Below, piece by piece: positions 1-60,983 of a stretch of 60,983 nucleotides of DNA. The translations under genes were made by a program, and so were the position numbers. The notes beneath the pieces were generated by a model, which was not told the origin of the DNA, searched no databases, and saw only the letters and a list, made by a program, of their open reading frames with translations. How positions within the stretch are numbered: the stretch's first letter is position 1; each line of letters begins with the position of its first letter. Location of the stretch: sequence record SRR31156797_4417. One strand, given 5' to 3'.

Positions 1-144
1 ATGATTCAGGACTACTGTCCCGGTGTGAATCCCAAGGCCGGACACAAGGAATTTGTCCGTCAGGGGCGTGAGTATTTGCACAAGGAAGACCTTTTGCGCT
101 ATGATCCAGAGACTTCACCAAACGCATTGATTTCAGAGGAATAG
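1..144 (+). CDS. 3' end of a CDS probably truncated by the window edge (possibly a YkgJ/zinc-iron chelating family C-terminus)
   Basis: Frame 1 is open from base 1 (MIQDYCPGVNPKAGHKEFVRQGREYL...ISEE) to TAG at 142-144, just before the next gene's RBS; the family guess rests only on the YCPG motif. Confidence 0.45.
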   Translation: MIQDYCPGVNPKAGHKEFVRQGREYLHKEDLLRYDPETSPNALISEE

Positions 145-158
145 GAAAGGGTCACCCC

Positions 159-929
159 ATGAATCTCCAGGAATGTCTCACAGTGCTCCAGCTCGACGCA
201 AACGCATCCCTGGACGATATTAAAACCGCTTTTCGCAAACTCGCATTCAAATACCATCCAGATCTGAACTCCGGCCCGAATGCGGGTAAAAAATTCCGCG
301 AAATTAACGAAGCCTATGTTACTGCCAAAGGCCTCCTGGATACAAATGGCTCTTCTCGCAATAATTCTGGGCAGACTGAAACAGAAGAGCCAAAAGCCAG
401 TCGCAAACAAGGCGCAAAAGCGTATGCGAAACAACAAAAAAAATCTTCACCCAAAAGGCCAAAACGAGCTAGGTCCACACGCGCAAGAACCCAGAAGTAT
501 TATTACAAGGAAGAAGAAGTCCTCAAAACAATTCTTGGTGACCCTTTTGCAAAAAAAGTTTTCGAAGACATTTACAGTCAAATTCGCAAAGAACAACCAG
601 GGTACCAAGGACCGCTTGAACTTAAAAAAAGAAAACTCCAACTCCATTGGGGCGAACGCACACTCAATCTCGACTTTTCCAAAGGTATCAAGGGATGGTT
701 TAAAAGCCAGATGGACCACGAACAAACCGTCCAATTCCCATCACACCATCTCATGCCTGGCAGAAAAATCCGCATTACGGTAGAGCAAAAGTTTTCTAAA
801 GGCCCCAAGACAATTGAAGTAACCCTGCCCCGAGACTTTGTCGTAGGCCGTCCCATCCGTCTTAAAGGATTGGGGAGAAAACTCGGTCCCATTGCCGGAG
901 ATCTTCTTTTACGAATTTTGGGGAAGTAA
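159..929 (+). CDS. J-domain (DnaJ-like) protein without zinc finger
   Basis: N-terminal J domain with HPD (KYHPDLN); C-terminal IRLKGLG..GDLLLRI resembles the DnaJ C-terminal domain; no CxxCxGxG repeats. Confidence 0.85.
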   Translation: MNLQECLTVLQLDANASLDDIKTAFRKLAFKYHPDLNSGPNAGKKFREINEAYVTAKGLLDTNGSSRNNSGQTETEEPKASRKQGAKAYAKQQKKSSPKRPKRARSTRARTQKYYYKEEEVLKTILGDPFAKKVFEDIYSQIRKEQPGYQGPLELKKRKLQLHWGERTLNLDFSKGIKGWFKSQMDHEQTVQFPSHHLMPGRKIRITVEQKFSKGPKTIEVTLPRDFVVGRPIRLKGLGRKLGPIAGDLLLRILGK

Positions 930-1096
930 CCTGATCAATCGGTAAATATCGTTCACAATTTCCCCCTCATTTGGGAAATTGTCCCGAATTTGACTAAATC
1001 GGATTGACATCTTTGTAAATTTCAAGAAACTCCTTGTTTTCCCCCGTTTTTTTTACTAGTCGCTGTAAGGTAAGAGTACATAATTCGGAGGGACAG

Positions 1097-1738
1097 ATGC
1101 TCGCCATATTTGACTACAAAGCGGGAAACCAGACCAGTGTCCGTCGGGCACTTGATCATCTGGGTATTCCAAATGAAATTACCAATGATGCCGAAAAGCT
1201 CAATAAGGCTTCCGGTATCATTTTCCCCGGAGTCGGGGCAGCAGGTCAAGCCATGGAGGAACTCCATTCCGGCGGCCTTGATGAAGTCATAAAAGGACTC
1301 ATCTGGCAAAAAAAACCTGTACTCGGAATATGTGTTGGCTGCCAGATTCTGCTGGACTATTCAGAAGAGAATGACACCAAGGCACTGGAAGTAATTCCGG
1401 GAGAATGTAGGCTGTTCAACCCTTCATGGGTTGATTATGAAGACACCACAATCCGCGTACCGCACATGGGTTGGAACCAAGTTGAACTGATCAAGGAATG
1501 TGAACTCTTCGCAGGAATTGACCCTGATGCAGATTTCTATTTCGTACACAGTTATTTCCCGCACCCTCAAGATGAATTTGTTATCGGCAATACCCGGTAT
1601 GGAATTGATTTCTGCTCGGTACATGGGCGCCAAGGACTCTGGGCTGTTCAATTCCACCCTGAAAAATCTGGACGGCCAGGTTTAAAAATGCTGCAGAATT
1701 TCTACAACTACTGTCAGGAGGCCGCCAATGCTCAGTAA
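1097..1738 (+). CDS. hisH: Imidazole glycerol phosphate synthase, glutaminase subunit
   Basis: PGVG, GICVG (catalytic Cys), PHMGWN, YFVHSY and QFHPEKS motifs; start moved to ATG 1097 after GGAGGG SD; overlaps hisF. Confidence 0.97.
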
Positions 1739-2507
1739 GCGTGTCATTCCCTGTCTCGATGTCCGCAATGGCAGATTGACCAAGGGCATAAAATTCAAAG
1801 ACAATGTGGATATCGGCGACCCGGTTGAAACCGCCAAGAAGTATTATGAAGAAGGCGCTGATGAAATCGTCTTTTACGACATCACCGCATCCCACGAAGC
1901 TCGCGGTATTTTTCTTGATGTTGTTGAAAAGGTAGCCTCTCAAATATTCATTCCCTTCTCCGTCGGTGGTGGCATTAATACCGTTGACGACATGCGCGAT
2001 GTGCTCGTTGCAGGCGCAGAAAAAGTCTCCGTCAATTCCGGGGCTGTCAAAAATCCGGATATCATCAGTGAAGGCGCTGCCCGCTTTGGTTCACAATGCG
2101 TAGTGCTTGGCATGGATGTAAAACGTGTGGACAAGTCCGAAAAAATCCCCTCCGGATTTGAGATCGTCATCCATGGTGGTCGTAAATTCATGGGCCTTGA
2201 TGCCATTGAATGGGCCAAAACAGGCGAAGCCCTTGGAGCCGGTGAAATCTGCCTCAACTCCATTGATGCAGATGGCGTTAAAAACGGATATGATTTAGAA
2301 CTGACCAAAATTATTGCTGAATCCGTCACCATTCCGGTAATTGCTTCCGGCGGAGCTGGTAACGCGCAACACATGGTGGATGCTGTTACCACTGGCAAGG
2401 CAACAGCCGCTCTCATCGCCTCAATCGTCCATTACGGCGAATACACTATTCCCGAACTGAAAGAATATATGGCTAACGCCGGAGTGGAAACTCGCGCGAT
2501 CTGGTAA
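1728..2507 (+). CDS. hisF: Imidazole glycerol phosphate synthase, cyclase subunit
   Basis: [37 protein letters not shown] motifs. Confidence 0.98.
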
Positions 2508-2529
2508 ACTATACTCTCTCGACCACAAT

Positions 2530-2562
2530 AAAAGCCGCCCTCCATACGGAGAGCGGCTTTAT
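2530..2562. terminator. Bidirectional intrinsic terminator between hisF and moaC
   Basis: AAAGCCGC...GCGGCTTT stem between convergent genes. Confidence 0.75.
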
Positions 2563-2582
2563 TCATATTAACTTAATTTAGA

Positions 2583-3062
2583 TTACTCAGCCCGGAAGGT
2601 TCCACTTTTACCGCCTGACTTGAAGACCAACCGACAGGCGTCGATGACAACGTCTTTCTGTACGGCTTTGCACATGTCATAAATAGTGGCAGCAGCTACC
2701 TGAACGCCAATCAAAGCTTCCATCTCAATACCAGTCTTGTATGTTGTACGCACTTCGCACTCAAGCTCAATGGCATTTTCATCGTCCAAAACAATAAATC
2801 GAATGTCCACATAGCTGATAGGCATCGGATGGCACATGGGAATCAAATCGGCAGTCCGTTTTGCAGCCTGAATACCCGCTATTTTAGCGGTAGTTAACAC
2901 ATCACCTTTGGGCAATGCATTCTGCTTAAGCAATTGCAGTGTCTCGGGTGCCAGTCGAACAATACCCCGCACAATAGCTGTACGCTGAGTATCCTTCTTC
3001 TCTGACACGTCGACCATGCGGGCGTTACCGTCATCATCCATATGCGAAAAACCGTCAACCAT
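2583..3062 (-). CDS. moaC: Cyclic pyranopterin monophosphate synthase
   Basis: MVDVSEK, KGDVL, LIPMCHP, TGIEMEAL, YDMCKAV, KSGGKSG motifs. Confidence 0.97.
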   Translation of the reverse strand: MVDGFSHMDDDGNARMVDVSEKKDTQRTAIVRGIVRLAPETLQLLKQNALPKGDVLTTAKIAGIQAAKRTADLIPMCHPMPISYVDIRFIVLDDENAIELECEVRTTYKTGIEMEALIGVQVAAATIYDMCKAVQKDVVIDACRLVFKSGGKSGTFRAE

Positions 3063-3066
3063 GTGA

Positions 3067-4185
3067 CTAATCTCCCATTACTTTTTCTTTGGCCTTCTTA
3101 AAAAAGCCTTTAGCCTTAGTAGACAATTTACTTGCCTCGATCTCGGCAAACTCTTTCAGCAGCTCTTCCTGGCGAGCATTAAGCCGAGTCGGAGTCTTGA
3201 CCTTGATTTCCACCAAGAGATCACCATTATGCGTGCTCCCCAAATGAGGCATGCCAAGCCCACGAAGACGGAAAACCTCTCCGCTTTGAGTGCCACTCGG
3301 AATATCCAGATTAACCGGATCATCCAAAGTCGGCACTTCCATACGATGGCCAAGTGCTGCCTCGACCATGGATATTTCACGGCTAATAATCAGGTTCTGT
3401 CCCTGACGTTCAAAAATCTCATCCGACGTCACCCGAATAACAACATACAAATCACCTGGGGGACCGCCAAACATACCAGCTTCACCCTCGCCACGAAGAC
3501 GAAGTCTGGAATTATTATCAACTCCAGCCGGGATCCTAACTTTAAGATCCTTGTCCTTAATGACAGAACCACGGCCCATGCACTCATCACAGGGATCAGT
3601 AATAATCTGTCCTGCCCCCTGACAATGAGGACAAGTCACGGAAATACGGAAAAACCCTTGCGATTGCTGCATGGAACCGGAACCACCGCACTGGGGACAC
3701 GTTTCCGCCGTAGACCCTGGTGCTGCACCGGACCCGTCACACTCCTCACAAGCGACTTCAACGGGGATCTGAATATCAACTTCCGCTCCCTTTGCCGCTT
3801 CACGGAAAGAAATTTCCAGATTGTACCGAAGATCGGACCCGGCACGTGGACGATTGCCACCGCCTCGACCAGCAGAAGAAAAACCGAAAACTTCACCGAA
3901 AATATCGCTGAATGCTCCGAATATATCTTCGTTACTGGAAAAACCGGAAAAACCGTTCCCGTTTACACCTTCGTGACCAAAACGGTCATAGGCTTGCCGC
4001 TTATCATCGTTGCCGAGAATCTCATACGCTTCAGCTGCTTCCTTAAACTTGGATTCAGCTTCAGGGTCATCCTGATTCCGATCTGGATGATACTTGAATG
4101 CTTTTTTTCGATATGCCGACTTGATCGCGTCCTGGGATGCAGATGTATCCACTCCCAACACTTCATAATAATCGCGTTTGGACAT
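3067..4185 (-). CDS. dnaJ: Chaperone DnaJ
   Basis: [13 protein letters not shown] region, four CxxCxGxG zinc-finger repeats, C-terminal domains. Confidence 0.98.
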
Positions 4186-4195
4186 GATGAGTTAC

Positions 4196-4426
4196 TTAGG
4201 CATCCTCAGGAAGTTCAGCATCAAGATTGGCCTCGGGAATCGGACGGTCAGGAACGACCTTGCCCGCTGCGATTTCACGCAGAGAGCTGACGATTTCCTT
4301 ATTACTGGATGTCACCAAAGGTTCGTACCCTTCACGGTACTGCTTGACCCTTTTAATACCCATCTGTGTGATAAGAAAACGATTACTCACCTTTGCCAGA
4401 CAATCTTCAACAGTAATACGAGCCAT
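4196..4426 (-). CDS. rpoZ: RNA polymerase omega subunit
   Basis: [13 protein letters not shown]...KR...LREIAAG signature. Confidence 0.95.
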
Positions 4427-4469
4427 GTTATTCTCCTTCTTCGTTACGAAGAGATAATTCCTCGATATT

Positions 4470-5807
4470 TCAAATTCTGCCGGCTGGGAACATGCCCTGC
4501 AAATCTTTCAACAACCGGCTGGAAACCGGATAATACATCCCATCTCCATTCTTCATCCAGCACTGACCTTGAGGCAGCTTCGGGTCAGCGTAAAAGGTCA
4601 TAGCCTTCAACAACTGCCCGGCATCATCCAAAAGCCGACACTGCATGAGCTTTACAGCCGAAGCTGCCAAATTATTAAGCGGCAACGCTTCGAACTGCAA
4701 CTCAGTAAATCTCCAGAGCGACATGTCAATGCCGGGGATATCTTTTTCTCCCCCATGTACACGCCACCCTGAATCACTTCGTTCGACCACGTAACGATTA
4801 CTTCCGTGCTCAATAACAAAACTGGCTACTTCACCAATCTCTAAAGTAAAAACATTCCGTCCTTGAACATCAAACGCGCTACGCACCAACTGGCTGACAC
4901 TTTCCGCGTCAAGCAAAAAAGGTACTGTCAGCCAAGACGACCTGCCGATATACCGATTCGGATCGTCCTTAAAAGTAAAAAATTCTACAGAATGAGCCAT
5001 GTCATTCTGTTTGCTCCAAAGTCGAATCGTCAACGCAGCCATTCTTTGTTCAGTCACGACAGGATCAAGCATCAACTTTCCGGCCCGCAACAAAGCCAAG
5101 GCATGAATATACAACTTAATTTTTGATTCCGAGGCTTTTTTCCCCTTAAGATACCCCGGCAAGTTAAAAGTATACCCTTGCGCAGACTGCTCTACTAGCC
5201 AACTGGACCCAAAGGGCTGAACCAGTTGAATCTTATGAATTTCATTTTCATCAAAAGAAAAGACTCTAGTATCAAAAAAATTCTCAGCCGGTTGCATCAG
5301 TTCATCAAACGACTGCTTATCAAATGCGTATACCAATGCTGGATTTTCGGAATTCCAACCGTAAACAGTCCCAGACTCACAGGAGGTCAATCGAATCGTT
5401 AGCGATTCTCCACCCTTTTTGCCAAAAGTCAGTATCACTTTAAATTCTGGCTCTTCCAAACCGAACTCTTCAGGGCCACCTCGATCAAAACCACCAATGG
5501 ACCTATGTGGAGTCAGGTCAACAAGCATTGATTTATATGACAAAACTCGTCCGGTCAGTGCACGAGCCTTAATATTCCACGAAGCCCCCGGCACATGAAT
5601 TTCCCATCCAGTCCCGACAGACACTAAGGTGTATGAACCGTCAGGGGTCTGAACATGTATCGACTCGACTGAATCGAGAGATCGAGACAACCATCGGGAT
5701 ACAACCTGATTGGTATTTCCATAAGACGAATACCAATAAGCGCCTCCGGCCAGACCGACCACAAGAACCAAGGCTGCGAAATAGACGTATCGTTTCAAAT
5801 CAGGCAT
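4470..5807 (-). CDS. Membrane-anchored periplasmic protein (DUF4340-like repeats)
   Basis: N-terminal TM helix; EFGLEEP motif and repeated 'I..I.l......l......W' blocks typical of DUF4340. Confidence 0.6.
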
Positions 5808-5972
5808 CCCTCCGCAAGGAACCCGTTATCAACAAAGGAAAGGGCACACCGCCACCGCTTTCGGTCGGAAAGCTAGTTAAATTGCCCCAGGAGCACTTGC
5901 AAGTCAAGGAAGAATACTCTATCTGCCTGACTTGGTCCGCCTTTCATAACAAAACCGGCAGGAGAAGAACAG

Positions 5973-6722
5973 ATGGCCTCATGGGGCAAACTCACCTTTG
6001 CACAAAAAAACTGTGTTTCAGCCACAGGTAAACTCATGCAAAAGACCGAAATGGTCTCACCCAACGCACGAATCGGCCTTGCCATCTCTGGCGGGGTTGA
6101 CAGTTTTCTCATGCTCAAGGTCATGATGATTCGTCAAGCAATAATGCCGTTTCCTGTTGAACTGATGGTTCTTCATATAAACCCAGGCTTTGACCTAGAA
6201 TCTCATATGCCGCTTGTCGACTGGTGTGCTCAGAATGGCATCCCTGCTCACATTGAACTGACTGACTTCGGTCCTCGCGCCCATACAAATGAAAACCGAA
6301 AAAACTCACCTTGCTTTTATTGCAGCATGCATCGCAGAAAAAGACTTTTCGAACTGTGTCGCGATTACAACCTCAGCCATTTGGCTTTTGGACACAATGC
6401 CGACGACAATGTCATCACTTTTTTTATGAATATTGTTCAAAACGGACGAGTTGCCGGTCTTTCAGCCAATGAACCTTTTTTTGACGGCAATCTTCAAGTC
6501 ATCAGACCAACCATGCTTCTAGAAAAAAAGACAGTAATTAGAGCGGCAAAACAGTGGGGACTTCCTATTTGGGAAAACATCTGCCCATCCAATGGCGCTA
6601 CTAAACGGGATGAAATCCATGATTGGCTGCGCACCATGTGGCAAACTGACAAACGAATTAAAAACAATGTCTTCAATGCGATAACTCGCCAACAGGTTGA
6701 CTTGACAAGTAAAAAAGTCTAG
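5973..6722 (+). CDS. ttcA: TtcA-family PP-loop ATPase (tRNA 2-thiocytidine biosynthesis-like)
   Basis: PP-loop SGGVDS, PCFYC...RRK, GHNADD, VIRP and C-terminal CP. Confidence 0.8.
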   Translation: MASWGKLTFAQKNCVSATGKLMQKTEMVSPNARIGLAISGGVDSFLMLKVMMIRQAIMPFPVELMVLHINPGFDLESHMPLVDWCAQNGIPAHIELTDFGPRAHTNENRKNSPCFYCSMHRRKRLFELCRDYNLSHLAFGHNADDNVITFFMNIVQNGRVAGLSANEPFFDGNLQVIRPTMLLEKKTVIRAAKQWGLPIWENICPSNGATKRDEIHDWLRTMWQTDKRIKNNVFNAITRQQVDLTSKKV

Positions 6723-6786
6723 ACTAACAACATTCAAAGCTACATTCTGGCTTAAAAAAAACGACCTATAACGCACTGGAAAGGAA

Positions 6787-7692
6787 ATGCTTTTCAGAAA
6801 ATATCATATAGTTGTCTTTAAGGACAAACAGGGTTCCTGCAAAAAATTCCAGCTTCGTGGCTGGCTTATCGCTACTCTTTTCTTCCTGATGGTCGGCATG
6901 GCCACCGGGAATGTTATTTTATGGAAGAAGTATGCACAGCATTCACGAGTTGAACAGGGACTGAATATTGCCGAAAAAACGGTTCAGGAACAAAAGACAC
7001 AACTCTTAAGTCTTTCACAAAAGATTTCCACGCTACAAAAGAATCTTGGACGTATTCGTGACTTTGATTCCAAATTGCGTGTCATGATAAATCTTGATCA
7101 AGGTGAAGGACAAGCAGCCGCTCCCAAGGGTGGATCTACCAACGAGAACTTTTCCAAGGGATACCTTCCTCTCTATCGTCAGGAACTCCTAGCTCGCAAA
7201 ATGCACGAATTCCTGCGTCAGTTAAATGTTGAAGCACGACTTGAAGAAGTACGCCAACAAGAAATCATGCATACCTTGCGTAGCAACAAGAACATACTTG
7301 AAGCCACGCCATCCATCTGGCCAACTTCCGGCTGGGTCACCTCTGGTTTTGCATGGCGCACCTCGCCTTTCACCGGAAAACGAGAATTCCATAAAGGTAT
7401 TGATATTTCTGCACCTCGAGGCACACCGATTTACGCACCAGCCCGCGGCTCCATTACTTTCTCTGGTCGCGACAGTTCCTACGGCTTAAACGTCCAATTA
7501 AAACACAATTCTAGCCTAACGACACGCTATGCGCATATGTATCGCATTGCAGTTAAAAGCGGGCAGGAAGTTACTAGGGGCGAATTGATCGGCTACGTCG
7601 GTTCCACAGGACGAAGCACTGGTCCTCACCTCCATTATGAAGTCCGCCTGAATGGCGTTCCGGTTAATCCGAAACGGTACATTCTCAACTAG
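6787..7692 (+). CDS. M23 family metallo-endopeptidase with TM anchor and coiled coil
   Basis: HKGID and HLH zinc motifs, PSIWP, GSTGRSTGPHLHYEV. Confidence 0.93.
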   Translation: MLFRKYHIVVFKDKQGSCKKFQLRGWLIATLFFLMVGMATGNVILWKKYAQHSRVEQGLNIAEKTVQEQKTQLLSLSQKISTLQKNLGRIRDFDSKLRVMINLDQGEGQAAAPKGGSTNENFSKGYLPLYRQELLARKMHEFLRQLNVEARLEEVRQQEIMHTLRSNKNILEATPSIWPTSGWVTSGFAWRTSPFTGKREFHKGIDISAPRGTPIYAPARGSITFSGRDSSYGLNVQLKHNSSLTTRYAHMYRIAVKSGQEVTRGELIGYVGSTGRSTGPHLHYEVRLNGVPVNPKRYILN

Positions 7693-7715
7693 CGGTCACT
7701 ATCTTGTGAATTCAT

Positions 7716-7758
7716 CAGGCCCTTTTGGAATTCAATTTTCCAAAAGGGCCTGTCTTTT
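7716..7758 (+). terminator. Intrinsic terminator after the M23 gene
   Basis: CAGGCCCTTTTGGAA / TTCCAAAAGGGCCTG stem followed by TCTTTT. Confidence 0.75.
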
Positions 7759-7785
7759 GATAATCGCTTCCTGCCTGTTCCCAAC

Positions 7786-7801
7786 TGGTGCAGGTTTTGC
7801 A
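7786..7801 (+). promoter_or_regulatory. Putative sigma54 (-24/-12) promoter of the fliR-flhBAFG operon
   Basis: TGGTGCAGGTTTTGCA = GG-N10-GC directly upstream of fliR and downstream of a terminator. Confidence 0.65.
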
Positions 7802-7813
7802 AAGAGCTGACAT

Positions 7814-8602
7814 ATGGATATTTTCGGATTCAACCCGAGCGACATGCTCAGCTTTTTCCTCACGCTCTTCCGAATAAGTGTGGTTCTTTTTCTGATGCCT
7901 TTTTTCGGAGGGAATTCCACTCCAAAAACAGTCAAGGCTGCTCTCGTTCTCGTCTTATCAATGGCTGTTTGGCCACAGTTGTCTTTCCCTGGTACACTGA
8001 TGCCCACAGGCTGGAATATCGTCATCATGTTTATTGGAGAACTGGTGCTCGGACTCATTCTCGGGTTGGTCGTCAATTTTTTGTTTGCGGCTGTTCAACT
8101 TGGAGGTCAGATCATCGGCTTCCAAATGGGTTTTGCCATGGTTAACGTTGTGGACCCAATCACTGGTACCAGCAACGCTGTCACTGCACACTTCCTTTAT
8201 ATGACAACCATGCTAACCTTTCTCGTCCTCAACGGACACCTTTACCTTCTTCAGGCTGTCGGGATGAGTTTTGAACATATTCCACCGGGTGGTCTCCTGC
8301 TCAACAATAATCTGGCTACTGATATCTTCCAATTTTCAAATCTTATGTTCACTTTGGCAATCAAAATAGCAGCACCAATCATGGCATCTCTTTTTCTGGT
8401 CGATCTCGCATTGGCACTCATCTCAAGAGTCGCTCCACAAATGCATGTACTTATTCTTGGTTTCCCCATTAAAATTACTGTTGGTTTCTTCTTTTTAGGC
8501 TTCATTTTAACTCTCATGTCTACATATGTTGGCGACTTCCTTCAGACACTCAACCTCATGAACGAAACTATCATGAAATACGGATTGATCGACACCCAAT
8601 AG
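7814..8602 (+). CDS. fliR: Flagellar export apparatus protein FliR
   Basis: Hydrophobic protein; GQIIGFQMGFAMVNVVDP, RVAPQM..LGFPIKI. Confidence 0.96.
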   Translation: MDIFGFNPSDMLSFFLTLFRISVVLFLMPFFGGNSTPKTVKAALVLVLSMAVWPQLSFPGTLMPTGWNIVIMFIGELVLGLILGLVVNFLFAAVQLGGQIIGFQMGFAMVNVVDPITGTSNAVTAHFLYMTTMLTFLVLNGHLYLLQAVGMSFEHIPPGGLLLNNNLATDIFQFSNLMFTLAIKIAAPIMASLFLVDLALALISRVAPQMHVLILGFPIKITVGFFFLGFILTLMSTYVGDFLQTLNLMNETIMKYGLIDTQ

Positions 8603-8611
8603 GGAGAGAAC

Positions 8612-9679
8612 ATGATAGGCCAAGAAGATCCAAGTAAAACAGAAAAAGCCTCAACAAAACGGCGAAACAAGCAGCGAGAGGAAGGTAATGTAGCCAAGGG
8701 GCAAGAAATCAGCAAAGTCATGGTGTTACTCGCTGGTGTTATTGCTATGCGTGTAATGATTGACTATTATCATGAAGAATTTATCGAAATATATAGATGG
8801 ACATTCACTGAAGCCATCCTTTTGGAAGTAGACCAAAACGTCGCATACACCTTGTTTACCTGGGGTGTTCACAAAATGGCCATTCTGGTCATGCCATTCA
8901 TACTATTCATTGCTTTCGTAGCTTGGCTCACTGGACGCTTACAAGTAGGGTCCTTATGGACCATGACACCTCTCAAACCAAAATTTGCTAAAATTTTCAA
9001 TATTATCGGTGGCATAAAAAAAATACTACTCAGCCCAGAAACATTCATTAATCTGGCAAAAAGTATACTTCAAGCTCTAGCCGTTGGCATCGCACCTTAC
9101 ATTGTAATCAAACAGGAACTTCCTAACCTTCTGCCACTTTTTCATGCAAGCACCTATGGCGTCATCGTTTTCATTTTATCTGCCGCATACAAAATGACCT
9201 GTTATGCATTAGTGCCAATGCTTATAATCGCTATCATCGATCTTTGGTATCAACGTTGGAATTATGAAGAACAAATCAAAATGTCCAAAGAAGAGGTCAA
9301 AGACGAAAGAAAACAGGCGGAAGGCGACCCAAAAGTCAAGATGCAGCAACGCAATAAAATGATGGAAATGATGGCCTCAAGGATGTTTCAGGATATCCCC
9401 AAAGCGGACGTTGTTATTACCAACCCCACACACTATGCCGTTGCTTTACAATACGATGCCATGGTCGCTTCAGCCCCTCTTGTTTTAGCCAAAGGCGTCA
9501 ACAAAGTTGCTGAACGAATCAAAGAAGTTGCACGAGAAAACAACATACCTATCCAACAGAACGTTCCCTTGGCACAGGCTTTGTATAAACAGGTGGAGAT
9601 CGGGGAAACCATCCCGGAGGAACTGTTTCAAGCCGTGGCTGCGATTCTGGCAAAATTGGAAAAATTCAAGAATCGATAG
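8612..9679 (+). CDS. flhB: Flagellar export switch protein FlhB
   Basis: KTEKAS, KMSKEEVKDERKQAEGDP, autocleavage motif NPTH. Confidence 0.98.
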   Translation: MIGQEDPSKTEKASTKRRNKQREEGNVAKGQEISKVMVLLAGVIAMRVMIDYYHEEFIEIYRWTFTEAILLEVDQNVAYTLFTWGVHKMAILVMPFILFIAFVAWLTGRLQVGSLWTMTPLKPKFAKIFNIIGGIKKILLSPETFINLAKSILQALAVGIAPYIVIKQELPNLLPLFHASTYGVIVFILSAAYKMTCYALVPMLIIAIIDLWYQRWNYEEQIKMSKEEVKDERKQAEGDPKVKMQQRNKMMEMMASRMFQDIPKADVVITNPTHYAVALQYDAMVASAPLVLAKGVNKVAERIKEVARENNIPIQQNVPLAQALYKQVEIGETIPEELFQAVAAILAKLEKFKNR

Positions 9680-9745
9680 GCACTTACACAAGGCAAACAG
9701 CATCTCTGGCCCCAACGGGAAAACCATCCAAGAGGTGTCAAAAAC

Positions 9746-11845
9746 ATGGCTCAGCCTTCTAATAAATCAGCGATTCCCAAAATCGACTATTCGAAGTTTT
9801 CAAAACAAGGTGATTTACTTCTGGCCGGCGGTGTTGTGACCATCCTCTTTGTGATGCTCATTCCCTTACCTACCCCGTTCATCGATTTCATGCTCACAGT
9901 GTCCATTTCACTGGGGTTGGTCATCTTGGTTACATCCATGTTCATGACGTCTCCACTTGAATTTTCCATATTTCCTTCCCTACTTCTGGTAACGACTTTG
10001 CTCAGATTAGCACTCAACGTTGCCACGACTCGTGCCATTCTTCTACACGGAGATGAAGGCACATCAGCCGCTGGATCAGTTATTCAAAGTTTTGGCGAAT
10101 TCGTTGTCGGAGGTAACTATGTCATCGGAATCGTCATTTTTATGATCCTGTTCATCTTGAACAAAACAGTCATTGTCACCGGTACTACCCGTATTGCCGA
10201 AGTGGCTGCTCGTTTTACCCTTGATGCCATGCCCGGTAAACAAATGGCTGTTGAGGCTGATTTGAACGCCGGTCTTATTGATGAAGAAGAAGCCACTGAA
10301 CGACGGGAACACATGCGCCGCGAAGCTGATTTCTACGGTGCCATGGATGGCGCGGGAAAATTCGTTTCTGGAGATGTTAAGGCAGGCCTTATGATTACTG
10401 TCATCAATATCATCGGCGGCTTTCTCATCGGAGTTATTCAGAAAGACATGCCATGGATGGATGCAGCCCAAACATATACCCTCCTGACAATTGGTGATGG
10501 CCTTGTTGCCACGATTCCTTCTCTGATTATTTCCACCTCAGCCGGTATCATTGTCTCACGCGCAGCAGCAGAAGCCAAAATGGGTGAAGAATTCATCGGC
10601 CAGTTGTCTTTCCATCATCGCGCACTCAAACTGGTGTCCGGCATTTTGGTTATATTCGGCATCGTCCCAGGTATGCCCACGATTCCTTTCCTGACTCTGG
10701 CGATCATCACCTATACCATCGGACATCTTTCCGCCAAACAACAAAGCGAAATCATCGGTGAAACGGAAGATCTCACACCGAAAGATATGCCCACACTTGA
10801 TACACCAGAAGAAGTTCAAGCGCTCCTCCCCCTCGACCAATTGGAACTGGAAGTTGGTTACGGACTCATTCCTTTGGTGGACGAAGAACAAAATGGCAAT
10901 CTACTTTCACGCATCCGCTCGATCCGTCGGCAATTCGCTCTAGATATGGGAGTGGTCGTTCCCTCCTTGCACTTACGAGATAATTTACAACTCAAACCCG
11001 GTGAATATCGTGTGCTTATCAAGGGTAACCCCGTGGCCAGCGCCGAGCTGCTCATAGACCATTACCTTGCCATGGACCCGGGTGATGCCAAACAGCGTAT
11101 CGAAGGTGTCGAAACCGTTGAGCCCGCCTTCAATCTTCCGGCAGTCTGGATTCCAGAAGCCCAGAAGGAAGAAGCCATGCTTGCAGGGTACACCGTGGTC
11201 GATCCGTCTACAGTCATCGCTACACATTTAACTGAAGTTTTCAGACGCAACCTGCATGAATTCCTTGGTCGTCAGGAAACACAAGAACTCTTAGACAACC
11301 TTTCAAAGCGCGCCCCCAAGGCCGTGGAAAGTCTGGTGCCTGCCGTACTCAGTATCGGTGGCGTCCAAAAAGTCCTTCAAGCCCTCGTCCAGGAAAACGT
11401 TTCAATTCGCGATCTTCTCACTATCGTGGAAACTCTTGCCGACTATGGTGCAGCGACACAGGATCCTGTTCAGTTAACCGAATATGTTCGTGCGAAAATG
11501 GGACGCACCATCGTCAAGCCTTATATGGGTGAAGAAGGAGTTCTACCTATCATCACCATGAGTCCACAGATTGATGAAATCTTAAGCAACGCAATGCGCC
11601 CAGCCGAACAAGGCGGCTATCTGGCTCTAGAGCCGGGCGTAGCTCAACAACTCATTCAGTCAATCAACCAATCAACGGAAGACGCCATGGTTGCCGATGG
11701 CCAGCCTATCCTGCTGGTTACTCCACAACTCAGAGCGCAACTCGCCCAATTGTTGACCAGATTCATACCGACCCTACCTGTCATATCTCAGGCCGAAATT
11801 CCCGCAGATGTCAAAATTCAGTCAGCCGCAACCGTTGAAATCTAG
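9746..11845 (+). CDS. flhA: Flagellar export gate protein FlhA
   Basis: RIAEVAARFTLDAMPGKQM, FYGAMDGAGKFV, LTIGDGLV. Confidence 0.99.
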   Translation: MAQPSNKSAIPKIDYSKFSKQGDLLLAGGVVTILFVMLIPLPTPFIDFMLTVSISLGLVILVTSMFMTSPLEFSIFPSLLLVTTLLRLALNVATTRAILLHGDEGTSAAGSVIQSFGEFVVGGNYVIGIVIFMILFILNKTVIVTGTTRIAEVAARFTLDAMPGKQMAVEADLNAGLIDEEEATERREHMRREADFYGAMDGAGKFVSGDVKAGLMITVINIIGGFLIGVIQKDMPWMDAAQTYTLLTIGDGLVATIPSLIISTSAGIIVSRAAAEAKMGEEFIGQLSFHHRALKLVSGILVIFGIVPGMPTIPFLTLAIITYTIGHLSAKQQSEIIGETEDLTPKDMPTLDTPEEVQALLPLDQLELEVGYGLIPLVDEEQNGNLLSRIRSIRRQFALDMGVVVPSLHLRDNLQLKPGEYRVLIKGNPVASAELLIDHYLAMDPGDAKQRIEGVETVEPAFNLPAVWIPEAQKEEAMLAGYTVVDPSTVIATHLTEVFRRNLHEFLGRQETQELLDNLSKRAPKAVESLVPAVLSIGGVQKVLQALVQENVSIRDLLTIVETLADYGAATQDPVQLTEYVRAKMGRTIVKPYMGEEGVLPIITMSPQIDEILSNAMRPAEQGGYLALEPGVAQQLIQSINQSTEDAMVADGQPILLVTPQLRAQLAQLLTRFIPTLPVISQAEIPADVKIQSAATVEI

Positions 11846-11854
11846 GAACGCATT

Positions 11855-12928
11855 ATGAGAATGAAAACATTCAAAGCCGCCAATTCAACTGCTGCATTCG
11901 CCAAGGTTAAAGCCGACCTAGGAGAAGATGCAGTCATCCTTTCCAACAAGACTATTACGGATAATGGATGCAAATGCTGCGAAATCGTCGCTGCGGTTGA
12001 ACACTCCCCGGTGGCTCCGAAAAGACAGGCCACTAAAGATCGCGTCGTTGATGACGCTTTGCAGGACACTGTCGGCTGGCAGCGAGAATGGAGTCAGATC
12101 AAAGGCCAGATTATGGCCTTGATGAAGCCTCAAATAGATTTGAATAGTCTTTCTCCAAAGCAAAAAATGGCTATGGAATATCTTGAACGAGAAGATGTTA
12201 ATGAGAAGGTTCTGGCCCGAATTTACTGTAACCTCCGGGACAACCCCACCCGATCCATAATGACGGCTTTGGATCCATTGCTCAAAGCAACGCCTTTTGA
12301 ACCGATAAATTGGGCTAACAAATTTCAAGCGTTCACCGGTCCCGGCGGCGCAGGTAAAACAACCAGCCTTGTCCGCTTGGCACTCAAAATAAAAAAAGAA
12401 AACCCCAATACTCGTATATGTCTGGCAACCGCTGACGGTGGACGAGGTAAAGGACGGCTTGTCCTTAAACATTACGCAGAACTAAGTGGTCTCGCTTTTC
12501 GAGAAATTATTACTCGTGACGACTTCGCCCTTTTACAAAAGGAATCCGGGCAGTTTGACATGATACTTGTCGACCTTCCAGGCCTTCCGGGTAAGACAAC
12601 ACTTGAAGAATGGGTTCATCTTTATGGCATGCAGAACTGCCCTGATATGTCCATACATCTTGTCTTGAATCCTTATTACAGCACTGCTCAATTTGAACGC
12701 TTCGTTGAAAAATATAAAAGTGAACAACTTGCAAGCGTTATCTGGACGAAACTCGATGAAGCCTGTACATTCGGATCAATACTGAACATGGCGTGCGCCA
12801 GCGGGCTACCGGTTTCCGCACTTTCGTACGGTGCCGGCCTGAGAAACAGCATCAAAGCTGCTTCGGAAGAAATGGTATGGCGGCTTTTGTTCATGCGCAC
12901 CATGCCCAACGGCGACATTCAACCTTAA
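11855..12928 (+). CDS. flhF: Flagellar SRP-family GTPase FlhF (G2/G3 divergent)
   Basis: N-terminal MKTF...LGEDAVILS; P-loop GPGGAGKTT; TKLDE; position between flhA and flhG. Confidence 0.9.
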   Translation: MRMKTFKAANSTAAFAKVKADLGEDAVILSNKTITDNGCKCCEIVAAVEHSPVAPKRQATKDRVVDDALQDTVGWQREWSQIKGQIMALMKPQIDLNSLSPKQKMAMEYLEREDVNEKVLARIYCNLRDNPTRSIMTALDPLLKATPFEPINWANKFQAFTGPGGAGKTTSLVRLALKIKKENPNTRICLATADGGRGKGRLVLKHYAELSGLAFREIITRDDFALLQKESGQFDMILVDLPGLPGKTTLEEWVHLYGMQNCPDMSIHLVLNPYYSTAQFERFVEKYKSEQLASVIWTKLDEACTFGSILNMACASGLPVSALSYGAGLRNSIKAASEEMVWRLLFMRTMPNGDIQP

Positions 12929-12946
12929 AGGAGATATAGATACGCC

Positions 12947-13774
12947 ATGAGTTCAAATTTACCTCTGGTTTTCTCAGTTACCTCCGGCAAGGGCGGCGTT
13001 GGCAAAACAAACATGTCTGTCAACCTTGCCTATTCGCTGAGTGCGGCCGGTAAAAATGTTGTACTTCTTGATGCAGACCTCGGTCTGGCAAATGTGGATG
13101 TCATATTGGGCCTCGCGCCAGAGCACAATCTCTTTCATCTGTTTCACGAAGACATGAATCTCGAAACAATCCTATTCGAGACTCCTTACGGATTTCGCAT
13201 TCTCCCGGCATCTTCCGGTGTCAGTGACATGGTTAGCCTCGACATGGGTCAAAAGCTTGACTTGCTGGATGCCATGGACACGCTTGAAGATAATGTCGAT
13301 TACCTCATTGTCGACACAGGCGCAGGCATCAACGACAATGTTCTGTACTTCAATCTGGCCGTGCAGGAACGCCTGTTGGTCATCACGCCGGAACCAACTT
13401 CGCTGACAGATGCATACGCACTTATCAAAGTTCTCAAGCTTCACCATGGAGTGGAAAAATTTCGTGTAGTAGTCAACATGGTCCAAAACAAAAAAACAGC
13501 ACACGACGTCTATCTCAAACTTTTGGCAGCCTGTGACCACTTCCTTGACGGGATATCTCTGGATTTAGTCGGTTTCATCCCCTATGATCAAAATGTTCGC
13601 AATTCGGTTATTGCTCAAACGCCGTTTTGCCATAAATTTCCAAAAACTCCGGCTAGTGTCGCCGTAAAACAAACGGCACAGAAGATTAACGCTTGGAAGG
13701 TTACACCTAACACAGATGGCAATATTAAATTCTTCTGGAAAAAACTCCTCTTCCAGGAACGATCCGTGGCTTGA
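12947..13774 (+). CDS. flhG: MinD-like flagellar number regulator FlhG/FleN
   Basis: SGKGGVGKT, DADLGLAN, DTGAG, TPEPTSLTDAYALIK. Confidence 0.95.
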   Translation: MSSNLPLVFSVTSGKGGVGKTNMSVNLAYSLSAAGKNVVLLDADLGLANVDVILGLAPEHNLFHLFHEDMNLETILFETPYGFRILPASSGVSDMVSLDMGQKLDLLDAMDTLEDNVDYLIVDTGAGINDNVLYFNLAVQERLLVITPEPTSLTDAYALIKVLKLHHGVEKFRVVVNMVQNKKTAHDVYLKLLAACDHFLDGISLDLVGFIPYDQNVRNSVIAQTPFCHKFPKTPASVAVKQTAQKINAWKVTPNTDGNIKFFWKKLLFQERSVA

Positions 13775-14501
13775 TCTGGAAAAGGGCGTCAAAGCTTGGG
13801 ACGATTTTTCCCCGAGAGATCGGGAAAACATCGTTCGCTTTTACGCGCCCAAAATCCGAATTCTTGCCTTACGGCTCAAAGCCAAACTGCCACAAAGCGT
13901 TGAACTTAACGAACTTATCAGCGCAGGAAGTCTTGGCCTGCTCGACGCTCTAGGTAAATTCAATCCTACTCTTGGCATCAAATTCGACACCTATTCAGAA
14001 AATCGAATCAAGGGAGCCATGCTTGATGAACTCAGAAGAATGGATTGGTTTTCCAGAGGTTTACGTCAAAAAGTCAAAGTACTGGAAGACGCTACACGAC
14101 AGATTGAACATGAAACAGGTGCTCCTGCTACAGCTGAACAATTGCAAGACCATACTGGCATGTCTGAAAAAGAAGTCCGTCAAGGACTTGAGGCTCTTCA
14201 TAACCAAGTATGCCTAAGCCTCGACTCTTTTCAGGAAAATCTCATCGGTCAAAAAAATATGACTGACGACGAACCGTTTCAGTCAGCCGCATTTCAGGAG
14301 ATTGTTGACAAAGTAGCCAATCTCATTGAAGAATTGACGCCGCGAGAAAAATTGGTCATATCTTTATATTATGGTGAGGAGTTGAACATGAAAGAAACTG
14401 CCGAAGTTATGGATATAACCGAAGGTCGCGTCTCTCAACTTCACTCCCAAGCATTAAAAAAATTGAGAAAAACGTTCCGAGCTCGCTATGAATGCGAGTA
14501 G
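13716..14501 (+). CDS. fliA: Flagellar sigma factor sigma28
   Basis: RIKGAMLDELRRMDW; LYYGEELNMKE...EGRVSQLHSQAL. Confidence 0.96.
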   Translation: MAILNSSGKNSSSRNDPWLDLEKGVKAWDDFSPRDRENIVRFYAPKIRILALRLKAKLPQSVELNELISAGSLGLLDALGKFNPTLGIKFDTYSENRIKGAMLDELRRMDWFSRGLRQKVKVLEDATRQIEHETGAPATAEQLQDHTGMSEKEVRQGLEALHNQVCLSLDSFQENLIGQKNMTDDEPFQSAAFQEIVDKVANLIEELTPREKLVISLYYGEELNMKETAEVMDITEGRVSQLHSQALKKLRKTFRARYECE

Positions 14502-14523
14502 AACTCACGAAAGGAGATATTGA

Positions 14524-14904
14524 ATGGGTTACGATACCAACATGCGCGTTCTTGTGGTCGATGATTTCTCCACCATGCGAAAAATCATTAAGAATATTTT
14601 GCGTCAAATCGGCTTTACCAACATCGTCGAAGCTGATGACGGCTCAACCGCATGGGAAGTTCTCAATAAAGATAACATCGACTTTATCGTTTCTGACTGG
14701 AATATGCCGACTATGTCCGGCATTGAACTGTTGCGTAAAGTTCGTGCGAGTGAAGAATATGCCGATATCCCCTTCTTGATGGTTACCGCTGAAGCACAGC
14801 AGGAAAACATCATTGAAGCGGTTCAAGCCAAGGTGTCCAATTATATCGTCAAGCCGTTCACTCCTGAAACCTTGGGCCAGAAGATCGACAAAATCTTCGC
14901 CTAA
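14524..14904 (+). CDS. cheY: Chemotaxis response regulator CheY
   Basis: VVDDFSTMR, DWNMP, MVTAEA, YIVKPF. Confidence 0.96.
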   Translation: MGYDTNMRVLVVDDFSTMRKIIKNILRQIGFTNIVEADDGSTAWEVLNKDNIDFIVSDWNMPTMSGIELLRKVRASEEYADIPFLMVTAEAQQENIIEAVQAKVSNYIVKPFTPETLGQKIDKIFA

Positions 14905-14935
14905 ACGTCCAGCAACAGCCGGTTAGGCGTACACA

Positions 14936-15652
14936 ATGGTCTTGCTTGTTCCCGATGACACTGAAGATGTAACCAATGTTACTTCGACAGACGATCTTTC
15001 TGAGCAGCCGAAAGCGCAGCTTGATGATAGCGAGGCAAGCAGGGCCACGCAAAAAGTCGACCTTGACCTCGACGACGCTCCTTTTTTGGAAGACGAAGAA
15101 GAGGAAGAAGAAATAACGGATGTAGAGGAGGAAACTCCTCTACTTCAGGAAGATGACAGCGAACCAAAACCAGGACTTGCTGCTCTCTTAAAAAACAAAC
15201 TGTTTCTCATCAGTTTTGGCGTCATTCTTATTCTTGTTGTCGTCATCATTATACTTCTCCTACGCGAACCAGACGCTCCCCCTCCCCCGCCTCCAACTCC
15301 AATTGAAGAAATTCTACCAGAAGAAACACCTGTAGCCGTTGAAACACCGCAGATACTCATTCGGCTTGATCCTTTTCTCATCGAACAAAAAGATGAAGAA
15401 GGAAATATCAGATTTCTTGAAATACGTGTTTTGGTTTCTACCGAAGACGAAGGACTCTCCATGCAGTTCAAGCAGGAGACCTATGCGGTTAGAAACGCGT
15501 TGTTTTACTACCTGAAGAATAAGGATTTACAATTTTTATCCGATAAGAATAATAGTGATAAACTCAAAAGTGAATTATTGGCAATTATCAATCAATACAT
15601 GGGATTTGGTCAGTTTGAGACACTGATGTTCGAACAATATCTTGTGAGGTAA
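14936..15652 (+). CDS. fliL: FliL-family basal-body protein with acidic N-terminal extension
   Basis: Acidic N-terminus, TM helix, poly-Pro linker, FliL-like C-domain (LDPF...VRNAL...LKSEL..IN...FEQYLV). Confidence 0.75.
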   Translation: MVLLVPDDTEDVTNVTSTDDLSEQPKAQLDDSEASRATQKVDLDLDDAPFLEDEEEEEEITDVEEETPLLQEDDSEPKPGLAALLKNKLFLISFGVILILVVVIIILLLREPDAPPPPPPTPIEEILPEETPVAVETPQILIRLDPFLIEQKDEEGNIRFLEIRVLVSTEDEGLSMQFKQETYAVRNALFYYLKNKDLQFLSDKNNSDKLKSELLAIINQYMGFGQFETLMFEQYLVR

Positions 15653-15655
15653 GCC

Positions 15656-15985
15656 ATGAGCCCGACTCCGCTGGATCTGCCGATTTTAATATCGCAACTG
15701 CCGTATGTGCAGAAGATCGCTCATGCGGAAAAAGCCAAACCTGAAATCCAGCAGTTATTGTTTGGCCCACTCATTCGTGAACAGGTAAAACGGCAGGAGG
15801 GGCTTGTTCAGCAGGTCGAAAAAAAGGCACAAACAGACCCAATCGACAGAGATGGCCGCAACAACGAGCAGCAACAAGCGGCATCTGAACGCAAAAAGAA
15901 AAACACGGACGAAGAAGATTCACCTGAAAGTGGGTCTTCCAATGCTTCTCCTTGGGCTGGAAACATTGTCAACGTGAAGATTTAA
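15656..15985 (+). CDS. Hypothetical flagellar-operon protein
   Basis: 109 aa ORF 3 bp after fliL; ends in GNIVNVKI. Confidence 0.75.
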   Translation: MSPTPLDLPILISQLPYVQKIAHAEKAKPEIQQLLFGPLIREQVKRQEGLVQQVEKKAQTDPIDRDGRNNEQQQAASERKKKNTDEEDSPESGSSNASPWAGNIVNVKI

Positions 15986-16022
15986 CAGTATATTCTCCAC
16001 TTCAAATAATTTCTCACAGAGG

Positions 16023-16439
16023 ATGACCTCCATGTCCGATCTGCTCATTATCCTGTTTTCTTTTAGCGAAGTCGTTCTGCTCGCCATCGTTATACTCTTT
16101 TTTTTGCGACTAAAAAAATCAGAAACTCTCTTATCAGGTCTTCAAGCTAATCAACAAGAATTCATCAAACGCCTTCAATTCAATACGCAATTAGAAAATG
16201 AACTTGTTTCAACTTTTGAACAACGCCAACAAGAATTGGTTGCTCTCAATACTGAGCTTGAGAAAAAAGCAACATCCCTTCAAAAACTTGTTGATCTCGC
16301 CAATGAATATTGTAAGTCACCGCAATTCATGCGAGAAATAATAATTCAAGGACATAGAGTCGGCAAATCACCTGTTCAACTCGCCAAATCAACGGGGTTA
16401 AGCCTCGAAGAAATTGAACTCATCATTGACCAGTCCTGA
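16023..16439 (+). CDS. TM + coiled-coil + C-terminal HTH-like protein (DUF2802/FipA/SwrB-like)
   Basis: N-terminal TM helix, coiled coil, C-terminal GKSPVQLAKSTGLSLEEIELI. Confidence 0.7.
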   Translation: MTSMSDLLIILFSFSEVVLLAIVILFFLRLKKSETLLSGLQANQQEFIKRLQFNTQLENELVSTFEQRQQELVALNTELEKKATSLQKLVDLANEYCKSPQFMREIIIQGHRVGKSPVQLAKSTGLSLEEIELIIDQS

Positions 16440-16457
16440 ACGGAAAAACAGCAACCA

Positions 16458-17300
16458 ATGCGTATTAAAGGATATGGAAATGGTACGGGCGGCTTCGGTG
16501 GCGGTAAAGAGCGCTCTGATTCATTTCGTAATAAACATCGCCTTGGACAAAAAATCCGTGGGAAACTCATTAAAAATATCGCGGACAACATGGCTTGGGT
16601 CGATTTCAATGGTAACCGCCTACTAGCACAATTGGCGAATCCTCACTCAGAAGGAAGTCTCCTTCTTTTTATCATCAAACAACTTCACCCTCAGATCATC
16701 CTACAAGAACTTGGCGCCAATCACGCAGATGGAACGAATGCTTTAAATTTAGCAAGCACTTTTGATACTACTCGCACCCTTTTTGAAAAAAAATTCTGGG
16801 CAATTACAAAAGCATGCTCTCTTACTCAACCGTCACTTTCTTGCATTGATTTCATGAAAATTATTGCAACAAATTCTGACTTATTTGCTTGTTATATGGA
16901 TGCTTCCAACTGTGCTCGATCCATATCTAACGCCTTACTAGATGCCAAGCGCGGGACAGTTATATACCAACCCTGGCTTGCTTCAGAAAGTCGTCGTCAA
17001 GTCACGCTGGTCAAAGAAACAAATCATCGTTCTAAGATGACGGAATCCATCGTGGAATTCGATCACCCAAGTATGGGACTTGTCCGCATAGAATTCTTCC
17101 ACAAAGCAAAAACAGTGGCATACAAACTAAAAATGCAACGCCCTCAACATAGCGCTGCACTTATGCGTTTTCTTTCCACTAAAAAGCACCATGTAAATCA
17201 ATTAAACCTTCAACATCTGGGAATATCCAAACTCCCTCAAAGTGGACATGGGGGAATACTCGCTGAACTATTGTTTCGAACAGAAAACCTCATCAAGTAA
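16458..17300 (+). CDS. Hypothetical protein, last gene of the flagellar operon
   Basis: 280 aa ORF co-oriented with the operon and followed by a terminator. Confidence 0.75.
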   Translation: MRIKGYGNGTGGFGGGKERSDSFRNKHRLGQKIRGKLIKNIADNMAWVDFNGNRLLAQLANPHSEGSLLLFIIKQLHPQIILQELGANHADGTNALNLASTFDTTRTLFEKKFWAITKACSLTQPSLSCIDFMKIIATNSDLFACYMDASNCARSISNALLDAKRGTVIYQPWLASESRRQVTLVKETNHRSKMTESIVEFDHPSMGLVRIEFFHKAKTVAYKLKMQRPQHSAALMRFLSTKKHHVNQLNLQHLGISKLPQSGHGGILAELLFRTENLIK

Positions 17301-17344
17301 CTCAAAAGGACATGGAACGTAAAAATAATAGAAATCTTTTTCCC

Positions 17345-17386
17345 AATCAAAAAGCCCCGGAGCAAATGCTCCGGGGCTTTTTGATT
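17345..17386. terminator. Bidirectional intrinsic terminator
   Basis: Perfect inverted repeat AATCAAAAAGCCCCGGAGCA / TGCTCCGGGGCTTTTTGATT between convergent genes. Confidence 0.9.
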
Positions 17387-17403
17387 TTCTTTAAAATCAA
17401 AGA

Positions 17404-18324
17404 CTAAGCAACGGCTGTAGCTGGTTCCAGAATGTCGCCACCAAACACCTCCTCAGCAACACGAGGCTGAGTTAACACCTTCTCTTCCAAATACAAATCC
17501 CTATTTTCATCCAAATGACGCAGGAAGGAATTGTTTAATGCGTGACCAGAAGCGAACACTTCAAAGTGACCACGAATCGGTGCACCGAAAATCGCCATAT
17601 CACCGACAAAATCCAGCACCTTATGACGAACAAATTCATCCTTGAAACGAAGACCTTCTGCGTTAAGAATACCATATTCATCAAGGACGACTGCATTGTC
17701 GAGAGACCCACCAAGAGCCAAACCGTTTGCATGCAGATAGTCGACTTCTTTCAAGAAACCGAACGTGCGAGCCTTGGCAACTTCCTTAGCGAATGTGTCA
17801 GGAGTAATTTCAAGTTCCATCTGTTGGCGACCAATAAGAGGATGGGCAAAATCTATAATGTAATCGATACGAAACCCATCATACGGACGAGCCTTGATGT
17901 ATTTACCATCTTGCTCAAATTCGATATTTTTCTTAATCGCCATGACCTTACGGGCCTTGCTCAATGTACGAATACCGGCCTGCTTAAGTAAATAAACAAA
18001 AGAAGCAGCACTACCATCCATGATGGGCAATTCGCGTCCTGAAACTTCGATTTGAATATTATCAATACCCATACCGTTAATTGCGGCCATGAGATGTTCG
18101 ACAGTAGCAACGGTTTCGCGACCATCACCCAGCACAGTAGCAAGACTGGTCTCAACAACCAAAGACGGAGCGGGAGTCAAAAAGGTGGAACCGGAACCAT
18201 TGCGTAGAGCAAAGAGAATTCCAGTGTCCTCGGCCGCGGGACGCAACACCAACTCCACCTGCTTCCCGCTATGAAGTCCAATGCCCGTACAACGGACCGA
18301 TTTATGTATAGTAGTCTGAGACAT
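17404..18324 (-). CDS. lpxC: UDP-3-O-acyl-N-acetylglucosamine deacetylase
   Basis: GIGLHSG, TVEHL, PIMDGS, ARTFGF, GGSLDNA, RHKVLDFVGD, GHALN. Confidence 0.98.
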   Translation of the reverse strand: MSQTTIHKSVRCTGIGLHSGKQVELVLRPAAEDTGILFALRNGSGSTFLTPAPSLVVETSLATVLGDGRETVATVEHLMAAINGMGIDNIQIEVSGRELPIMDGSAASFVYLLKQAGIRTLSKARKVMAIKKNIEFEQDGKYIKARPYDGFRIDYIIDFAHPLIGRQQMELEITPDTFAKEVAKARTFGFLKEVDYLHANGLALGGSLDNAVVLDEYGILNAEGLRFKDEFVRHKVLDFVGDMAIFGAPIRGHFEVFASGHALNNSFLRHLDENRDLYLEEKVLTQPRVAEEVFGGDILEPATAVA

Positions 18325-18356
18325 TATTCCTCCGGTAATTAACCTAAATCATTACA

Positions 18357-18372
18357 AGCAAGAACAATGCCA
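18357..18372 (-). promoter_or_regulatory. sigma54 promoter of lpxC
   Basis: Minus strand TGGCATTGTTCTTGCT, near-consensus TGGCAC-N5-TTGC, about 33 bp upstream of the lpxC start. Confidence 0.8.
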
Positions 18373-18439
18373 CTTAGCGATGCACTAGTAAACTATCAAA
18401 AAGATTGAATTAATTAAGAATACGTCTTTCTAAAACAGT

Positions 18440-18506
18440 GTTGCTTTCTCGCAACTAATTGTATTTTTACAACAACAATTTTTAACTATTGTTGCATTTA
18501 TACGAT
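18440..18506. promoter_or_regulatory. Three palindromic upstream activator sites (GTTGY-N6-RCAAC)
   Basis: GTTGC-TTTCTC-GCAAC (18440-55), ATTGT-ATTTTT-ACAAC (18458-73), GTTGC-ATTTAT-ACGAT (18491-506). Confidence 0.6.
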
Positions 18507-19360
18507 TATAATTTTTGAGCACTGACAATACGATCATGTCCAGCAAGGTCTTTGATCACCTTAACCTGCCCAAATTGCGGAAAGAGATTGAGTATTATTT
18601 TTTTCACGCTATCCCCTTGCCCACAACCAATCTCCATAAGAAAATGCCCACCGCTTTTCAATGCTGCAAGCATTCCCGGAAGCATTTTTCTGACATGGTT
18701 GAGACCATCACTACCACTGACCAAAGCCATGGTTGGCTCAAAACGTGTGACCTCGTGACTTGCCTTATCGAATTCAGCCAGTGTCACATAAGGAGGATTG
18801 GAAACAATAAGATCGAAAAACTCTTCACCGAGGTTATCCTGCGTAAAATCAGCATGATGAAAACGGATACGTTTTTCAACGCCATGTTGAATGGCATTCC
18901 TCTTAGCAACCGCCAATGCCGCGGGACTAAGATCGATGGCCACACATTCAGATTTTAGGAAAAAAGAAGCAATGGTTACAGCAAGAATTCCTGACCCAGT
19001 TCCGAGATCAGCATAACTAAAACAAGCGTCTTTCCGATAGAGGGATTCAACCTCCTCAACGATATGCTCAGTTTCAGGCCGCGGTATCAAAACATCCGGC
19101 GTGACAAAAAAATCCAAACCGTAAAATTCTTTTTCACCCAGAATATAAGCAACAGGCTCGCCTGCAGCCCGCCTTTCAACAAGTGCATAAATCTCTACGA
19201 ACTCTTCATCGGTCACGACTCGCTCTTGATCAATAATCAACGATAGACGTGAACAATCAAGGACATGTGCTATAAGTAGCTCAGCACTCAAACGAGGTGA
19301 ATCAACCCCGTTCAAACGAGTTTCGCACTCATTAAGAATAGATAAAATTGCGGGAGACAA
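18506..19360 (-). CDS. prmC: Release factor glutamine methyltransferase
   Basis: GEPVAYILG, VLIPRPETE, DLGTGSG, SNPPY; downstream of prfA. Confidence 0.97.
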   Translation of the reverse strand: MSPAILSILNECETRLNGVDSPRLSAELLIAHVLDCSRLSLIIDQERVVTDEEFVEIYALVERRAAGEPVAYILGEKEFYGLDFFVTPDVLIPRPETEHIVEEVESLYRKDACFSYADLGTGSGILAVTIASFFLKSECVAIDLSPAALAVAKRNAIQHGVEKRIRFHHADFTQDNLGEEFFDLIVSNPPYVTLAEFDKASHEVTRFEPTMALVSGSDGLNHVRKMLPGMLAALKSGGHFLMEIGCGQGDSVKKIILNLFPQFGQVKVIKDLAGHDRIVSAQKL

Positions 19361-19382
19361 TGTGAGAGTCCCGTATCAACGA

Positions 19383-20450
19383 TTAATCGCCTTGACGTTT
19401 CATCGCCTCAGCCTGATAATGGCTGATCAAGGCCTCGGTCAACTCCTGAAGTTCACCTTCCATGATTTGCGGCAACTTATGTAACGTCAAGTTGATACGA
19501 TGATCAGACACTCGTCCCTGCGGATAATTATACGTACGAATACGCTCGGAACGGTCACCAGAACCAACTTGACTGCGACGTGTTGCATCTTCTTCTGCTT
19601 TGGCCTTTTCCTGCTCCAACTGTAAAAGTCGAGAACGCAGGACTTTCATGGCCTTGGCCTTATTCTTATGCTGAGACTTCTCATCCTGACAAATAACGAC
19701 CAATCCGGTCGGAACATGTGTAATGCGAATAGCGGAATCGGTAGTGTTGACCGACTGTCCACCTGGACCTGAAGCCCGAAACACGTCAACACGCAAGTCT
19801 TCATTACGGATATTTACATCTACTTCCTCGGCCTCAGCCATGATAGCCACGGTCACTGCGGAAGTATGAATACGTCCCTGAGACTCAGTTGCCGGTACAC
19901 GCTGTACACGATGAGTGCCAGACTCATACTTGAGCTTACTGTATACTTTTTCACCAGAAATAGAAGCAATGACCTCCTTAAGTCCACCGGAACCAGTGGA
20001 GTTGGAGCTCATCTCCTCAACTTTCCATCTGTTATCCTCAGCGTAGCGAGAATACATACGATAGAGATTGGCAGCAAAAAGCGCGGCTTCATCGCCACCG
20101 GTACCTGCTCGAATTTCAAGAATGATATTCTTCTCATCCATGGGATCTTTTGGCAAAAGAAGTACTTTAAGTTGCGCTTCAAGCTTAGGAAGTTCCCCTT
20201 CAATTTCAGCAATCTCGGCCTTAGCCATCTCCTGGATGTCGGGATCCGAGTCGTGTAAAAGCTCCTGATTGTCAGTCAATTCCTGAGAAAATTCTTTGTA
20301 CTTGCGAAAGACTGTGACCATATCACCAAGGTCTGCATGTGCTTTGGAAACCTTTTTATACCGTTCCTGATCATTAAAAATATCAGGTTGGGCAAGCTCC
20401 TGTTCCAATTCTTCGTATTTAACTTCAATCTCTTCAAGCTTGCCGAACAT
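19383..20450 (-). CDS. prfA: Peptide chain release factor 1
   Basis: GGQ motif, PxT anticodon (VPATE), GRIHTS; start taken at MFGKLEE. Confidence 0.98.
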
Positions 20451-20452
20451 AA

Positions 20453-21400
20453 TTAGCACTCCTCGGGATTAACAGCGCATTGCAAAGCGGCTATGGCAAC
20501 TTCGATCTGACTGTCGTCTGGTTCCTTGGTCGTCAACAACTGCATCATGAGCCCAGGCCAGCACATAATTTTGCATAACGCATTCTTGCTATACTTACCG
20601 GCAAACTTAATCATTTCATAGGCAACGCAACTAACCGGAACCATGAGAAAAAGCTTCATGCCTACAATATACAAATGCTTAACCATAAAATTTTCTGGGG
20701 AATAAAAAGTAAGCAGGTACGGAACTAAAACTGCATACAACAAGATGGAAACAACCAAGACAAAAAGTAAGAAAGCGGTTCCGCAACGGGGATGCAACCG
20801 ACTATAAAAACGTGTGGAATCAGGGGTAAGCTTTTTACCATCTTCCCAAGTCCAAATAACCTTATGCTCCGCGCCATGATATTCGAAAACGCGACGAATG
20901 TCAGGGATGAGGGATATGGAAACGATATACCCCACAAAAACGAGCATTTTGATGAAACCATCCCATGCATGAAAACTCAAAGAATCAACATCGCCTGCCC
21001 AACCGAGATATTCCATACCTACGGACAAAAAGTGGGGCAAAACCACAAACAGACCAAGTGCAGCTCCGAGGGCAATAACCATCGTCATGACGAGGTGCCA
21101 TGATGTTAATTCTCCACCCTCTTCCTCGTCGTCTGCGGCCTGCATAGCAGAATAATTAAGCGCCTTGATCCCATTAACCATAGTTTCCATAAGAACCGGA
21201 AAACCACGAAGAAAAGGCTTCTTGAGCAAGGGATGCTTCACCATGGTAAACCACGGCCTGACATCTGTGACGATTTCTCCATCTGATTTACGAATGGCAA
21301 TAGCCAGCTTATCTTTGGCGCGCATCATGACGCCTTCAATAACGGCCTGACCACCGACGGCCTGAGGAGCGGCCATCGTCAAAAGTCCTCGCAGATTCAA
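20453..21400 (-). CDS. DUF1385 family membrane protein
   Basis: [35 protein letters not shown] start at 21400 after GGAGGG (alternative ATG 21376); typical rpmE-DUF1385-prfA-prmC context. Confidence 0.9.
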
Positions 21401-21518
21401 GTAGTTACCCTCCGCTAATGGGTGGTAGTATTGACAGATCGCAGGAAAACCCCTGCGAATCACACAGGCAACAGAATTAAGTATTCCCTGGAGATTGTAA
21501 AGCCCGTCATACAATAGA

Positions 21519-21557
21519 ATATGCCTTCGCAGGGTCTTCACCCTAACGAAGGCATAT
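21519..21557 (-). terminator. Hairpin downstream of rpmE (terminator or stability element)
   Basis: ATATGCCTTCG / CGAAGGCATAT outer stem with inner AGGGT/ACCCT stem. Confidence 0.55.
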
Positions 21558-21582
21558 GCTTTCGGCACAAGGCCGGGAAAAG

Positions 21583-21807
21583 CTACTTTTTCTGAGCGAG
21601 GGAATTCAGATCGCCGTACTTCTTACGGAAACGATCAATACGGCCTGCGGTGTCAACAAAACGCTGCTTGCCTGTGTAAAAAGGATGGCAATTGGAGCAG
21701 ATTTCTACTTCCAGCTCTTCGCCCTTTGTGGTCAACAATTCAGACTCGTACCCGCAGTGGCAACGAATTTTTGCCTTGTAGGTCTTGGGATGAATATCGT
21801 TCTTCAT
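21583..21807 (-). CDS. rpmE: 50S ribosomal protein L31 (zinc-binding type)
   Basis: [35 protein letters not shown]. Confidence 0.98.
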
Positions 21808-21980
21808 GACTATCTCCTGTCATTCTTTTTGCGTGGAACTCGGTCTTATACGCACTGGCCCACCGGTTGGCAAGTAAAAAATCAAGCCTTTTTCCAGACA
21901 ATGAAAGCATTTCATTTCTTTCGAGGACGCTTGAGACACTTACACCATATGATATTAAAGCTGCGTCGAACAGCCTCGAG

Positions 21981-22014
21981 AAAAATGAAAGGCGGACGCC
22001 GGAGCGTCCGCCTT
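21981..22014 (-). terminator. Intrinsic terminator of dsrC
   Basis: AAGGCGGACGC / GCGTCCGCCTT stem followed on the minus strand by TCATTTTT. Confidence 0.8.
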
Positions 22015-22036
22015 GATAATCAAGCTCTGGTGCGGA

Positions 22037-22354
22037 CTAAACGCAGCCGGTGGGCTTGGGCAGGCCAGCCATCTTACAGGCTCCCTTACCAGGTCCGGAC
22101 GGGAACAGTTCGTAGATCTGCTTCAGCTTGAAGCCAGTGACCTTGGAAAGAATACGGACCATCGGTGCGATGCCGTTCTTCTTGTAGTAGTCCTGCAGGA
22201 AATCGATGACTTTCTGGTGATCTTCGGTGATTTCCTTGATACCTTCAGACTCTTTTACGTAGTCAACCCACTGCGGGGTCCAGTCTTCAAATTTCTGCAG
22301 GAAACCGTCTTCATCAACTTCAAAAGAAGCACCTTCAAATTCAACTACAGCCAT
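22037..22354 (-). CDS. dsrC: Dissimilatory sulfite reductase sulfur-carrier protein DsrC
   Basis: DEDGFL; LFPSGPGKGACKMAGLPKPTGCV with both C-terminal cysteines (Cx10C); strong AGGAGG SD. Confidence 0.98.
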   Translation of the reverse strand: MAVVEFEGASFEVDEDGFLQKFEDWTPQWVDYVKESEGIKEITEDHQKVIDFLQDYYKKNGIAPMVRILSKVTGFKLKQIYELFPSGPGKGACKMAGLPKPTGCV

Positions 22355-22483
22355 TGTATCCTCCTAATGGATGTTTTTCATGCTGTGCCCCCGAAACATT
22401 TCGAGGTAACCATATCCGTTTAAACAGCGATCCGCTGCTTAGATGCAATATAAAAAATACACACGGCCTCAAACCGTGCAGGG

Positions 22484-22512
22484 ACATTACGACCACGCAT
22501 ACCCTTTGTCAA
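22484..22512 (-). promoter_or_regulatory. sigma70 promoter of dsrC
   Basis: Minus strand TTGACA-N17-TAATGT, implying a leader of about 120 nt. Confidence 0.7.
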
Positions 22513-22568
22513 GCACAAGGCTCATTTCAATTCAAGAAATAAAGTCCCACTCTAACTATTCTAAATAA

Positions 22569-24296
22569 CTAAGATTCCAAGAGTTCATCTCGATGCTTGC
22601 GCGCGAAGTCCAGAGTCGAATCCATATCAAGTGCCGCATTCAAATAATCAAGGGCTTCAGAACGATTCCCCATGAACTTATGGCACAACCCCAAATTGGC
22701 AAGATCATGGGGTGAACCACTATCAATATCCAGTGAGGCCTGAAAGTTCTTCGCAGCCTCACTGTATCTTTCACTCTTGAAATGGGCAACGCCACGAAGA
22801 TTATAAAATTCTTTGCATTCCCGATCCAATTCGATAGCTCGATCGAGAGGTTCAATGGTTTCTTCCCATTCTTCCATCTGCGACAAAGCGTATGCCTGAT
22901 AAAATGCAGCCAGAGCTCTCTCCTGGTCTGCGGGCTGAAAAGGCTCTGCTTCCTCAAACTGTGCAGCTGCATACAAGGGGTCTCCCATGCGCAATGCTAA
23001 CAGTCCTCTAAAAAAAGGCAGGAAATACGCATCAGGATAAACCTCGGCTAACACCTCCAACCCTTCAGTCGCCTCATCAAAATCAACGTCTTCAGCGAGA
23101 ATTCGCCCAACAAATAAACCAATAGATCTATTGGGAGTCCGCTCTCGAAAATCAAAACCAGGGACAACATTATAGTTGGTGGTGACCATCAATTCAGGGT
23201 GTCGGGTGTCGACGGCATAAAGAGTATTCCCTTTGTCCCGCAATCCATTCGAAAGAGCCATCAATTCATTATATATATCTGAATCCTCAACAGTAGGCAG
23301 AGAATCCAAAGGCACGACAGGGCCTTCTTTGAGCCACTTGATCTGTTCAAGTTCAGTAAATTTTGACAACCCTGACGCTTCATACACCCGGCTGGTTTCA
23401 AAATCTCCCGCCAACTGAGCCACTTCGGTCACAGCCCTAATAGCAGCCTTGGCTGGAGAAGCTGCGGTACCAGCAGTGAACACGATTTCACTCAAAGCAG
23501 GAAACGTCTTTGGATCCCACGCCACAGCTGCAACCGTAGGCACAGGATACCCCATGGTAAAATCCTTGAGGATCAGTTTGACGCCGTTGCGCTCAAAACA
23601 CTCAACCAACCGAAGAAGAACTGTATCATCTAATGAAGCAGGATCAATAGTCGGGGTAGTTATCCGACTGCGATCGATCACGGCACAAACATGCCGTTCG
23701 ACCAATTCACAGGCTCCCTGACAGATGGATTCTTCAAAAGTGTTTCCGGCAGACGATCCGTTGAACTCGTTAAGTTTCTTGAACCAATCCAATGGAACAT
23801 ACTCTGCCTGTCCAGTACTGACGTTCAACGCAGGATGAAACCGCCACTTCACAAGATCCATGAGACGAATCGCCTCCGGTTCGGAAATGTCTTCTTCAAC
23901 GGACAAAATAACCTGTCGGATATCCATGATCGAATCAGACCACTTTGCAGCAGCTTCTGACCATGTCAGTTCAGTAAAATTAGTCGCGTCAGCCCAAAAA
24001 CTGAAATAGGAAAACCGTTCAACCAACTCCATAAGAGCAGAAGCTTCAGCCTGCTCAGGAGATGCCCCTTTACCCATCTGCTTACGAGTGGGCATAATTT
24101 CCCGCGCCTCTGGTCCGCACACACTGACAAAAACAGGGATACCGAGTCTCCCGGTATCAACTCGATCTGTCTCGCCAAGAACACCTTTGCACTTATCTGC
24201 CAAAGCCGCTTTAACTCGTGCCACAGTCTCCTGAGGGCTACAGGCCTTATCTTGATCAGTGGTAAATTCCTTCAGACATTGCTTAAGTTCAATCAC
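22569..24296 (-). CDS. YcaO-family ATP-dependent backbone-modifying enzyme with C-terminal TPR repeats
   Basis: GKG..PEQAEASALMELVER, SSAGNTFEESICQGACELVER and RAVTEVAQ YcaO motifs; TPR-like C-terminus (YNLRGVAHFK, LANLGLCHK). Confidence 0.9.
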   Translation of the reverse strand: MIELKQCLKEFTTDQDKACSPQETVARVKAALADKCKGVLGETDRVDTGRLGIPVFVSVCGPEAREIMPTRKQMGKGASPEQAEASALMELVERFSYFSFWADATNFTELTWSEAAAKWSDSIMDIRQVILSVEEDISEPEAIRLMDLVKWRFHPALNVSTGQAEYVPLDWFKKLNEFNGSSAGNTFEESICQGACELVERHVCAVIDRSRITTPTIDPASLDDTVLLRLVECFERNGVKLILKDFTMGYPVPTVAAVAWDPKTFPALSEIVFTAGTAASPAKAAIRAVTEVAQLAGDFETSRVYEASGLSKFTELEQIKWLKEGPVVPLDSLPTVEDSDIYNELMALSNGLRDKGNTLYAVDTRHPELMVTTNYNVVPGFDFRERTPNRSIGLFVGRILAEDVDFDEATEGLEVLAEVYPDAYFLPFFRGLLALRMGDPLYAAAQFEEAEPFQPADQERALAAFYQAYALSQMEEWEETIEPLDRAIELDRECKEFYNLRGVAHFKSERYSEAAKNFQASLDIDSGSPHDLANLGLCHKFMGNRSEALDYLNAALDMDSTLDFARKHRDELLES

Positions 24297-25018
24297 GCCT
24301 GTTTCCTCTTCATGCGGAACAAATTGACAACGTTCTCTTCACCAGTCTCTCTGTCCTTATACTTGGCGGCTGATTTCATCATGGAATACTGCTCATTTGC
24401 CATGTCAAAGAACTTTCGGCCCTGCCGCTTTTGATCCATGGCAAGGACAATCTCGGCAGCCGAATCGTCAGACAGATGACTGCTCAAGAATTTCAACAAA
24501 GGCTCAAAAGCAGCCTCAGCATAAAGAACTTCGCACCCAATAATGTAATCAAAACGCTTTTCAACCGCATCTGCCGTGAAATCGACACGATGCAATGTAA
24601 GTTTATCATCTACCGCATTTTTCAACGCGTTAATCTTACTAAACAACAAAGCAAATGGATCTACATCGCTTACCGTTACTTGATGACCGAGCTTTGCCAA
24701 AACAAGGCTGTTGACCGCCCCACCAGCACCTACTTCCAAAATGGAACAATCATCGGGGAAGGGAAACTTTGTCAGAGTGTAGCCAAGAATAAGACAGGAA
24801 GGCCATATCTTGGCCCATAAAGGCAAAGTTATTTTTTTTCCAGCCCGAGTCTTATCAATAAGTTTATCTAAATATTGCTGCATATTCTTGATCTGCAACA
24901 CTTCAAGAGACATACCACCCACGTTAACCGTCTCGAATTCGACTTCGCCGAACTCGCGCACAGCTATGTCAATAAGCGCACCAATAGGCTGGTCCAAATT
25001 ATGAACTATATCCGCCAC
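24293..25018 (-). CDS. Class I SAM-dependent methyltransferase (METTL21/Methyltransf_16-like)
   Basis: PLWAKIWPS, LEVGAG, VTVSD, FDYIIGCEVLY; 4-bp overlap with the YcaO gene. Confidence 0.85.
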   Translation of the reverse strand: MADIVHNLDQPIGALIDIAVREFGEVEFETVNVGGMSLEVLQIKNMQQYLDKLIDKTRAGKKITLPLWAKIWPSCLILGYTLTKFPFPDDCSILEVGAGGAVNSLVLAKLGHQVTVSDVDPFALLFSKINALKNAVDDKLTLHRVDFTADAVEKRFDYIIGCEVLYAEAAFEPLLKFLSSHLSDDSAAEIVLAMDQKRQGRKFFDMANEQYSMMKSAAKYKDRETGEENVVNLFRMKRKQA

Positions 25019-25055
25019 TTTTCCTCCGAATATGATTTGTCTCGGAAAACTGAGA

Positions 25056-25781
25056 CTACTGATCTACTTTATTGATCTTTTCCAGAACCCACAATGCACC
25101 CGAAACAGTGTCATCCCGAGAAAATTCCCAGACGACTCGCTGGTGAACAGGCTGTCCGCCCTCCCCAACCCTGAGCTGCGCATCATAAAACACTGTGGCC
25201 ATGGTCCGACCTTCTTCCGACTTCATTTCCATCATTTTTGCATTGAGCAACATGACCTCTGTAAGACCCTGCCCAGCTTGACTTATGGCATCGTTGTAGA
25301 CTTCATCGGAAATAAAATCCCGAAGAGCCTGAAAATTCTGTTCGCCACTCGCCTGTTGAAATCGAGAATAGAAAACTTTGGCCCCTTCCAAGAATTCGGT
25401 TTCATCAAAACCATCCGCTCTTGCCGAAGGCGTCGCTGTAGGTGTGGTAGGAATCGAACGCTCATCATCCCCGGAACTGAGCATATCCCAAGTCTGACGC
25501 GCAGCCTCATGCCGATCCATGGGGCGAGCGGAACGCTTTGCCGGGCGCTCCGAAGAATCATCAGAGGTATCCTCGTTCTGGTCACGACTACCCCATGAAT
25601 CAGAGCGGGTCTTATCACCACCGGAACGACGACGAAAGGATCTCACAAGAAAATAGGCTATGCCCGCAAGAAGCAAGATGTTCAGGATGCCACCGCCGCG
25701 ACTGGCAGGTGCCTCTTGAGCAAAGGCTGGCGAAACCATTACAAATAATGAGAAGACAACTCCAAGACAACGGAAGCTCAT
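25056..25781 (-). CDS. Tim44-like domain membrane protein
   Basis: Signal/TM segments, FDETEFLEGAK..Y.RFQ, VWEFSR...WVL; start chosen at MSFRCLG (ORF is open to 25862). Confidence 0.8.
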   Translation of the reverse strand: MSFRCLGVVFSLFVMVSPAFAQEAPASRGGGILNILLLAGIAYFLVRSFRRRSGGDKTRSDSWGSRDQNEDTSDDSSERPAKRSARPMDRHEAARQTWDMLSSGDDERSIPTTPTATPSARADGFDETEFLEGAKVFYSRFQQASGEQNFQALRDFISDEVYNDAISQAGQGLTEVMLLNAKMMEMKSEEGRTMATVFYDAQLRVGEGGQPVHQRVVWEFSRDDTVSGALWVLEKINKVDQ

Positions 25782-25862
25782 CCGCTCAACCCACTTCGAC
25801 AATGATACGAAAATATGTGTGTGCATAAACTGATATGTAATTGAGAATCCCGATCCAGGCAA

Positions 25863-26261
25863 TCACTCAATAAGAGCCAGGTCTCGAAGAACTGCATAGA
25901 GACTTTCAACTTCAATAGGCTTGGGAAGATAGGCGGCCGCTCCGCCTTTGTAATAGGCTTTGACCACGGTCTTGGGATCATTAAGAGCGGTAATCATAAT
26001 AACTTTCGCTTCGTCGGAAGACCGAACTCCCGCATCCTGTTCGATAACACGGATGTCCTTCAAAGCCTGATGTCCATCTTTATTGGGCATCATTATATCC
26101 ATGCAGACCAAATCGTAAGGCGAATTTTCGTCAAGAGCCATTTTAAATAACTCGACACACTCAACCCCATCAGATGCGGTGTCACACTGCCCATAATCGG
26201 ACAGTAAGGCCGTCAACAATTTGCGGCTGGTAAATTCGTCTTCGACAATCAAAATACGCAT
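25863..26261 (-). CDS. Single-domain response regulator (CheY-like)
   Basis: LIVEDE, MDIMMP, MITAL, YLPKP. Confidence 0.93.
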   Translation of the reverse strand: MRILIVEDEFTSRKLLTALLSDYGQCDTASDGVECVELFKMALDENSPYDLVCMDIMMPNKDGHQALKDIRVIEQDAGVRSSDEAKVIMITALNDPKTVVKAYYKGGAAAYLPKPIEVESLYAVLRDLALIE

Positions 26262-26446
26262 GAATTCTCCCTTCTCTCAAGTGGATTATTTCGACCTCAA
26301 GAGAAACAAAGGGACCATAGTCTGTAAAAAGGACAAACACAAGAAGATGATTTTGGACGACTCTACACTGCAAAGACTTGCCTCACAGACGTTTGGCACG
26401 TAGGAAGATGCACCGGTTCCATAAGCTATCTGGAGGAAAATTAATA

Positions 26447-26776
26447 ATGACATTTTCGGAATTGCCCTTTTTGCTTACCAATTTTTTTGATTTTCTTGAT
26501 AGCCCTGCATGGAGAGCTTGGCCCTTCAATTCAGGATATGGTGAAAACCTTCTCCCCGCTATTGCCCGCCTCGCGTTTATTACACTTATAATGGGTGCCA
26601 TTCTTCTTTTTCTCCGTTTCCTTTTCGGCCCGGGTGGGCCACTCAGAGACAAAGAACTGGAGCAGGAAGCAATGGAAGAAACCGCAAAGGAACGAGCTGA
26701 AACCGAGGAGTTATTCGCTCAAGGTGAAATCACGGAAATGGAATATAAAATACGCATGAACCACCTTAAAGACTGA
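26447..26776 (+). CDS. Small membrane protein with SHOCT-like C-terminus
   Basis: ATG after GGAGG; one TM helix; FAQGEITEMEY. Confidence 0.7.
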   Translation: MTFSELPFLLTNFFDFLDSPAWRAWPFNSGYGENLLPAIARLAFITLIMGAILLFLRFLFGPGGPLRDKELEQEAMEETAKERAETEELFAQGEITEMEYKIRMNHLKD

Positions 26777-26778
26777 TC

Positions 26779-27561
26779 ATGCCCCTGTCCGACCATCAAG
26801 CGTCACTCACCGCTTTTGCAAACAGCCATTTGATCGGTGAAATGAACCACGATTACCACATCAGACTTAAGCTTGAACACTCTCTGCGTGTGTATAAAAA
26901 TGCCAAAACAATTATTGCAGACGAAGGCATACCCGGCCATATAGCGAACATGGCAACGCTGGCAGCCCTATTTCACGATATTGGCCGCTTTCCCCAATAT
27001 TCCATATACGGCACATTCAAAGATGCCGAGTCCATAAACCATGGCCGATTGGGTGTTTTAACCCTTCGAAACCTGAAGCTTCCGTATGCAACGCCTAGGA
27101 AAGAACTCAGACTCATTCGAGCAGCCATAGGCCTCCATAACATTAAAATTCTTCGCGACACCACGCCACAACCATTGGCAACCATTGCAAATATAGTCAG
27201 AGATGCAGACAAAATAGATATTTTCTCAGTCATCTTGGATCACCTCGATCCACAAGCGGAATCCAAGTCAGTGGTAATCCATAACCTCATCCAAGACCCA
27301 ACCAAATACTCCGACGATGTTTACCAAGCGACACTCGCAGGAGAGATTGGAGACTACAACCTTTTACGATACAGTAATGATTTTATTCTTCTTCTAATTG
27401 GCTGGCTTTTTGTCCTTCACTACCCTACTTCAGTCCGGCTTCTCGCTGAACGAGGCCTTATTGATCAAGCTTTCTCAATTTTACCTAAAGACAATAAAAT
27501 TCAAGCTCTTAAAGAAAAATCTCATATATTCATGCGTTATAAAAACACGCGAACCCCTTGA
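26779..27561 (+). CDS. HD-domain metal-dependent phosphohydrolase
   Basis: EHSLRV, LFHDIGRF, NHG, HN, RDADKID. Confidence 0.9.
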   Translation: MPLSDHQASLTAFANSHLIGEMNHDYHIRLKLEHSLRVYKNAKTIIADEGIPGHIANMATLAALFHDIGRFPQYSIYGTFKDAESINHGRLGVLTLRNLKLPYATPRKELRLIRAAIGLHNIKILRDTTPQPLATIANIVRDADKIDIFSVILDHLDPQAESKSVVIHNLIQDPTKYSDDVYQATLAGEIGDYNLLRYSNDFILLLIGWLFVLHYPTSVRLLAERGLIDQAFSILPKDNKIQALKEKSHIFMRYKNTRTP

Positions 27562-27611
27562 TATGATTATCATGAAGCCGTAGGTTGTTTCAAAGGAGTA
27601 CAGGAGCAACC

Positions 27612-28724
27612 ATGCCGCAAAAAAAAGACAGCAAGGCATTCGGCATATATAACAGGATACTTATCCTGACCAATGTCGAAGTACATGCCAAACGCGATTT
27701 AAATACCATAAAAAGCTTTGGTCCCAAAGACGTTCAGGTGTTCACATCCGGCGCCCCAGCCATCGATTACCTCTCCGAACATTCCGTTGATCTAATTTTC
27801 TGTGACTCATCATTAAATGACATGAGCGGTCTCAAATTTGCTCAAACAGTCAACACCAACATGAGCGGGCGCCCTCTGCCCATTATCATGGTCACATTGG
27901 AAAATCGCCGAGATTACGTCTTGGACTCCATTGCTGCCGGTTGTATTGGCTACATACTCCGCCCCTATTCCCTTGATACTTTTGAAAAATATCTTATTCT
28001 TGCCGATCAATTGGATAGTTATCCAGAAATTGAAGAAATGGAACTCAAAGAAGCGCAAGAAATGGTTGAACGTGGTAATTTCGACGAAGCCATTGAAGCC
28101 TTTGAAGAACTTATTTCGTATCAGGATGAAGCCCAGAAATACTACGACATGGGCTGTCAATTCATGGTTCAGGCCAAGTATGGCAAGGCTATTGTCTCCT
28201 TCAAAAAGGCGGTCAAGATCAACGACCTATTTGCTGAGGCATACAAAGGATTGGCCGAGGCCTATAAAGGTCGCGGAGACATGGAGTCTTTCAAAAAGTT
28301 TCTCCGCAGGGCGGCAGATGTCCATGCCCAGTTCGATAATTTGGAAGAAACCAAAACTCTTTTCATCGAAATTCTCAAATACGATTCAGATACACCCAAT
28401 CCCTTCAATTCCCTGGGAGTAACCTTGCGAAAACAGGGCGACTATCCGGGGGCAATTCACGCCTATCGTCAAGCTCTTGAGCTCACTCCCCACGATGAGA
28501 ACATCCATTTCAACATGGCAAAAGCTTTGTATTTCATGGGGAAACTAGAAGACGCATCAACTGAAGTCAGTGCCGCTCTCTCGATGAATCCGGAATTTCA
28601 CGAGGCCAACAAGCTCTTTCAACGCATTCATGGACAGCCTTGGACCCCGCCTAAAGGGAATAAAGTTAAAAACCGTACCGTCCACGAAGGGGTTAAAGAA
28701 TCAGCCAAGGACCTCGGCCCTTAA
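27612..28724 (+). CDS. Atypical receiver domain + TPR protein
   Basis: Receiver fold (DLIFCD, MSGL, PIIMVT, GYILRP) followed by several TPRs; start after CAGGAG. Confidence 0.85.
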   Translation: MPQKKDSKAFGIYNRILILTNVEVHAKRDLNTIKSFGPKDVQVFTSGAPAIDYLSEHSVDLIFCDSSLNDMSGLKFAQTVNTNMSGRPLPIIMVTLENRRDYVLDSIAAGCIGYILRPYSLDTFEKYLILADQLDSYPEIEEMELKEAQEMVERGNFDEAIEAFEELISYQDEAQKYYDMGCQFMVQAKYGKAIVSFKKAVKINDLFAEAYKGLAEAYKGRGDMESFKKFLRRAADVHAQFDNLEETKTLFIEILKYDSDTPNPFNSLGVTLRKQGDYPGAIHAYRQALELTPHDENIHFNMAKALYFMGKLEDASTEVSAALSMNPEFHEANKLFQRIHGQPWTPPKGNKVKNRTVHEGVKESAKDLGP

Positions 28725-28807
28725 CAAAGCTTCATCCTTCAACTTTACATTCTCTTTCAGGTGATTATTGTATTCTCGCAACACACCAAATACCCCCTGG
28801 AGGTATT

Positions 28808-29707
28808 ATGTCGAATACAATGTACGATGTTACCATTCTTGGCTCTGGCCCAGGTGGCTTGCAGGCTGCAATTCACGCTTCTCGCAAAAAAGCCAAAGTC
28901 CTTATGCTGGGCCGAATAGACAACAGCAGCCTGTATTGGGCGCATGTTGAAAACTATTGCTGTCAACTCAAGATATCCGGTGAGGAAATCCTTCGAACAG
29001 GACGCCAACAGGCAGAAAGTTTCGGTGCGCTATTCCGTGATGAAGACGTCCTTTCCATCAATCCGATAGACAATACTTACTCAATAGAACTGGAATCCGG
29101 TGACACCGTATTATCCAAGACTATCATTATTGCCACCGGTTCCAGCCGTAACAAACTCAAGGTCCCAGGTGAAAAAGAACTGCTTGGTAAAGGCGTCAGC
29201 TATTGCGTGGATTGTGATGCAGGTTTTTACAGGAATGAAGTTGTTGCTGTGACTGGATGCCGAAGTGCGGCGGCACATGGAGCCGTCACTTTAACTAATT
29301 TCGCAATTAAAGTTCATCTGTATTGTGAAAAACTCGATGTAGCCGATGGTTTGCGTGAGCAACTCGACGCAACTGGAGTCATTGTCCATGAAGGTGTTCA
29401 AATAAAGGAAATTCAAGGCGAAAACGCTGTACAGTCGATCCTGCTTGATGACGGATCCACACTGGAAGTCAGCGGAGTTTTTATTGAACTAGGCGCCAAG
29501 GGAGTCTTGGAACTCACCTCAATGCTCGGCGTACAACTTGATGAATCGATGAAATATATAGACGCTGACAAAAAACAACGCACCAACATTGCAGGCATCT
29601 ATGGTGCTGGAGATATCTGCGGCCCACCTCTTCAAATGGCAAAAGCCGTGGGTGAAGGCTGTGTGGCCGGAATAGAAGCCGCGAACTACGCAAAAAGTAT
29701 GTCGTAA
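28808..29707 (+). CDS. Thioredoxin reductase-like flavoprotein
   Basis: GSGPGG FAD motif, IIATG, GKGVSYCVDCD, GAGD; NADPH motif degenerate. Confidence 0.88.
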   Translation: MSNTMYDVTILGSGPGGLQAAIHASRKKAKVLMLGRIDNSSLYWAHVENYCCQLKISGEEILRTGRQQAESFGALFRDEDVLSINPIDNTYSIELESGDTVLSKTIIIATGSSRNKLKVPGEKELLGKGVSYCVDCDAGFYRNEVVAVTGCRSAAAHGAVTLTNFAIKVHLYCEKLDVADGLREQLDATGVIVHEGVQIKEIQGENAVQSILLDDGSTLEVSGVFIELGAKGVLELTSMLGVQLDESMKYIDADKKQRTNIAGIYGAGDICGPPLQMAKAVGEGCVAGIEAANYAKSMS

Positions 29708-29715
29708 AATAATAG

Positions 29716-29747
29716 AATCGGGTGCAGACTTCAATGCACCCGATTTT
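29716..29747. terminator. Intrinsic terminator between convergent genes
   Basis: AATCGGGTGCA / TGCACCCGATT stem. Confidence 0.7.
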
Positions 29748-29789
29748 CCCCTAAAAAAACAGACCGAAATTCGAACAAATTCACCCATT

Positions 29790-30419
29790 CTACATTGGGG
29801 GCAACACACAACAAATATGCCCACCAATAAAACCAGATAAACGTTTGCGTGCGTCCGGCTCGTCATTATTAAACTGGAGAACCGCATACCGTTCCCCACT
29901 CTTCATGAAGGCTTTAAGCACCGTGCACCCTATAGAATAGCTTTCTTCACTCGTATCAAAGGGGTGAAAGGAAAGCCGAACAGGCCTCCCCAGCTCTTCT
30001 GGAAAATCCGTCAACCCGCCATTCATATAACGTACTCTGGAGCAACTCGCCGACATATCTTCAACAACAGCTTGGGCAGCTTTGTCTCCTTCAACAACAA
30101 TGGCAGGATATGAACACGAACACCTTGGTTCTCCACGGTCCTCGGCATCAAAAACAGACTCAGGCCCCGTTAATTTTACAGTAGCTTCACAACCTCCGCT
30201 CACACAAAGAACTCGAGAAGAAAAACCAAGTAAATGGCCATCAAAGACATATCGAACAAGGGCGAAAGCATGGATTCTCACCCGTTTGACAACGCTGTCA
30301 GGAACAGTGACCTTAACCACAAGATCACCTTTGGTCGTCACATCAGACACCACGCCCAAAAAACGATCCTCAAAGGTGGAAAACTCCAAGATTACTCTAT
30401 CACCGGATGCGATATCCAT
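29790..30419 (-). CDS. PilZNR-PilZ (flagellar brake-like) protein
   Basis: N-domain VRYVFDGHLLGFSSRV; RxxxR (RGEPR) then DMSASC. Confidence 0.75.
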   Translation of the reverse strand: MDIASGDRVILEFSTFEDRFLGVVSDVTTKGDLVVKVTVPDSVVKRVRIHAFALVRYVFDGHLLGFSSRVLCVSGGCEATVKLTGPESVFDAEDRGEPRCSCSYPAIVVEGDKAAQAVVEDMSASCSRVRYMNGGLTDFPEELGRPVRLSFHPFDTSEESYSIGCTVLKAFMKSGERYAVLQFNNDEPDARKRLSGFIGGHICCVLPPM

Positions 30420-30489
30420 TGTGTCCATCCTTTCACACATTCAAAAATATTTCATGGCAATCTTGCAAGCAATTATATATATTAAATCC

Positions 30490-30777
30490 ATGCTCAAAAA
30501 CATGGGAATTCTTGCGTGGATCGGTTGCCTGATTACTCTTGCCTACCAAAGTGTGTCTTGGACTATTTCTGCGGTTTGGCCATCTGTAACACTTCTTGAT
30601 GTCCTCCGTTCCTTCTTCGGCCTTGATCTACTAAGCTTTGTCACCAACCTGCCTCTAGATATGGCCGCCAAAGCGGTCTACATATGCTTTACCACACAGC
30701 TGACCCTTTTCTTCTGGTGGATGGGAGTCGCACTGTTCGTGACTCAACTCCTCACGCAAATCTTCATCAGAAAATAG
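30490..30777 (+). CDS. Small integral membrane protein
   Basis: 95 aa hydrophobic C-terminal part of track ORF 30082..30777 (MLKNMGILAW...); the upstream part is antisense to the PilZ gene. Confidence 0.65.
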   Translation: MLKNMGILAWIGCLITLAYQSVSWTISAVWPSVTLLDVLRSFFGLDLLSFVTNLPLDMAAKAVYICFTTQLTLFFWWMGVALFVTQLLTQIFIRK

Positions 30778-30905
30778 CGCGCACGGCACTGGAAACGCCC
30801 TTCCGAAATCATTTCTTAGGCCATACCATTTAATTATGGAGTGGACTTTTCACACCCTTTTCAGCTATGAAATAGTATTACGCCTAAAATCCAGAGGTTT
30901 ATGCA

Positions 30906-31643
30906 TTGCAGAAACGGTATTTTCCCATCGCCATCGTGACAGGTGTCCTCTTTCTGATTGCCATCGGAGGCTACATAATTCCGGCTAGTTCCGAAGGTCC
31001 TCCTATACGCGCCCTGCTCGACAACAAGGGTGGAAAAGTTATTCTCAACCACTCAAGTCATATACAAACCATGCAGGAAGACTGTGGAGTGTGCCATCAC
31101 ACGACTGGCGGCGATCAAAATCCTCCGGCATGTGCTGATTGTCATGCCAAAAAATTTGATGAAGCCTTTGCCGCTAACCATCAAAAAGCATTAAACGACA
31201 CATTATGTATTTCTTGTCATCATCCCCATGCCAGCATCGACAATTTCTCCCATGACGACCACGCTGACGACTACTCGGAAGGAGATTGTCAATCCTGTCA
31301 CCATGATCCGTCCATTGAATCAGAACCTCAAGCCTGCTCGAACTGTCACATGGATGGCAGTAACAGTGTGCTCACCCTCAAAGAAGCCACACACACCAGA
31401 TGCGCAGATTGCCACGACGACATGTATAAAGACGGCATCAAAGGATGTTCCAATTGTCACACTCGGTCCACAGATATGATGAAACCGGAACAACAGAGGT
31501 GTGAAAGCTGTCATGAAACACCTGTCGACCAGCTTATTCCAACCACAATGAACGCATTTCACACTCAATGCATGGGGTGTCACGAAGACAATGGCACAGG
31601 ACCGTTCGGCGACGAAGCTTGTTACCAATGCCATATGAAATAG
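30906..31643 (+). CDS. dhcA: Membrane-anchored decaheme cytochrome c (class III)
   Basis: N-terminal TM/signal; ten CxxCH motifs counted; first gene of the rnf operon. Confidence 0.9.
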   Translation: MQKRYFPIAIVTGVLFLIAIGGYIIPASSEGPPIRALLDNKGGKVILNHSSHIQTMQEDCGVCHHTTGGDQNPPACADCHAKKFDEAFAANHQKALNDTLCISCHHPHASIDNFSHDDHADDYSEGDCQSCHHDPSIESEPQACSNCHMDGSNSVLTLKEATHTRCADCHDDMYKDGIKGCSNCHTRSTDMMKPEQQRCESCHETPVDQLIPTTMNAFHTQCMGCHEDNGTGPFGDEACYQCHMK

Positions 31644-31657
31644 GGGATCACTACCAT

Positions 31658-32866
31658 ATGACCAAATTCAACTTCAGCCTCAAATCCGGCGACACAGGTC
31701 CCCTTATCAAGGCATCCAGCCCAGACATGCTGCAGATCCCCATAGATGGCATGACCTCTGTCATGGCAGTTGGAGATCAGGTGCTGGGAGGGACAAAAAT
31801 AGCCATTGCCAATGCTGACGACGAAGGCGATATGCACTCGCCCCTAGCCGGGGTCATTCGAGAAATTCAACCCTACGCCATGCTTATTGAAGTTCGAGGA
31901 AATGAACGAATTAAATCACATGAACCATGTGTTGATAGTGGGGACCAACTCCGTTCCTGGCTCAAGGACAAAGGGGTCTGCACTCGCCACCTCATCAAAG
32001 CCGCGACACTCATCATCAACGCAGTTCCACCGGAGCCGGGTATATCAATATATGACCCACTACTCCGCGATTACCGAAAGACATTGGAACTCGGTCTTGA
32101 AACTGTTCAGAAAATAGTTGAACCGAACAAAATGTTTCTCGTGGCAGCCAAAGGCAATCGGGCCAATGCGTTTGCCAACTGTACGGTCATGCACGTCGCT
32201 CCCATTTATCCCAACGGACTTGATCCGCTGATCATCAAGACTGTTACAGGACAAGAGGTGCTGCCGGGCATGCTCCCGGATAATGGCACCATTCTATCTG
32301 TGAAAGACCTTTACTTCATAGGTCGTGTCATGGAGACAGGTCGTCCGGTTACGGAAACTGTCATGACCATCAATGGGAATAACCATCTTGTCGCTGTGGG
32401 AACACCTGTCGGCTTTCTCGCTGCCAAAGCCGACATTACCGTGCACCCCGGTGACAGGGTAGTCATTGGTGGCCCACTCCGAGGACTGGCCGCTGTCAAT
32501 CTTGAACAGGGAGTGGATAAAGATGCTTCAGGACTTCATATCCTCCGCCAGAGCGAAGGAATGAAAGCCACCGACAATTTCTGTTTGGGATGTGGTGAAT
32601 GCGAACGCCATTGCCCTGCCCGAATCATGCCCGGTCTCATCAGCCGGTGTGCCGAATTCAAACAGTTCAAACGAGCTGAAGCATACCACATTCATTCCTG
32701 CATGGAATGTGGCCTATGCGGTTACTGGTGCACGGCAGGACGCCCTCTACTACAATACATCCGACTGGCAAAATATGAATTAGCCCTGCTGGCGGGAGCC
32801 GTACAACCTCCTCGCCCTACACCTGAAGAAATCCAAAAGGGACAATCAGGAGACGAGCCATGCTAA
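31658..32866 (+). CDS. rnfC: Rnf complex subunit C (non-canonical)
   Basis: HSPLAG, VGTPV, GGPLRG and two 4Fe-4S motifs (CLGCGECERHCP, CMECGLCGYWC). Confidence 0.9.
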   Translation: MTKFNFSLKSGDTGPLIKASSPDMLQIPIDGMTSVMAVGDQVLGGTKIAIANADDEGDMHSPLAGVIREIQPYAMLIEVRGNERIKSHEPCVDSGDQLRSWLKDKGVCTRHLIKAATLIINAVPPEPGISIYDPLLRDYRKTLELGLETVQKIVEPNKMFLVAAKGNRANAFANCTVMHVAPIYPNGLDPLIIKTVTGQEVLPGMLPDNGTILSVKDLYFIGRVMETGRPVTETVMTINGNNHLVAVGTPVGFLAAKADITVHPGDRVVIGGPLRGLAAVNLEQGVDKDASGLHILRQSEGMKATDNFCLGCGECERHCPARIMPGLISRCAEFKQFKRAEAYHIHSCMECGLCGYWCTAGRPLLQYIRLAKYELALLAGAVQPPRPTPEEIQKGQSGDEPC

Positions 32867-33840
32867 AACAACTCCAACCTATCTTGACAGTATCGGCCCC
32901 TCCTCATGTTCATTGCGGCAGAACCATCAAGCGATACATGCTCGAAACAGTGCTTGCGTTGTTACCTGCGGCAGTCATGGCTGTCATAATCTTCGGCATG
33001 GATGCTCTCAGGGTTATGGCGTTATCCTGCTCTGTGGCAGTCGCAACGGAATGCATCTGCAATAGAATTATGAAACGGGAACAATCAGTGGACGACCTCA
33101 GCGGTTTGCTGACAGGTCTCCTCTTTGCATTTCTGCTTCCTGCCTCAGCACCATGGTGGTTGGTCTTCATCGGTTCGGCTTCAGGCATCATCCTTGGCAA
33201 AATGATCTTCGGAGGACTCGGAGGCAACCCGCTGAGTGCCCCCCTTGTAGGATGGGCATTATGCCGCATCTCATGGGCAGACTTCATGGACACCAACGCG
33301 ACCATGTTGAATTCGATACTTCCAGCACCGCTCCAACAACTCAAACATTTTGGTTTGGAATCAATCCAATCAATCGATTTGAGCTCGTTACTTCTCGGAC
33401 AACAACTTGGTGGACTGGGTGAAGTTCATATCGCAGCCCTGCTCGCTGGCGGTATTTTCCTGCTCGCACGTCGCCACATCCGCTGGTACATTCCAACAGG
33501 ATTCATCATTGGCTTGCTGGCAACGGCTTGGATTTATCAAATCATCGACCCGACCATGTATGCATCACCTATTTTCCATCTGCTTGCGGGTGGCTCAATT
33601 TTTGGAGCATTCTTTCTTGCAACAGATGCAGCATCGACTCCCGTGGGGGTGGTTCCGTCCCTGCTTTTCGGTCTTATCGCTGGTGCAATGGTCATCGTCA
33701 TCCGTGTATATGGCATTTATCCAGACGGAGTTCCCTTTGCTATCCTATTAGCCAATCTGTTCACTCCACTGCTTGACCGCATACGCCCCAAACCATTCGG
33801 CGGCTCATACTCTTTTGAAGACACGGAGGACGCAGCATGA
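32860..33840 (+). CDS. rnfD: Rnf complex subunit D
   Basis: PHVH, FGGLGGNP, GGLGE, FFLATD, GIYPDGVPFAILLAN. Confidence 0.95.
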   Translation: MLKQLQPILTVSAPPHVHCGRTIKRYMLETVLALLPAAVMAVIIFGMDALRVMALSCSVAVATECICNRIMKREQSVDDLSGLLTGLLFAFLLPASAPWWLVFIGSASGIILGKMIFGGLGGNPLSAPLVGWALCRISWADFMDTNATMLNSILPAPLQQLKHFGLESIQSIDLSSLLLGQQLGGLGEVHIAALLAGGIFLLARRHIRWYIPTGFIIGLLATAWIYQIIDPTMYASPIFHLLAGGSIFGAFFLATDAASTPVGVVPSLLFGLIAGAMVIVIRVYGIYPDGVPFAILLANLFTPLLDRIRPKPFGGSYSFEDTEDAA

Positions 33841-34415
33841 AAGAGATGATCAAGATGATTCTTGTGCTGTCACTTATTTGCGGCCTCTCCGGCCTGACGT
33901 TGGCAACCGTCCGGCAGGCTACCAGCCAACGCATTGAAGAACAGGTCATGACATATGTTCAAGGCCCTGCTCTGGCACAAATATTCACAGATTATGACAA
34001 TAATCCGGTCAAAGATCGCAAAGTCTTTAATTTTCCCGATGGTTCCATCACCGTTTTTCCAGCCATAAAAAACGGCACCTTGACCGGAATAGCTCTTGAA
34101 ACTTTCGGCAAAGGCTACGGCGGTGATATCGGCGTCATGGTCGGATTCAATCTCGACGGCACTATGCTGAAAGGTATAGGCATCACTACTCTCAAAGAAA
34201 CACCCGGTCTTGGCGCACGCGTGGTCGAACCAGACTACCGCGACCAATTCAAGGGGCATACCACGACATCCCTCGCCTTGAAAAAACAGGGAGGCGATAT
34301 CGCAGCCATCTCCGGCGCGACTATTTCGTCAACTGGCACAGTGGCTGCTGTCAACGACGCAATACAGATATTCACCAAAATCAAAGACAAACTCCCCACA
34401 GCTTGGGAATCGTAG
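33837..34415 (+). CDS. rnfG: Rnf complex subunit G
   Basis: TM anchor, KGYGG, ETPGLG, covalent FMN motif ISGATISS. Confidence 0.96.
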   Translation: MKEMIKMILVLSLICGLSGLTLATVRQATSQRIEEQVMTYVQGPALAQIFTDYDNNPVKDRKVFNFPDGSITVFPAIKNGTLTGIALETFGKGYGGDIGVMVGFNLDGTMLKGIGITTLKETPGLGARVVEPDYRDQFKGHTTTSLALKKQGGDIAAISGATISSTGTVAAVNDAIQIFTKIKDKLPTAWES

Positions 34416-34424
34416 GATATTGTC

Positions 34425-35099
34425 ATGAGCATGTGGAAAGAATTCTCCAAAGGCCTGTGGCGCGATCTGCCCCCTTTCAAGCTGGTACTTGGCCTCTGTC
34501 CGGTGCTGGCTGTGACCAAAACAGCATACAACGGCTTCGGCATGGGAATGGCCGTCATATTTGTCCTTGCCCTGTCCAACCTGTTCGTCTCGTTGCTCCG
34601 CAAAGTCATTCCAGCCAAAGTACGCATCGCCTGCTTCATCGTGGTGGCAGCATCGCTGGTTGTCTGCGTGGAATTGCTCATGCAGGCATATGCTTACCCA
34701 TTATATCTACAACTCGGCATCTTCGTCCCTCTCATCGTTGTCAACTGCATCATTCTGGGACGAGCCGAAGCATTCGCTTCCAAAAACCCAGTCCATCTGG
34801 CTGTTGCTGATGGTCTTGGCATGGGCGTAGGATTCACTCTCTCACTGACTTTCCTTGGCTCCATCCGTGAACTCTTCGGGTACGGTACATGGTTCGGCCT
34901 GCATATCATGGGGGACTGGTTTGAACCGTTCACCTTCATGGTCGAGGCCCCCGGCGCCTTCGTCTGTCTCGGACTCGTATTAGCTGGCATGAATGCACTG
35001 ACCAACTGGCAACGCAAGACCAAAGGACTGGAAGCCATCGAAGGACCAGTCCACGACTGTAAGACCTGCGGCATGTGTTCAACGAAACCGGGAATGTAA
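34425..35099 (+). CDS. rnfE: Rnf complex subunit E
   Basis: LGLCPVLAVT, PLIVVNCIILGRAEAFA, APGAF. Confidence 0.96.
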   Translation: MSMWKEFSKGLWRDLPPFKLVLGLCPVLAVTKTAYNGFGMGMAVIFVLALSNLFVSLLRKVIPAKVRIACFIVVAASLVVCVELLMQAYAYPLYLQLGIFVPLIVVNCIILGRAEAFASKNPVHLAVADGLGMGVGFTLSLTFLGSIRELFGYGTWFGLHIMGDWFEPFTFMVEAPGAFVCLGLVLAGMNALTNWQRKTKGLEAIEGPVHDCKTCGMCSTKPGM

Positions 35100-35108
35100 G
35101 GAGAAACC

Positions 35109-35684
35109 ATGGACTACTTCGTACTCATTATCGCCGCCATATTCGTCAACAACATCGTGTTGGCGCAGTATCTGGGTAACTGCCCGTTCATTGGCACATC
35201 CAAAGAATCAAGTGTAGCTATCGGCATGGGACTGGCCGTCGTCTTCGTGGCCGCCATGGCCGCATGTATCACATGGTGTGTCCAAAAATTCATGCTCACA
35301 CCTAATGATCTGGGATATCTTCAAACCATCGCCTTTATTCTTGTTATCGCTGCACTGGTTCAATTCGTAGAAATGTTCCTGAAAAAAGCAATACCACCAC
35401 TCTATAAATCACTTGGTATCTTCCTGCCGCTCATCACCACCAACTGCGCAGTGCTCGGTATCGCTATCATCTGTCAACGTGAAGAATATTCTTTCGTTGA
35501 AACCCTGATATTCTCAATAGCATCAGGCTTCGGTTTCATGCTTGCACTCGTCGTGCTGGCTGGTATTCGTGAACGTCTCGACCTTGCACGTGTCCCGGTA
35601 GCGATGAAAGGCACCCCGCTTGGTTTGATTATGGCCGGCCTCATGTCTTTGGCATTCTTTGCCTTCAAGGGCATGGCTTCATAG
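35109..35684 (+). CDS. rnfA: Rnf complex subunit A
   Basis: VNNIVL..YLGNCPF, LVQFVEM, LPLITTNCAVLG, GIRERL. Confidence 0.96.
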   Translation: MDYFVLIIAAIFVNNIVLAQYLGNCPFIGTSKESSVAIGMGLAVVFVAAMAACITWCVQKFMLTPNDLGYLQTIAFILVIAALVQFVEMFLKKAIPPLYKSLGIFLPLITTNCAVLGIAIICQREEYSFVETLIFSIASGFGFMLALVVLAGIRERLDLARVPVAMKGTPLGLIMAGLMSLAFFAFKGMAS

Positions 35685-35696
35685 GAGTATTGAAAT

Positions 35697-37799
35697 ATGA
35701 TCACAGCTTCCGTACTCGTCCTTCTCGGTATCGGCTTTACTGCCGCTGTCATTCTGGCCGTGGCCTCCAAGGTACTCTATGTTTATGAAGACCCACGCAT
35801 CGCTCAAGTTGAATCAGTCCTTGCTGGTGCCAATTGTGGCGGTTGCGGATATCCCGGTTGTGCCGGAGCCGCTCAAGGCGTTGTCGAAGGCAAAGCCGGT
35901 GCCACTGTCTGTGTCATTGGTGGCGATGAAGTAGCTGCGAACGTTGCCGCTATTATGGGGCTTGAATTCTCCTCCATGGAAAAACAAATAGCCTTTGTGG
36001 ACTGTACTGGCGGCACTCGCGCCGAAGATGTGTACATATACGAAGGGGCCAAAGACTGTCGCGCACAGCATCTACTCTACAGCGGCTCAAAGATGTGTCC
36101 TGAAGGATGTCTTGGTTACGGCACCTGTGTAACAGCCTGTCAATTTGGCGCTATCGAAATGGGGCCCAATGGTTATCCGGTCGTTGATCCGAACCTCTGC
36201 ACCGCCTGCGGTGGTTGCGAACAGGTCTGCCCGCGCGGTGTCATAACAATATGGGGTATGACTGCGCGCATCATGCACCTCAACGAAACTACGGATTGCC
36301 TGGCTCCTTGTCGCCAACGTTGCCCCGGCCAAATCAACATCCCACGCTATATTGAACAGGTGTCACGCGGCGACTATGCTGGTGCTTTGGAAACCATCCG
36401 TGAGCGCATTCCCATGCCGCTCTCAATCGGACGAGTCTGTCCTCATCCCTGCGAAGGCGTCTGTCGTCGTGGTCATGTGGATGAGCCTGTGGGCATCAAC
36501 ATGATAAAAAGATTTGCCGCAGACTGGGAAATGAACTCAGGGCAACGGCTACCTATTTCCTGTGCACCTGATACTGGCCGCAAAATAGCTGTAGTAGGCG
36601 GCGGTCCAGCCGGACTGTCCTGTGCCTTTTTCCTACGCCGTCTTGGACACAGTCCGACCATTTTTGAATCCATGCCAGCCCTTGGTGGACAGCTTCGTTA
36701 CGGCATCCCGGAATACCGATTGCCAAAGGATGTTCTTGATTGGGAGATACAGGGTATCATCGACCTCGGCATTGACGTTGAATACGAAAAATTTTTCGGT
36801 ACAGACTTTACGCTGAACTCATTAAAAGAAGACGGCTACGAAGCAGTCTTTCTCGGAATTGGCGCATGGATGAACATGAACCTGCGCATTGAAAACGAGG
36901 AAGCCAAAGGAGTTGAAACCGGCACAGAATTCTTAACCAAGGTCGGCCTTGGAATTGAAACTGGTGTCGGCAAAAAGGTCGTGGTCATCGGCGGCGGCAA
37001 CACAGCCATCGACGCAGCCCGGACCGGTGTCCGACTCGGTGCGGACGTGACTCTTATGTACCGACGCACTCGAGATGAAATGCCAGCCAACATCGAAGAA
37101 ATCATCGGTGCAGAAGAAGAAAACGTTAAATATCTCTTCCTGGCTGCCCCCACACGCATTGTTACCGACGACTCCGATCACGTCACTCATGTTGAATATA
37201 TTGAAATGGAATTGGGAGAGCCGGACGACTCAGGTAGACGTCGTCCAATTCCCATAGAAGGATCTGAAACGCTCATTGAAGCCGATACCGTGTATACAGC
37301 CATCGGCCAAAAGCCAGAACTCTCCTGCCTGTACGAAAATGGGACCTGTGACCTTGAAGAAACACGTTGGCGCACATTAGGCGCTGATTCAGACACTCTC
37401 CAGACAGCTCTCCCCCATGTCTTCACCGGCGGAGACATGCATACCGGCCCCGCGCTTGTGATCACAGCGCTTGGCGAAGGCAGAAAAGCGGCTCGCTCAA
37501 TCCACCAGTATCTCAATGAAGGCGCTCCGCATATCTCGATCAACACCCAGCGTGAAATGATCGACTACACCATGTTCACCAACGTCCCTGATGTTGGTCT
37601 GCGCGACCGCTCAAAAATGCCAAACCTCATTGAATGTGATGAACGAACCTGCACCTTCAAAGAAATTGAAGGAGCAATAAGTGAAGCCGAAGCAAAACAT
37701 GAAACCTGTCGCTGCTTACGCTGTGGCTTGACCTGTTACAACCGAGATCTCGTCGATGGACAGGAATGCATTGCTGAAGAGTGTGTGAAAAATCCGTAA
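35697..37799 (+). CDS. rnfB: RnfB fused to a GltD/NfnB-like FAD/NAD(P) oxidoreductase
   Basis: LAGANCGGCGYPGC, ferredoxin motifs, then APC...CP, GRVCPHPCE, GGGPAG, YGIPEYRL, GGGNTA, YRR. Confidence 0.92.
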   Translation: MITASVLVLLGIGFTAAVILAVASKVLYVYEDPRIAQVESVLAGANCGGCGYPGCAGAAQGVVEGKAGATVCVIGGDEVAANVAAIMGLEFSSMEKQIAFVDCTGGTRAEDVYIYEGAKDCRAQHLLYSGSKMCPEGCLGYGTCVTACQFGAIEMGPNGYPVVDPNLCTACGGCEQVCPRGVITIWGMTARIMHLNETTDCLAPCRQRCPGQINIPRYIEQVSRGDYAGALETIRERIPMPLSIGRVCPHPCEGVCRRGHVDEPVGINMIKRFAADWEMNSGQRLPISCAPDTGRKIAVVGGGPAGLSCAFFLRRLGHSPTIFESMPALGGQLRYGIPEYRLPKDVLDWEIQGIIDLGIDVEYEKFFGTDFTLNSLKEDGYEAVFLGIGAWMNMNLRIENEEAKGVETGTEFLTKVGLGIETGVGKKVVVIGGGNTAIDAARTGVRLGADVTLMYRRTRDEMPANIEEIIGAEEENVKYLFLAAPTRIVTDDSDHVTHVEYIEMELGEPDDSGRRRPIPIEGSETLIEADTVYTAIGQKPELSCLYENGTCDLEETRWRTLGADSDTLQTALPHVFTGGDMHTGPALVITALGEGRKAARSIHQYLNEGAPHISINTQREMIDYTMFTNVPDVGLRDRSKMPNLIECDERTCTFKEIEGAISEAEAKHETCRCLRCGLTCYNRDLVDGQECIAEECVKNP

Positions 37800-37806
37800 A
37801 AAACAG

Positions 37807-37835
37807 TTGCAAACTAAAAACGTTACAGATATACA
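37807..37835 (+). promoter_or_regulatory. Putative sigma70 promoter of the tRNA
   Basis: TTGCAA-N17-TATACA about 37 bp before the tRNA. Confidence 0.5.
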
Positions 37836-37872
37836 TTTTCTCCCTTGAGACGAAAGTCACAGGGCAAAAAAA

Positions 37873-37949
37873 GGGCGATTAACTCAGCTGGTCAGAGTGC
37901 CATCCTCACACGGTGGAAGTCACAGGTTCAAATCCCGTATCGCCCACCA
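37873..37949 (+). tRNA. tRNA-Val (anticodon CAC)
   Basis: Cloverleaf: acceptor GGGCGAT/ATCGCCC, D stem ACTC/GAGT, anticodon arm CCATC-CTCACAC-GGTGG, TTCAAAT loop, encoded CCA. Confidence 0.95.
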
Positions 37950-37963
37950 CTTTGTTTCAAACC

Positions 37964-37999
37964 AAACGGGTGCTTAGAAATTCTAAGCGCCCGTTTTTT
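37964..37999 (+). terminator. Intrinsic terminator after the tRNA
   Basis: AAACGGGTGCTTAGAA / TTCTAAGCGCCCGTTT followed by a T run. Confidence 0.85.
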
Positions 38000-38097
38000 G
38001 TTGCACAATAGTTACCGCCCACTATATAATCATTTTCTTGAAACGAACTCCTTCAACCAAGACAGACTTCACTCAATCCGAAAGGTATATATCATCC

Positions 38098-40230
38098 ATG
38101 ATTGACACACATATTCAAACGATATCCCGAGAACTCTCTCTCAAGCCACATCACGTCAAAGCCGTTGCAGCACTTCTTGATGAAGGGGCGACTGTGCCTT
38201 TCATTTCTCGGTATCGTAAAGAAGCAACCGGTACTATGGATGAGGTTGGAGTGGCCGGAGTCCGCGACAGGTTAATCGAATTGGCAGAACTGGACAAACG
38301 ACGTGAAGCAATTCTCTCCTCTTTACTCGAAAGGGACCTTCTTTCTGACGAGCTCAAACAGGCTATTCATCAAGCCAGAGACAAAGCTCGATTGGAAGAT
38401 ATCTATCTGCCCCATCGCCCAAAACGACGGACGCGGGCAGCCATGGCCAAAGAACGCGGGCTGGAACCTTTGGCAAGCACACTCTTCAACCAACGAGGCG
38501 TCGACCCAAAACGGGAAGCTGAACGGTATGTGACCCCAGACAAAGACGTGGCCGATGTTGAAGCGGCACTGGCAGGAGCTCGCGATATCATTGCTGAAAA
38601 CATTAATGAAAATCCAAAAGTGAGAGCAGCCATACGCACCTTGTTCGTTAAACGTGGCCGCTTTGTTTCTCAAGTCGCCAAAGGTAAAGAAGAAGCCGGA
38701 GCAACCTACCGAGACTGGTTTGACTGGGATGAACCCTTGGCGCGAATTCCCGGTCATCGAGCGCTTGCCATGTTTCGAGGTGAAAATGAAAAGCTGCTCA
38801 AACTCTGTTTACGCCCACCTGAAGAGGAAGCCACAGAACTCATGCGCAAATCTGTTTTGCGCGGCAATGGCGCAGATTCCCGCGAAGTAGGTATCGCTCT
38901 TGATGATTGTTATAAACGTTTGCTCGGCCCATCCATGGAAAACGAAGTGCGGGCTGAAGTCAAAAAACGGGCTGACGCGGAGGCTATCGGCGTCTTTGCT
39001 GCGAATCTACGAGAATTGTTGCTGGCTGCTCCGCTTGGACAAAAACGCGTATTGGCTCTCGACCCCGGATTTCGTACCGGAGCCAAGCTCACGGTACTGG
39101 ACGCTCAAGGCGCACTGAAAGAACATACAACGATTTTTCCCACAGGATCAAAAAGACAACAGGGAGAGGCTGGTGCAACCCTCCAAACTTTATGTTCCAA
39201 ACACGCTGTTGAAGCGATAGCTATTGGCAACGGCACCGCAGGCCGCGAAACTGAAACTTTTGTCAAAAGTTTGAACCTTAGTATCCCGACCGTTCTTGTC
39301 AACGAAGCAGGAGCTTCCATCTACTCGGCTTCGGAAGTCGCTCGTCGAGAATTTCCCGATCTTGATCTGACCGTTCGCGGTTCGGCCTCCATAGGACGAA
39401 GACTTATGGACCCACTGGCTGAACTGGTCAAGATTGATCCCAAATCCATTGGTGTAGGCCAATATCAACATGATGTTGATCAGACGGCTCTCAAAAAAGG
39501 CCTCGACGACGTGGTGGAACGATGTGTCAACTCGGTTGGGGTAGACTTGAATACGGCAAGTCGAGAATTACTCGCTTCCGTTTCTGGGTTAGGACCTGTT
39601 CTGGCTGAAAATATCGTCAATTATCGCGACAAGAATGGTCCTTTTACCTCTCGACGAGAGCTGCTCAAGGTTAAACGACTTGGACCAAAGGCATTTGAAC
39701 AGGCTGCCGGGTTTCTACGCGTTAAAGGTAAAGAAATACTGGATGGCAGCGCGGTTCACCCCGAACGATATAAATTAGTTAAACAAATGGCCAAAGACGC
39801 GAATTGCACCGTAGCAGACCTGATAAATGATCCGACGGCTCGTGAACGAGTAAGGATTGTTGATTACATCTCTGAAGAAGTAGGGCTACCTACACTGCGA
39901 GACATCATCGACGAACTCACCAAGCCGGGACGGGATCCTCGTGCCGAATTCAGTGCATTTTCATTTGCCGAAGGAATTAACGATATCAAAGACCTGCACG
40001 AAGGCATGAGGTTGCCCGGAATCGTCACCAACGTTACAAAATTCGGCGCATTTGTAGATATTGGCGTGCACCGCGACGGCCTTGTTCACATTAGCCAACT
40101 GGCCGACAAATTTATCCGAGATCCTTCAGAAATTGTAGCCGCTGGCCGCGAGGTCACTGTCACCGTCATCGGCGTTGATGAGAAACGCGGACGCATAAAC
40201 CTGAGCATGAAAACGCGAACGGAAGCGTAA
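38098..40230 (+). CDS. tex: Tex family transcriptional accessory protein (S1 domain)
   Basis: GATVPFISRYRKEATG, DPGFRTG, EAGASIYSAS, DPLAELVKIDPKSIGVGQYQHDV, C-terminal S1. Confidence 0.97.
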   Translation: MIDTHIQTISRELSLKPHHVKAVAALLDEGATVPFISRYRKEATGTMDEVGVAGVRDRLIELAELDKRREAILSSLLERDLLSDELKQAIHQARDKARLEDIYLPHRPKRRTRAAMAKERGLEPLASTLFNQRGVDPKREAERYVTPDKDVADVEAALAGARDIIAENINENPKVRAAIRTLFVKRGRFVSQVAKGKEEAGATYRDWFDWDEPLARIPGHRALAMFRGENEKLLKLCLRPPEEEATELMRKSVLRGNGADSREVGIALDDCYKRLLGPSMENEVRAEVKKRADAEAIGVFAANLRELLLAAPLGQKRVLALDPGFRTGAKLTVLDAQGALKEHTTIFPTGSKRQQGEAGATLQTLCSKHAVEAIAIGNGTAGRETETFVKSLNLSIPTVLVNEAGASIYSASEVARREFPDLDLTVRGSASIGRRLMDPLAELVKIDPKSIGVGQYQHDVDQTALKKGLDDVVERCVNSVGVDLNTASRELLASVSGLGPVLAENIVNYRDKNGPFTSRRELLKVKRLGPKAFEQAAGFLRVKGKEILDGSAVHPERYKLVKQMAKDANCTVADLINDPTARERVRIVDYISEEVGLPTLRDIIDELTKPGRDPRAEFSAFSFAEGINDIKDLHEGMRLPGIVTNVTKFGAFVDIGVHRDGLVHISQLADKFIRDPSEIVAAGREVTVTVIGVDEKRGRINLSMKTRTEA

Positions 40231-40298
40231 GACGATAGCCATAAAAATGAACGAACACCAATCCTACTCATTCGCCCTTTAGAAAATTACAAACATTC

Positions 40299-40332
40299 AA
40301 AAGGACACTTGATTACCAAGTGTCCTTTCTTA
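40299..40332. terminator. Bidirectional intrinsic terminator
   Basis: AAAGGACACTTG / CAAGTGTCCTTT between convergent genes. Confidence 0.8.
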
Positions 40333-40360
40333 CGTACTCTCGTACTCATTCCAACAGAAA

Positions 40361-40936
40361 CTATTCAAATATCACATGAATTCCGACTTTACCTTTCATG
40401 GTACGGAGAGACTCAATAAGGTCATTTCCACTTTTACCGCCCGTTTTAATTATCATATGTTCTTTTTCTTCAAGAAAATCAGCCAAGCTCACTGAATCAA
40501 CCAATATTCCACGTCCAAGAACGTCAACACCGGTTTCTACAGCCAGCGTACTAAATATCTTCATGGAGACAATAATAGGCTCAGCATGATCTGCCTTTAC
40601 TTCTTTCTGCGCAGAAATTTCGCTACGAAAACTTTTATACGGATTATCACGCCCCATAACTATACCGACAATACCGGGCATAGCACCACCAAGAGCAAAT
40701 CTGTCTCCATCCTTAATAAAAACACTATCAATATCATCAACCGGTCTGTTGTTTCTAAAAATAGTCCGCACTTTCTGTTCAATGAAATCATCTTCATATT
40801 CCAAGACGTCATGCAAAAGATTTCTCACGGACATCCCGGATTTTCCCTGAAGAAAAAAACCTTTCTGTAACAAAAAATTCCAACCGGATGCAGCCCCGGA
40901 CATCATTTTTATAGTCATGAAAGCAACATTATTCAT
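40361..40936 (-). CDS. Hypothetical protein with internal MoaD/ThiS-like beta-grasp segment
   Basis: VRTIFRNNRPVDDIDSVFIKDGDRFALGGAMPG; divergent from aor. Confidence 0.7.
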   Translation of the reverse strand: MNNVAFMTIKMMSGAASGWNFLLQKGFFLQGKSGMSVRNLLHDVLEYEDDFIEQKVRTIFRNNRPVDDIDSVFIKDGDRFALGGAMPGIVGIVMGRDNPYKSFRSEISAQKEVKADHAEPIIVSMKIFSTLAVETGVDVLGRGILVDSVSLADFLEEKEHMIIKTGGKSGNDLIESLRTMKGKVGIHVIFE

Positions 40937-41117
40937 TATTTTCCCCACCTTGGATAAACATCTGTTTCATCGACAACTACATTATGCCCAACAGAACACA
41001 ATCGACTGTTTTTTTTGACATTATTTCTTGAAGAGGTGTATGAAAGACTTGTTAGACAGTTTACCATTATTGCGTCAACACGAACGCATCAATATTAACA
41101 AAGCAGAGGGTAATACA

Positions 41118-42845
41118 ATGCCTCAGATTCTCAGAATCAACTGCCGAACCAAAGAATACAGCTTTGATGAAGTCGGCCCTTACGTCAATCTTGGTGGTCG
41201 TGCTCTGACCTCCCGTCTCATCAACAAAGAAGTTCCTGCCGACTGCCATCCGCTGTCCGCAGACAACAAATTGGTCTTCGCTACTGGCCTGCTGGGCGGT
41301 TCCACTGCTGCCAACTCCGGTCGTGTGTCTGTTGGTACCAAATCCCCACTGACTGGCGGTATCAAGGAATCCAACTCCGGCGGCCTGTTTGCCCACAAGA
41401 TGCCAAAAATGGATCTGCTGGCGATTGTCCTTGAAGACAAGCCTGCCGAAGAAGCACCCTTTTCCACTTTGTTCATCACTGACGGGAAAGTCGAATTCCG
41501 CGATGCTACCGATATTGTCGGAATGGACAACTACCCTGCACATGACAAACTGCTTGAACAGTATGGCGACAAACTGTGCGCAGCCATGATCGGCCCTGCT
41601 GGTGAAACAGTTCGTCAGACAGCGACCATTCAGTTCACGGATCCTTACAAGCGTCCTGCACGTTCTGCTGGCCGCGGCGGCACCGGCGCTGTCATGGGAT
41701 CCAAGAAAATTAAGGCTATCGTACTTGATCCCGAATTTGCCAAAAAGGTCACCCCTGTCGACAACGACAACTTTAAAACCGCTCGTTCCACCTGGGTCAG
41801 TATTCTCAAGGGGCATCCGGTCACTTCTGAAGGACTTCCCGGTTTTGGTACCGCAGTGCTTGTAAACGTTGTTAACGAAGCAGGCGCTCTGCCCACCAAA
41901 AACTTCCGTTACGGTCAATGTGAACACGCTGCAGATATCTCCGGCGAAAAAATGGCCGAGATCATCGAATCCCGCAAAGGCAAAACCACTGAAGGCTGTC
42001 ATGCAGGCTGCATCATCCAGTGCTCTCAGCAGTACAACGATGCCGATGGTAATTATCTGACTTCCGGTTTCGAATACGAGACCATTTGGGCCTTCGGTGC
42101 AAACGCACTGATCAAGGATTTTGACGATATCGCCACCATGGACCGCATCTGCGACGATAAAGGTATGGATACCATCGAAGCAGGAAACACTATTGCTGTA
42201 GCCATGGACGGCGGCATCATCCCTTGGGGCGACGGCAAAGCTGCTATTGAATTGCTCAAGAAAGTCGGTACCAACGACCCCATGGGCATGATCATCGGTA
42301 ACGGTGTTGAGTTTGCTGGCGGCGCATTCGGTGTTGACCGTCTGCCCACTGTCAAACGCCAGTCCATGCCCGCCTATGACCCTCGTGCGGTCAAGGGTGT
42401 TGGCGTAACCTACGCAACGACTGCTATGGGCGCTGACCACACCGCCGGATATGGTGTTACTGCGAACCTGCTGGGTGTCGGCGGTTCTATCGACGGTCTC
42501 AAGAAAGAAGGCAATATTGAGTTGTCCAAAAATCTTCAGGTCGCTACTGCTGCCATCGATTCCATGGGCTTCTGCCTGTTCGTAGCATTCGCTGTGCTGG
42601 ATTCCGACAACGGTGTACAGACCATGGCCGACCTTGTTCAGTCCTGGACCGGCAACACCTTCACCCCTGACGATCTGATCGCCCTTGGTGTCGGCGCCAT
42701 GAAAGATGAGCAGGCGTTCAACGAACGTGCCGGTTTCACTAAGGCAGACGACAAACTGCCCCGTTTCTTCGAAACCGATCCGCTTCCGCCTCACAATGTT
42801 ACTTGGGATTACGACGAAGACGAGCTTCAAGCCGCCAAAGTCTAA
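41118..42845 (+). CDS. aor: Tungsten-type aldehyde:ferredoxin oxidoreductase
   Basis: KSPLTGGIKESNSGG, IGPAGE, AGRGGTGAVMGSK, CHAGCIIQC, EYET, DDKGMD; start after GAGGG. Confidence 0.95.
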   Translation: MPQILRINCRTKEYSFDEVGPYVNLGGRALTSRLINKEVPADCHPLSADNKLVFATGLLGGSTAANSGRVSVGTKSPLTGGIKESNSGGLFAHKMPKMDLLAIVLEDKPAEEAPFSTLFITDGKVEFRDATDIVGMDNYPAHDKLLEQYGDKLCAAMIGPAGETVRQTATIQFTDPYKRPARSAGRGGTGAVMGSKKIKAIVLDPEFAKKVTPVDNDNFKTARSTWVSILKGHPVTSEGLPGFGTAVLVNVVNEAGALPTKNFRYGQCEHAADISGEKMAEIIESRKGKTTEGCHAGCIIQCSQQYNDADGNYLTSGFEYETIWAFGANALIKDFDDIATMDRICDDKGMDTIEAGNTIAVAMDGGIIPWGDGKAAIELLKKVGTNDPMGMIIGNGVEFAGGAFGVDRLPTVKRQSMPAYDPRAVKGVGVTYATTAMGADHTAGYGVTANLLGVGGSIDGLKKEGNIELSKNLQVATAAIDSMGFCLFVAFAVLDSDNGVQTMADLVQSWTGNTFTPDDLIALGVGAMKDEQAFNERAGFTKADDKLPRFFETDPLPPHNVTWDYDEDELQAAKV

Positions 42846-42863
42846 AAAGCTCCTATTAAAAAT

Positions 42864-42896
42864 AAAAGGCCGGGAATCTATTCTCGGCCTTTTTTT
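42864..42896 (+). terminator. Intrinsic terminator after aor
   Basis: GGCCGGGAAT / ATTCTCGGCC followed by T7. Confidence 0.85.
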
Positions 42897-42902
42897 CGCC
42901 TG

Positions 42903-42931
42903 TTGACCCACTCACTTCAAATGACTAGATT
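42903..42931 (+). promoter_or_regulatory. sigma70 promoter of moaD (probably leaderless transcript)
   Basis: TTGACC-N17-TAGATT ending 6 nt before the ATG. Confidence 0.6.
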
Positions 42932-42937
42932 GGACAT

Positions 42938-43165
42938 ATGGGAATAGAACTCAAATGTTTTGCAACGTTGGCTAAGTTCCTGCCTGAAAATGGCGACGAT
43001 TACCCGATTGAAACGGGGGAGACTGTCAGGTCACTCGTCGGCAAACTCGGCATGCCTGAAAAAGATGTAACACTCATATTCATTAATGCGGTCCGCTCCA
43101 ATCTGGATAGCGAAATCAATAATGGTGACAGAGTTGGCCTGTTCCCACCGGTCGGCGGGGGTTAA
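42938..43165 (+). CDS. moaD: MoaD/ThiS ubiquitin-like sulfur carrier
   Basis: FATL N-terminus, GDRVGLFPPVGGG C-terminus. Confidence 0.9.
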   Translation: MGIELKCFATLAKFLPENGDDYPIETGETVRSLVGKLGMPEKDVTLIFINAVRSNLDSEINNGDRVGLFPPVGGG

Positions 43166-43168
43166 ACC

Positions 43169-44005
43169 GTGACGGGGATTTTGGACAACATTCGCGCGTA
43201 TGCCAAAAGCTCTCTACTCCCTTGGGGAATAACGGGTTCCATAATATCCAATGAGGCCGTCTCTATGCTGGCCCAGCAATATCTCGTGTCGGGTCATATT
43301 GTTGAGCGTCAAGCATTAACAGAGGGAATTTACCCACTCAGATACCTTAGAAACCTGCAGTCCATTACGATCGAAGGACAACAACGTCTTCTGAAATCAA
43401 CCGTTGCACAAGTTGGCCTTGGTGGACTTGGCGGCAACCTGCTTGAACAATTCCTGAGAATGGGCATCGGGACCATTCATGCTGCGGATGGCGACCACTT
43501 TGAGGAAAGTAATCTTAATCGACAACAACTATCCACACTGGGTAACCTCAACCAATCCAAAGCGCATGTTGCAACCCAAAGAGCCGAAGCAATCAATCCA
43601 TCAGTAGAATTCTCTGCGACAGAAAAATTTCTGAACGTAGATTCCTTACCCGACTTCCTGTCTGAAGCCGATATTGTTATTGATGCCTTGGGAGGGCTGG
43701 AAACACGCCTTCACCTGCAAAAAGCTGCTGCTAAAGCCAAAGCACCTCTTATCACAGGAGCTTTAGCCGGATGGACAGGGTATGTTAGCGTTGTTATGCC
43801 TGATGAAATTGGTCCGGCAGACATCATGGGCGTCGACAATGAAGCAGAACGCATACTTGGCTGCCCTGCCCCTTCCGTCACGTTGATAGCGTCACTTATG
43901 ACGACTGAAGCGATAAAAATCCTTACCGACAACCACTCAACGTTACAGGGTAAAATGCTTGTCATAGACCTTGCCTCGTCCACCTTTGAAACAGTCTCTC
44001 TGTAA
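43169..44005 (+). CDS. ThiF/MoeB E1-like adenylyltransferase
   Basis: RYLRN, GQQRL, VGLGGLG, DGDHFEESNLNRQ; no Zn CxxC motifs; adjacent to moaD. Confidence 0.9.
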   Translation: MTGILDNIRAYAKSSLLPWGITGSIISNEAVSMLAQQYLVSGHIVERQALTEGIYPLRYLRNLQSITIEGQQRLLKSTVAQVGLGGLGGNLLEQFLRMGIGTIHAADGDHFEESNLNRQQLSTLGNLNQSKAHVATQRAEAINPSVEFSATEKFLNVDSLPDFLSEADIVIDALGGLETRLHLQKAAAKAKAPLITGALAGWTGYVSVVMPDEIGPADIMGVDNEAERILGCPAPSVTLIASLMTTEAIKILTDNHSTLQGKMLVIDLASSTFETVSL

Positions 44006-44133
44006 TTTATCGGTGCCGTATCACAAGCGATTATGCTTCCGTTGACTTAATATTAAAGTTCCTGCATATACTTTTTTGAACAACAATTCATGAGAACAAT
44101 CACTTAATTAATATATAGCCTTGGCACTTTACC

Positions 44134-44520
44134 ATGACAAAAGAACTAGATACAACACTTCGTCTTCGCATATGGCTTGAACAAAAAGACAAGACCTATA
44201 TTGGCATTGGAAGCACGCTGCTGCTCAAACATGTCGAAGATCTCGGTTCTCTTCGAAAGGCGGCCGAAGCACTCGGGATGTCTTACAGGCGGGCTTGGGG
44301 AAAACTCAAAAATGCTGAAGAACGCATAGGCCAACCTCTGGTTGAAAAAACCAAAGGTATGGGACAACGATTCAACCTATCTCCTTACGGCAAAGAGTTG
44401 ATGGAAAAATTTCTCAGTTTTTATCTCGATGTCGAAGACTATGCCACCAAACGGGCTGGAGAACTCCTGGAAATGGATGTCAAAAAGTCCGGTGAATTCT
44501 ATCGTGACGACACGCAATAG
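44134..44520 (+). CDS. ModE-family winged-helix regulator lacking TOBE domains
   Basis: GSLRKAAEALGMSYRRAW...EERIGQPLV; only 128 aa. Confidence 0.88.
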   Translation: MTKELDTTLRLRIWLEQKDKTYIGIGSTLLLKHVEDLGSLRKAAEALGMSYRRAWGKLKNAEERIGQPLVEKTKGMGQRFNLSPYGKELMEKFLSFYLDVEDYATKRAGELLEMDVKKSGEFYRDDTQ

Positions 44521-44612
44521 AAACAACCTAGCTACAACTAACTAATTTTTTTGAATAAAACAGTCATCACGTCGTAAAACTATCAAACAAAACCCTACCT
44601 TTGGAGGACACA

Positions 44613-45437
44613 ATGAAACGTTTACTTCTCATCTCTCTCTCGCTCGTACTCTCTGTCGCCCTGGCTGTGCCTGCTCTGGCCGGGAAAACACTGATGATGG
44701 CAACAACAACGAGTACCGCCAACACCGGTTTGCTGGATGAATTAATCGTTCCACAATTCTTGAAAGACACTGGCGTTGAAATTAAATTCGTTGCAGTCGG
44801 CACAGGTAAAGCCTTGAAAATGGCTGAAAACTGCGATGTCGATATTGTTCTGGTTCACGCCCCTGCTTCTGAAAAAGCATACATGGACAAAGGCGTTCTT
44901 ATCGACCGCACTGAAGTCATGTACAACGATTTCGTTATTATCGGCCCCGCATCTGATCCTGCAGGCGTCAAGGGCATGAGTGTTGCCGAAGCACTGAAGA
45001 CCATCGCCACCAAGAAGGCTTCCTTTGCTAGCCGAGGTGACAACTCCGGTACCAACAAAAAAGAACTTTCCTTGTGGAAGGCAGCTGGTATGGCTGTTCC
45101 CGAAAAAGACGCATGGTATGTACAGACTGGTCAGGGCATGCTTCCGACAATCAATATCGCCAATGAAAAGTCAGGCTACACCATGACAGACCGGGGCACC
45201 TTCATCAAATATGCAGACAACCATGGTGGCAACCCGCCGCTGATCGTTCTGGTAGAAGGCGACAAGGTTCTGTTCAATCAGTACAGTGCGTTGGCCGTGA
45301 ATCCCGAACACTGCAAAGATGCTCAGTATGATCTGGCTAAGCAGTATATTGCATGGATGGCCTCCCCTGAGACTCAGAAAGCCATTGGCAATTTCAAGCT
45401 TTTGGGCAAGAAGCTTTTCATTCCCAACGCAAAGTAG
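44613..45437 (+). CDS. tupA: Tungstate ABC transporter substrate-binding protein
   Basis: Signal peptide, TTTS motif, AVGTGKAL, VLVHAP, YNDFVIIGP, SRGDNSGT. Confidence 0.95.
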   Translation: MKRLLLISLSLVLSVALAVPALAGKTLMMATTTSTANTGLLDELIVPQFLKDTGVEIKFVAVGTGKALKMAENCDVDIVLVHAPASEKAYMDKGVLIDRTEVMYNDFVIIGPASDPAGVKGMSVAEALKTIATKKASFASRGDNSGTNKKELSLWKAAGMAVPEKDAWYVQTGQGMLPTINIANEKSGYTMTDRGTFIKYADNHGGNPPLIVLVEGDKVLFNQYSALAVNPEHCKDAQYDLAKQYIAWMASPETQKAIGNFKLLGKKLFIPNAK

Positions 45438-45454
45438 ATAGAGTAAGCTAATCC

Positions 45455-45484
45455 ACCGGGGGAACGGACTCCCGTTCCCCTGGT
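45455..45484 (+). other. Intergenic stem-loop after tupA (probable mRNA stability element)
   Basis: ACCGGGGGAACGG / CCGTTCCCCTGGT stem with no plus-strand T tail, between the binding-protein and permease genes. Confidence 0.55.
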
Positions 45485-45500
45485 CAAAAAAGGATTGTGA

Positions 45501-46196
45501 ATGGACTATCTGCTTCAAGGTTTTCTTCAAGGTTTTGTTCTCCTCTTTACTGGCGACCCTGAAACGTATTCCGCAATTTGGGCGACAGTAGGTGCATCCT
45601 CTCTATCAATGTTTTTCAGTCTTGCCATTGGCGTTCCGCTCGGTTTCTTTCTCGGCCACAAAACATTCATCGGGAAGCGAATTCTTCGAACTATCGTGGA
45701 CACGCTGCTGTCATTCCCCACGGTCGTCATTGGTTTATTGGTCTATGCTTTCCTGACAAGACACGGCCCTCTAGGTGGGACCGGTCTCCTTTTTTCCATA
45801 CCAGGAGTTGCCATAGGACAAACCTTGCTTGGCCTGCCCATTATCATCGCCATGACCGCAAACGCGGTGGAAGGATTGGACAAAAGACTCCCCATGACAC
45901 TCATCACTCTTGGAGCCGATCCCCGACAAATTCTCTGGGCCACTGTTATGGAAGCACGATTTTCCATTATGCTCGCCGCCATGGCCGCCTATGGCCGCAT
46001 CGTGTCGGAAGTCGGCATATCTATGCTTGTGGGTGGCAATATCAAATGGCACACGCGAACCATCACCACAGCTATTGCTCTGGAAACAGGTAAAGGAGAG
46101 TTTGCCGTAGGGATCGCACTCGGCATTGTCCTGCTTGCTGTAGCCCTGCTTGTTAATGTCGCAGCCACTGGCCTTAAAAAGAAGGCTGTCCAATGA
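45501..46196 (+). CDS. tupB: Tungstate ABC transporter permease
   Basis: PTVVIGL, GPLG, RIVSEVG...GGNIKWHTRTITTAI. Confidence 0.95.
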   Translation: MDYLLQGFLQGFVLLFTGDPETYSAIWATVGASSLSMFFSLAIGVPLGFFLGHKTFIGKRILRTIVDTLLSFPTVVIGLLVYAFLTRHGPLGGTGLLFSIPGVAIGQTLLGLPIIIAMTANAVEGLDKRLPMTLITLGADPRQILWATVMEARFSIMLAAMAAYGRIVSEVGISMLVGGNIKWHTRTITTAIALETGKGEFAVGIALGIVLLAVALLVNVAATGLKKKAVQ

Positions 46197-46849
46197 GCAA
46201 GTCCATAATTTCCCTACATAATATTCGACAAATTTTTTCTGGCCGACAGGTTCTCAGCATCGACGAACTCGACATCAATCAAGGCGATATCATCGGGCTG
46301 GCTGGTCCAAATGGCTCCGGAAAATCAACGTTGCTTCGCATACTCGCTTTTCTAGATGCCCCATCCTCCGGCACTCTCTCTTTTATGGGAACAAAAACTT
46401 CTACTAAACCGGGCGCAGTGCACCGCCAAGTCACATTGCTTGTTCAGGAGCCGTATCTGCTTAAACGCACGGTCCATGCAAATGTCGCTTACGGACTTAG
46501 AGTCCGTAAAAAGTCAGACATTACAACGAAGGTACATAACGCTCTAATTGAAGTCGGCTTGTCCCCGGAATCTTTTTCATCAAGGCATTGGTTTGAGCTC
46601 TCTGGCGGCGAGGCTCAACGCGTGGCTCTGGCCGCCCGCCTGGTCCTCAAACCCAAAGTACTTCTTATGGATGAACCCACGGCCAGTCTCGATGCCAAAA
46701 GCGCTACTCTTATTCGACAGGCTGCACTTAAAGCTCGCACAAACAACGGGACAAGCCTCGTGGTTGCCAGTCACGATCTCGACTGGCTCGGCAAGGTCAG
46801 CGATCGTATTATTCATCTTGAACACGGATCTATTGTTGAGACATCATAG
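46193..46849 (+). CDS. tupC: Tungstate ABC transporter ATPase
   Basis: GPNGSGKST, LSGGE, LMDEPT, SHD. Confidence 0.93.
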   Translation: MSKSIISLHNIRQIFSGRQVLSIDELDINQGDIIGLAGPNGSGKSTLLRILAFLDAPSSGTLSFMGTKTSTKPGAVHRQVTLLVQEPYLLKRTVHANVAYGLRVRKKSDITTKVHNALIEVGLSPESFSSRHWFELSGGEAQRVALAARLVLKPKVLLMDEPTASLDAKSATLIRQAALKARTNNGTSLVVASHDLDWLGKVSDRIIHLEHGSIVETS

Positions 46850-46870
46850 CTTTCCCCACGGAGATACACC

Positions 46871-47578
46871 ATGAAAGCAATATCCATCGTTGGACCTAAA
46901 AATTCCGGCAAAACAACACTTGGCCTTGAACTGGCTCGTCACTTCAAGGCTTCAGGCCTGACTGTCGCTGCTGCAAAATTCAGCCATCACGGATTTGACT
47001 GGGCTGACACTGACACAACCCAATATGCAGAAATCTGTGACGCTGTGGCTGGTCTCAGCCCCAAGGAAGCATTCGTTAATTGGACCGACCAACGGTTTCT
47101 CCCTGACATCCTCCCCCTCCTGACCGCCGACGTTCTCATTGTCGAAGGAGGTAAATCGCTAGGATATCTTCCACGCATCCTCTGTTTGAATGGCGACCTT
47201 GCTGACGGAACGGATTGGCTCATTCCCGACCTTGCCGTAGCCACTTACGGCGACACGAAACTTGATGGTATCACCGCTTATGACACCATTGATTCTCTCG
47301 CCGAAACCGTACTCGAAAAAGGATTTTTCCTGCCCGGTATGGATTGTAAAACATGTGGCAGGCCTGATTGTCATACTTTGGCTGCCGAAATCGTAGCTGG
47401 GAAGGCAACCACCAAGGCATGTCTCGCCATGCACAACTCCATCGAAGTAGACATAAACGGCTCTGCGGTAGGAATGAAACCTTTTGTCGAAGATATTATT
47501 TCCGCCTCTATCCGAGAAATGATCAGAACGCTCAAGGGATACTCTCCGGGCAAAGCAACAATCAAACTGGACGTTTAA
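46871..47578 (+). CDS. mobB: MobB-family P-loop protein with C-terminal Fe-S domain
   Basis: GPKNSGKTT, LIVEG, LPGMDCKTCGRPDC...C, PFVEDII. Confidence 0.85.
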   Translation: MKAISIVGPKNSGKTTLGLELARHFKASGLTVAAAKFSHHGFDWADTDTTQYAEICDAVAGLSPKEAFVNWTDQRFLPDILPLLTADVLIVEGGKSLGYLPRILCLNGDLADGTDWLIPDLAVATYGDTKLDGITAYDTIDSLAETVLEKGFFLPGMDCKTCGRPDCHTLAAEIVAGKATTKACLAMHNSIEVDINGSAVGMKPFVEDIISASIREMIRTLKGYSPGKATIKLDV

Positions 47579-47581
47579 TTC

Positions 47582-48046
47582 ATGCGTATAGTTCTTTTCG
47601 AGCCGGAAATCCCTCCCAATACCGGCAATATCGCTCGATTGTGCGCAGCGACCAAAACACCGTTGCACCTCATTGAACCGTTGGGATTCTCTGTAGACAA
47701 TAAGCACCTCAAACGAGCCGGTCTCGATTACTGGCCCCACGTGGATGTTACTGTACACCCGGATTTCAACGACTTCATGAACCAGATTCAGCCTTCTCGC
47801 CTTGTCATGGCCAGTGCAAAAGCCTCAACACCATACCATCGCTTTGAATTCATGGCAGACGATGCCATTGTTCTGGGACCGGAAACTCGTGGGCTCACAC
47901 CCGAATTCATGAACGGACACCCTCGAATTCGTATCCCAATATGGGGAGAAGTCAGAAGTCTAAATCTGTCAACAGCTACGGGCATCCTTCTTTTCGAAGC
48001 ACTGCGGCAAACCGATGGGATCATGGAAGACATATCCATATCTTGA
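47582..48046 (+). CDS. trmL: tRNA (cytidine/uridine-34 2'-O)-methyltransferase
   Basis: PEIPPNTGNIAR, KRAGLDYW, GPETRGL, RSLNLS. Confidence 0.96.
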   Translation: MRIVLFEPEIPPNTGNIARLCAATKTPLHLIEPLGFSVDNKHLKRAGLDYWPHVDVTVHPDFNDFMNQIQPSRLVMASAKASTPYHRFEFMADDAIVLGPETRGLTPEFMNGHPRIRIPIWGEVRSLNLSTATGILLFEALRQTDGIMEDISIS

Positions 48047-48129
48047 ATTTTACATCCACGCCCTGTACTGTGCTTTTGCTAAACAACACATACAACTTTC
48101 AACCCGAACACTTGGGATAGAATATACCT

Positions 48130-49146
48130 ATGAAACTTCTCGTCACAGGCGGCTGCGGCTTCATTGGGACAAACTTTGTCCGACTCATGCTCGCCAAGCA
48201 TCCAGACTGGTCTATCATCAATCTGGACAAGCTTACCTATGCCGGAAACAGACTCAACCTCATGGACCTTGAACAAAATGAAGACCGCTACTCGTTTGTT
48301 CAAGGAGACATCTGTAACCGTGAACTAATCATGGACCTCCTTGCAGACCAATCCATTGATGCCGTTGTCAACTTTGCTGCAGAATCCCACGTGGACCGTT
48401 CCATAAACGATCCGTCTCCTTTTGTGACAACCAACGTGGGTGGGGCACAAAATCTCATGGAATGCGCACGCCAAAGAGATATCGGTCGTTTCGTCCACGT
48501 ATCAACAGATGAGGTTTATGGAACTCTAGGTAAAACCGGTAAGTTTACCGAGACCACACCGCTCGCACCAAACAGTCCGTATTCATCGAGCAAGGCCGGA
48601 GCCGATCTTATGGCCCGTGCATACTTCGAGACCTATGGATTTCCTATTCTGATCACCCGGTGCTCCAATAATTATGGACCATATCAATTCCCGGAGAAAC
48701 TCATTCCGCTCATGTTTCTCAATGCCAAAGCGGACAAATCACTTCCCGTGTATGGCGATGGAATGAATGTCCGCGACTGGATTTATGTTGATGATCATTG
48801 CCTCGGAGTTGAACTGACCCTGACCAAAGGACGCGAAGGACAGGCGTACAACTTCGGAGGAGATGCCGAAGAAGCTAACATCACAGTGGTCAAAACGTTA
48901 TTATCCCTTCTGGGAAAACCAGAATCACTGATCACCTATGTCACAGATAGGCCCGGGCACGACAAACGTTATGCCATGGACTTTTCCCTGGCTCAGCAGG
49001 AACTCGGTTTTGCACCTACACTGAATTTCGCGGACGGTCTAAAACGAACTCTTGATTGGTACGAAGCCAACACGGAATGGCTTAAACAAGTCCAAAGCGG
49101 TGAATACCGCACATTCATGGACACATGGTACGAGGAACGGGCCTAA
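48130..49146 (+). CDS. rmlB: dTDP-glucose 4,6-dehydratase
   Basis: TGGCGFIG, DKLTYAGN, AAESHVDRSI, STDEVYG, YSSSK, NNYGPYQFPEKLIP. Confidence 0.97.
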   Translation: MKLLVTGGCGFIGTNFVRLMLAKHPDWSIINLDKLTYAGNRLNLMDLEQNEDRYSFVQGDICNRELIMDLLADQSIDAVVNFAAESHVDRSINDPSPFVTTNVGGAQNLMECARQRDIGRFVHVSTDEVYGTLGKTGKFTETTPLAPNSPYSSSKAGADLMARAYFETYGFPILITRCSNNYGPYQFPEKLIPLMFLNAKADKSLPVYGDGMNVRDWIYVDDHCLGVELTLTKGREGQAYNFGGDAEEANITVVKTLLSLLGKPESLITYVTDRPGHDKRYAMDFSLAQQELGFAPTLNFADGLKRTLDWYEANTEWLKQVQSGEYRTFMDTWYEERA

Positions 49147-50027
49147 TGGACATAAAAGGACAGACCATTGCTATTCTCGGCGGAAAGACGGGGCTACTCG
49201 GTCAAGCTTTATGTCATGCCTTTACAGAGGCGGGAGCACGACCAATAGCCCTTTCCAGTGAAGATTGTAATGTTCTTGATCCTCAATCCGTGGAAATTAT
49301 ACTGGACAAAGAAGACCCGGATATTCTCATTAATGCGACGGCTTACACACAGGTAGACCTAGCAGAGGAAGAACAGGATAAGGCTTTTGCTCTCAATGCA
49401 ACCGCCCCTCCTCTTCTGGCAACATTAGCGGCAAGACGATCCATACCTTTTGTCCACTACAGCACAGACTTTGTCTTTAAAGGGGACAAGACCTCACCTT
49501 ATACTGAATATGACGAAACCAGCGCCTTTTCCGTATATGGCATCAGTAAGGCAGATGGCGAACGAGGACTCCTTAAACTAGGTTATGAGCGCACACTCAT
49601 CATACGAATTTCTTGGTTGTTCGGCCCAGGTAGAATCAACTTTGTCGAAAAAATTCTTGGCTTGTGTGACTCCCACGAGACCCTGACAGTCGTCGAAGAC
49701 CAGTTCGGTTCTCCTTCCTATGCACCTGATATTGCAACCGGCACCATCAAACTGTTGAAAAAAGATGCCACAGGAATCTTCCATCTCTCCAACTCCGGCC
49801 AAACCTCATGGCATGGATTGGCTAGCATGGCCACAACCTTGGCAGGGAAAAAAAATACGATAATGCCCGTACCCTCCAGCGAATACCCAACCAAGGCTGT
49901 TCGTCCACGGTACTCCGTATTAGATATATCCAAATACACACGGACAACCGGCATGACGCCCCGAAGATGGGAAGACGCTTTAAAAGAATATGTTCAGAAT
50001 GAATTAGGCATGCAACCCGAAGCGTAG
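49146..50027 (+). CDS. rmlD: dTDP-4-dehydrorhamnose reductase
   Basis: GKTGLLG, AYTQVDLAE, STDFVF, YGISK, DQFGSP, RPRYSVL. Confidence 0.95.
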   Translation: MDIKGQTIAILGGKTGLLGQALCHAFTEAGARPIALSSEDCNVLDPQSVEIILDKEDPDILINATAYTQVDLAEEEQDKAFALNATAPPLLATLAARRSIPFVHYSTDFVFKGDKTSPYTEYDETSAFSVYGISKADGERGLLKLGYERTLIIRISWLFGPGRINFVEKILGLCDSHETLTVVEDQFGSPSYAPDIATGTIKLLKKDATGIFHLSNSGQTSWHGLASMATTLAGKKNTIMPVPSSEYPTKAVRPRYSVLDISKYTRTTGMTPRRWEDALKEYVQNELGMQPEA

Positions 50028-50035
50028 CAGGAAGT

Positions 50036-52759
50036 TTACCGCATCAAATCCCGTACCCGCATATTCGCGTCAATCAAACGTTCCGACAAAAGGTTGATCA
50101 GGAAACGGTTGATAGCGGTCACAAGTCGAGGTGCCCGGCTCTCTATGGCATCAAGTTTTGCCAAAGTCATACGGTACAAGACACAGTTCTCTGCAGCTCG
50201 AATAGTGGCGGAACGCGGTGCCAAAGTATAAATTCCCATTTCGCCAAACACGGCTCCAGGACCAACTTTTTTCAACCGTATTATCTTACCACCTTCCAGC
50301 TCTAACTCAACATCCAGTCGACCTGATTCGACAAAAAACATTGAGTCCGAGATATCCCCTTGTCGAAATACGGCTTCACCAGGCTTTGCCACTTCTCTTT
50401 TGAGAACCTTCATCAAAGCCGGAATATATTTTGTTTCTGGAAATACGGGAGCCAAAAGTTCCGGCAGGTTCAACTGTTTAAGTTCCAGCATGTTTTCTGC
50501 ATCAAGCACACGGTTCTCACACCATTCCAATGCGTAATCCAGATTAAGAAAAGACTTGAAAACACCTTCCTGATCACCCACAAGCCCAATTGCTTCTAAA
50601 TGCTCTTCTAGTTCCAAAGGAGCACTGGTTATAATAAGCTCCATATCATATCTAGCGACAAGAAGACGCAACTTTTCGAATCCTATACCGGCAGCCGACG
50701 CAAAACCATTTACCAACTTGAAATCCAAAATAAGAAATTCTACTGGCAACTGATTTCGATCGTCGATTCGAAAATGTATATCCTTAAGCAAGCGCTCCAT
50801 CGATCCTAAAAAAAGGAATCCTTGCAAACGCATGATGTGAATATGATCCCCATACTCCTTCAATGTCCGTTTTTGGAGGGAGGCACGATCAACGTTGCTG
50901 TTGTGATTGGCACCGGACAAGATATTACGAACAACCCCATCCTTGCTAGCCCTACTCACTGTAACCATAAGGGCTAACGCCACGCCAAAACCTATTCCCT
51001 CCAACAACCCCAGACACAATGTCGCCAAAAAGGTCAACCAAAGAAGCCAGATATCTGATCGCCCGGTAAAAGCCGTACGAGTCCGAAACATCCAGTCACG
51101 AATCAAGTCAAGGCCAGCATAGACAAGTAATCCTTCAGGAACAAAGCGTGGGATCAAGGGAAGAACAACGTCTGCACAACAAAAACCAACACCGCACACC
51201 AAACCGGCTACAATGCCAACAACAGGACCGCGGCCACCCGATGCATAACTGCCACAGCTTCGTCCATACGTAAGAGAAGCGGGCATTCCACCACACAGAC
51301 CGGATATAATATTGGTCAAACCGAGAGCACGATACTCCATATTGAGATCACTTTCCCGGCCCCGCAATATTTCCAATCGAGTTGTTCGGTACATGACGGT
51401 CAAAACGGCCAGTACAACCATGGCACCTATATACAAACTGTTGGCCTTAATGACAGCCCACTGAATATTCTTGAAAAAGAACTCTGAATCCAAAACTTGA
51501 AGAGGATAGACCATCTTCGGCCCTTCAGGAAAGTCAACAGGGGCCGCCAAAACCTTGAGCGCATCAGTTCCTCCCCAAATACCTGCCGCGTACCCTGCCC
51601 CCGATGCCACAAGAATCATGGCCACCAAAAAGAGCGAATGTTTGGTCCGACACAGTGCGAAAAAAAGCACGACTCCAAAAATAAGACTGGGACCAATAGT
51701 TCGAAGCACTCCGCCGGCATCAACCCCATTTACCAAAGAGGTGATGACGGTATATGAGTTACTCCAATCAAGCCCAATGCGACCAATCCAATCAAATGCC
51801 CCCAAAAGCACCATAACACCAACCGCGCCAATGACACCGCCGATGATTTGCAATGGGATATATCGAATATATTCACCCAATCGAAATTTCGAAAGAACAA
51901 GCAGACTCACCCCAATAAGCATGGCCGCGAATGCAACACCGGCTAAAAGGGTCGGAAGAACAAGCTCGGCAGACTCCATAGCCATGGTTCGATACATGCT
52001 CCCAACAAACAAAAAAACAACGGCTGTCAATACCGTTTCCGGGCCGACCAGCCCAAAAGGAATTCTCGAAAAAAAAGCGTTAAAAACACTTCCAACAATC
52101 ACACCAGTAAGAGCTGTGCCAATAACATATGGTAAGAAATCATATGTCCCGGCATTGGCTGAAGCGAGCAGGGAAAGAGCATAAACAAAAAACAGCGCCA
52201 GAACACCTGAGACTATCCCGGCATACAGATTGAGAGTAAAAGACCCTCTGAATAATCGCCACCGGTCAGGATCGCGTATAAGATCAAGGCTCTCTGCCCC
52301 ACCATCTTCGCCATCAAATTTTGCATCCCACACTTGCGCTTCTTCAACGTCGGCGAGATCACTGACATCGATATAACTTTCATCAATTGCCAACACATCA
52401 GCCACAGGAATAAAGGGTGTCCCACATTTGGAACACACTCCTTTATGTCCGGCACCCTGTATATGTCCGCACTTGGCACAAACCACATCATCTGGATCAT
52501 CCAAATCCACCTGTACATCTTGTTTGTCGAGATTAATGGACTCTATGGGCGTCCCGTCACTGCCGAGCGACTCCGGGATGCCGGTTGTGACCAGAGGTTC
52601 ATCCTCTTCAAACTTCACATCATATGGAATTTCTTCCTCGGGAAGTTGCTCAAGAATAACTACACCATGCCCACAATCAGGACACTTGGCCTTTTTACCG
52701 GTCAATTTGGCCGGAACTTCTCTTTCATAGCCACACGAATCACATTTGAAAATCGCCAC
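50036..52759 (-). CDS. SulP-family anion transporter with N-terminal zinc ribbons, STAS and cNMP-binding domains
   Basis: CDSC/CPDC and CAKC/CSKC; many TM helices; LQGFLFLG STAS; NLDYALEWCE; GAVFGEMG...PRSATI. Confidence 0.9.
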   Translation of the reverse strand: MAIFKCDSCGYEREVPAKLTGKKAKCPDCGHGVVILEQLPEEEIPYDVKFEEDEPLVTTGIPESLGSDGTPIESINLDKQDVQVDLDDPDDVVCAKCGHIQGAGHKGVCSKCGTPFIPVADVLAIDESYIDVSDLADVEEAQVWDAKFDGEDGGAESLDLIRDPDRWRLFRGSFTLNLYAGIVSGVLALFFVYALSLLASANAGTYDFLPYVIGTALTGVIVGSVFNAFFSRIPFGLVGPETVLTAVVFLFVGSMYRTMAMESAELVLPTLLAGVAFAAMLIGVSLLVLSKFRLGEYIRYIPLQIIGGVIGAVGVMVLLGAFDWIGRIGLDWSNSYTVITSLVNGVDAGGVLRTIGPSLIFGVVLFFALCRTKHSLFLVAMILVASGAGYAAGIWGGTDALKVLAAPVDFPEGPKMVYPLQVLDSEFFFKNIQWAVIKANSLYIGAMVVLAVLTVMYRTTRLEILRGRESDLNMEYRALGLTNIISGLCGGMPASLTYGRSCGSYASGGRGPVVGIVAGLVCGVGFCCADVVLPLIPRFVPEGLLVYAGLDLIRDWMFRTRTAFTGRSDIWLLWLTFLATLCLGLLEGIGFGVALALMVTVSRASKDGVVRNILSGANHNSNVDRASLQKRTLKEYGDHIHIMRLQGFLFLGSMERLLKDIHFRIDDRNQLPVEFLILDFKLVNGFASAAGIGFEKLRLLVARYDMELIITSAPLELEEHLEAIGLVGDQEGVFKSFLNLDYALEWCENRVLDAENMLELKQLNLPELLAPVFPETKYIPALMKVLKREVAKPGEAVFRQGDISDSMFFVESGRLDVELELEGGKIIRLKKVGPGAVFGEMGIYTLAPRSATIRAAENCVLYRMTLAKLDAIESRAPRLVTAINRFLINLLSERLIDANMRVRDLMR

Positions 52760-52922
52760 TGTCTACCACCAGAAACCATAAAGATGTACGGTAAGGCCGA
52801 ACCTCTACTCCGATAAGAACATTGTCTCAGTCTTTTAAGTACATACGTGAACCACTGCACGCACGCAAGCTGTGCATTCTTTTTTGCCGAAGAACTTTTT
52901 TCAAAAAAAATATCGCAAAGTA

Positions 52923-52949
52923 TAAAGTTCTCCATTTTAGCGTCGATAA
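52923..52949 (+). promoter_or_regulatory. sigma28 (FliA) promoter of the glycosyltransferase
   Basis: TAAA-N15-GTCGATAA versus consensus TAAA-N15-GCCGATAA. Confidence 0.75.
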
Positions 52950-53032
52950 GATGTGCACGAGTAAGGTGTAATGTGCACACGGACCGTGCCGACTCACCCG
53001 TTAAAAGCGATTTCCCATGGAAGGGACGCACC

Positions 53033-53935
53033 ATGAAGCCAAACACCATTTCGATAATAATTTCCGATTTGGAAACACACAGCAGTCTCATGCGACTGCT
53101 CCATTCCATTTCTCGACAGTCCACAGGACTTGAAGACATGGAAATCATCGTGATTGGCAACGGCGAACACGCTCCTTCCGATCCATCCTTGTGGCAAGCC
53201 GTCACCGGCATCGATGCAATACGTCTTGAAGAAATGGACGACGCCATCACCCCTTCAGCAGCCAAAAACATTGCAGCGAAGCAGGCTACTGGCGATAAAC
53301 TCTTATTTCTTCAGCCAGACTACCGTCTTGACCCCAAATATATAACTACAGCCCTATCTGTTTTTGACGACCATCCTGAAACGGATATTATGTACTCGGA
53401 CTATATTCGACTTGCTCCGTCTGACAAATCAGGACGGCCCGGTATTGTTCAACTCCCCTCCTTTCGGGAAGGATTACTTCAGGCGAGAGGTTTTCTCGGG
53501 CCAGCAGTCTTGCTGACACGTAAAGCTTGGGAAAGCGTCCAGGGCTTCAGGGAAAACACTGTATATTCCGATTGGGATTTATGGGTACAGACCGCACTGG
53601 TTGGGAATCATTTCTACCATGTTAATTACCCTCTAGCCTCCTGTGAACATCGTAAAACTTCATTCAGAGAACGCGCTGAAGATGGTCGATGCAAAGCCAT
53701 GATCGTCATCAATAACCAAACTTTTTTTCACAAACATACAGTACGTTGGGCACTCTCTTACCTTCGTGGTGAATCTTGGGCTGAAGCTTATAGTTTCATG
53801 ACCATTCCAGGCCCCATTGATGTTACGCGAATGATGCACGATCACGCAGTAAAGACGATGGGTGTGGATATTATGACCAGAAAAGCTGTTCAACAATTCG
53901 ATCATGCAGCGACTAACACCAAAGTTGCCCTATAA
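53033..53935 (+). CDS. Glycosyltransferase family 2-like protein
   Basis: ISIII...SISRQS...EIIVI, SAAKNIA, LLFLQPD, SDWDLW; start moved to MKPNT after AAGGGA. Confidence 0.8.
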   Translation: MKPNTISIIISDLETHSSLMRLLHSISRQSTGLEDMEIIVIGNGEHAPSDPSLWQAVTGIDAIRLEEMDDAITPSAAKNIAAKQATGDKLLFLQPDYRLDPKYITTALSVFDDHPETDIMYSDYIRLAPSDKSGRPGIVQLPSFREGLLQARGFLGPAVLLTRKAWESVQGFRENTVYSDWDLWVQTALVGNHFYHVNYPLASCEHRKTSFRERAEDGRCKAMIVINNQTFFHKHTVRWALSYLRGESWAEAYSFMTIPGPIDVTRMMHDHAVKTMGVDIMTRKAVQQFDHAATNTKVAL

Positions 53936-53967
53936 AAAAAGGCCGCCCGAAACCGGACGGCCTTTTC
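53934..53967. terminator. Bidirectional intrinsic terminator
   Basis: AAAAGGCCG...CGGCCTTTT between convergent genes. Confidence 0.8.
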
Positions 53968-53986
53968 ATGTTTCTTCATTCAATCT

Positions 53987-54928
53987 CTACAATTGTATTC
54001 CACACTCCACCAAATCCTGCTTGAGCAATTCTCGAAGTCGCTTTGCGACAGGACCAGGCTTAACATCATGAATAGGCTTGTCGTTGTACCGAACAACCGG
54101 GATTGCATCACCAGTCGTCCCGACAATAATGACCTCTTTGGCCATCAGGATTTCTTCTTCACGAATTCCCCGGAAGATGACAGAGACATCATCCTTAATG
54201 AGATCGACGGCTCGTAACATCGTCGTACCGGGCAAGGCATTCGTGAACTCAGGGATAATCAATTTACCATCTTCATTGACGATACAAACATTTTCAACAG
54301 CCCCTTCAGCCAGAAAACCTTCATCGTCGTAACAAAACGGATAATCGTACCCTTTCTCAGTAGCCTCACGCTTCATCAAAACATTGGGCAAATAATCAAT
54401 TGATTTGATGGTTGCCAAATAAGACTGCTTGGCCGGAACCGATGTCTTGAAGGCAGTCACACCATTCTCATAGACCGACTCTGGCTTGATGTAGAGATCA
54501 TAAGCCACCACGTAAAGGCTCGTTTCAGGGCACTCAGCCGGATCTACACCGAAGCCCCCCGGTCCACGTCCGATCATCACCCGTGCCATTCCGGTCCCTC
54601 GACCTCCAGCGCGGCAAACTTCCACGACCAAGTCGCTAATTTGTTCCCAAGAGCACGGAGGCTCCATGAAGATTGATTCACAAGAACGCTTCATGCGTTC
54701 CATGTGCGCGTCAAGCTGATACAGCTTGCCGCCAACAAACTTCATAACCTCAAAAATACCATCACCACGATGCACCAAGTGGTCATCCCATGGCATGAGC
54801 ATTACTTCAGGATTCAGGCAAATCATGCCTACGCTATGATCATAAAAGGCGTGAACCTTACCACTGACGGGCCGATCAACGGCTGTCAGGGCATCAATAT
54901 AACCTTTGGAATCAGTGACTTTTACCAC
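53987..54928 (-). CDS. Class IV PLP enzyme (D-amino acid aminotransferase / IlvE / PabC family)
   Basis: RGDGIFE, HMERM, IKSIDYL, LAEGAVEN, LPGTT. Confidence 0.9.
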   Translation of the reverse strand: MVKVTDSKGYIDALTAVDRPVSGKVHAFYDHSVGMICLNPEVMLMPWDDHLVHRGDGIFEVMKFVGGKLYQLDAHMERMKRSCESIFMEPPCSWEQISDLVVEVCRAGGRGTGMARVMIGRGPGGFGVDPAECPETSLYVVAYDLYIKPESVYENGVTAFKTSVPAKQSYLATIKSIDYLPNVLMKREATEKGYDYPFCYDDEGFLAEGAVENVCIVNEDGKLIIPEFTNALPGTTMLRAVDLIKDDVSVIFRGIREEEILMAKEVIIVGTTGDAIPVVRYNDKPIHDVKPGPVAKRLRELLKQDLVECGIQL

Positions 54929-54940
54929 AACAAAATCCTT

Positions 54941-55966
54941 TTAGGGTACGCGCACCAGATCACGTTCAATCAATGTCTCAGCGATCTGGACAGTGTTCAA
55001 TGCGGCACCCTTACGAATGTTGTCAGAAACAACCCACATATTGATGCCATTCTCAATGGTCTCATCCTCACGGATACGGCCGACATACGTCGCATCGTCA
55101 CCCGCTGCATTGACAGGCATGGGGTAGGCGTTCTTCTCAGGATAATCTTCAATAACGATACCAGGGGCTTTTGCCAACAACGCACGGACATCATCCGCGC
55201 TCAGTTTTTCCTCGGTTTCGATATTCACAGCTTCGGAGTGACCATAAAAAACAGGGACACGCACACAGGTGGCAGTCACCTTAATGGTCGGATCGCCCAT
55301 AATCTTAACAGTCTCATGGACCATTTTCATTTCTTCTTTAGTATATCCGTTGTCCATAAAAACATCGATATGTGGCAGGCAGTTGAAGGCAATCTGATGC
55401 GGATATACATCTGCAACAACAGGCTGACCAGACAGAAGTCGACGCACCTGATTTTCCAGTTCTTCAATAGCCTTCTGTCCTGTACCGGACACAGCTTGAT
55501 ATGTGGAAACAACGACACGCTTAATCCGCGCTTCATCGTGAATAGGCTTGAGAGCAACCATCATCTGAATAGTCGAACAATTGGGGTTGGCAATAATTCC
55601 CTTATGCCAATCAAGATCCTGCGGATTCACTTCGGGAACCACTAAAGGACACTCGTCGTCCATACGCCAGGCAGCAGAGTTATCCACCACTACACAGCCG
55701 GCTTTGGCTGCAATGGGAGCGAATTTCTTACTGGTTGCGCCACCGGCGGAAAAGAGTGCCAAATCGACGCCGTCAAAAGAATCTTCGGTTAATTCTACAA
55801 CAGACAATTCCTCACCCTTGCAGGTCACTTTCTTGCCAACACTTCTCGACGAAGCCATGGGGATGACCTTGCTGTATGGGAAATCACGCTGTTCCAACAC
55901 CTGTAACATTTCCTGACCGACTGCGCCCGTTGCGCCACATACGGCCACTACCAGATTCTTATTCAT
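54941..55966 (-). CDS. asd: Aspartate-semialdehyde dehydrogenase
   Basis: GATGAVG, PLVVPEVN, NPNCSTIQ, STYQAVSG, DNIRKGAALN. Confidence 0.98.
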   Translation of the reverse strand: MNKNLVVAVCGATGAVGQEMLQVLEQRDFPYSKVIPMASSRSVGKKVTCKGEELSVVELTEDSFDGVDLALFSAGGATSKKFAPIAAKAGCVVVDNSAAWRMDDECPLVVPEVNPQDLDWHKGIIANPNCSTIQMMVALKPIHDEARIKRVVVSTYQAVSGTGQKAIEELENQVRRLLSGQPVVADVYPHQIAFNCLPHIDVFMDNGYTKEEMKMVHETVKIMGDPTIKVTATCVRVPVFYGHSEAVNIETEEKLSADDVRALLAKAPGIVIEDYPEKNAYPMPVNAAGDDATYVGRIREDETIENGINMWVVSDNIRKGAALNTVQIAETLIERDLVRVP

Positions 55967-55981
55967 ACTCTACTCCCAACT

Positions 55982-56854
55982 CTAAAACTTTAAATTCTGT
56001 CCAATTTCAAGACAAGCCTTGGTCTGATTCAGCGTGTATAAATGAACGCCCGGTGCTCCACCATCAAGAAGTTCTTGGGCCTGCTTTGTGGCATAATCGA
56101 TACCCAAACGATACACGGCGTCATCCCCGCCATCTTCGTGAGCTTTTTCAAGACTACTCAGGAACTTCCCGGGAATAGCAGCACCACACAATCCCAAAAT
56201 AAACTTGGCGGACTTAAGCGTCATGATAGGCAGGATGCCTGGAATAACAGGCACATAAGATCCAAGAGCTTTGAGTCTTTCAACGTAATCGAAATAAACA
56301 CGATTATCGAAAAACAACTGCGTTACCAAGAATTGCGCTCCCATTTGAACCTTCTTGTTAACCATTTCCAAATCAGATTGAATGGAAGGTGACTCAAAAT
56401 GAGGTTCTGGGTAAGCTGCCCCACCGACGCACATCTCTGGATAATGCGATTTGATATATTTGATAACATCCGTTGCGTGTCTGAATTCCTGAGAATCAAA
56501 ATCGAAGTTTTCCACTCCACGCGGGGGATCACCACGCAAGGCCAAAACATTCTGGATATCAGCATCACGAAGGCTTCTTAGAAAATCATCTAGCTTATCG
56601 GCCGATGCTCCAACGCTGGTCAAATGGGTAATCGGCTCAATCCCATGATCCCGTTTCATTCGGGTGGCAATTTCCAACGTGTTATCCTGAGTCCCACCAC
56701 CCGCACCATAGGTGACGGATGCAAACAAGGGATTCAGGACCTTGAGCTGATCAACAACCTCAAAAAATTGAGGCCAAATTTCCTTTTCCTTGGGGGGGAA
56801 AAACTCTAAAGAGATGAAAGGGGACTGCCCTTCGATCAAATCACAAACTCGCAA
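55982..56854 (-). CDS. metF: Methylenetetrahydrofolate reductase
   Basis: SLEFFPPK, SVTYGAGG, LALRGDPP, AYPEPH, TQLFFDN, HLYTLN. Confidence 0.97.
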   Translation of the reverse strand: MRVCDLIEGQSPFISLEFFPPKEKEIWPQFFEVVDQLKVLNPLFASVTYGAGGGTQDNTLEIATRMKRDHGIEPITHLTSVGASADKLDDFLRSLRDADIQNVLALRGDPPRGVENFDFDSQEFRHATDVIKYIKSHYPEMCVGGAAYPEPHFESPSIQSDLEMVNKKVQMGAQFLVTQLFFDNRVYFDYVERLKALGSYVPVIPGILPIMTLKSAKFILGLCGAAIPGKFLSSLEKAHEDGGDDAVYRLGIDYATKQAQELLDGGAPGVHLYTLNQTKACLEIGQNLKF

Positions 56855-56976
56855 TGCTTTTCTCCTTCAACGGTATTTGCATAAAGGCACCCTTCTCAGG
56901 GTAAGAGAAATTACATACTCTTTCTCGCCACAACCTTCAATGGAGAAATAGGGGGAATTCCCGCTCAGTCATTTTG

Positions 56977-57369
56977 TTATCGGGAATGAAGAGCGTCAAC
57001 GATAACAATATCGGCAGGAAGATAGTCCAAAGTAGGAGGATTAGACGGACTCACCCAGGCGAACTGTTGTTTTTCCATCATTTCTAAACAACCAGAATAG
57101 CAATGAATATGATAAAAATACAAACAGACCACAAATTCATCATACTCATGCTCAAGGTCGCGCCAGTATTCAAACTCAGTCGGAGTAACGCCGAGTTCTT
57201 CCTGAAACTCACGGACCAAAGCGTCTTCACGTGACTCATTCTTTTCTATCTTGCCGCCCGGAAACTCCCACCAGCCTGCCATACGCGCACCCTCAGGACG
57301 CTGAACGGCAAGATACTCCCCGTCACGCCAAATAATACCGGCCACAACTTCCAGACGAGGCTTCATCAT
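56977..57369 (-). CDS. MutT/NudG-like Nudix pyrophosphohydrolase
   Basis: WEFPGGKIEKNESREDALVREFQEELG Nudix box; PAD. Confidence 0.92.
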   Translation of the reverse strand: MMKPRLEVVAGIIWRDGEYLAVQRPEGARMAGWWEFPGGKIEKNESREDALVREFQEELGVTPTEFEYWRDLEHEYDEFVVCLYFYHIHCYSGCLEMMEKQQFAWVSPSNPPTLDYLPADIVIVDALHSR

Positions 57370-59342
57370 TCATCACCCACTTCTGACGTAATGGCTTCAA
57401 TCTTTTCTTCAAGTTCTCCCATACGCAACATTAAATTTTCCGCCCACTCAGAAGCTTCCTTATACGCATTATTCAGCTTGAGTGCTTCTTCCGGCTTCTC
57501 ATATGTAGCAGGATCATTCATTTTTTCTTCAAGGTCGGCCTGTTCATCAAGCACTTTTTCTAAATCGCCCTCAAGCTTGTCATACTCTTTCTTTAGTGGC
57601 TTAAGAGTGCGATACAGGCGATTGCGCTCTTCTGCCTGACGACGCTTCTCTTCCTTGGAGAGTTTACGTTTTTCACCACGTACTTCTCCAGAATCACACG
57701 CAGCCTGTTCGGCACGGCAGGCCTCTTCCTGTTTGCTCTTGGCATGGTACGCCTCAAATCCACCGAGATGTTGAGTTATACCATCCTTATCCAAAGCCCA
57801 TATTTCTTCGGCGACTTCGTTGAGCAGATATCTATCATGCGCCACAAAAAGCAAAGTGCCTGCATAATCCTTGAGCGCACGAATAAGCCCTTCACGAGTC
57901 TCAATATCAAGATGGTTTGTTGGCTCATCAAGGACCAAAAAATTGGATCGTGACAAAAACAAGGTAGCGAGTAGAAGCCTACTTTTCTCTCCGCCGGATA
58001 ACCCTTTAATTTTACGCTCAAAAAAAGACTCACCCAACAAAAACAAACCAAGCACACTCATGACCTGTTCTTCAGTCAAATTTGAATCAGACAGTCGTCT
58101 GATTTCACCAATGACAGAATTATCAAGATTAAGAATTTCATGCTGGTGCTGGCTAAAATAGCCAAGATCCGTACCGCTACCGACTTTGACATGGCCTGCT
58201 GTAGGCGTCAGAGAACCGGTTATCAGTTTAAGCAACGTGGATTTACCAGCACCATTGGGGGCAACAACTGCGACTTTCTTACCACGAAAAAGTTGAAAAT
58301 CGAGCTTCGGCCACACAGATTCAACACCGTCGTAATGAAATTCAAGATCAACTGCCGAGGCCGGAACTTTATCCCCGCGCTTGGGCTCTGGCAGGCGAAA
58401 ATTCAAACTTTTTCCCCGATGGGAAGCAGCCTGAGCTTCTTTGATTTGATTCAATTCCTGCTCAAGTTTTTCCACCTTTTTCAACTTGCTCTGCGCTTGT
58501 GCAGCCTTGCGAGCCTTCACACGAAATTTATTAATGTATTTATATTCATTGTCAATTCGAGCCGACAGCTTGTCCGCTTCTTTCTGACGTTGAGACCGAT
58601 TCTCTTCGTCCCAAACCAAAAACTCATCAAAAGAACCTTTACGAAAAACAGGCTTGCCTGTGCCAAGAAACAAAACATGTGTGCCGACACGATTAAGAAA
58701 AATTTTGTCGTGAACGACAAAGGCCAATGTGCCACGAAAGCCGAGAAGGTACTCCTCCAACCATTCCACAGCTTCAAGATCGAGATGGTTAGTCGGTTCA
58801 TCAAGAAGAAGAATATCGGCACCCTGCAAAAGCACTCTGCCGAGTTTCGCACGCTCACGCCATCCACCGGACAATTCTCCTATATTTTTGAACAAGTCTT
58901 CATCACTAAAACCTAAGCCGGTCAAGATGGCTCGCGCCTTGTGATCTGGATTATATCCGTACCGCTCCTCGAATTCAGCCTGACGATGGGACAATTTTTC
59001 TATCCGCGCATTATCATTGGCAGCAACAGCCTTTTCCCATTCTTCCCAAAACTCGTTCCACGACGGCAGTGCAGACAGGACCCAAGACAACAATTGATGT
59101 TCTAAAACCGTCCCAGTCATTTCCTGCGCAACATATCCAACCTGCGCCCCTTTGGACAACGTTACCTGTCCTGCATCCGGTTCAAGCTTTCCGGCCAAGA
59201 CCTTGAGCAACGTACTTTTCCCGCATCCATTAGGACCAGTCAGGGCAAGACGCATGCCCGGTGTGACCTCAAAGGCTACATCAGAAAAAACAGGTTCTCC
59301 ACCATAGGATTTGCCAAGACTCTGAACAGTAATTCGCGACAT
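57366..59342 (-). CDS. ABC-F family ATPase (YheS/Uup-like)
   Basis: Two ABC domains (GPNGCGKST/LSGGW/DEPTNHLD; APNGAGKST/LSGGE/DEPTNHLD), no TM, C-terminal coiled coil. Confidence 0.95.
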   Translation of the reverse strand: MSRITVQSLGKSYGGEPVFSDVAFEVTPGMRLALTGPNGCGKSTLLKVLAGKLEPDAGQVTLSKGAQVGYVAQEMTGTVLEHQLLSWVLSALPSWNEFWEEWEKAVAANDNARIEKLSHRQAEFEERYGYNPDHKARAILTGLGFSDEDLFKNIGELSGGWRERAKLGRVLLQGADILLLDEPTNHLDLEAVEWLEEYLLGFRGTLAFVVHDKIFLNRVGTHVLFLGTGKPVFRKGSFDEFLVWDEENRSQRQKEADKLSARIDNEYKYINKFRVKARKAAQAQSKLKKVEKLEQELNQIKEAQAASHRGKSLNFRLPEPKRGDKVPASAVDLEFHYDGVESVWPKLDFQLFRGKKVAVVAPNGAGKSTLLKLITGSLTPTAGHVKVGSGTDLGYFSQHQHEILNLDNSVIGEIRRLSDSNLTEEQVMSVLGLFLLGESFFERKIKGLSGGEKSRLLLATLFLSRSNFLVLDEPTNHLDIETREGLIRALKDYAGTLLFVAHDRYLLNEVAEEIWALDKDGITQHLGGFEAYHAKSKQEEACRAEQAACDSGEVRGEKRKLSKEEKRRQAEERNRLYRTLKPLKKEYDKLEGDLEKVLDEQADLEEKMNDPATYEKPEEALKLNNAYKEASEWAENLMLRMGELEEKIEAITSEVGDE

Positions 59343-59410
59343 GAATTATAATACCTCTTTAATGCTTGGATAAGGGAATATATTGACCGGTGCAGATTGG
59401 CAAGACCGTT

Positions 59411-59439
59411 TTGACCAGCCCTCTTGTTCAGGCTATAAA
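59411..59439 (+). promoter_or_regulatory. sigma70 promoter of the GIY-YIG gene (probably leaderless)
   Basis: TTGACC-N17-TATAAA ending 5 nt before the ATG; no SD. Confidence 0.55.
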
Positions 59440-59444
59440 GTCAT

Positions 59445-59708
59445 ATGCAACACTGGTATGTATATCTCATGCGCTGTGCTGACGACAGCCTCTACTGTGG
59501 CATTACAACCGATATCGATCGGCGCTTAAAAGAACATAACGCGGGAACTGCATCAAAATACACCCGTCCACGACGGCCTGTAAAAATTGCTGCCTGCGGA
59601 AAAGTGTCTGACAAGAGCAGTGCATTGAAACTGGAAATAGAAATCAAAAAACAACATCGCAACCATAAAATTGCCCATCTCAAAGCTTCAACAAATGCGT
59701 TACAATAA
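59445..59708 (+). CDS. Small GIY-YIG nuclease (YhbQ/UPF0213-like)
   Basis: WYVYLMRCADDSLYCGITTD..RR..EHN...KYTR.RRPV...ALKLE..IK. Confidence 0.9.
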   Translation: MQHWYVYLMRCADDSLYCGITTDIDRRLKEHNAGTASKYTRPRRPVKIAACGKVSDKSSALKLEIEIKKQHRNHKIAHLKASTNALQ

Positions 59709-59806
59709 GGTGACACCTTTTCTTCAAACAACTCAAGAGGGTTGCCAACAATCAAAATCATAGGTAATCAAAAAAATTAACCCATAAAACAATCTACAAA
59801 TTATCT

Positions 59807-60046
59807 ATGTTAGATTCCAATACATTATATATGATTCTGGCTATGGCCGGATTTGTTCTCATTGCAATTATCGTGGTCCATCACCACAATTGCTCTGATC
59901 TTATCAGACACAAACGTGCCGAGGTCAAAGGCATTACAAAACGACTAGGATACAAAATAGAAACGCTTGAGCGGGAAGCCATAGACCTCAAAACACAAAT
60001 TGAAGAAATCGATGAACAAATCGACACCTTGAAGGTACAGGACTGA
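59807..60046 (+). CDS. Small TM + coiled-coil hypothetical protein
   Basis: 79 aa; TM helix then heptad-rich tail. Confidence 0.7.
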   Translation: MLDSNTLYMILAMAGFVLIAIIVVHHHNCSDLIRHKRAEVKGITKRLGYKIETLEREAIDLKTQIEEIDEQIDTLKVQD

Positions 60047-60048
60047 TC

Positions 60049-60516
60049 ATGACCATCCCTCTCATTCTCCTAGGCCTGATCGTTCTCATCTTCACTCTCC
60101 TGCTACGAACTATAAGCCAATACAAAATTTCCAACCTGAACACCCTTTCCAATGAACAACAAAAAATACAGTCAAAATATGACTTCATGGTCAAACACAG
60201 AAAAGAATTAAAAGCTCAGCTGGAAAAAAAGACCCAACGTCTAACTCGACTTAGAAACAATCAAGAAGGCGTCCGAATCATTTCGTCAGATGACTTGAAT
60301 TTTGAAGATATCGATGACACTGAAAAAATAAGTCGTTACCTTCTGCAAAATGGCAAAATAAGTCTTGAACAAAATGAACGCGCTCTCAAAAAAATGGAGA
60401 TCCTTAAAATGGACTTCCTTGCCGTTTGCCTAGCCCTCGGTTTTGTTGATATGGAAACAGGAAAACAAGCTCTCAAGGCAAACAATATCCAACTGAAATC
60501 ATCACATAAAGTATAA
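60049..60516 (+). CDS. TM + coiled-coil + degenerate MshEN-like protein
   Basis: TM helix, coiled coil, ISRYLLQNGKISLEQNERAL / CLALGFVDMETGKQAL. Confidence 0.7.
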   Translation: MTIPLILLGLIVLIFTLLLRTISQYKISNLNTLSNEQQKIQSKYDFMVKHRKELKAQLEKKTQRLTRLRNNQEGVRIISSDDLNFEDIDDTEKISRYLLQNGKISLEQNERALKKMEILKMDFLAVCLALGFVDMETGKQALKANNIQLKSSHKV

Positions 60517-60548
60517 AAAAAGGCCGCGTCTCAATGACACGGCCTTTT
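60517..60548. terminator. Bidirectional intrinsic terminator
   Basis: AAAAGGCCG.GTC / GAC.CGGCCTTTT between convergent genes. Confidence 0.8.
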
Positions 60549-60569
60549 CACTCTTCGAAATTATATTCT

Positions 60570-60983
<414 letters not shown>

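Follow-up and report, generated by a model that had tools for sequence, protein, structure and literature searches.

What would a methyltransferase and a YcaO protein with a TPR domain, encoded side by side immediately upstream of dsrC, act on? The three genes lie in a 60,983-nt stretch of DNA (the window; sequence record SRR31156797_4417), whose host organism is Pseudodesulfovibrio. In the list of open reading frames, they occupy the minus strand at 24293–25018 (241 aa), 22569–24296 (575 aa) and 22037–22354 (105 aa). The 241-aa methyltransferase (MT) and the 575-aa YcaO both start with GTG, the former preceded by GGAGGA. Within gcGTGAtt, the MT stop codon TGA and the YcaO start codon GTG share bases 24293–24296, a 4-base overlap. 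The open reading frames and domain matches confirm the arrangement described in the initial annotation, in which a METTL21-type methyltransferase overlaps a 575-aa YcaO at GTGA and a bona fide dsrC follows 214 nt downstream.

The 575-aa YcaO-TPR protein, a member of the DVU2210 family, comprises a YcaO domain and a C-terminal helical-repeat domain. The YcaO domain proper (residues 74–381; 23154–24077, minus strand) matches PF02624 with 192.5 bits against a cut-off of 25.7 (E 1.5e-56, profile positions 1–324 of 325), and the protein scores 108.2 bits against the TIGR00702 cut-off of 75.65. Matches to TPR_1, TPR_2, TPR_16 and related families extend from residue 397 to ~567. In the AF2 model (mean pLDDT 91.9), helical repeats span residues ~392–574, and TPR structures match the domain, which covers approximately residues 392–575 (22572–23123, minus strand). 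Many YcaO structures were retrieved by Foldseek with a probability of 1.00, which supports a YcaO fold for the predicted model; its best matches are the thioamide-forming YcaOs 6peu (E 2.9e-17) and 6pe3. The ATP/Mg glutamate motifs, previously described as intact, are indeed so: the nucleotide-binding residues S86, E90, E93, R94, E189, Q193, E197, E200 and R201 are invariant across 18 aligned family members. The stretch SAGNTFEESICQGACELVER fits the motif Sx6-7Ex3Qx3ExxER, quoted as the YcaO ATP motif in PMC7774982, together with the upstream S...E..ER. The protein is acidic (pI 4.58), and 16 of 17 other members have a pI of 4.74–5.85, with one at 8.39. The top-scoring family model is the McrA-glycine thioamidation YcaO TIGR03266 (E 5.5e-33), although the score of 114.4 bits against a cut-off of 365 places the protein outside this equivalog. 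It also falls outside the E. coli-type YcaO equivalog (NF040716, 55 bits against 700) and the azoline-forming SagD family (TIGR03604, 73.9 bits against 219.25), and neither partner genes of the latter nor a conserved small ORF was found at the locus.

The 241-aa protein (24293–25018, minus strand) matches the lysine methyltransferase family PF10294 (Methyltransf_16) with 49.1 bits (cut-off 21). Among solved structures, METTL21A, D, B and C come closest (METTL21A 4lec, E 2.6e-6). Across 33 members of the family, SAM motif I (LExGAGxG) is conserved, as is an E-x-x-Y/F sequence that follows motif II; a (D/E)xx(Y/F) motif is characteristic of Methyltransf_16 protein-lysine methyltransferases. A single draw of 301 genomes from the phylum (Desulfobacterota) contains 72 with an MT orthologue (threshold E<=1e-17, with orthology backed by reciprocal best hits and a tree), 69 of them with YcaO and three without. 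The orthologue is translationally coupled to ycaO within the Desulfovibrionales and unlinked to it outside that order.

The third gene, dsrC (22037–22354, minus strand), encodes a 105-aa DsrC (PF04358, E 4.8e-36; TIGR03342, 119.6 bits against a cut-off of 53.5) of the subtype termed type A below, and is the candidate substrate. Its terminus ...GPGKGACKMAGLPKPTGCV carries both C-terminal cysteines, Cys93 (CysB) and Cys104 (CysA), which sit in ...GACKMAGLPKPTGCV; Gly89 and Met95 are also present. The C-terminal half has a pI of 9.9, compared with 5.0 for the whole protein. The 214-nt spacer between ycaO and dsrC (22355–22568, minus strand) contains promoter-like hexamers and, 3´ of ycaO, a terminator-like hairpin at 22480–22460. 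Small ORFs in the spacer lack protein-level conservation beyond close relatives. A strong terminator-like hairpin, which has 11 pairs (8 G-C) and a T run after it, lies 3´ of dsrC (22014–21989, minus strand). From these signals, separate transcription of dsrC appears plausible. The earlier statement that dsrC has its own promoter finds one site in the spacer in its favor (22381–22353, 9/12 consensus matches), but the consensus scan returned 7 sites over the region where 5.8 are expected by chance.

Domain matches place a response regulator, a Tim44-like protein, L31, DUF1385, PrfA, PrmC and LpxC among the neighbors of the locus. The initial annotation had drawn attention to rpmE, prfA and prmC; they are next door in the window, but this neighborhood is kept only within the family. 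It had also noted that TfuA, an E1/ocin-ThiF partner, a dehydrogenase, an exporter and a precursor peptide are missing from the vicinity, and this is corroborated: none of the first four was detected among the neighboring domains, and no small ORF is conserved. A search for TfuA (PF07812) in five YcaO-bearing genomes was negative in all five, and the control, Methanosarcina acetivorans, was positive. With a conserved precursor ORF, TfuA and an E1-like partner all missing, the gene content suggests that the pair is a module for protein modification, not a cluster making a peptide natural product.

The gene order MT-YcaO-dsrC is found in 12/12 loci of the same genus. Of 20 order-level loci, 18 have dsrC directly downstream of ycaO, and 17 have MT directly upstream of it. 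At the phylum level (40 loci, YcaO identity ~38%), dsrC adjoins ycaO in 10 loci from 8 of 31 families and does not adjoin it in 30; in seven families dsrC follows ycaO, in one (f25) it precedes it, and the flanks are unrelated. For named Desulfovibrionales, 31 of the 71 assessable loci are linked and 40 are not adjoining. In D. vulgaris, the locus tags DVU2210 and DVU2776 indicate that the two genes are far apart, and in a close relative (G120, L027) MT is upstream of ycaO with dsrC ~0.7 Mb away. A shorter YcaO paralogue adjoins a true dsrC in 3/13 loci and a dsrC-like gene in 2/13. Conservation of the ycaO-dsrC neighborhood thus holds for the order-level loci but is partial among named Desulfovibrionales and across the phylum. 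Other ycaO neighbors in scattered lineages handle sulfur, namely NIL-ferredoxin/HcyBio/Thi4 proteins (four loci), JAB/desampylase-like proteins (two) and LarE (one), and MoaE is encoded 3´ of dsrC in Desulfovibrionales.

In the 301-genome draw, YcaO-TPR is present in 104 genomes and dsrB in 157, with both in 102; the remaining 55 dsrB-bearing genomes lack YcaO-TPR. All 104 YcaO-TPR genomes have a DsrC of at least 68% identity (type A), and none of the 54 genomes with a DsrC subtype of 55–63% identity has YcaO-TPR. The genomes with MT, with YcaO and with type A DsrC are nested sets with few exceptions, such as the three MT-bearing genomes mentioned above. Related genomes are non-independent samples in all these counts. 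Because the arrangements vary and YcaO tracks both dsrB and one DsrC subtype, the ycaO-dsrC link is not a local accident.

Within residues 77–105 of DsrC, positions 89 and 95 alone separate the two groups among 68 aligned sequences. All 48 sequences from YcaO-bearing genomes have Gly at position 89, where all 15 of the other subtype have Ala; at position 95, Met goes with YcaO and Leu, Val or Ile with the other subtype. Seven YcaO-less genomes have a type A DsrC, and the five with available sequence all keep Gly89 and Met95. The two subtypes may represent one deep split, in which case only a handful of evolutionary events might underlie both the co-occurrence and the covariation.

Published mass spectrometry of D. 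vulgaris bears on the substrate. Shifts of +16 and +14n on DsrC, which the initial annotation had proposed to look for, find a match in the native DsrC peptide LK*EVYELFPSGPGK (residues 77–90), assigned as 'Trimethylation+Oxidation' (+42 and +16) in three pull-downs, with no enzyme named in the portion of the paper available (PMC3125180). This peptide is free of Met, Cys and Trp. Only nominal masses were given for these shifts, and the instrument used could not separate trimethyl from acetyl; the +16 could therefore reflect hydroxylation or be artefactual, and carboxymethylation comes close to the combined +58 as well. That portion also describes a second DsrC peptide, trimethylated or acetylated at the Lys48 equivalent, and trimethyl-lysines on ApsA and ApsB, in both cases without naming an enzyme (PMC3125180). 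Our literature search found no paper tying YcaO or a thioamide to DsrC. To our knowledge, no DsrC modification has been reported in the solved DsrAB-DsrC structures.

Several independent clues suggest that DsrC is the substrate of the enzyme pair. We favor, with somewhat less than even confidence, the view that MT and YcaO-TPR form a post-translational modification module of Dsr-type sulfite/sulfate reducers with DsrC as the most likely target. The dedicated module first proposed gains from its module-type context, the recurrent dsrC link and the published DsrC mass shifts, and loses from the partial linkage to dsrC and from a TPR domain that is no novelty. DsrC as target is also opposed by the 55 dsrB-bearing genomes that have no YcaO-TPR, by the type A DsrCs of YcaO-less genomes, by the normal sulfate-respiring growth of a D. 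vulgaris deletion strain, and by ApsA and ApsB as alternative MT targets. The linkage, co-occurrence, residue covariation, gene anatomy and family memberships come from the present analysis, and the orthologue's phenotype and the DsrC mass shifts from the literature; we infer the chemistry, substrate and sites alike. On our best reading, it would be TfuA-independent and would thioamidate and lysine-methylate DsrC. The YcaO domain would bind ATP/Mg, and sulfide, which is abundant in these cells, would attack a backbone carbonyl of DsrC. YcaO would then phosphorylate the oxyanion, and loss of the phosphate would yield the thioamide. Like the YcaOs of M. jannaschii and E. coli, the enzyme would do without TfuA. 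The thioamide would be placed in the hinge PSGPG89KG at the base of the DsrC C-terminal arm, and the METTL21-type MT would trimethylate a conserved DsrC lysine, with Lys78 as the leading candidate and Lys48 as a possible one. A more specific proposal, which we advance only tentatively, is that DsrC in much of Desulfobacterota carries a thioamide made by YcaO from sulfide and ATP at or near Gly89 and a trimethyl-Lys78 made by MT; these marks would modulate the movement of the arm or the trisulfide cycle and would account for the second, Sat-independent molybdate target.

A different division of roles, unlikely in our estimate, is that the module modifies another pathway or translation protein (ApsA/ApsB, DsrAB or a ribosomal protein), with DsrC serving only as sulfur donor or sharing regulation. 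DsrC belongs to the TusE/DsrC sulfur-relay family, the additional sulfur-handling neighbors of ycaO fit such a role, and the trimethyl-lysines on ApsA and ApsB indicate that these proteins could be alternative MT targets. The known bacterial YcaO protein substrate is ribosomal (PMC13063428). On the other side, related enzymes use sulfide alone (PMC13063428) and free sulfide is plentiful in these organisms, so there seems to be no need for a dedicated donor. If the target were a universal ribosomal protein, the finding of the family only in genomes with type A DsrC (102/104 also with dsrB) would be unexplained. Nor does this division of roles account for the Gly89/Met95 covariation or the +16 on the DsrC peptide.

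We consider it distinctly improbable that there is no functional tie, with ycaO-dsrC proximity reflecting inherited gene order and co-occurrence mirroring the clades that have both genes. In its favor, most lineages lack the adjacency, related genomes do not count as independent samples, and a separate dsrC promoter and terminator are plausible. However, the adjacency is kept where all other flanks differ, occurs in both orientations and is repeated for the paralogue. The estimated chance that one given gene lies immediately beside another is ~6 in 10,000 for a genome of ~3,400 genes, and the nested sets of MT, YcaO and type A DsrC also argue against this explanation.

YcaO might instead act on DsrC with other chemistry, for instance by cyclizing Cys93 or Cys104 onto the carbonyl that precedes it; the resulting thiazoline (−18 Da) would serve as a switch by masking a redox cysteine. 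YcaOs form azolines more often than they do any other chemistry, each of the two cysteines is preceded by a small residue (Ala before Cys93, Gly before Cys104), and the TOMM SagD model gives a match, but one far below its cut-off. No E1-like partner or dehydrogenase is encoded nearby, the nearest relatives by sequence and fold are thioamide formers, and the published shift is +16 rather than −18. Cys93 and Cys104 are invariant in both DsrC subtypes and thus do not track the presence of YcaO. This chemistry therefore seems highly unlikely.

Genetic data are available for DVU2210 of D. vulgaris, which is very probably the orthologue of the window YcaO, since one full-length copy was found per Desulfovibrionales genome. 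Deletion of DVU2210, or S195R in its ATP motif, relieves the molybdate sensitivity of a sat mutant (PMC7774982), which indicates that the enzyme is active in vivo; the deletion strain grows normally by sulfate respiration (PMC7774982). The text of that paper has no occurrence of 'methyltransferase', does not mention DsrC and gives no native role for DVU2210. The genes recurrently mutated in syntrophy evolution include DVU2210, and dsrC acquired missense changes in six lines, according to the available part of PMC8319347. A last reading is that this YcaO is not a protein modifier and instead ATP-activates an oxyanion or another small molecule, as the authors of PMC7774982 proposed (adenosine 5´-molybdophosphate, in a futile cycle), which the molybdate resistance of the DVU2210 sat double deletion and of the ATP-motif change would support, but which we regard as the least probable of all, since E. 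coli carrying DVU2210 is not sensitized to molybdate (PMC7774982), the characterized YcaOs in that paper and in the accessible part of PMC13063428 all act on peptide or protein backbones, an ATP-consuming enzyme acting on an abundant protein could also cause molybdate toxicity, and the fused TPR, the coupled lysine methyltransferase and the DsrC-subtype pattern would remain unexplained.

If modification of DsrC by the pair is true, it would provide a function for the orphan gene DVU2210 with its molybdate phenotype and name the enzyme behind the lysine methyl marks, so far unexplained, on proteins of sulfate reduction. It would also divide sulfate reducers into two DsrC types. DsrC, a small sulfur-carrying protein of sulfate respiration, couples sulfite reduction to energy conservation, and few sulfur-cycle proteins have been studied as much. 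A conserved, enzyme-installed mark at the hinge of its active arm would alter models of its mechanism. YcaO-made backbone thioamides are known in two proteins only, methyl-coenzyme M reductase and ribosomal uL16, with more substrates awaiting discovery (PMC13063428, in the part available); DsrC would be the third such natural protein.

Among known systems, DVU2210 (D./Nitratidesulfovibrio vulgaris Hildenborough, 'YcaO-like, TPR domain protein'; Zane, Wall, De Leon 2020, PMC7774982) has the same two-domain build as the window YcaO. Its published ATP-motif peptide shares 17/20 residues with the window protein and 19/20 with a Nitratidesulfovibrio locus; it differs in that its gene is not beside dsrC, judging by locus tags. 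The methanogen McrA thioglycine YcaOs (TIGR03266; M. jannaschii MJ1094, 6pe3/6peu; M. kandleri, 6ci7) are the nearest solved relatives by sequence and fold, and they modify an enzyme central to anaerobic energy metabolism, although the archaeal host and presumed target differ from the present case. Methyl-coenzyme M reductase is also methylated, and the M. jannaschii and M. kandleri YcaOs function without TfuA. Unlike the window YcaO, the archaeal proteins (target lengths 364–385) have no TPR domain. The window MT shares the PF10294 match, motif I and E-x-x-Y/F with METTL21-type methyltransferases, but it belongs to a bacterial orthologous group found almost wholly in YcaO-TPR genomes (69/72).

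The E. coli YcaO, a uL16 backbone thioamidase (Rice et al. 2026, PMC13063428; 4q84–4q86), likewise combines YcaO with a C-terminal TPR of ~150 residues, as described in the accessible part of that paper, and the suggestion that the TPR of the window protein stands in place of the PxP tail is consequently not borne out as a novelty. The predicted window model aligns with 4q84–4q86 over its full length (605–626 columns) at an rmsd of 12–13 Å, which indicates that the domains are set differently, and the sequence relation is weak (phmmer E 5.8e-8 over 115 residues). Both proteins are acidic, with a pI of 4.58 for the window YcaO and 4.4 for the E. coli protein. The same accessible part reports that the E. 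coli enzyme thioamidates folded uL16 with sulfide in vitro without TfuA and that its TPR is said to mediate dimerization (PMC13063428). The E. coli group is found in Pseudomonadota and has a universal target, whereas the YcaO-TPR family was found only in dsrB/DsrC-bearing Desulfobacterota and is coupled to MT.

The gene set described in the initial annotation is confirmed in its open reading frames, its GTGA overlap between the methyltransferase stop and the ycaO GTG start, its family matches and its genuine DsrC, which ends in GPGKGACKMAGLPKPTGCV. The block lies on the minus strand and begins with genes for a response regulator (25863-26261) and a Tim44-like protein (25056-25862). They are followed by the gene for a 241-aa methyltransferase that matches PF10294 (MT; 24293-25018), ycaO (22569-24296), whose 575-aa product matches PF02624 and TPR families, and dsrC (22037-22354); rpmE, a DUF1385 gene, prfA, prmC and lpxC follow in this order on the same strand. 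The segment 17404-26261 of the window is syntenic, with one gene order from the response regulator gene to lpxC, in 5/5 loci of the genus taken with 6-kb flanks (L028-L032). One relative (L026) carries no MT, and its Tim44-like gene abuts ycaO. By comparison with named relatives, the window belongs to Pseudodesulfovibrio, and the best 80 related loci in named genomes are all from Desulfovibrionales.

A 214-nt spacer with a terminator-like hairpin and promoter-like hexamers separates ycaO from dsrC. In a consensus promoter scan, the number of sites in the region is no greater than expected by chance, and separate transcription of dsrC is therefore plausible but unproven; the earlier statement that dsrC has its own promoter retains its hexamers but not an excess over chance. 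The dsrC leader (window positions 22460-22513) contains TTGACA, 17 nt, TAATGT and then directly the hairpin (22480-22460), approximately 105 nt ahead of the dsrC start, which could be a leader structure or an attenuator. The spacer is kept as DNA among close relatives, and none of its small ORFs is kept as protein. Three small ORFs within or next to the spacer (51, 32 and 27 aa) were rejected as precursor peptides, as they show DNA-level conservation only (in close relatives) and frame breaks.

The simplest account, which we favor tentatively, is a DsrC-modifying module that is independent of TfuA, the partner protein of some thioamide-forming YcaOs, and that would yield a hinge thioamide and a trimethyl-lysine. 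YcaO-TPR would form a thioamide in the DsrC hinge around Gly89, and its partner MT would trimethylate Lys78 and perhaps Lys48 (DsrC numbering). This account is preferred because of the enzyme type, the gene coupling, the linkage, the nested distribution, the covariation and published mass shifts.

A single sample of 301 genomes from the phylum served for the YcaO, dsrB, DsrC and MT searches alike. YcaO occurs in 104 genomes (E<=1e-30; in G080 and G184 through a shorter paralogue only) and dsrB in 157; 102 carry both, 2 YcaO alone, 55 dsrB alone and 142 neither. Both YcaO-only genomes carry DsrC, and one of them is 61% complete. Two DsrC subtypes are distinguished: type A (E<=9.1e-45, at least 68% identity) is found in 111 genomes, 104 of them with YcaO, and type B (E>=3.6e-41, 55-63% identity among the matches listed) in 54, none of them with YcaO. 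MT homologues are present in 86/301 genomes and reach E<=1e-17 in 72, of which 69 have YcaO. Taken together, these overlaps make MT, YcaO-TPR, type A DsrC and dsrB nested genome sets with few exceptions. The counts were not turned into probabilities, because the genomes are related and kinship inflates any co-occurrence statistic.

The DsrC proteins covary with this distribution. We aligned 68 sequences, comprising 48 from YcaO-bearing genomes (28 ycaO-adjacent and 20 distant), 15 of type B and five of type A without YcaO; a partly masked sequence (L025) and a DsrC-like protein (L035) were left out. Nine alignment positions share no residue between the YcaO-associated and type B proteins, and only positions 89 and 95 do so within residues 77-105. 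Position 89 is Gly in 48/48 YcaO-associated sequences vs Ala in 15/15 of type B, and position 95 is Met vs Leu, Val or Ile. Type B proteins (L185-L199) also have Cys at position 70, their third cysteine (RKLCK vs RILSK). An unlikely alternative holds that the enzymes act on another protein, with DsrC as sulfur donor or co-regulated neighbor. The five type A proteins from YcaO-less genomes likewise retain Gly89 and Met95, so loss of the enzyme does not by itself account for the residue difference, and the two subtypes may go back to one ancient event. A YcaO-DsrC complex prediction run without alignments or controls scored 0.00, which counts neither for nor against binding.

Full-length YcaO-TPR is present in 39/41 relatives, the exceptions being G006 (TPR-level match only) and G016 (81% complete). 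MT is directly upstream of ycaO and dsrC is adjacent in all 12 same-genus loci; among 20 order-level loci from 8 families, the counts are 17/20 (one not assessable) and 18/20, respectively. Named Desulfovibrionales loci with enough flank give 59/73 for MT and 31/71 for dsrC, and 40 phylum-level loci (31 families, ~38% YcaO identity) give 0/40 and 10/40 (8 families). In the named Desulfovibrionales loci MT is more often kept beside ycaO than dsrC is, and within the order the enzyme pair is thus the stabler unit. Conservation of the ycaO-dsrC linkage holds in the genus and the order-level sample but is partial among the named and phylum-level loci. Inherited synteny without function, in which the two genes merely stayed together, is improbable: set against this partial conservation are the ten phylum-level adjacent loci, where dsrC is downstream of ycaO in seven families, and upstream of it, between valS and the enolase gene, in family f25. 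An EF-G-like gene is upstream of ycaO in 6/8 phylum-level loci with dsrC downstream. The MT-to-YcaO junction is an overlap or a few-base gap in most loci, and the YcaO-to-dsrC spacers measure ~85-340 nt, with approximate ORF starts.

A shorter YcaO paralogue (~490-513 aa, short TPR, PF02624 E 2.9e-72) adds to the linkage signal. In 3/13 loci, all from one genus (L153, L154 and L156, family f38), its gene follows true dsrC at a distance of ~0.5 kb, and in 2/13 (L035:1484-3450 and L159, family f27) it immediately precedes a dsrC-like gene; the divergent dsrC-like gene of f27 ends ...RAICKIAGLPKPTGCI. Six loci (L053, L055, L059, L063, L064:6147-7742 and L065) encode a conserved protein of ~490-600 aa directly downstream of dsrC, with no Pfam or NCBIfam match; the gene order of this clade is EF-G-like, (DUF2934/DUF5335), YcaO, dsrC. 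Where dsrC is elsewhere, ycaO adjoins NIL-4Fe4S ferredoxin, HcyBio and Thi4 genes (L052, L062, L066 and L071), a JAB/desampylase-like gene (L033 and L067) or LarE (L045; 317.7 bits, cut-off 150). These sporadic sulfur-handling neighbors, MoaE included, lend some color to sulfur chemistry and indicate no particular target.

MT scores 49.1 bits against PF10294 (Methyltransf_16, lysine methyltransferases; cut-off 21), and the solved structures that match it best are METTL21A, D, B and C. The MTs that are not linked to ycaO are orthologues of the YcaO-adjacent MT; two of them match the latter best in the nearest genome (89.5 vs 68.1 bits and 77.6 vs 64.9 bits). That genome, G001, has a second Methyltransf_16 gene (L225:3680-4399), which falls outside all 33 others in the tree on a long branch and is situated upstream of nikR and folE2. 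Neighboring genes give no clue to the substrate of MT: the 19 unlinked-MT loci share no common neighbor, except for prmC directly downstream in two loci of one family (f38; L177 and L184). The prmC gene, which encodes the release-factor glutamine methyltransferase, is ~5 kb downstream of the MT-YcaO pair in the window.

YcaO contains a complete PF02624 domain (E 1.5e-56), and TPR families match residues 397 to about 567. Among family models it scores highest against the McrA-glycine thioamidation YcaO (114 bits), far under the cut-off of 365, and neither the E. coli YcaO model NF040716 (55 bits, cut-off 700) nor the azoline SagD model (74 bits, cut-off 219) is reached; judged by these scores, the protein falls into no named subfamily. 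The S12/RimO-helper label of some database names is rejected because of the NF040716 score. The nearest solved YcaO by sequence is M. jannaschii MJ1094, and an AlphaFold2 model from 18 family members is confident (mean pLDDT 91.9), with the thioamide-forming M. jannaschii and M. kandleri enzymes as top structural matches. That YcaO acts on DsrC by other chemistry is very unlikely, the sub-threshold SagD score standing beside these thioamide-forming matches. TfuA was found in 0/5 YcaO-bearing genomes searched, and the Methanosarcina acetivorans control was positive.

Replacing a backbone O by S raises the mass by 15.977 Da, and oxidation raises it by 15.995 Da. Shifts of DsrC mass had been predicted, and a D. 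vulgaris pull-down study lists modified native-protein peptides in its Table 1, including the DsrC peptide LK*EVYELFPSGPGK with 'Trimethylation+Oxidation' from three different baits, ESEGISDISPDHQK*IIDFLQDYYK in trimethylated or acetylated form, and trimethyl-lysines on ApsA and ApsB (PMC3125180). The first peptide corresponds to residues 77-90; it includes Gly89, whereas Met, Cys and Trp are absent from it. According to the authors, the accuracy is too low to split trimethyl from acetyl, 0.036 Da apart; the available text proposes no enzyme for these marks and contains 'methyltransferase' 0 times (PMC3125180). The summed +58 shift is also near carboxymethylation. The shifts on 77-90 thus agree with the prediction, and the low accuracy and this ambiguity make them a lead, a match rather than proof.

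A 20-residue ATP-motif peptide published for DVU2210 of D. vulgaris Hildenborough shares 17 residues with the window protein and 19 with a Nitratidesulfovibrio locus. DVU2210 is annotated as 'YcaO-like, TPR domain protein' with a native function that the authors give as unknown; its deletion, or S195R in the ATP motif, renders a sat mutant molybdate-resistant, and a strain lacking DVU2210 alone shows normal growth on sulfate (PMC7774982). Evolved syntrophic cocultures include DVU2210 among their recurrently mutated genes and carry missense but no null changes of dsrC in six lines (PMC8319347). The molybdate phenotype shows that the YcaO-TPR enzyme turns over ATP in vivo and fits any model in which an ATP-using activity turns harmful under molybdate. 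Small-molecule activation by YcaO is a very unlikely reading and would not explain the DsrC-subtype pattern. Loss of the other two protein thioamides is tolerated, and the non-essentiality of DVU2210 is in line with this.

The YcaO-TPR gene family and its phenotype are already published. In the literature searched, no paper joins YcaO with DsrC or thioamid* with 'dissimilatory sulfite reductase', and nothing relevant combines YcaO, TPR, methyltransferase and DsrC; it also yielded nothing on the DsrC link, the partner MT, the two kinds of DsrC or the modification proposed here. The TPR had been described as standing in place of an azoline-type tail. This does not hold, because the YcaO model aligns with E. 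coli YcaO over its whole length and both enzymes share the two-domain build. A 2026 study reports that E. coli YcaO installs a thioamide in uL16, a folded ribosomal protein, using sulfide and no TfuA, and that its TPR is said to mediate dimerization (PMC13063428). If the DsrC-modifying account is true, YcaO-dependent protein thioamidation would extend to a new substrate in a new host group, with a methyltransferase coupled to it.
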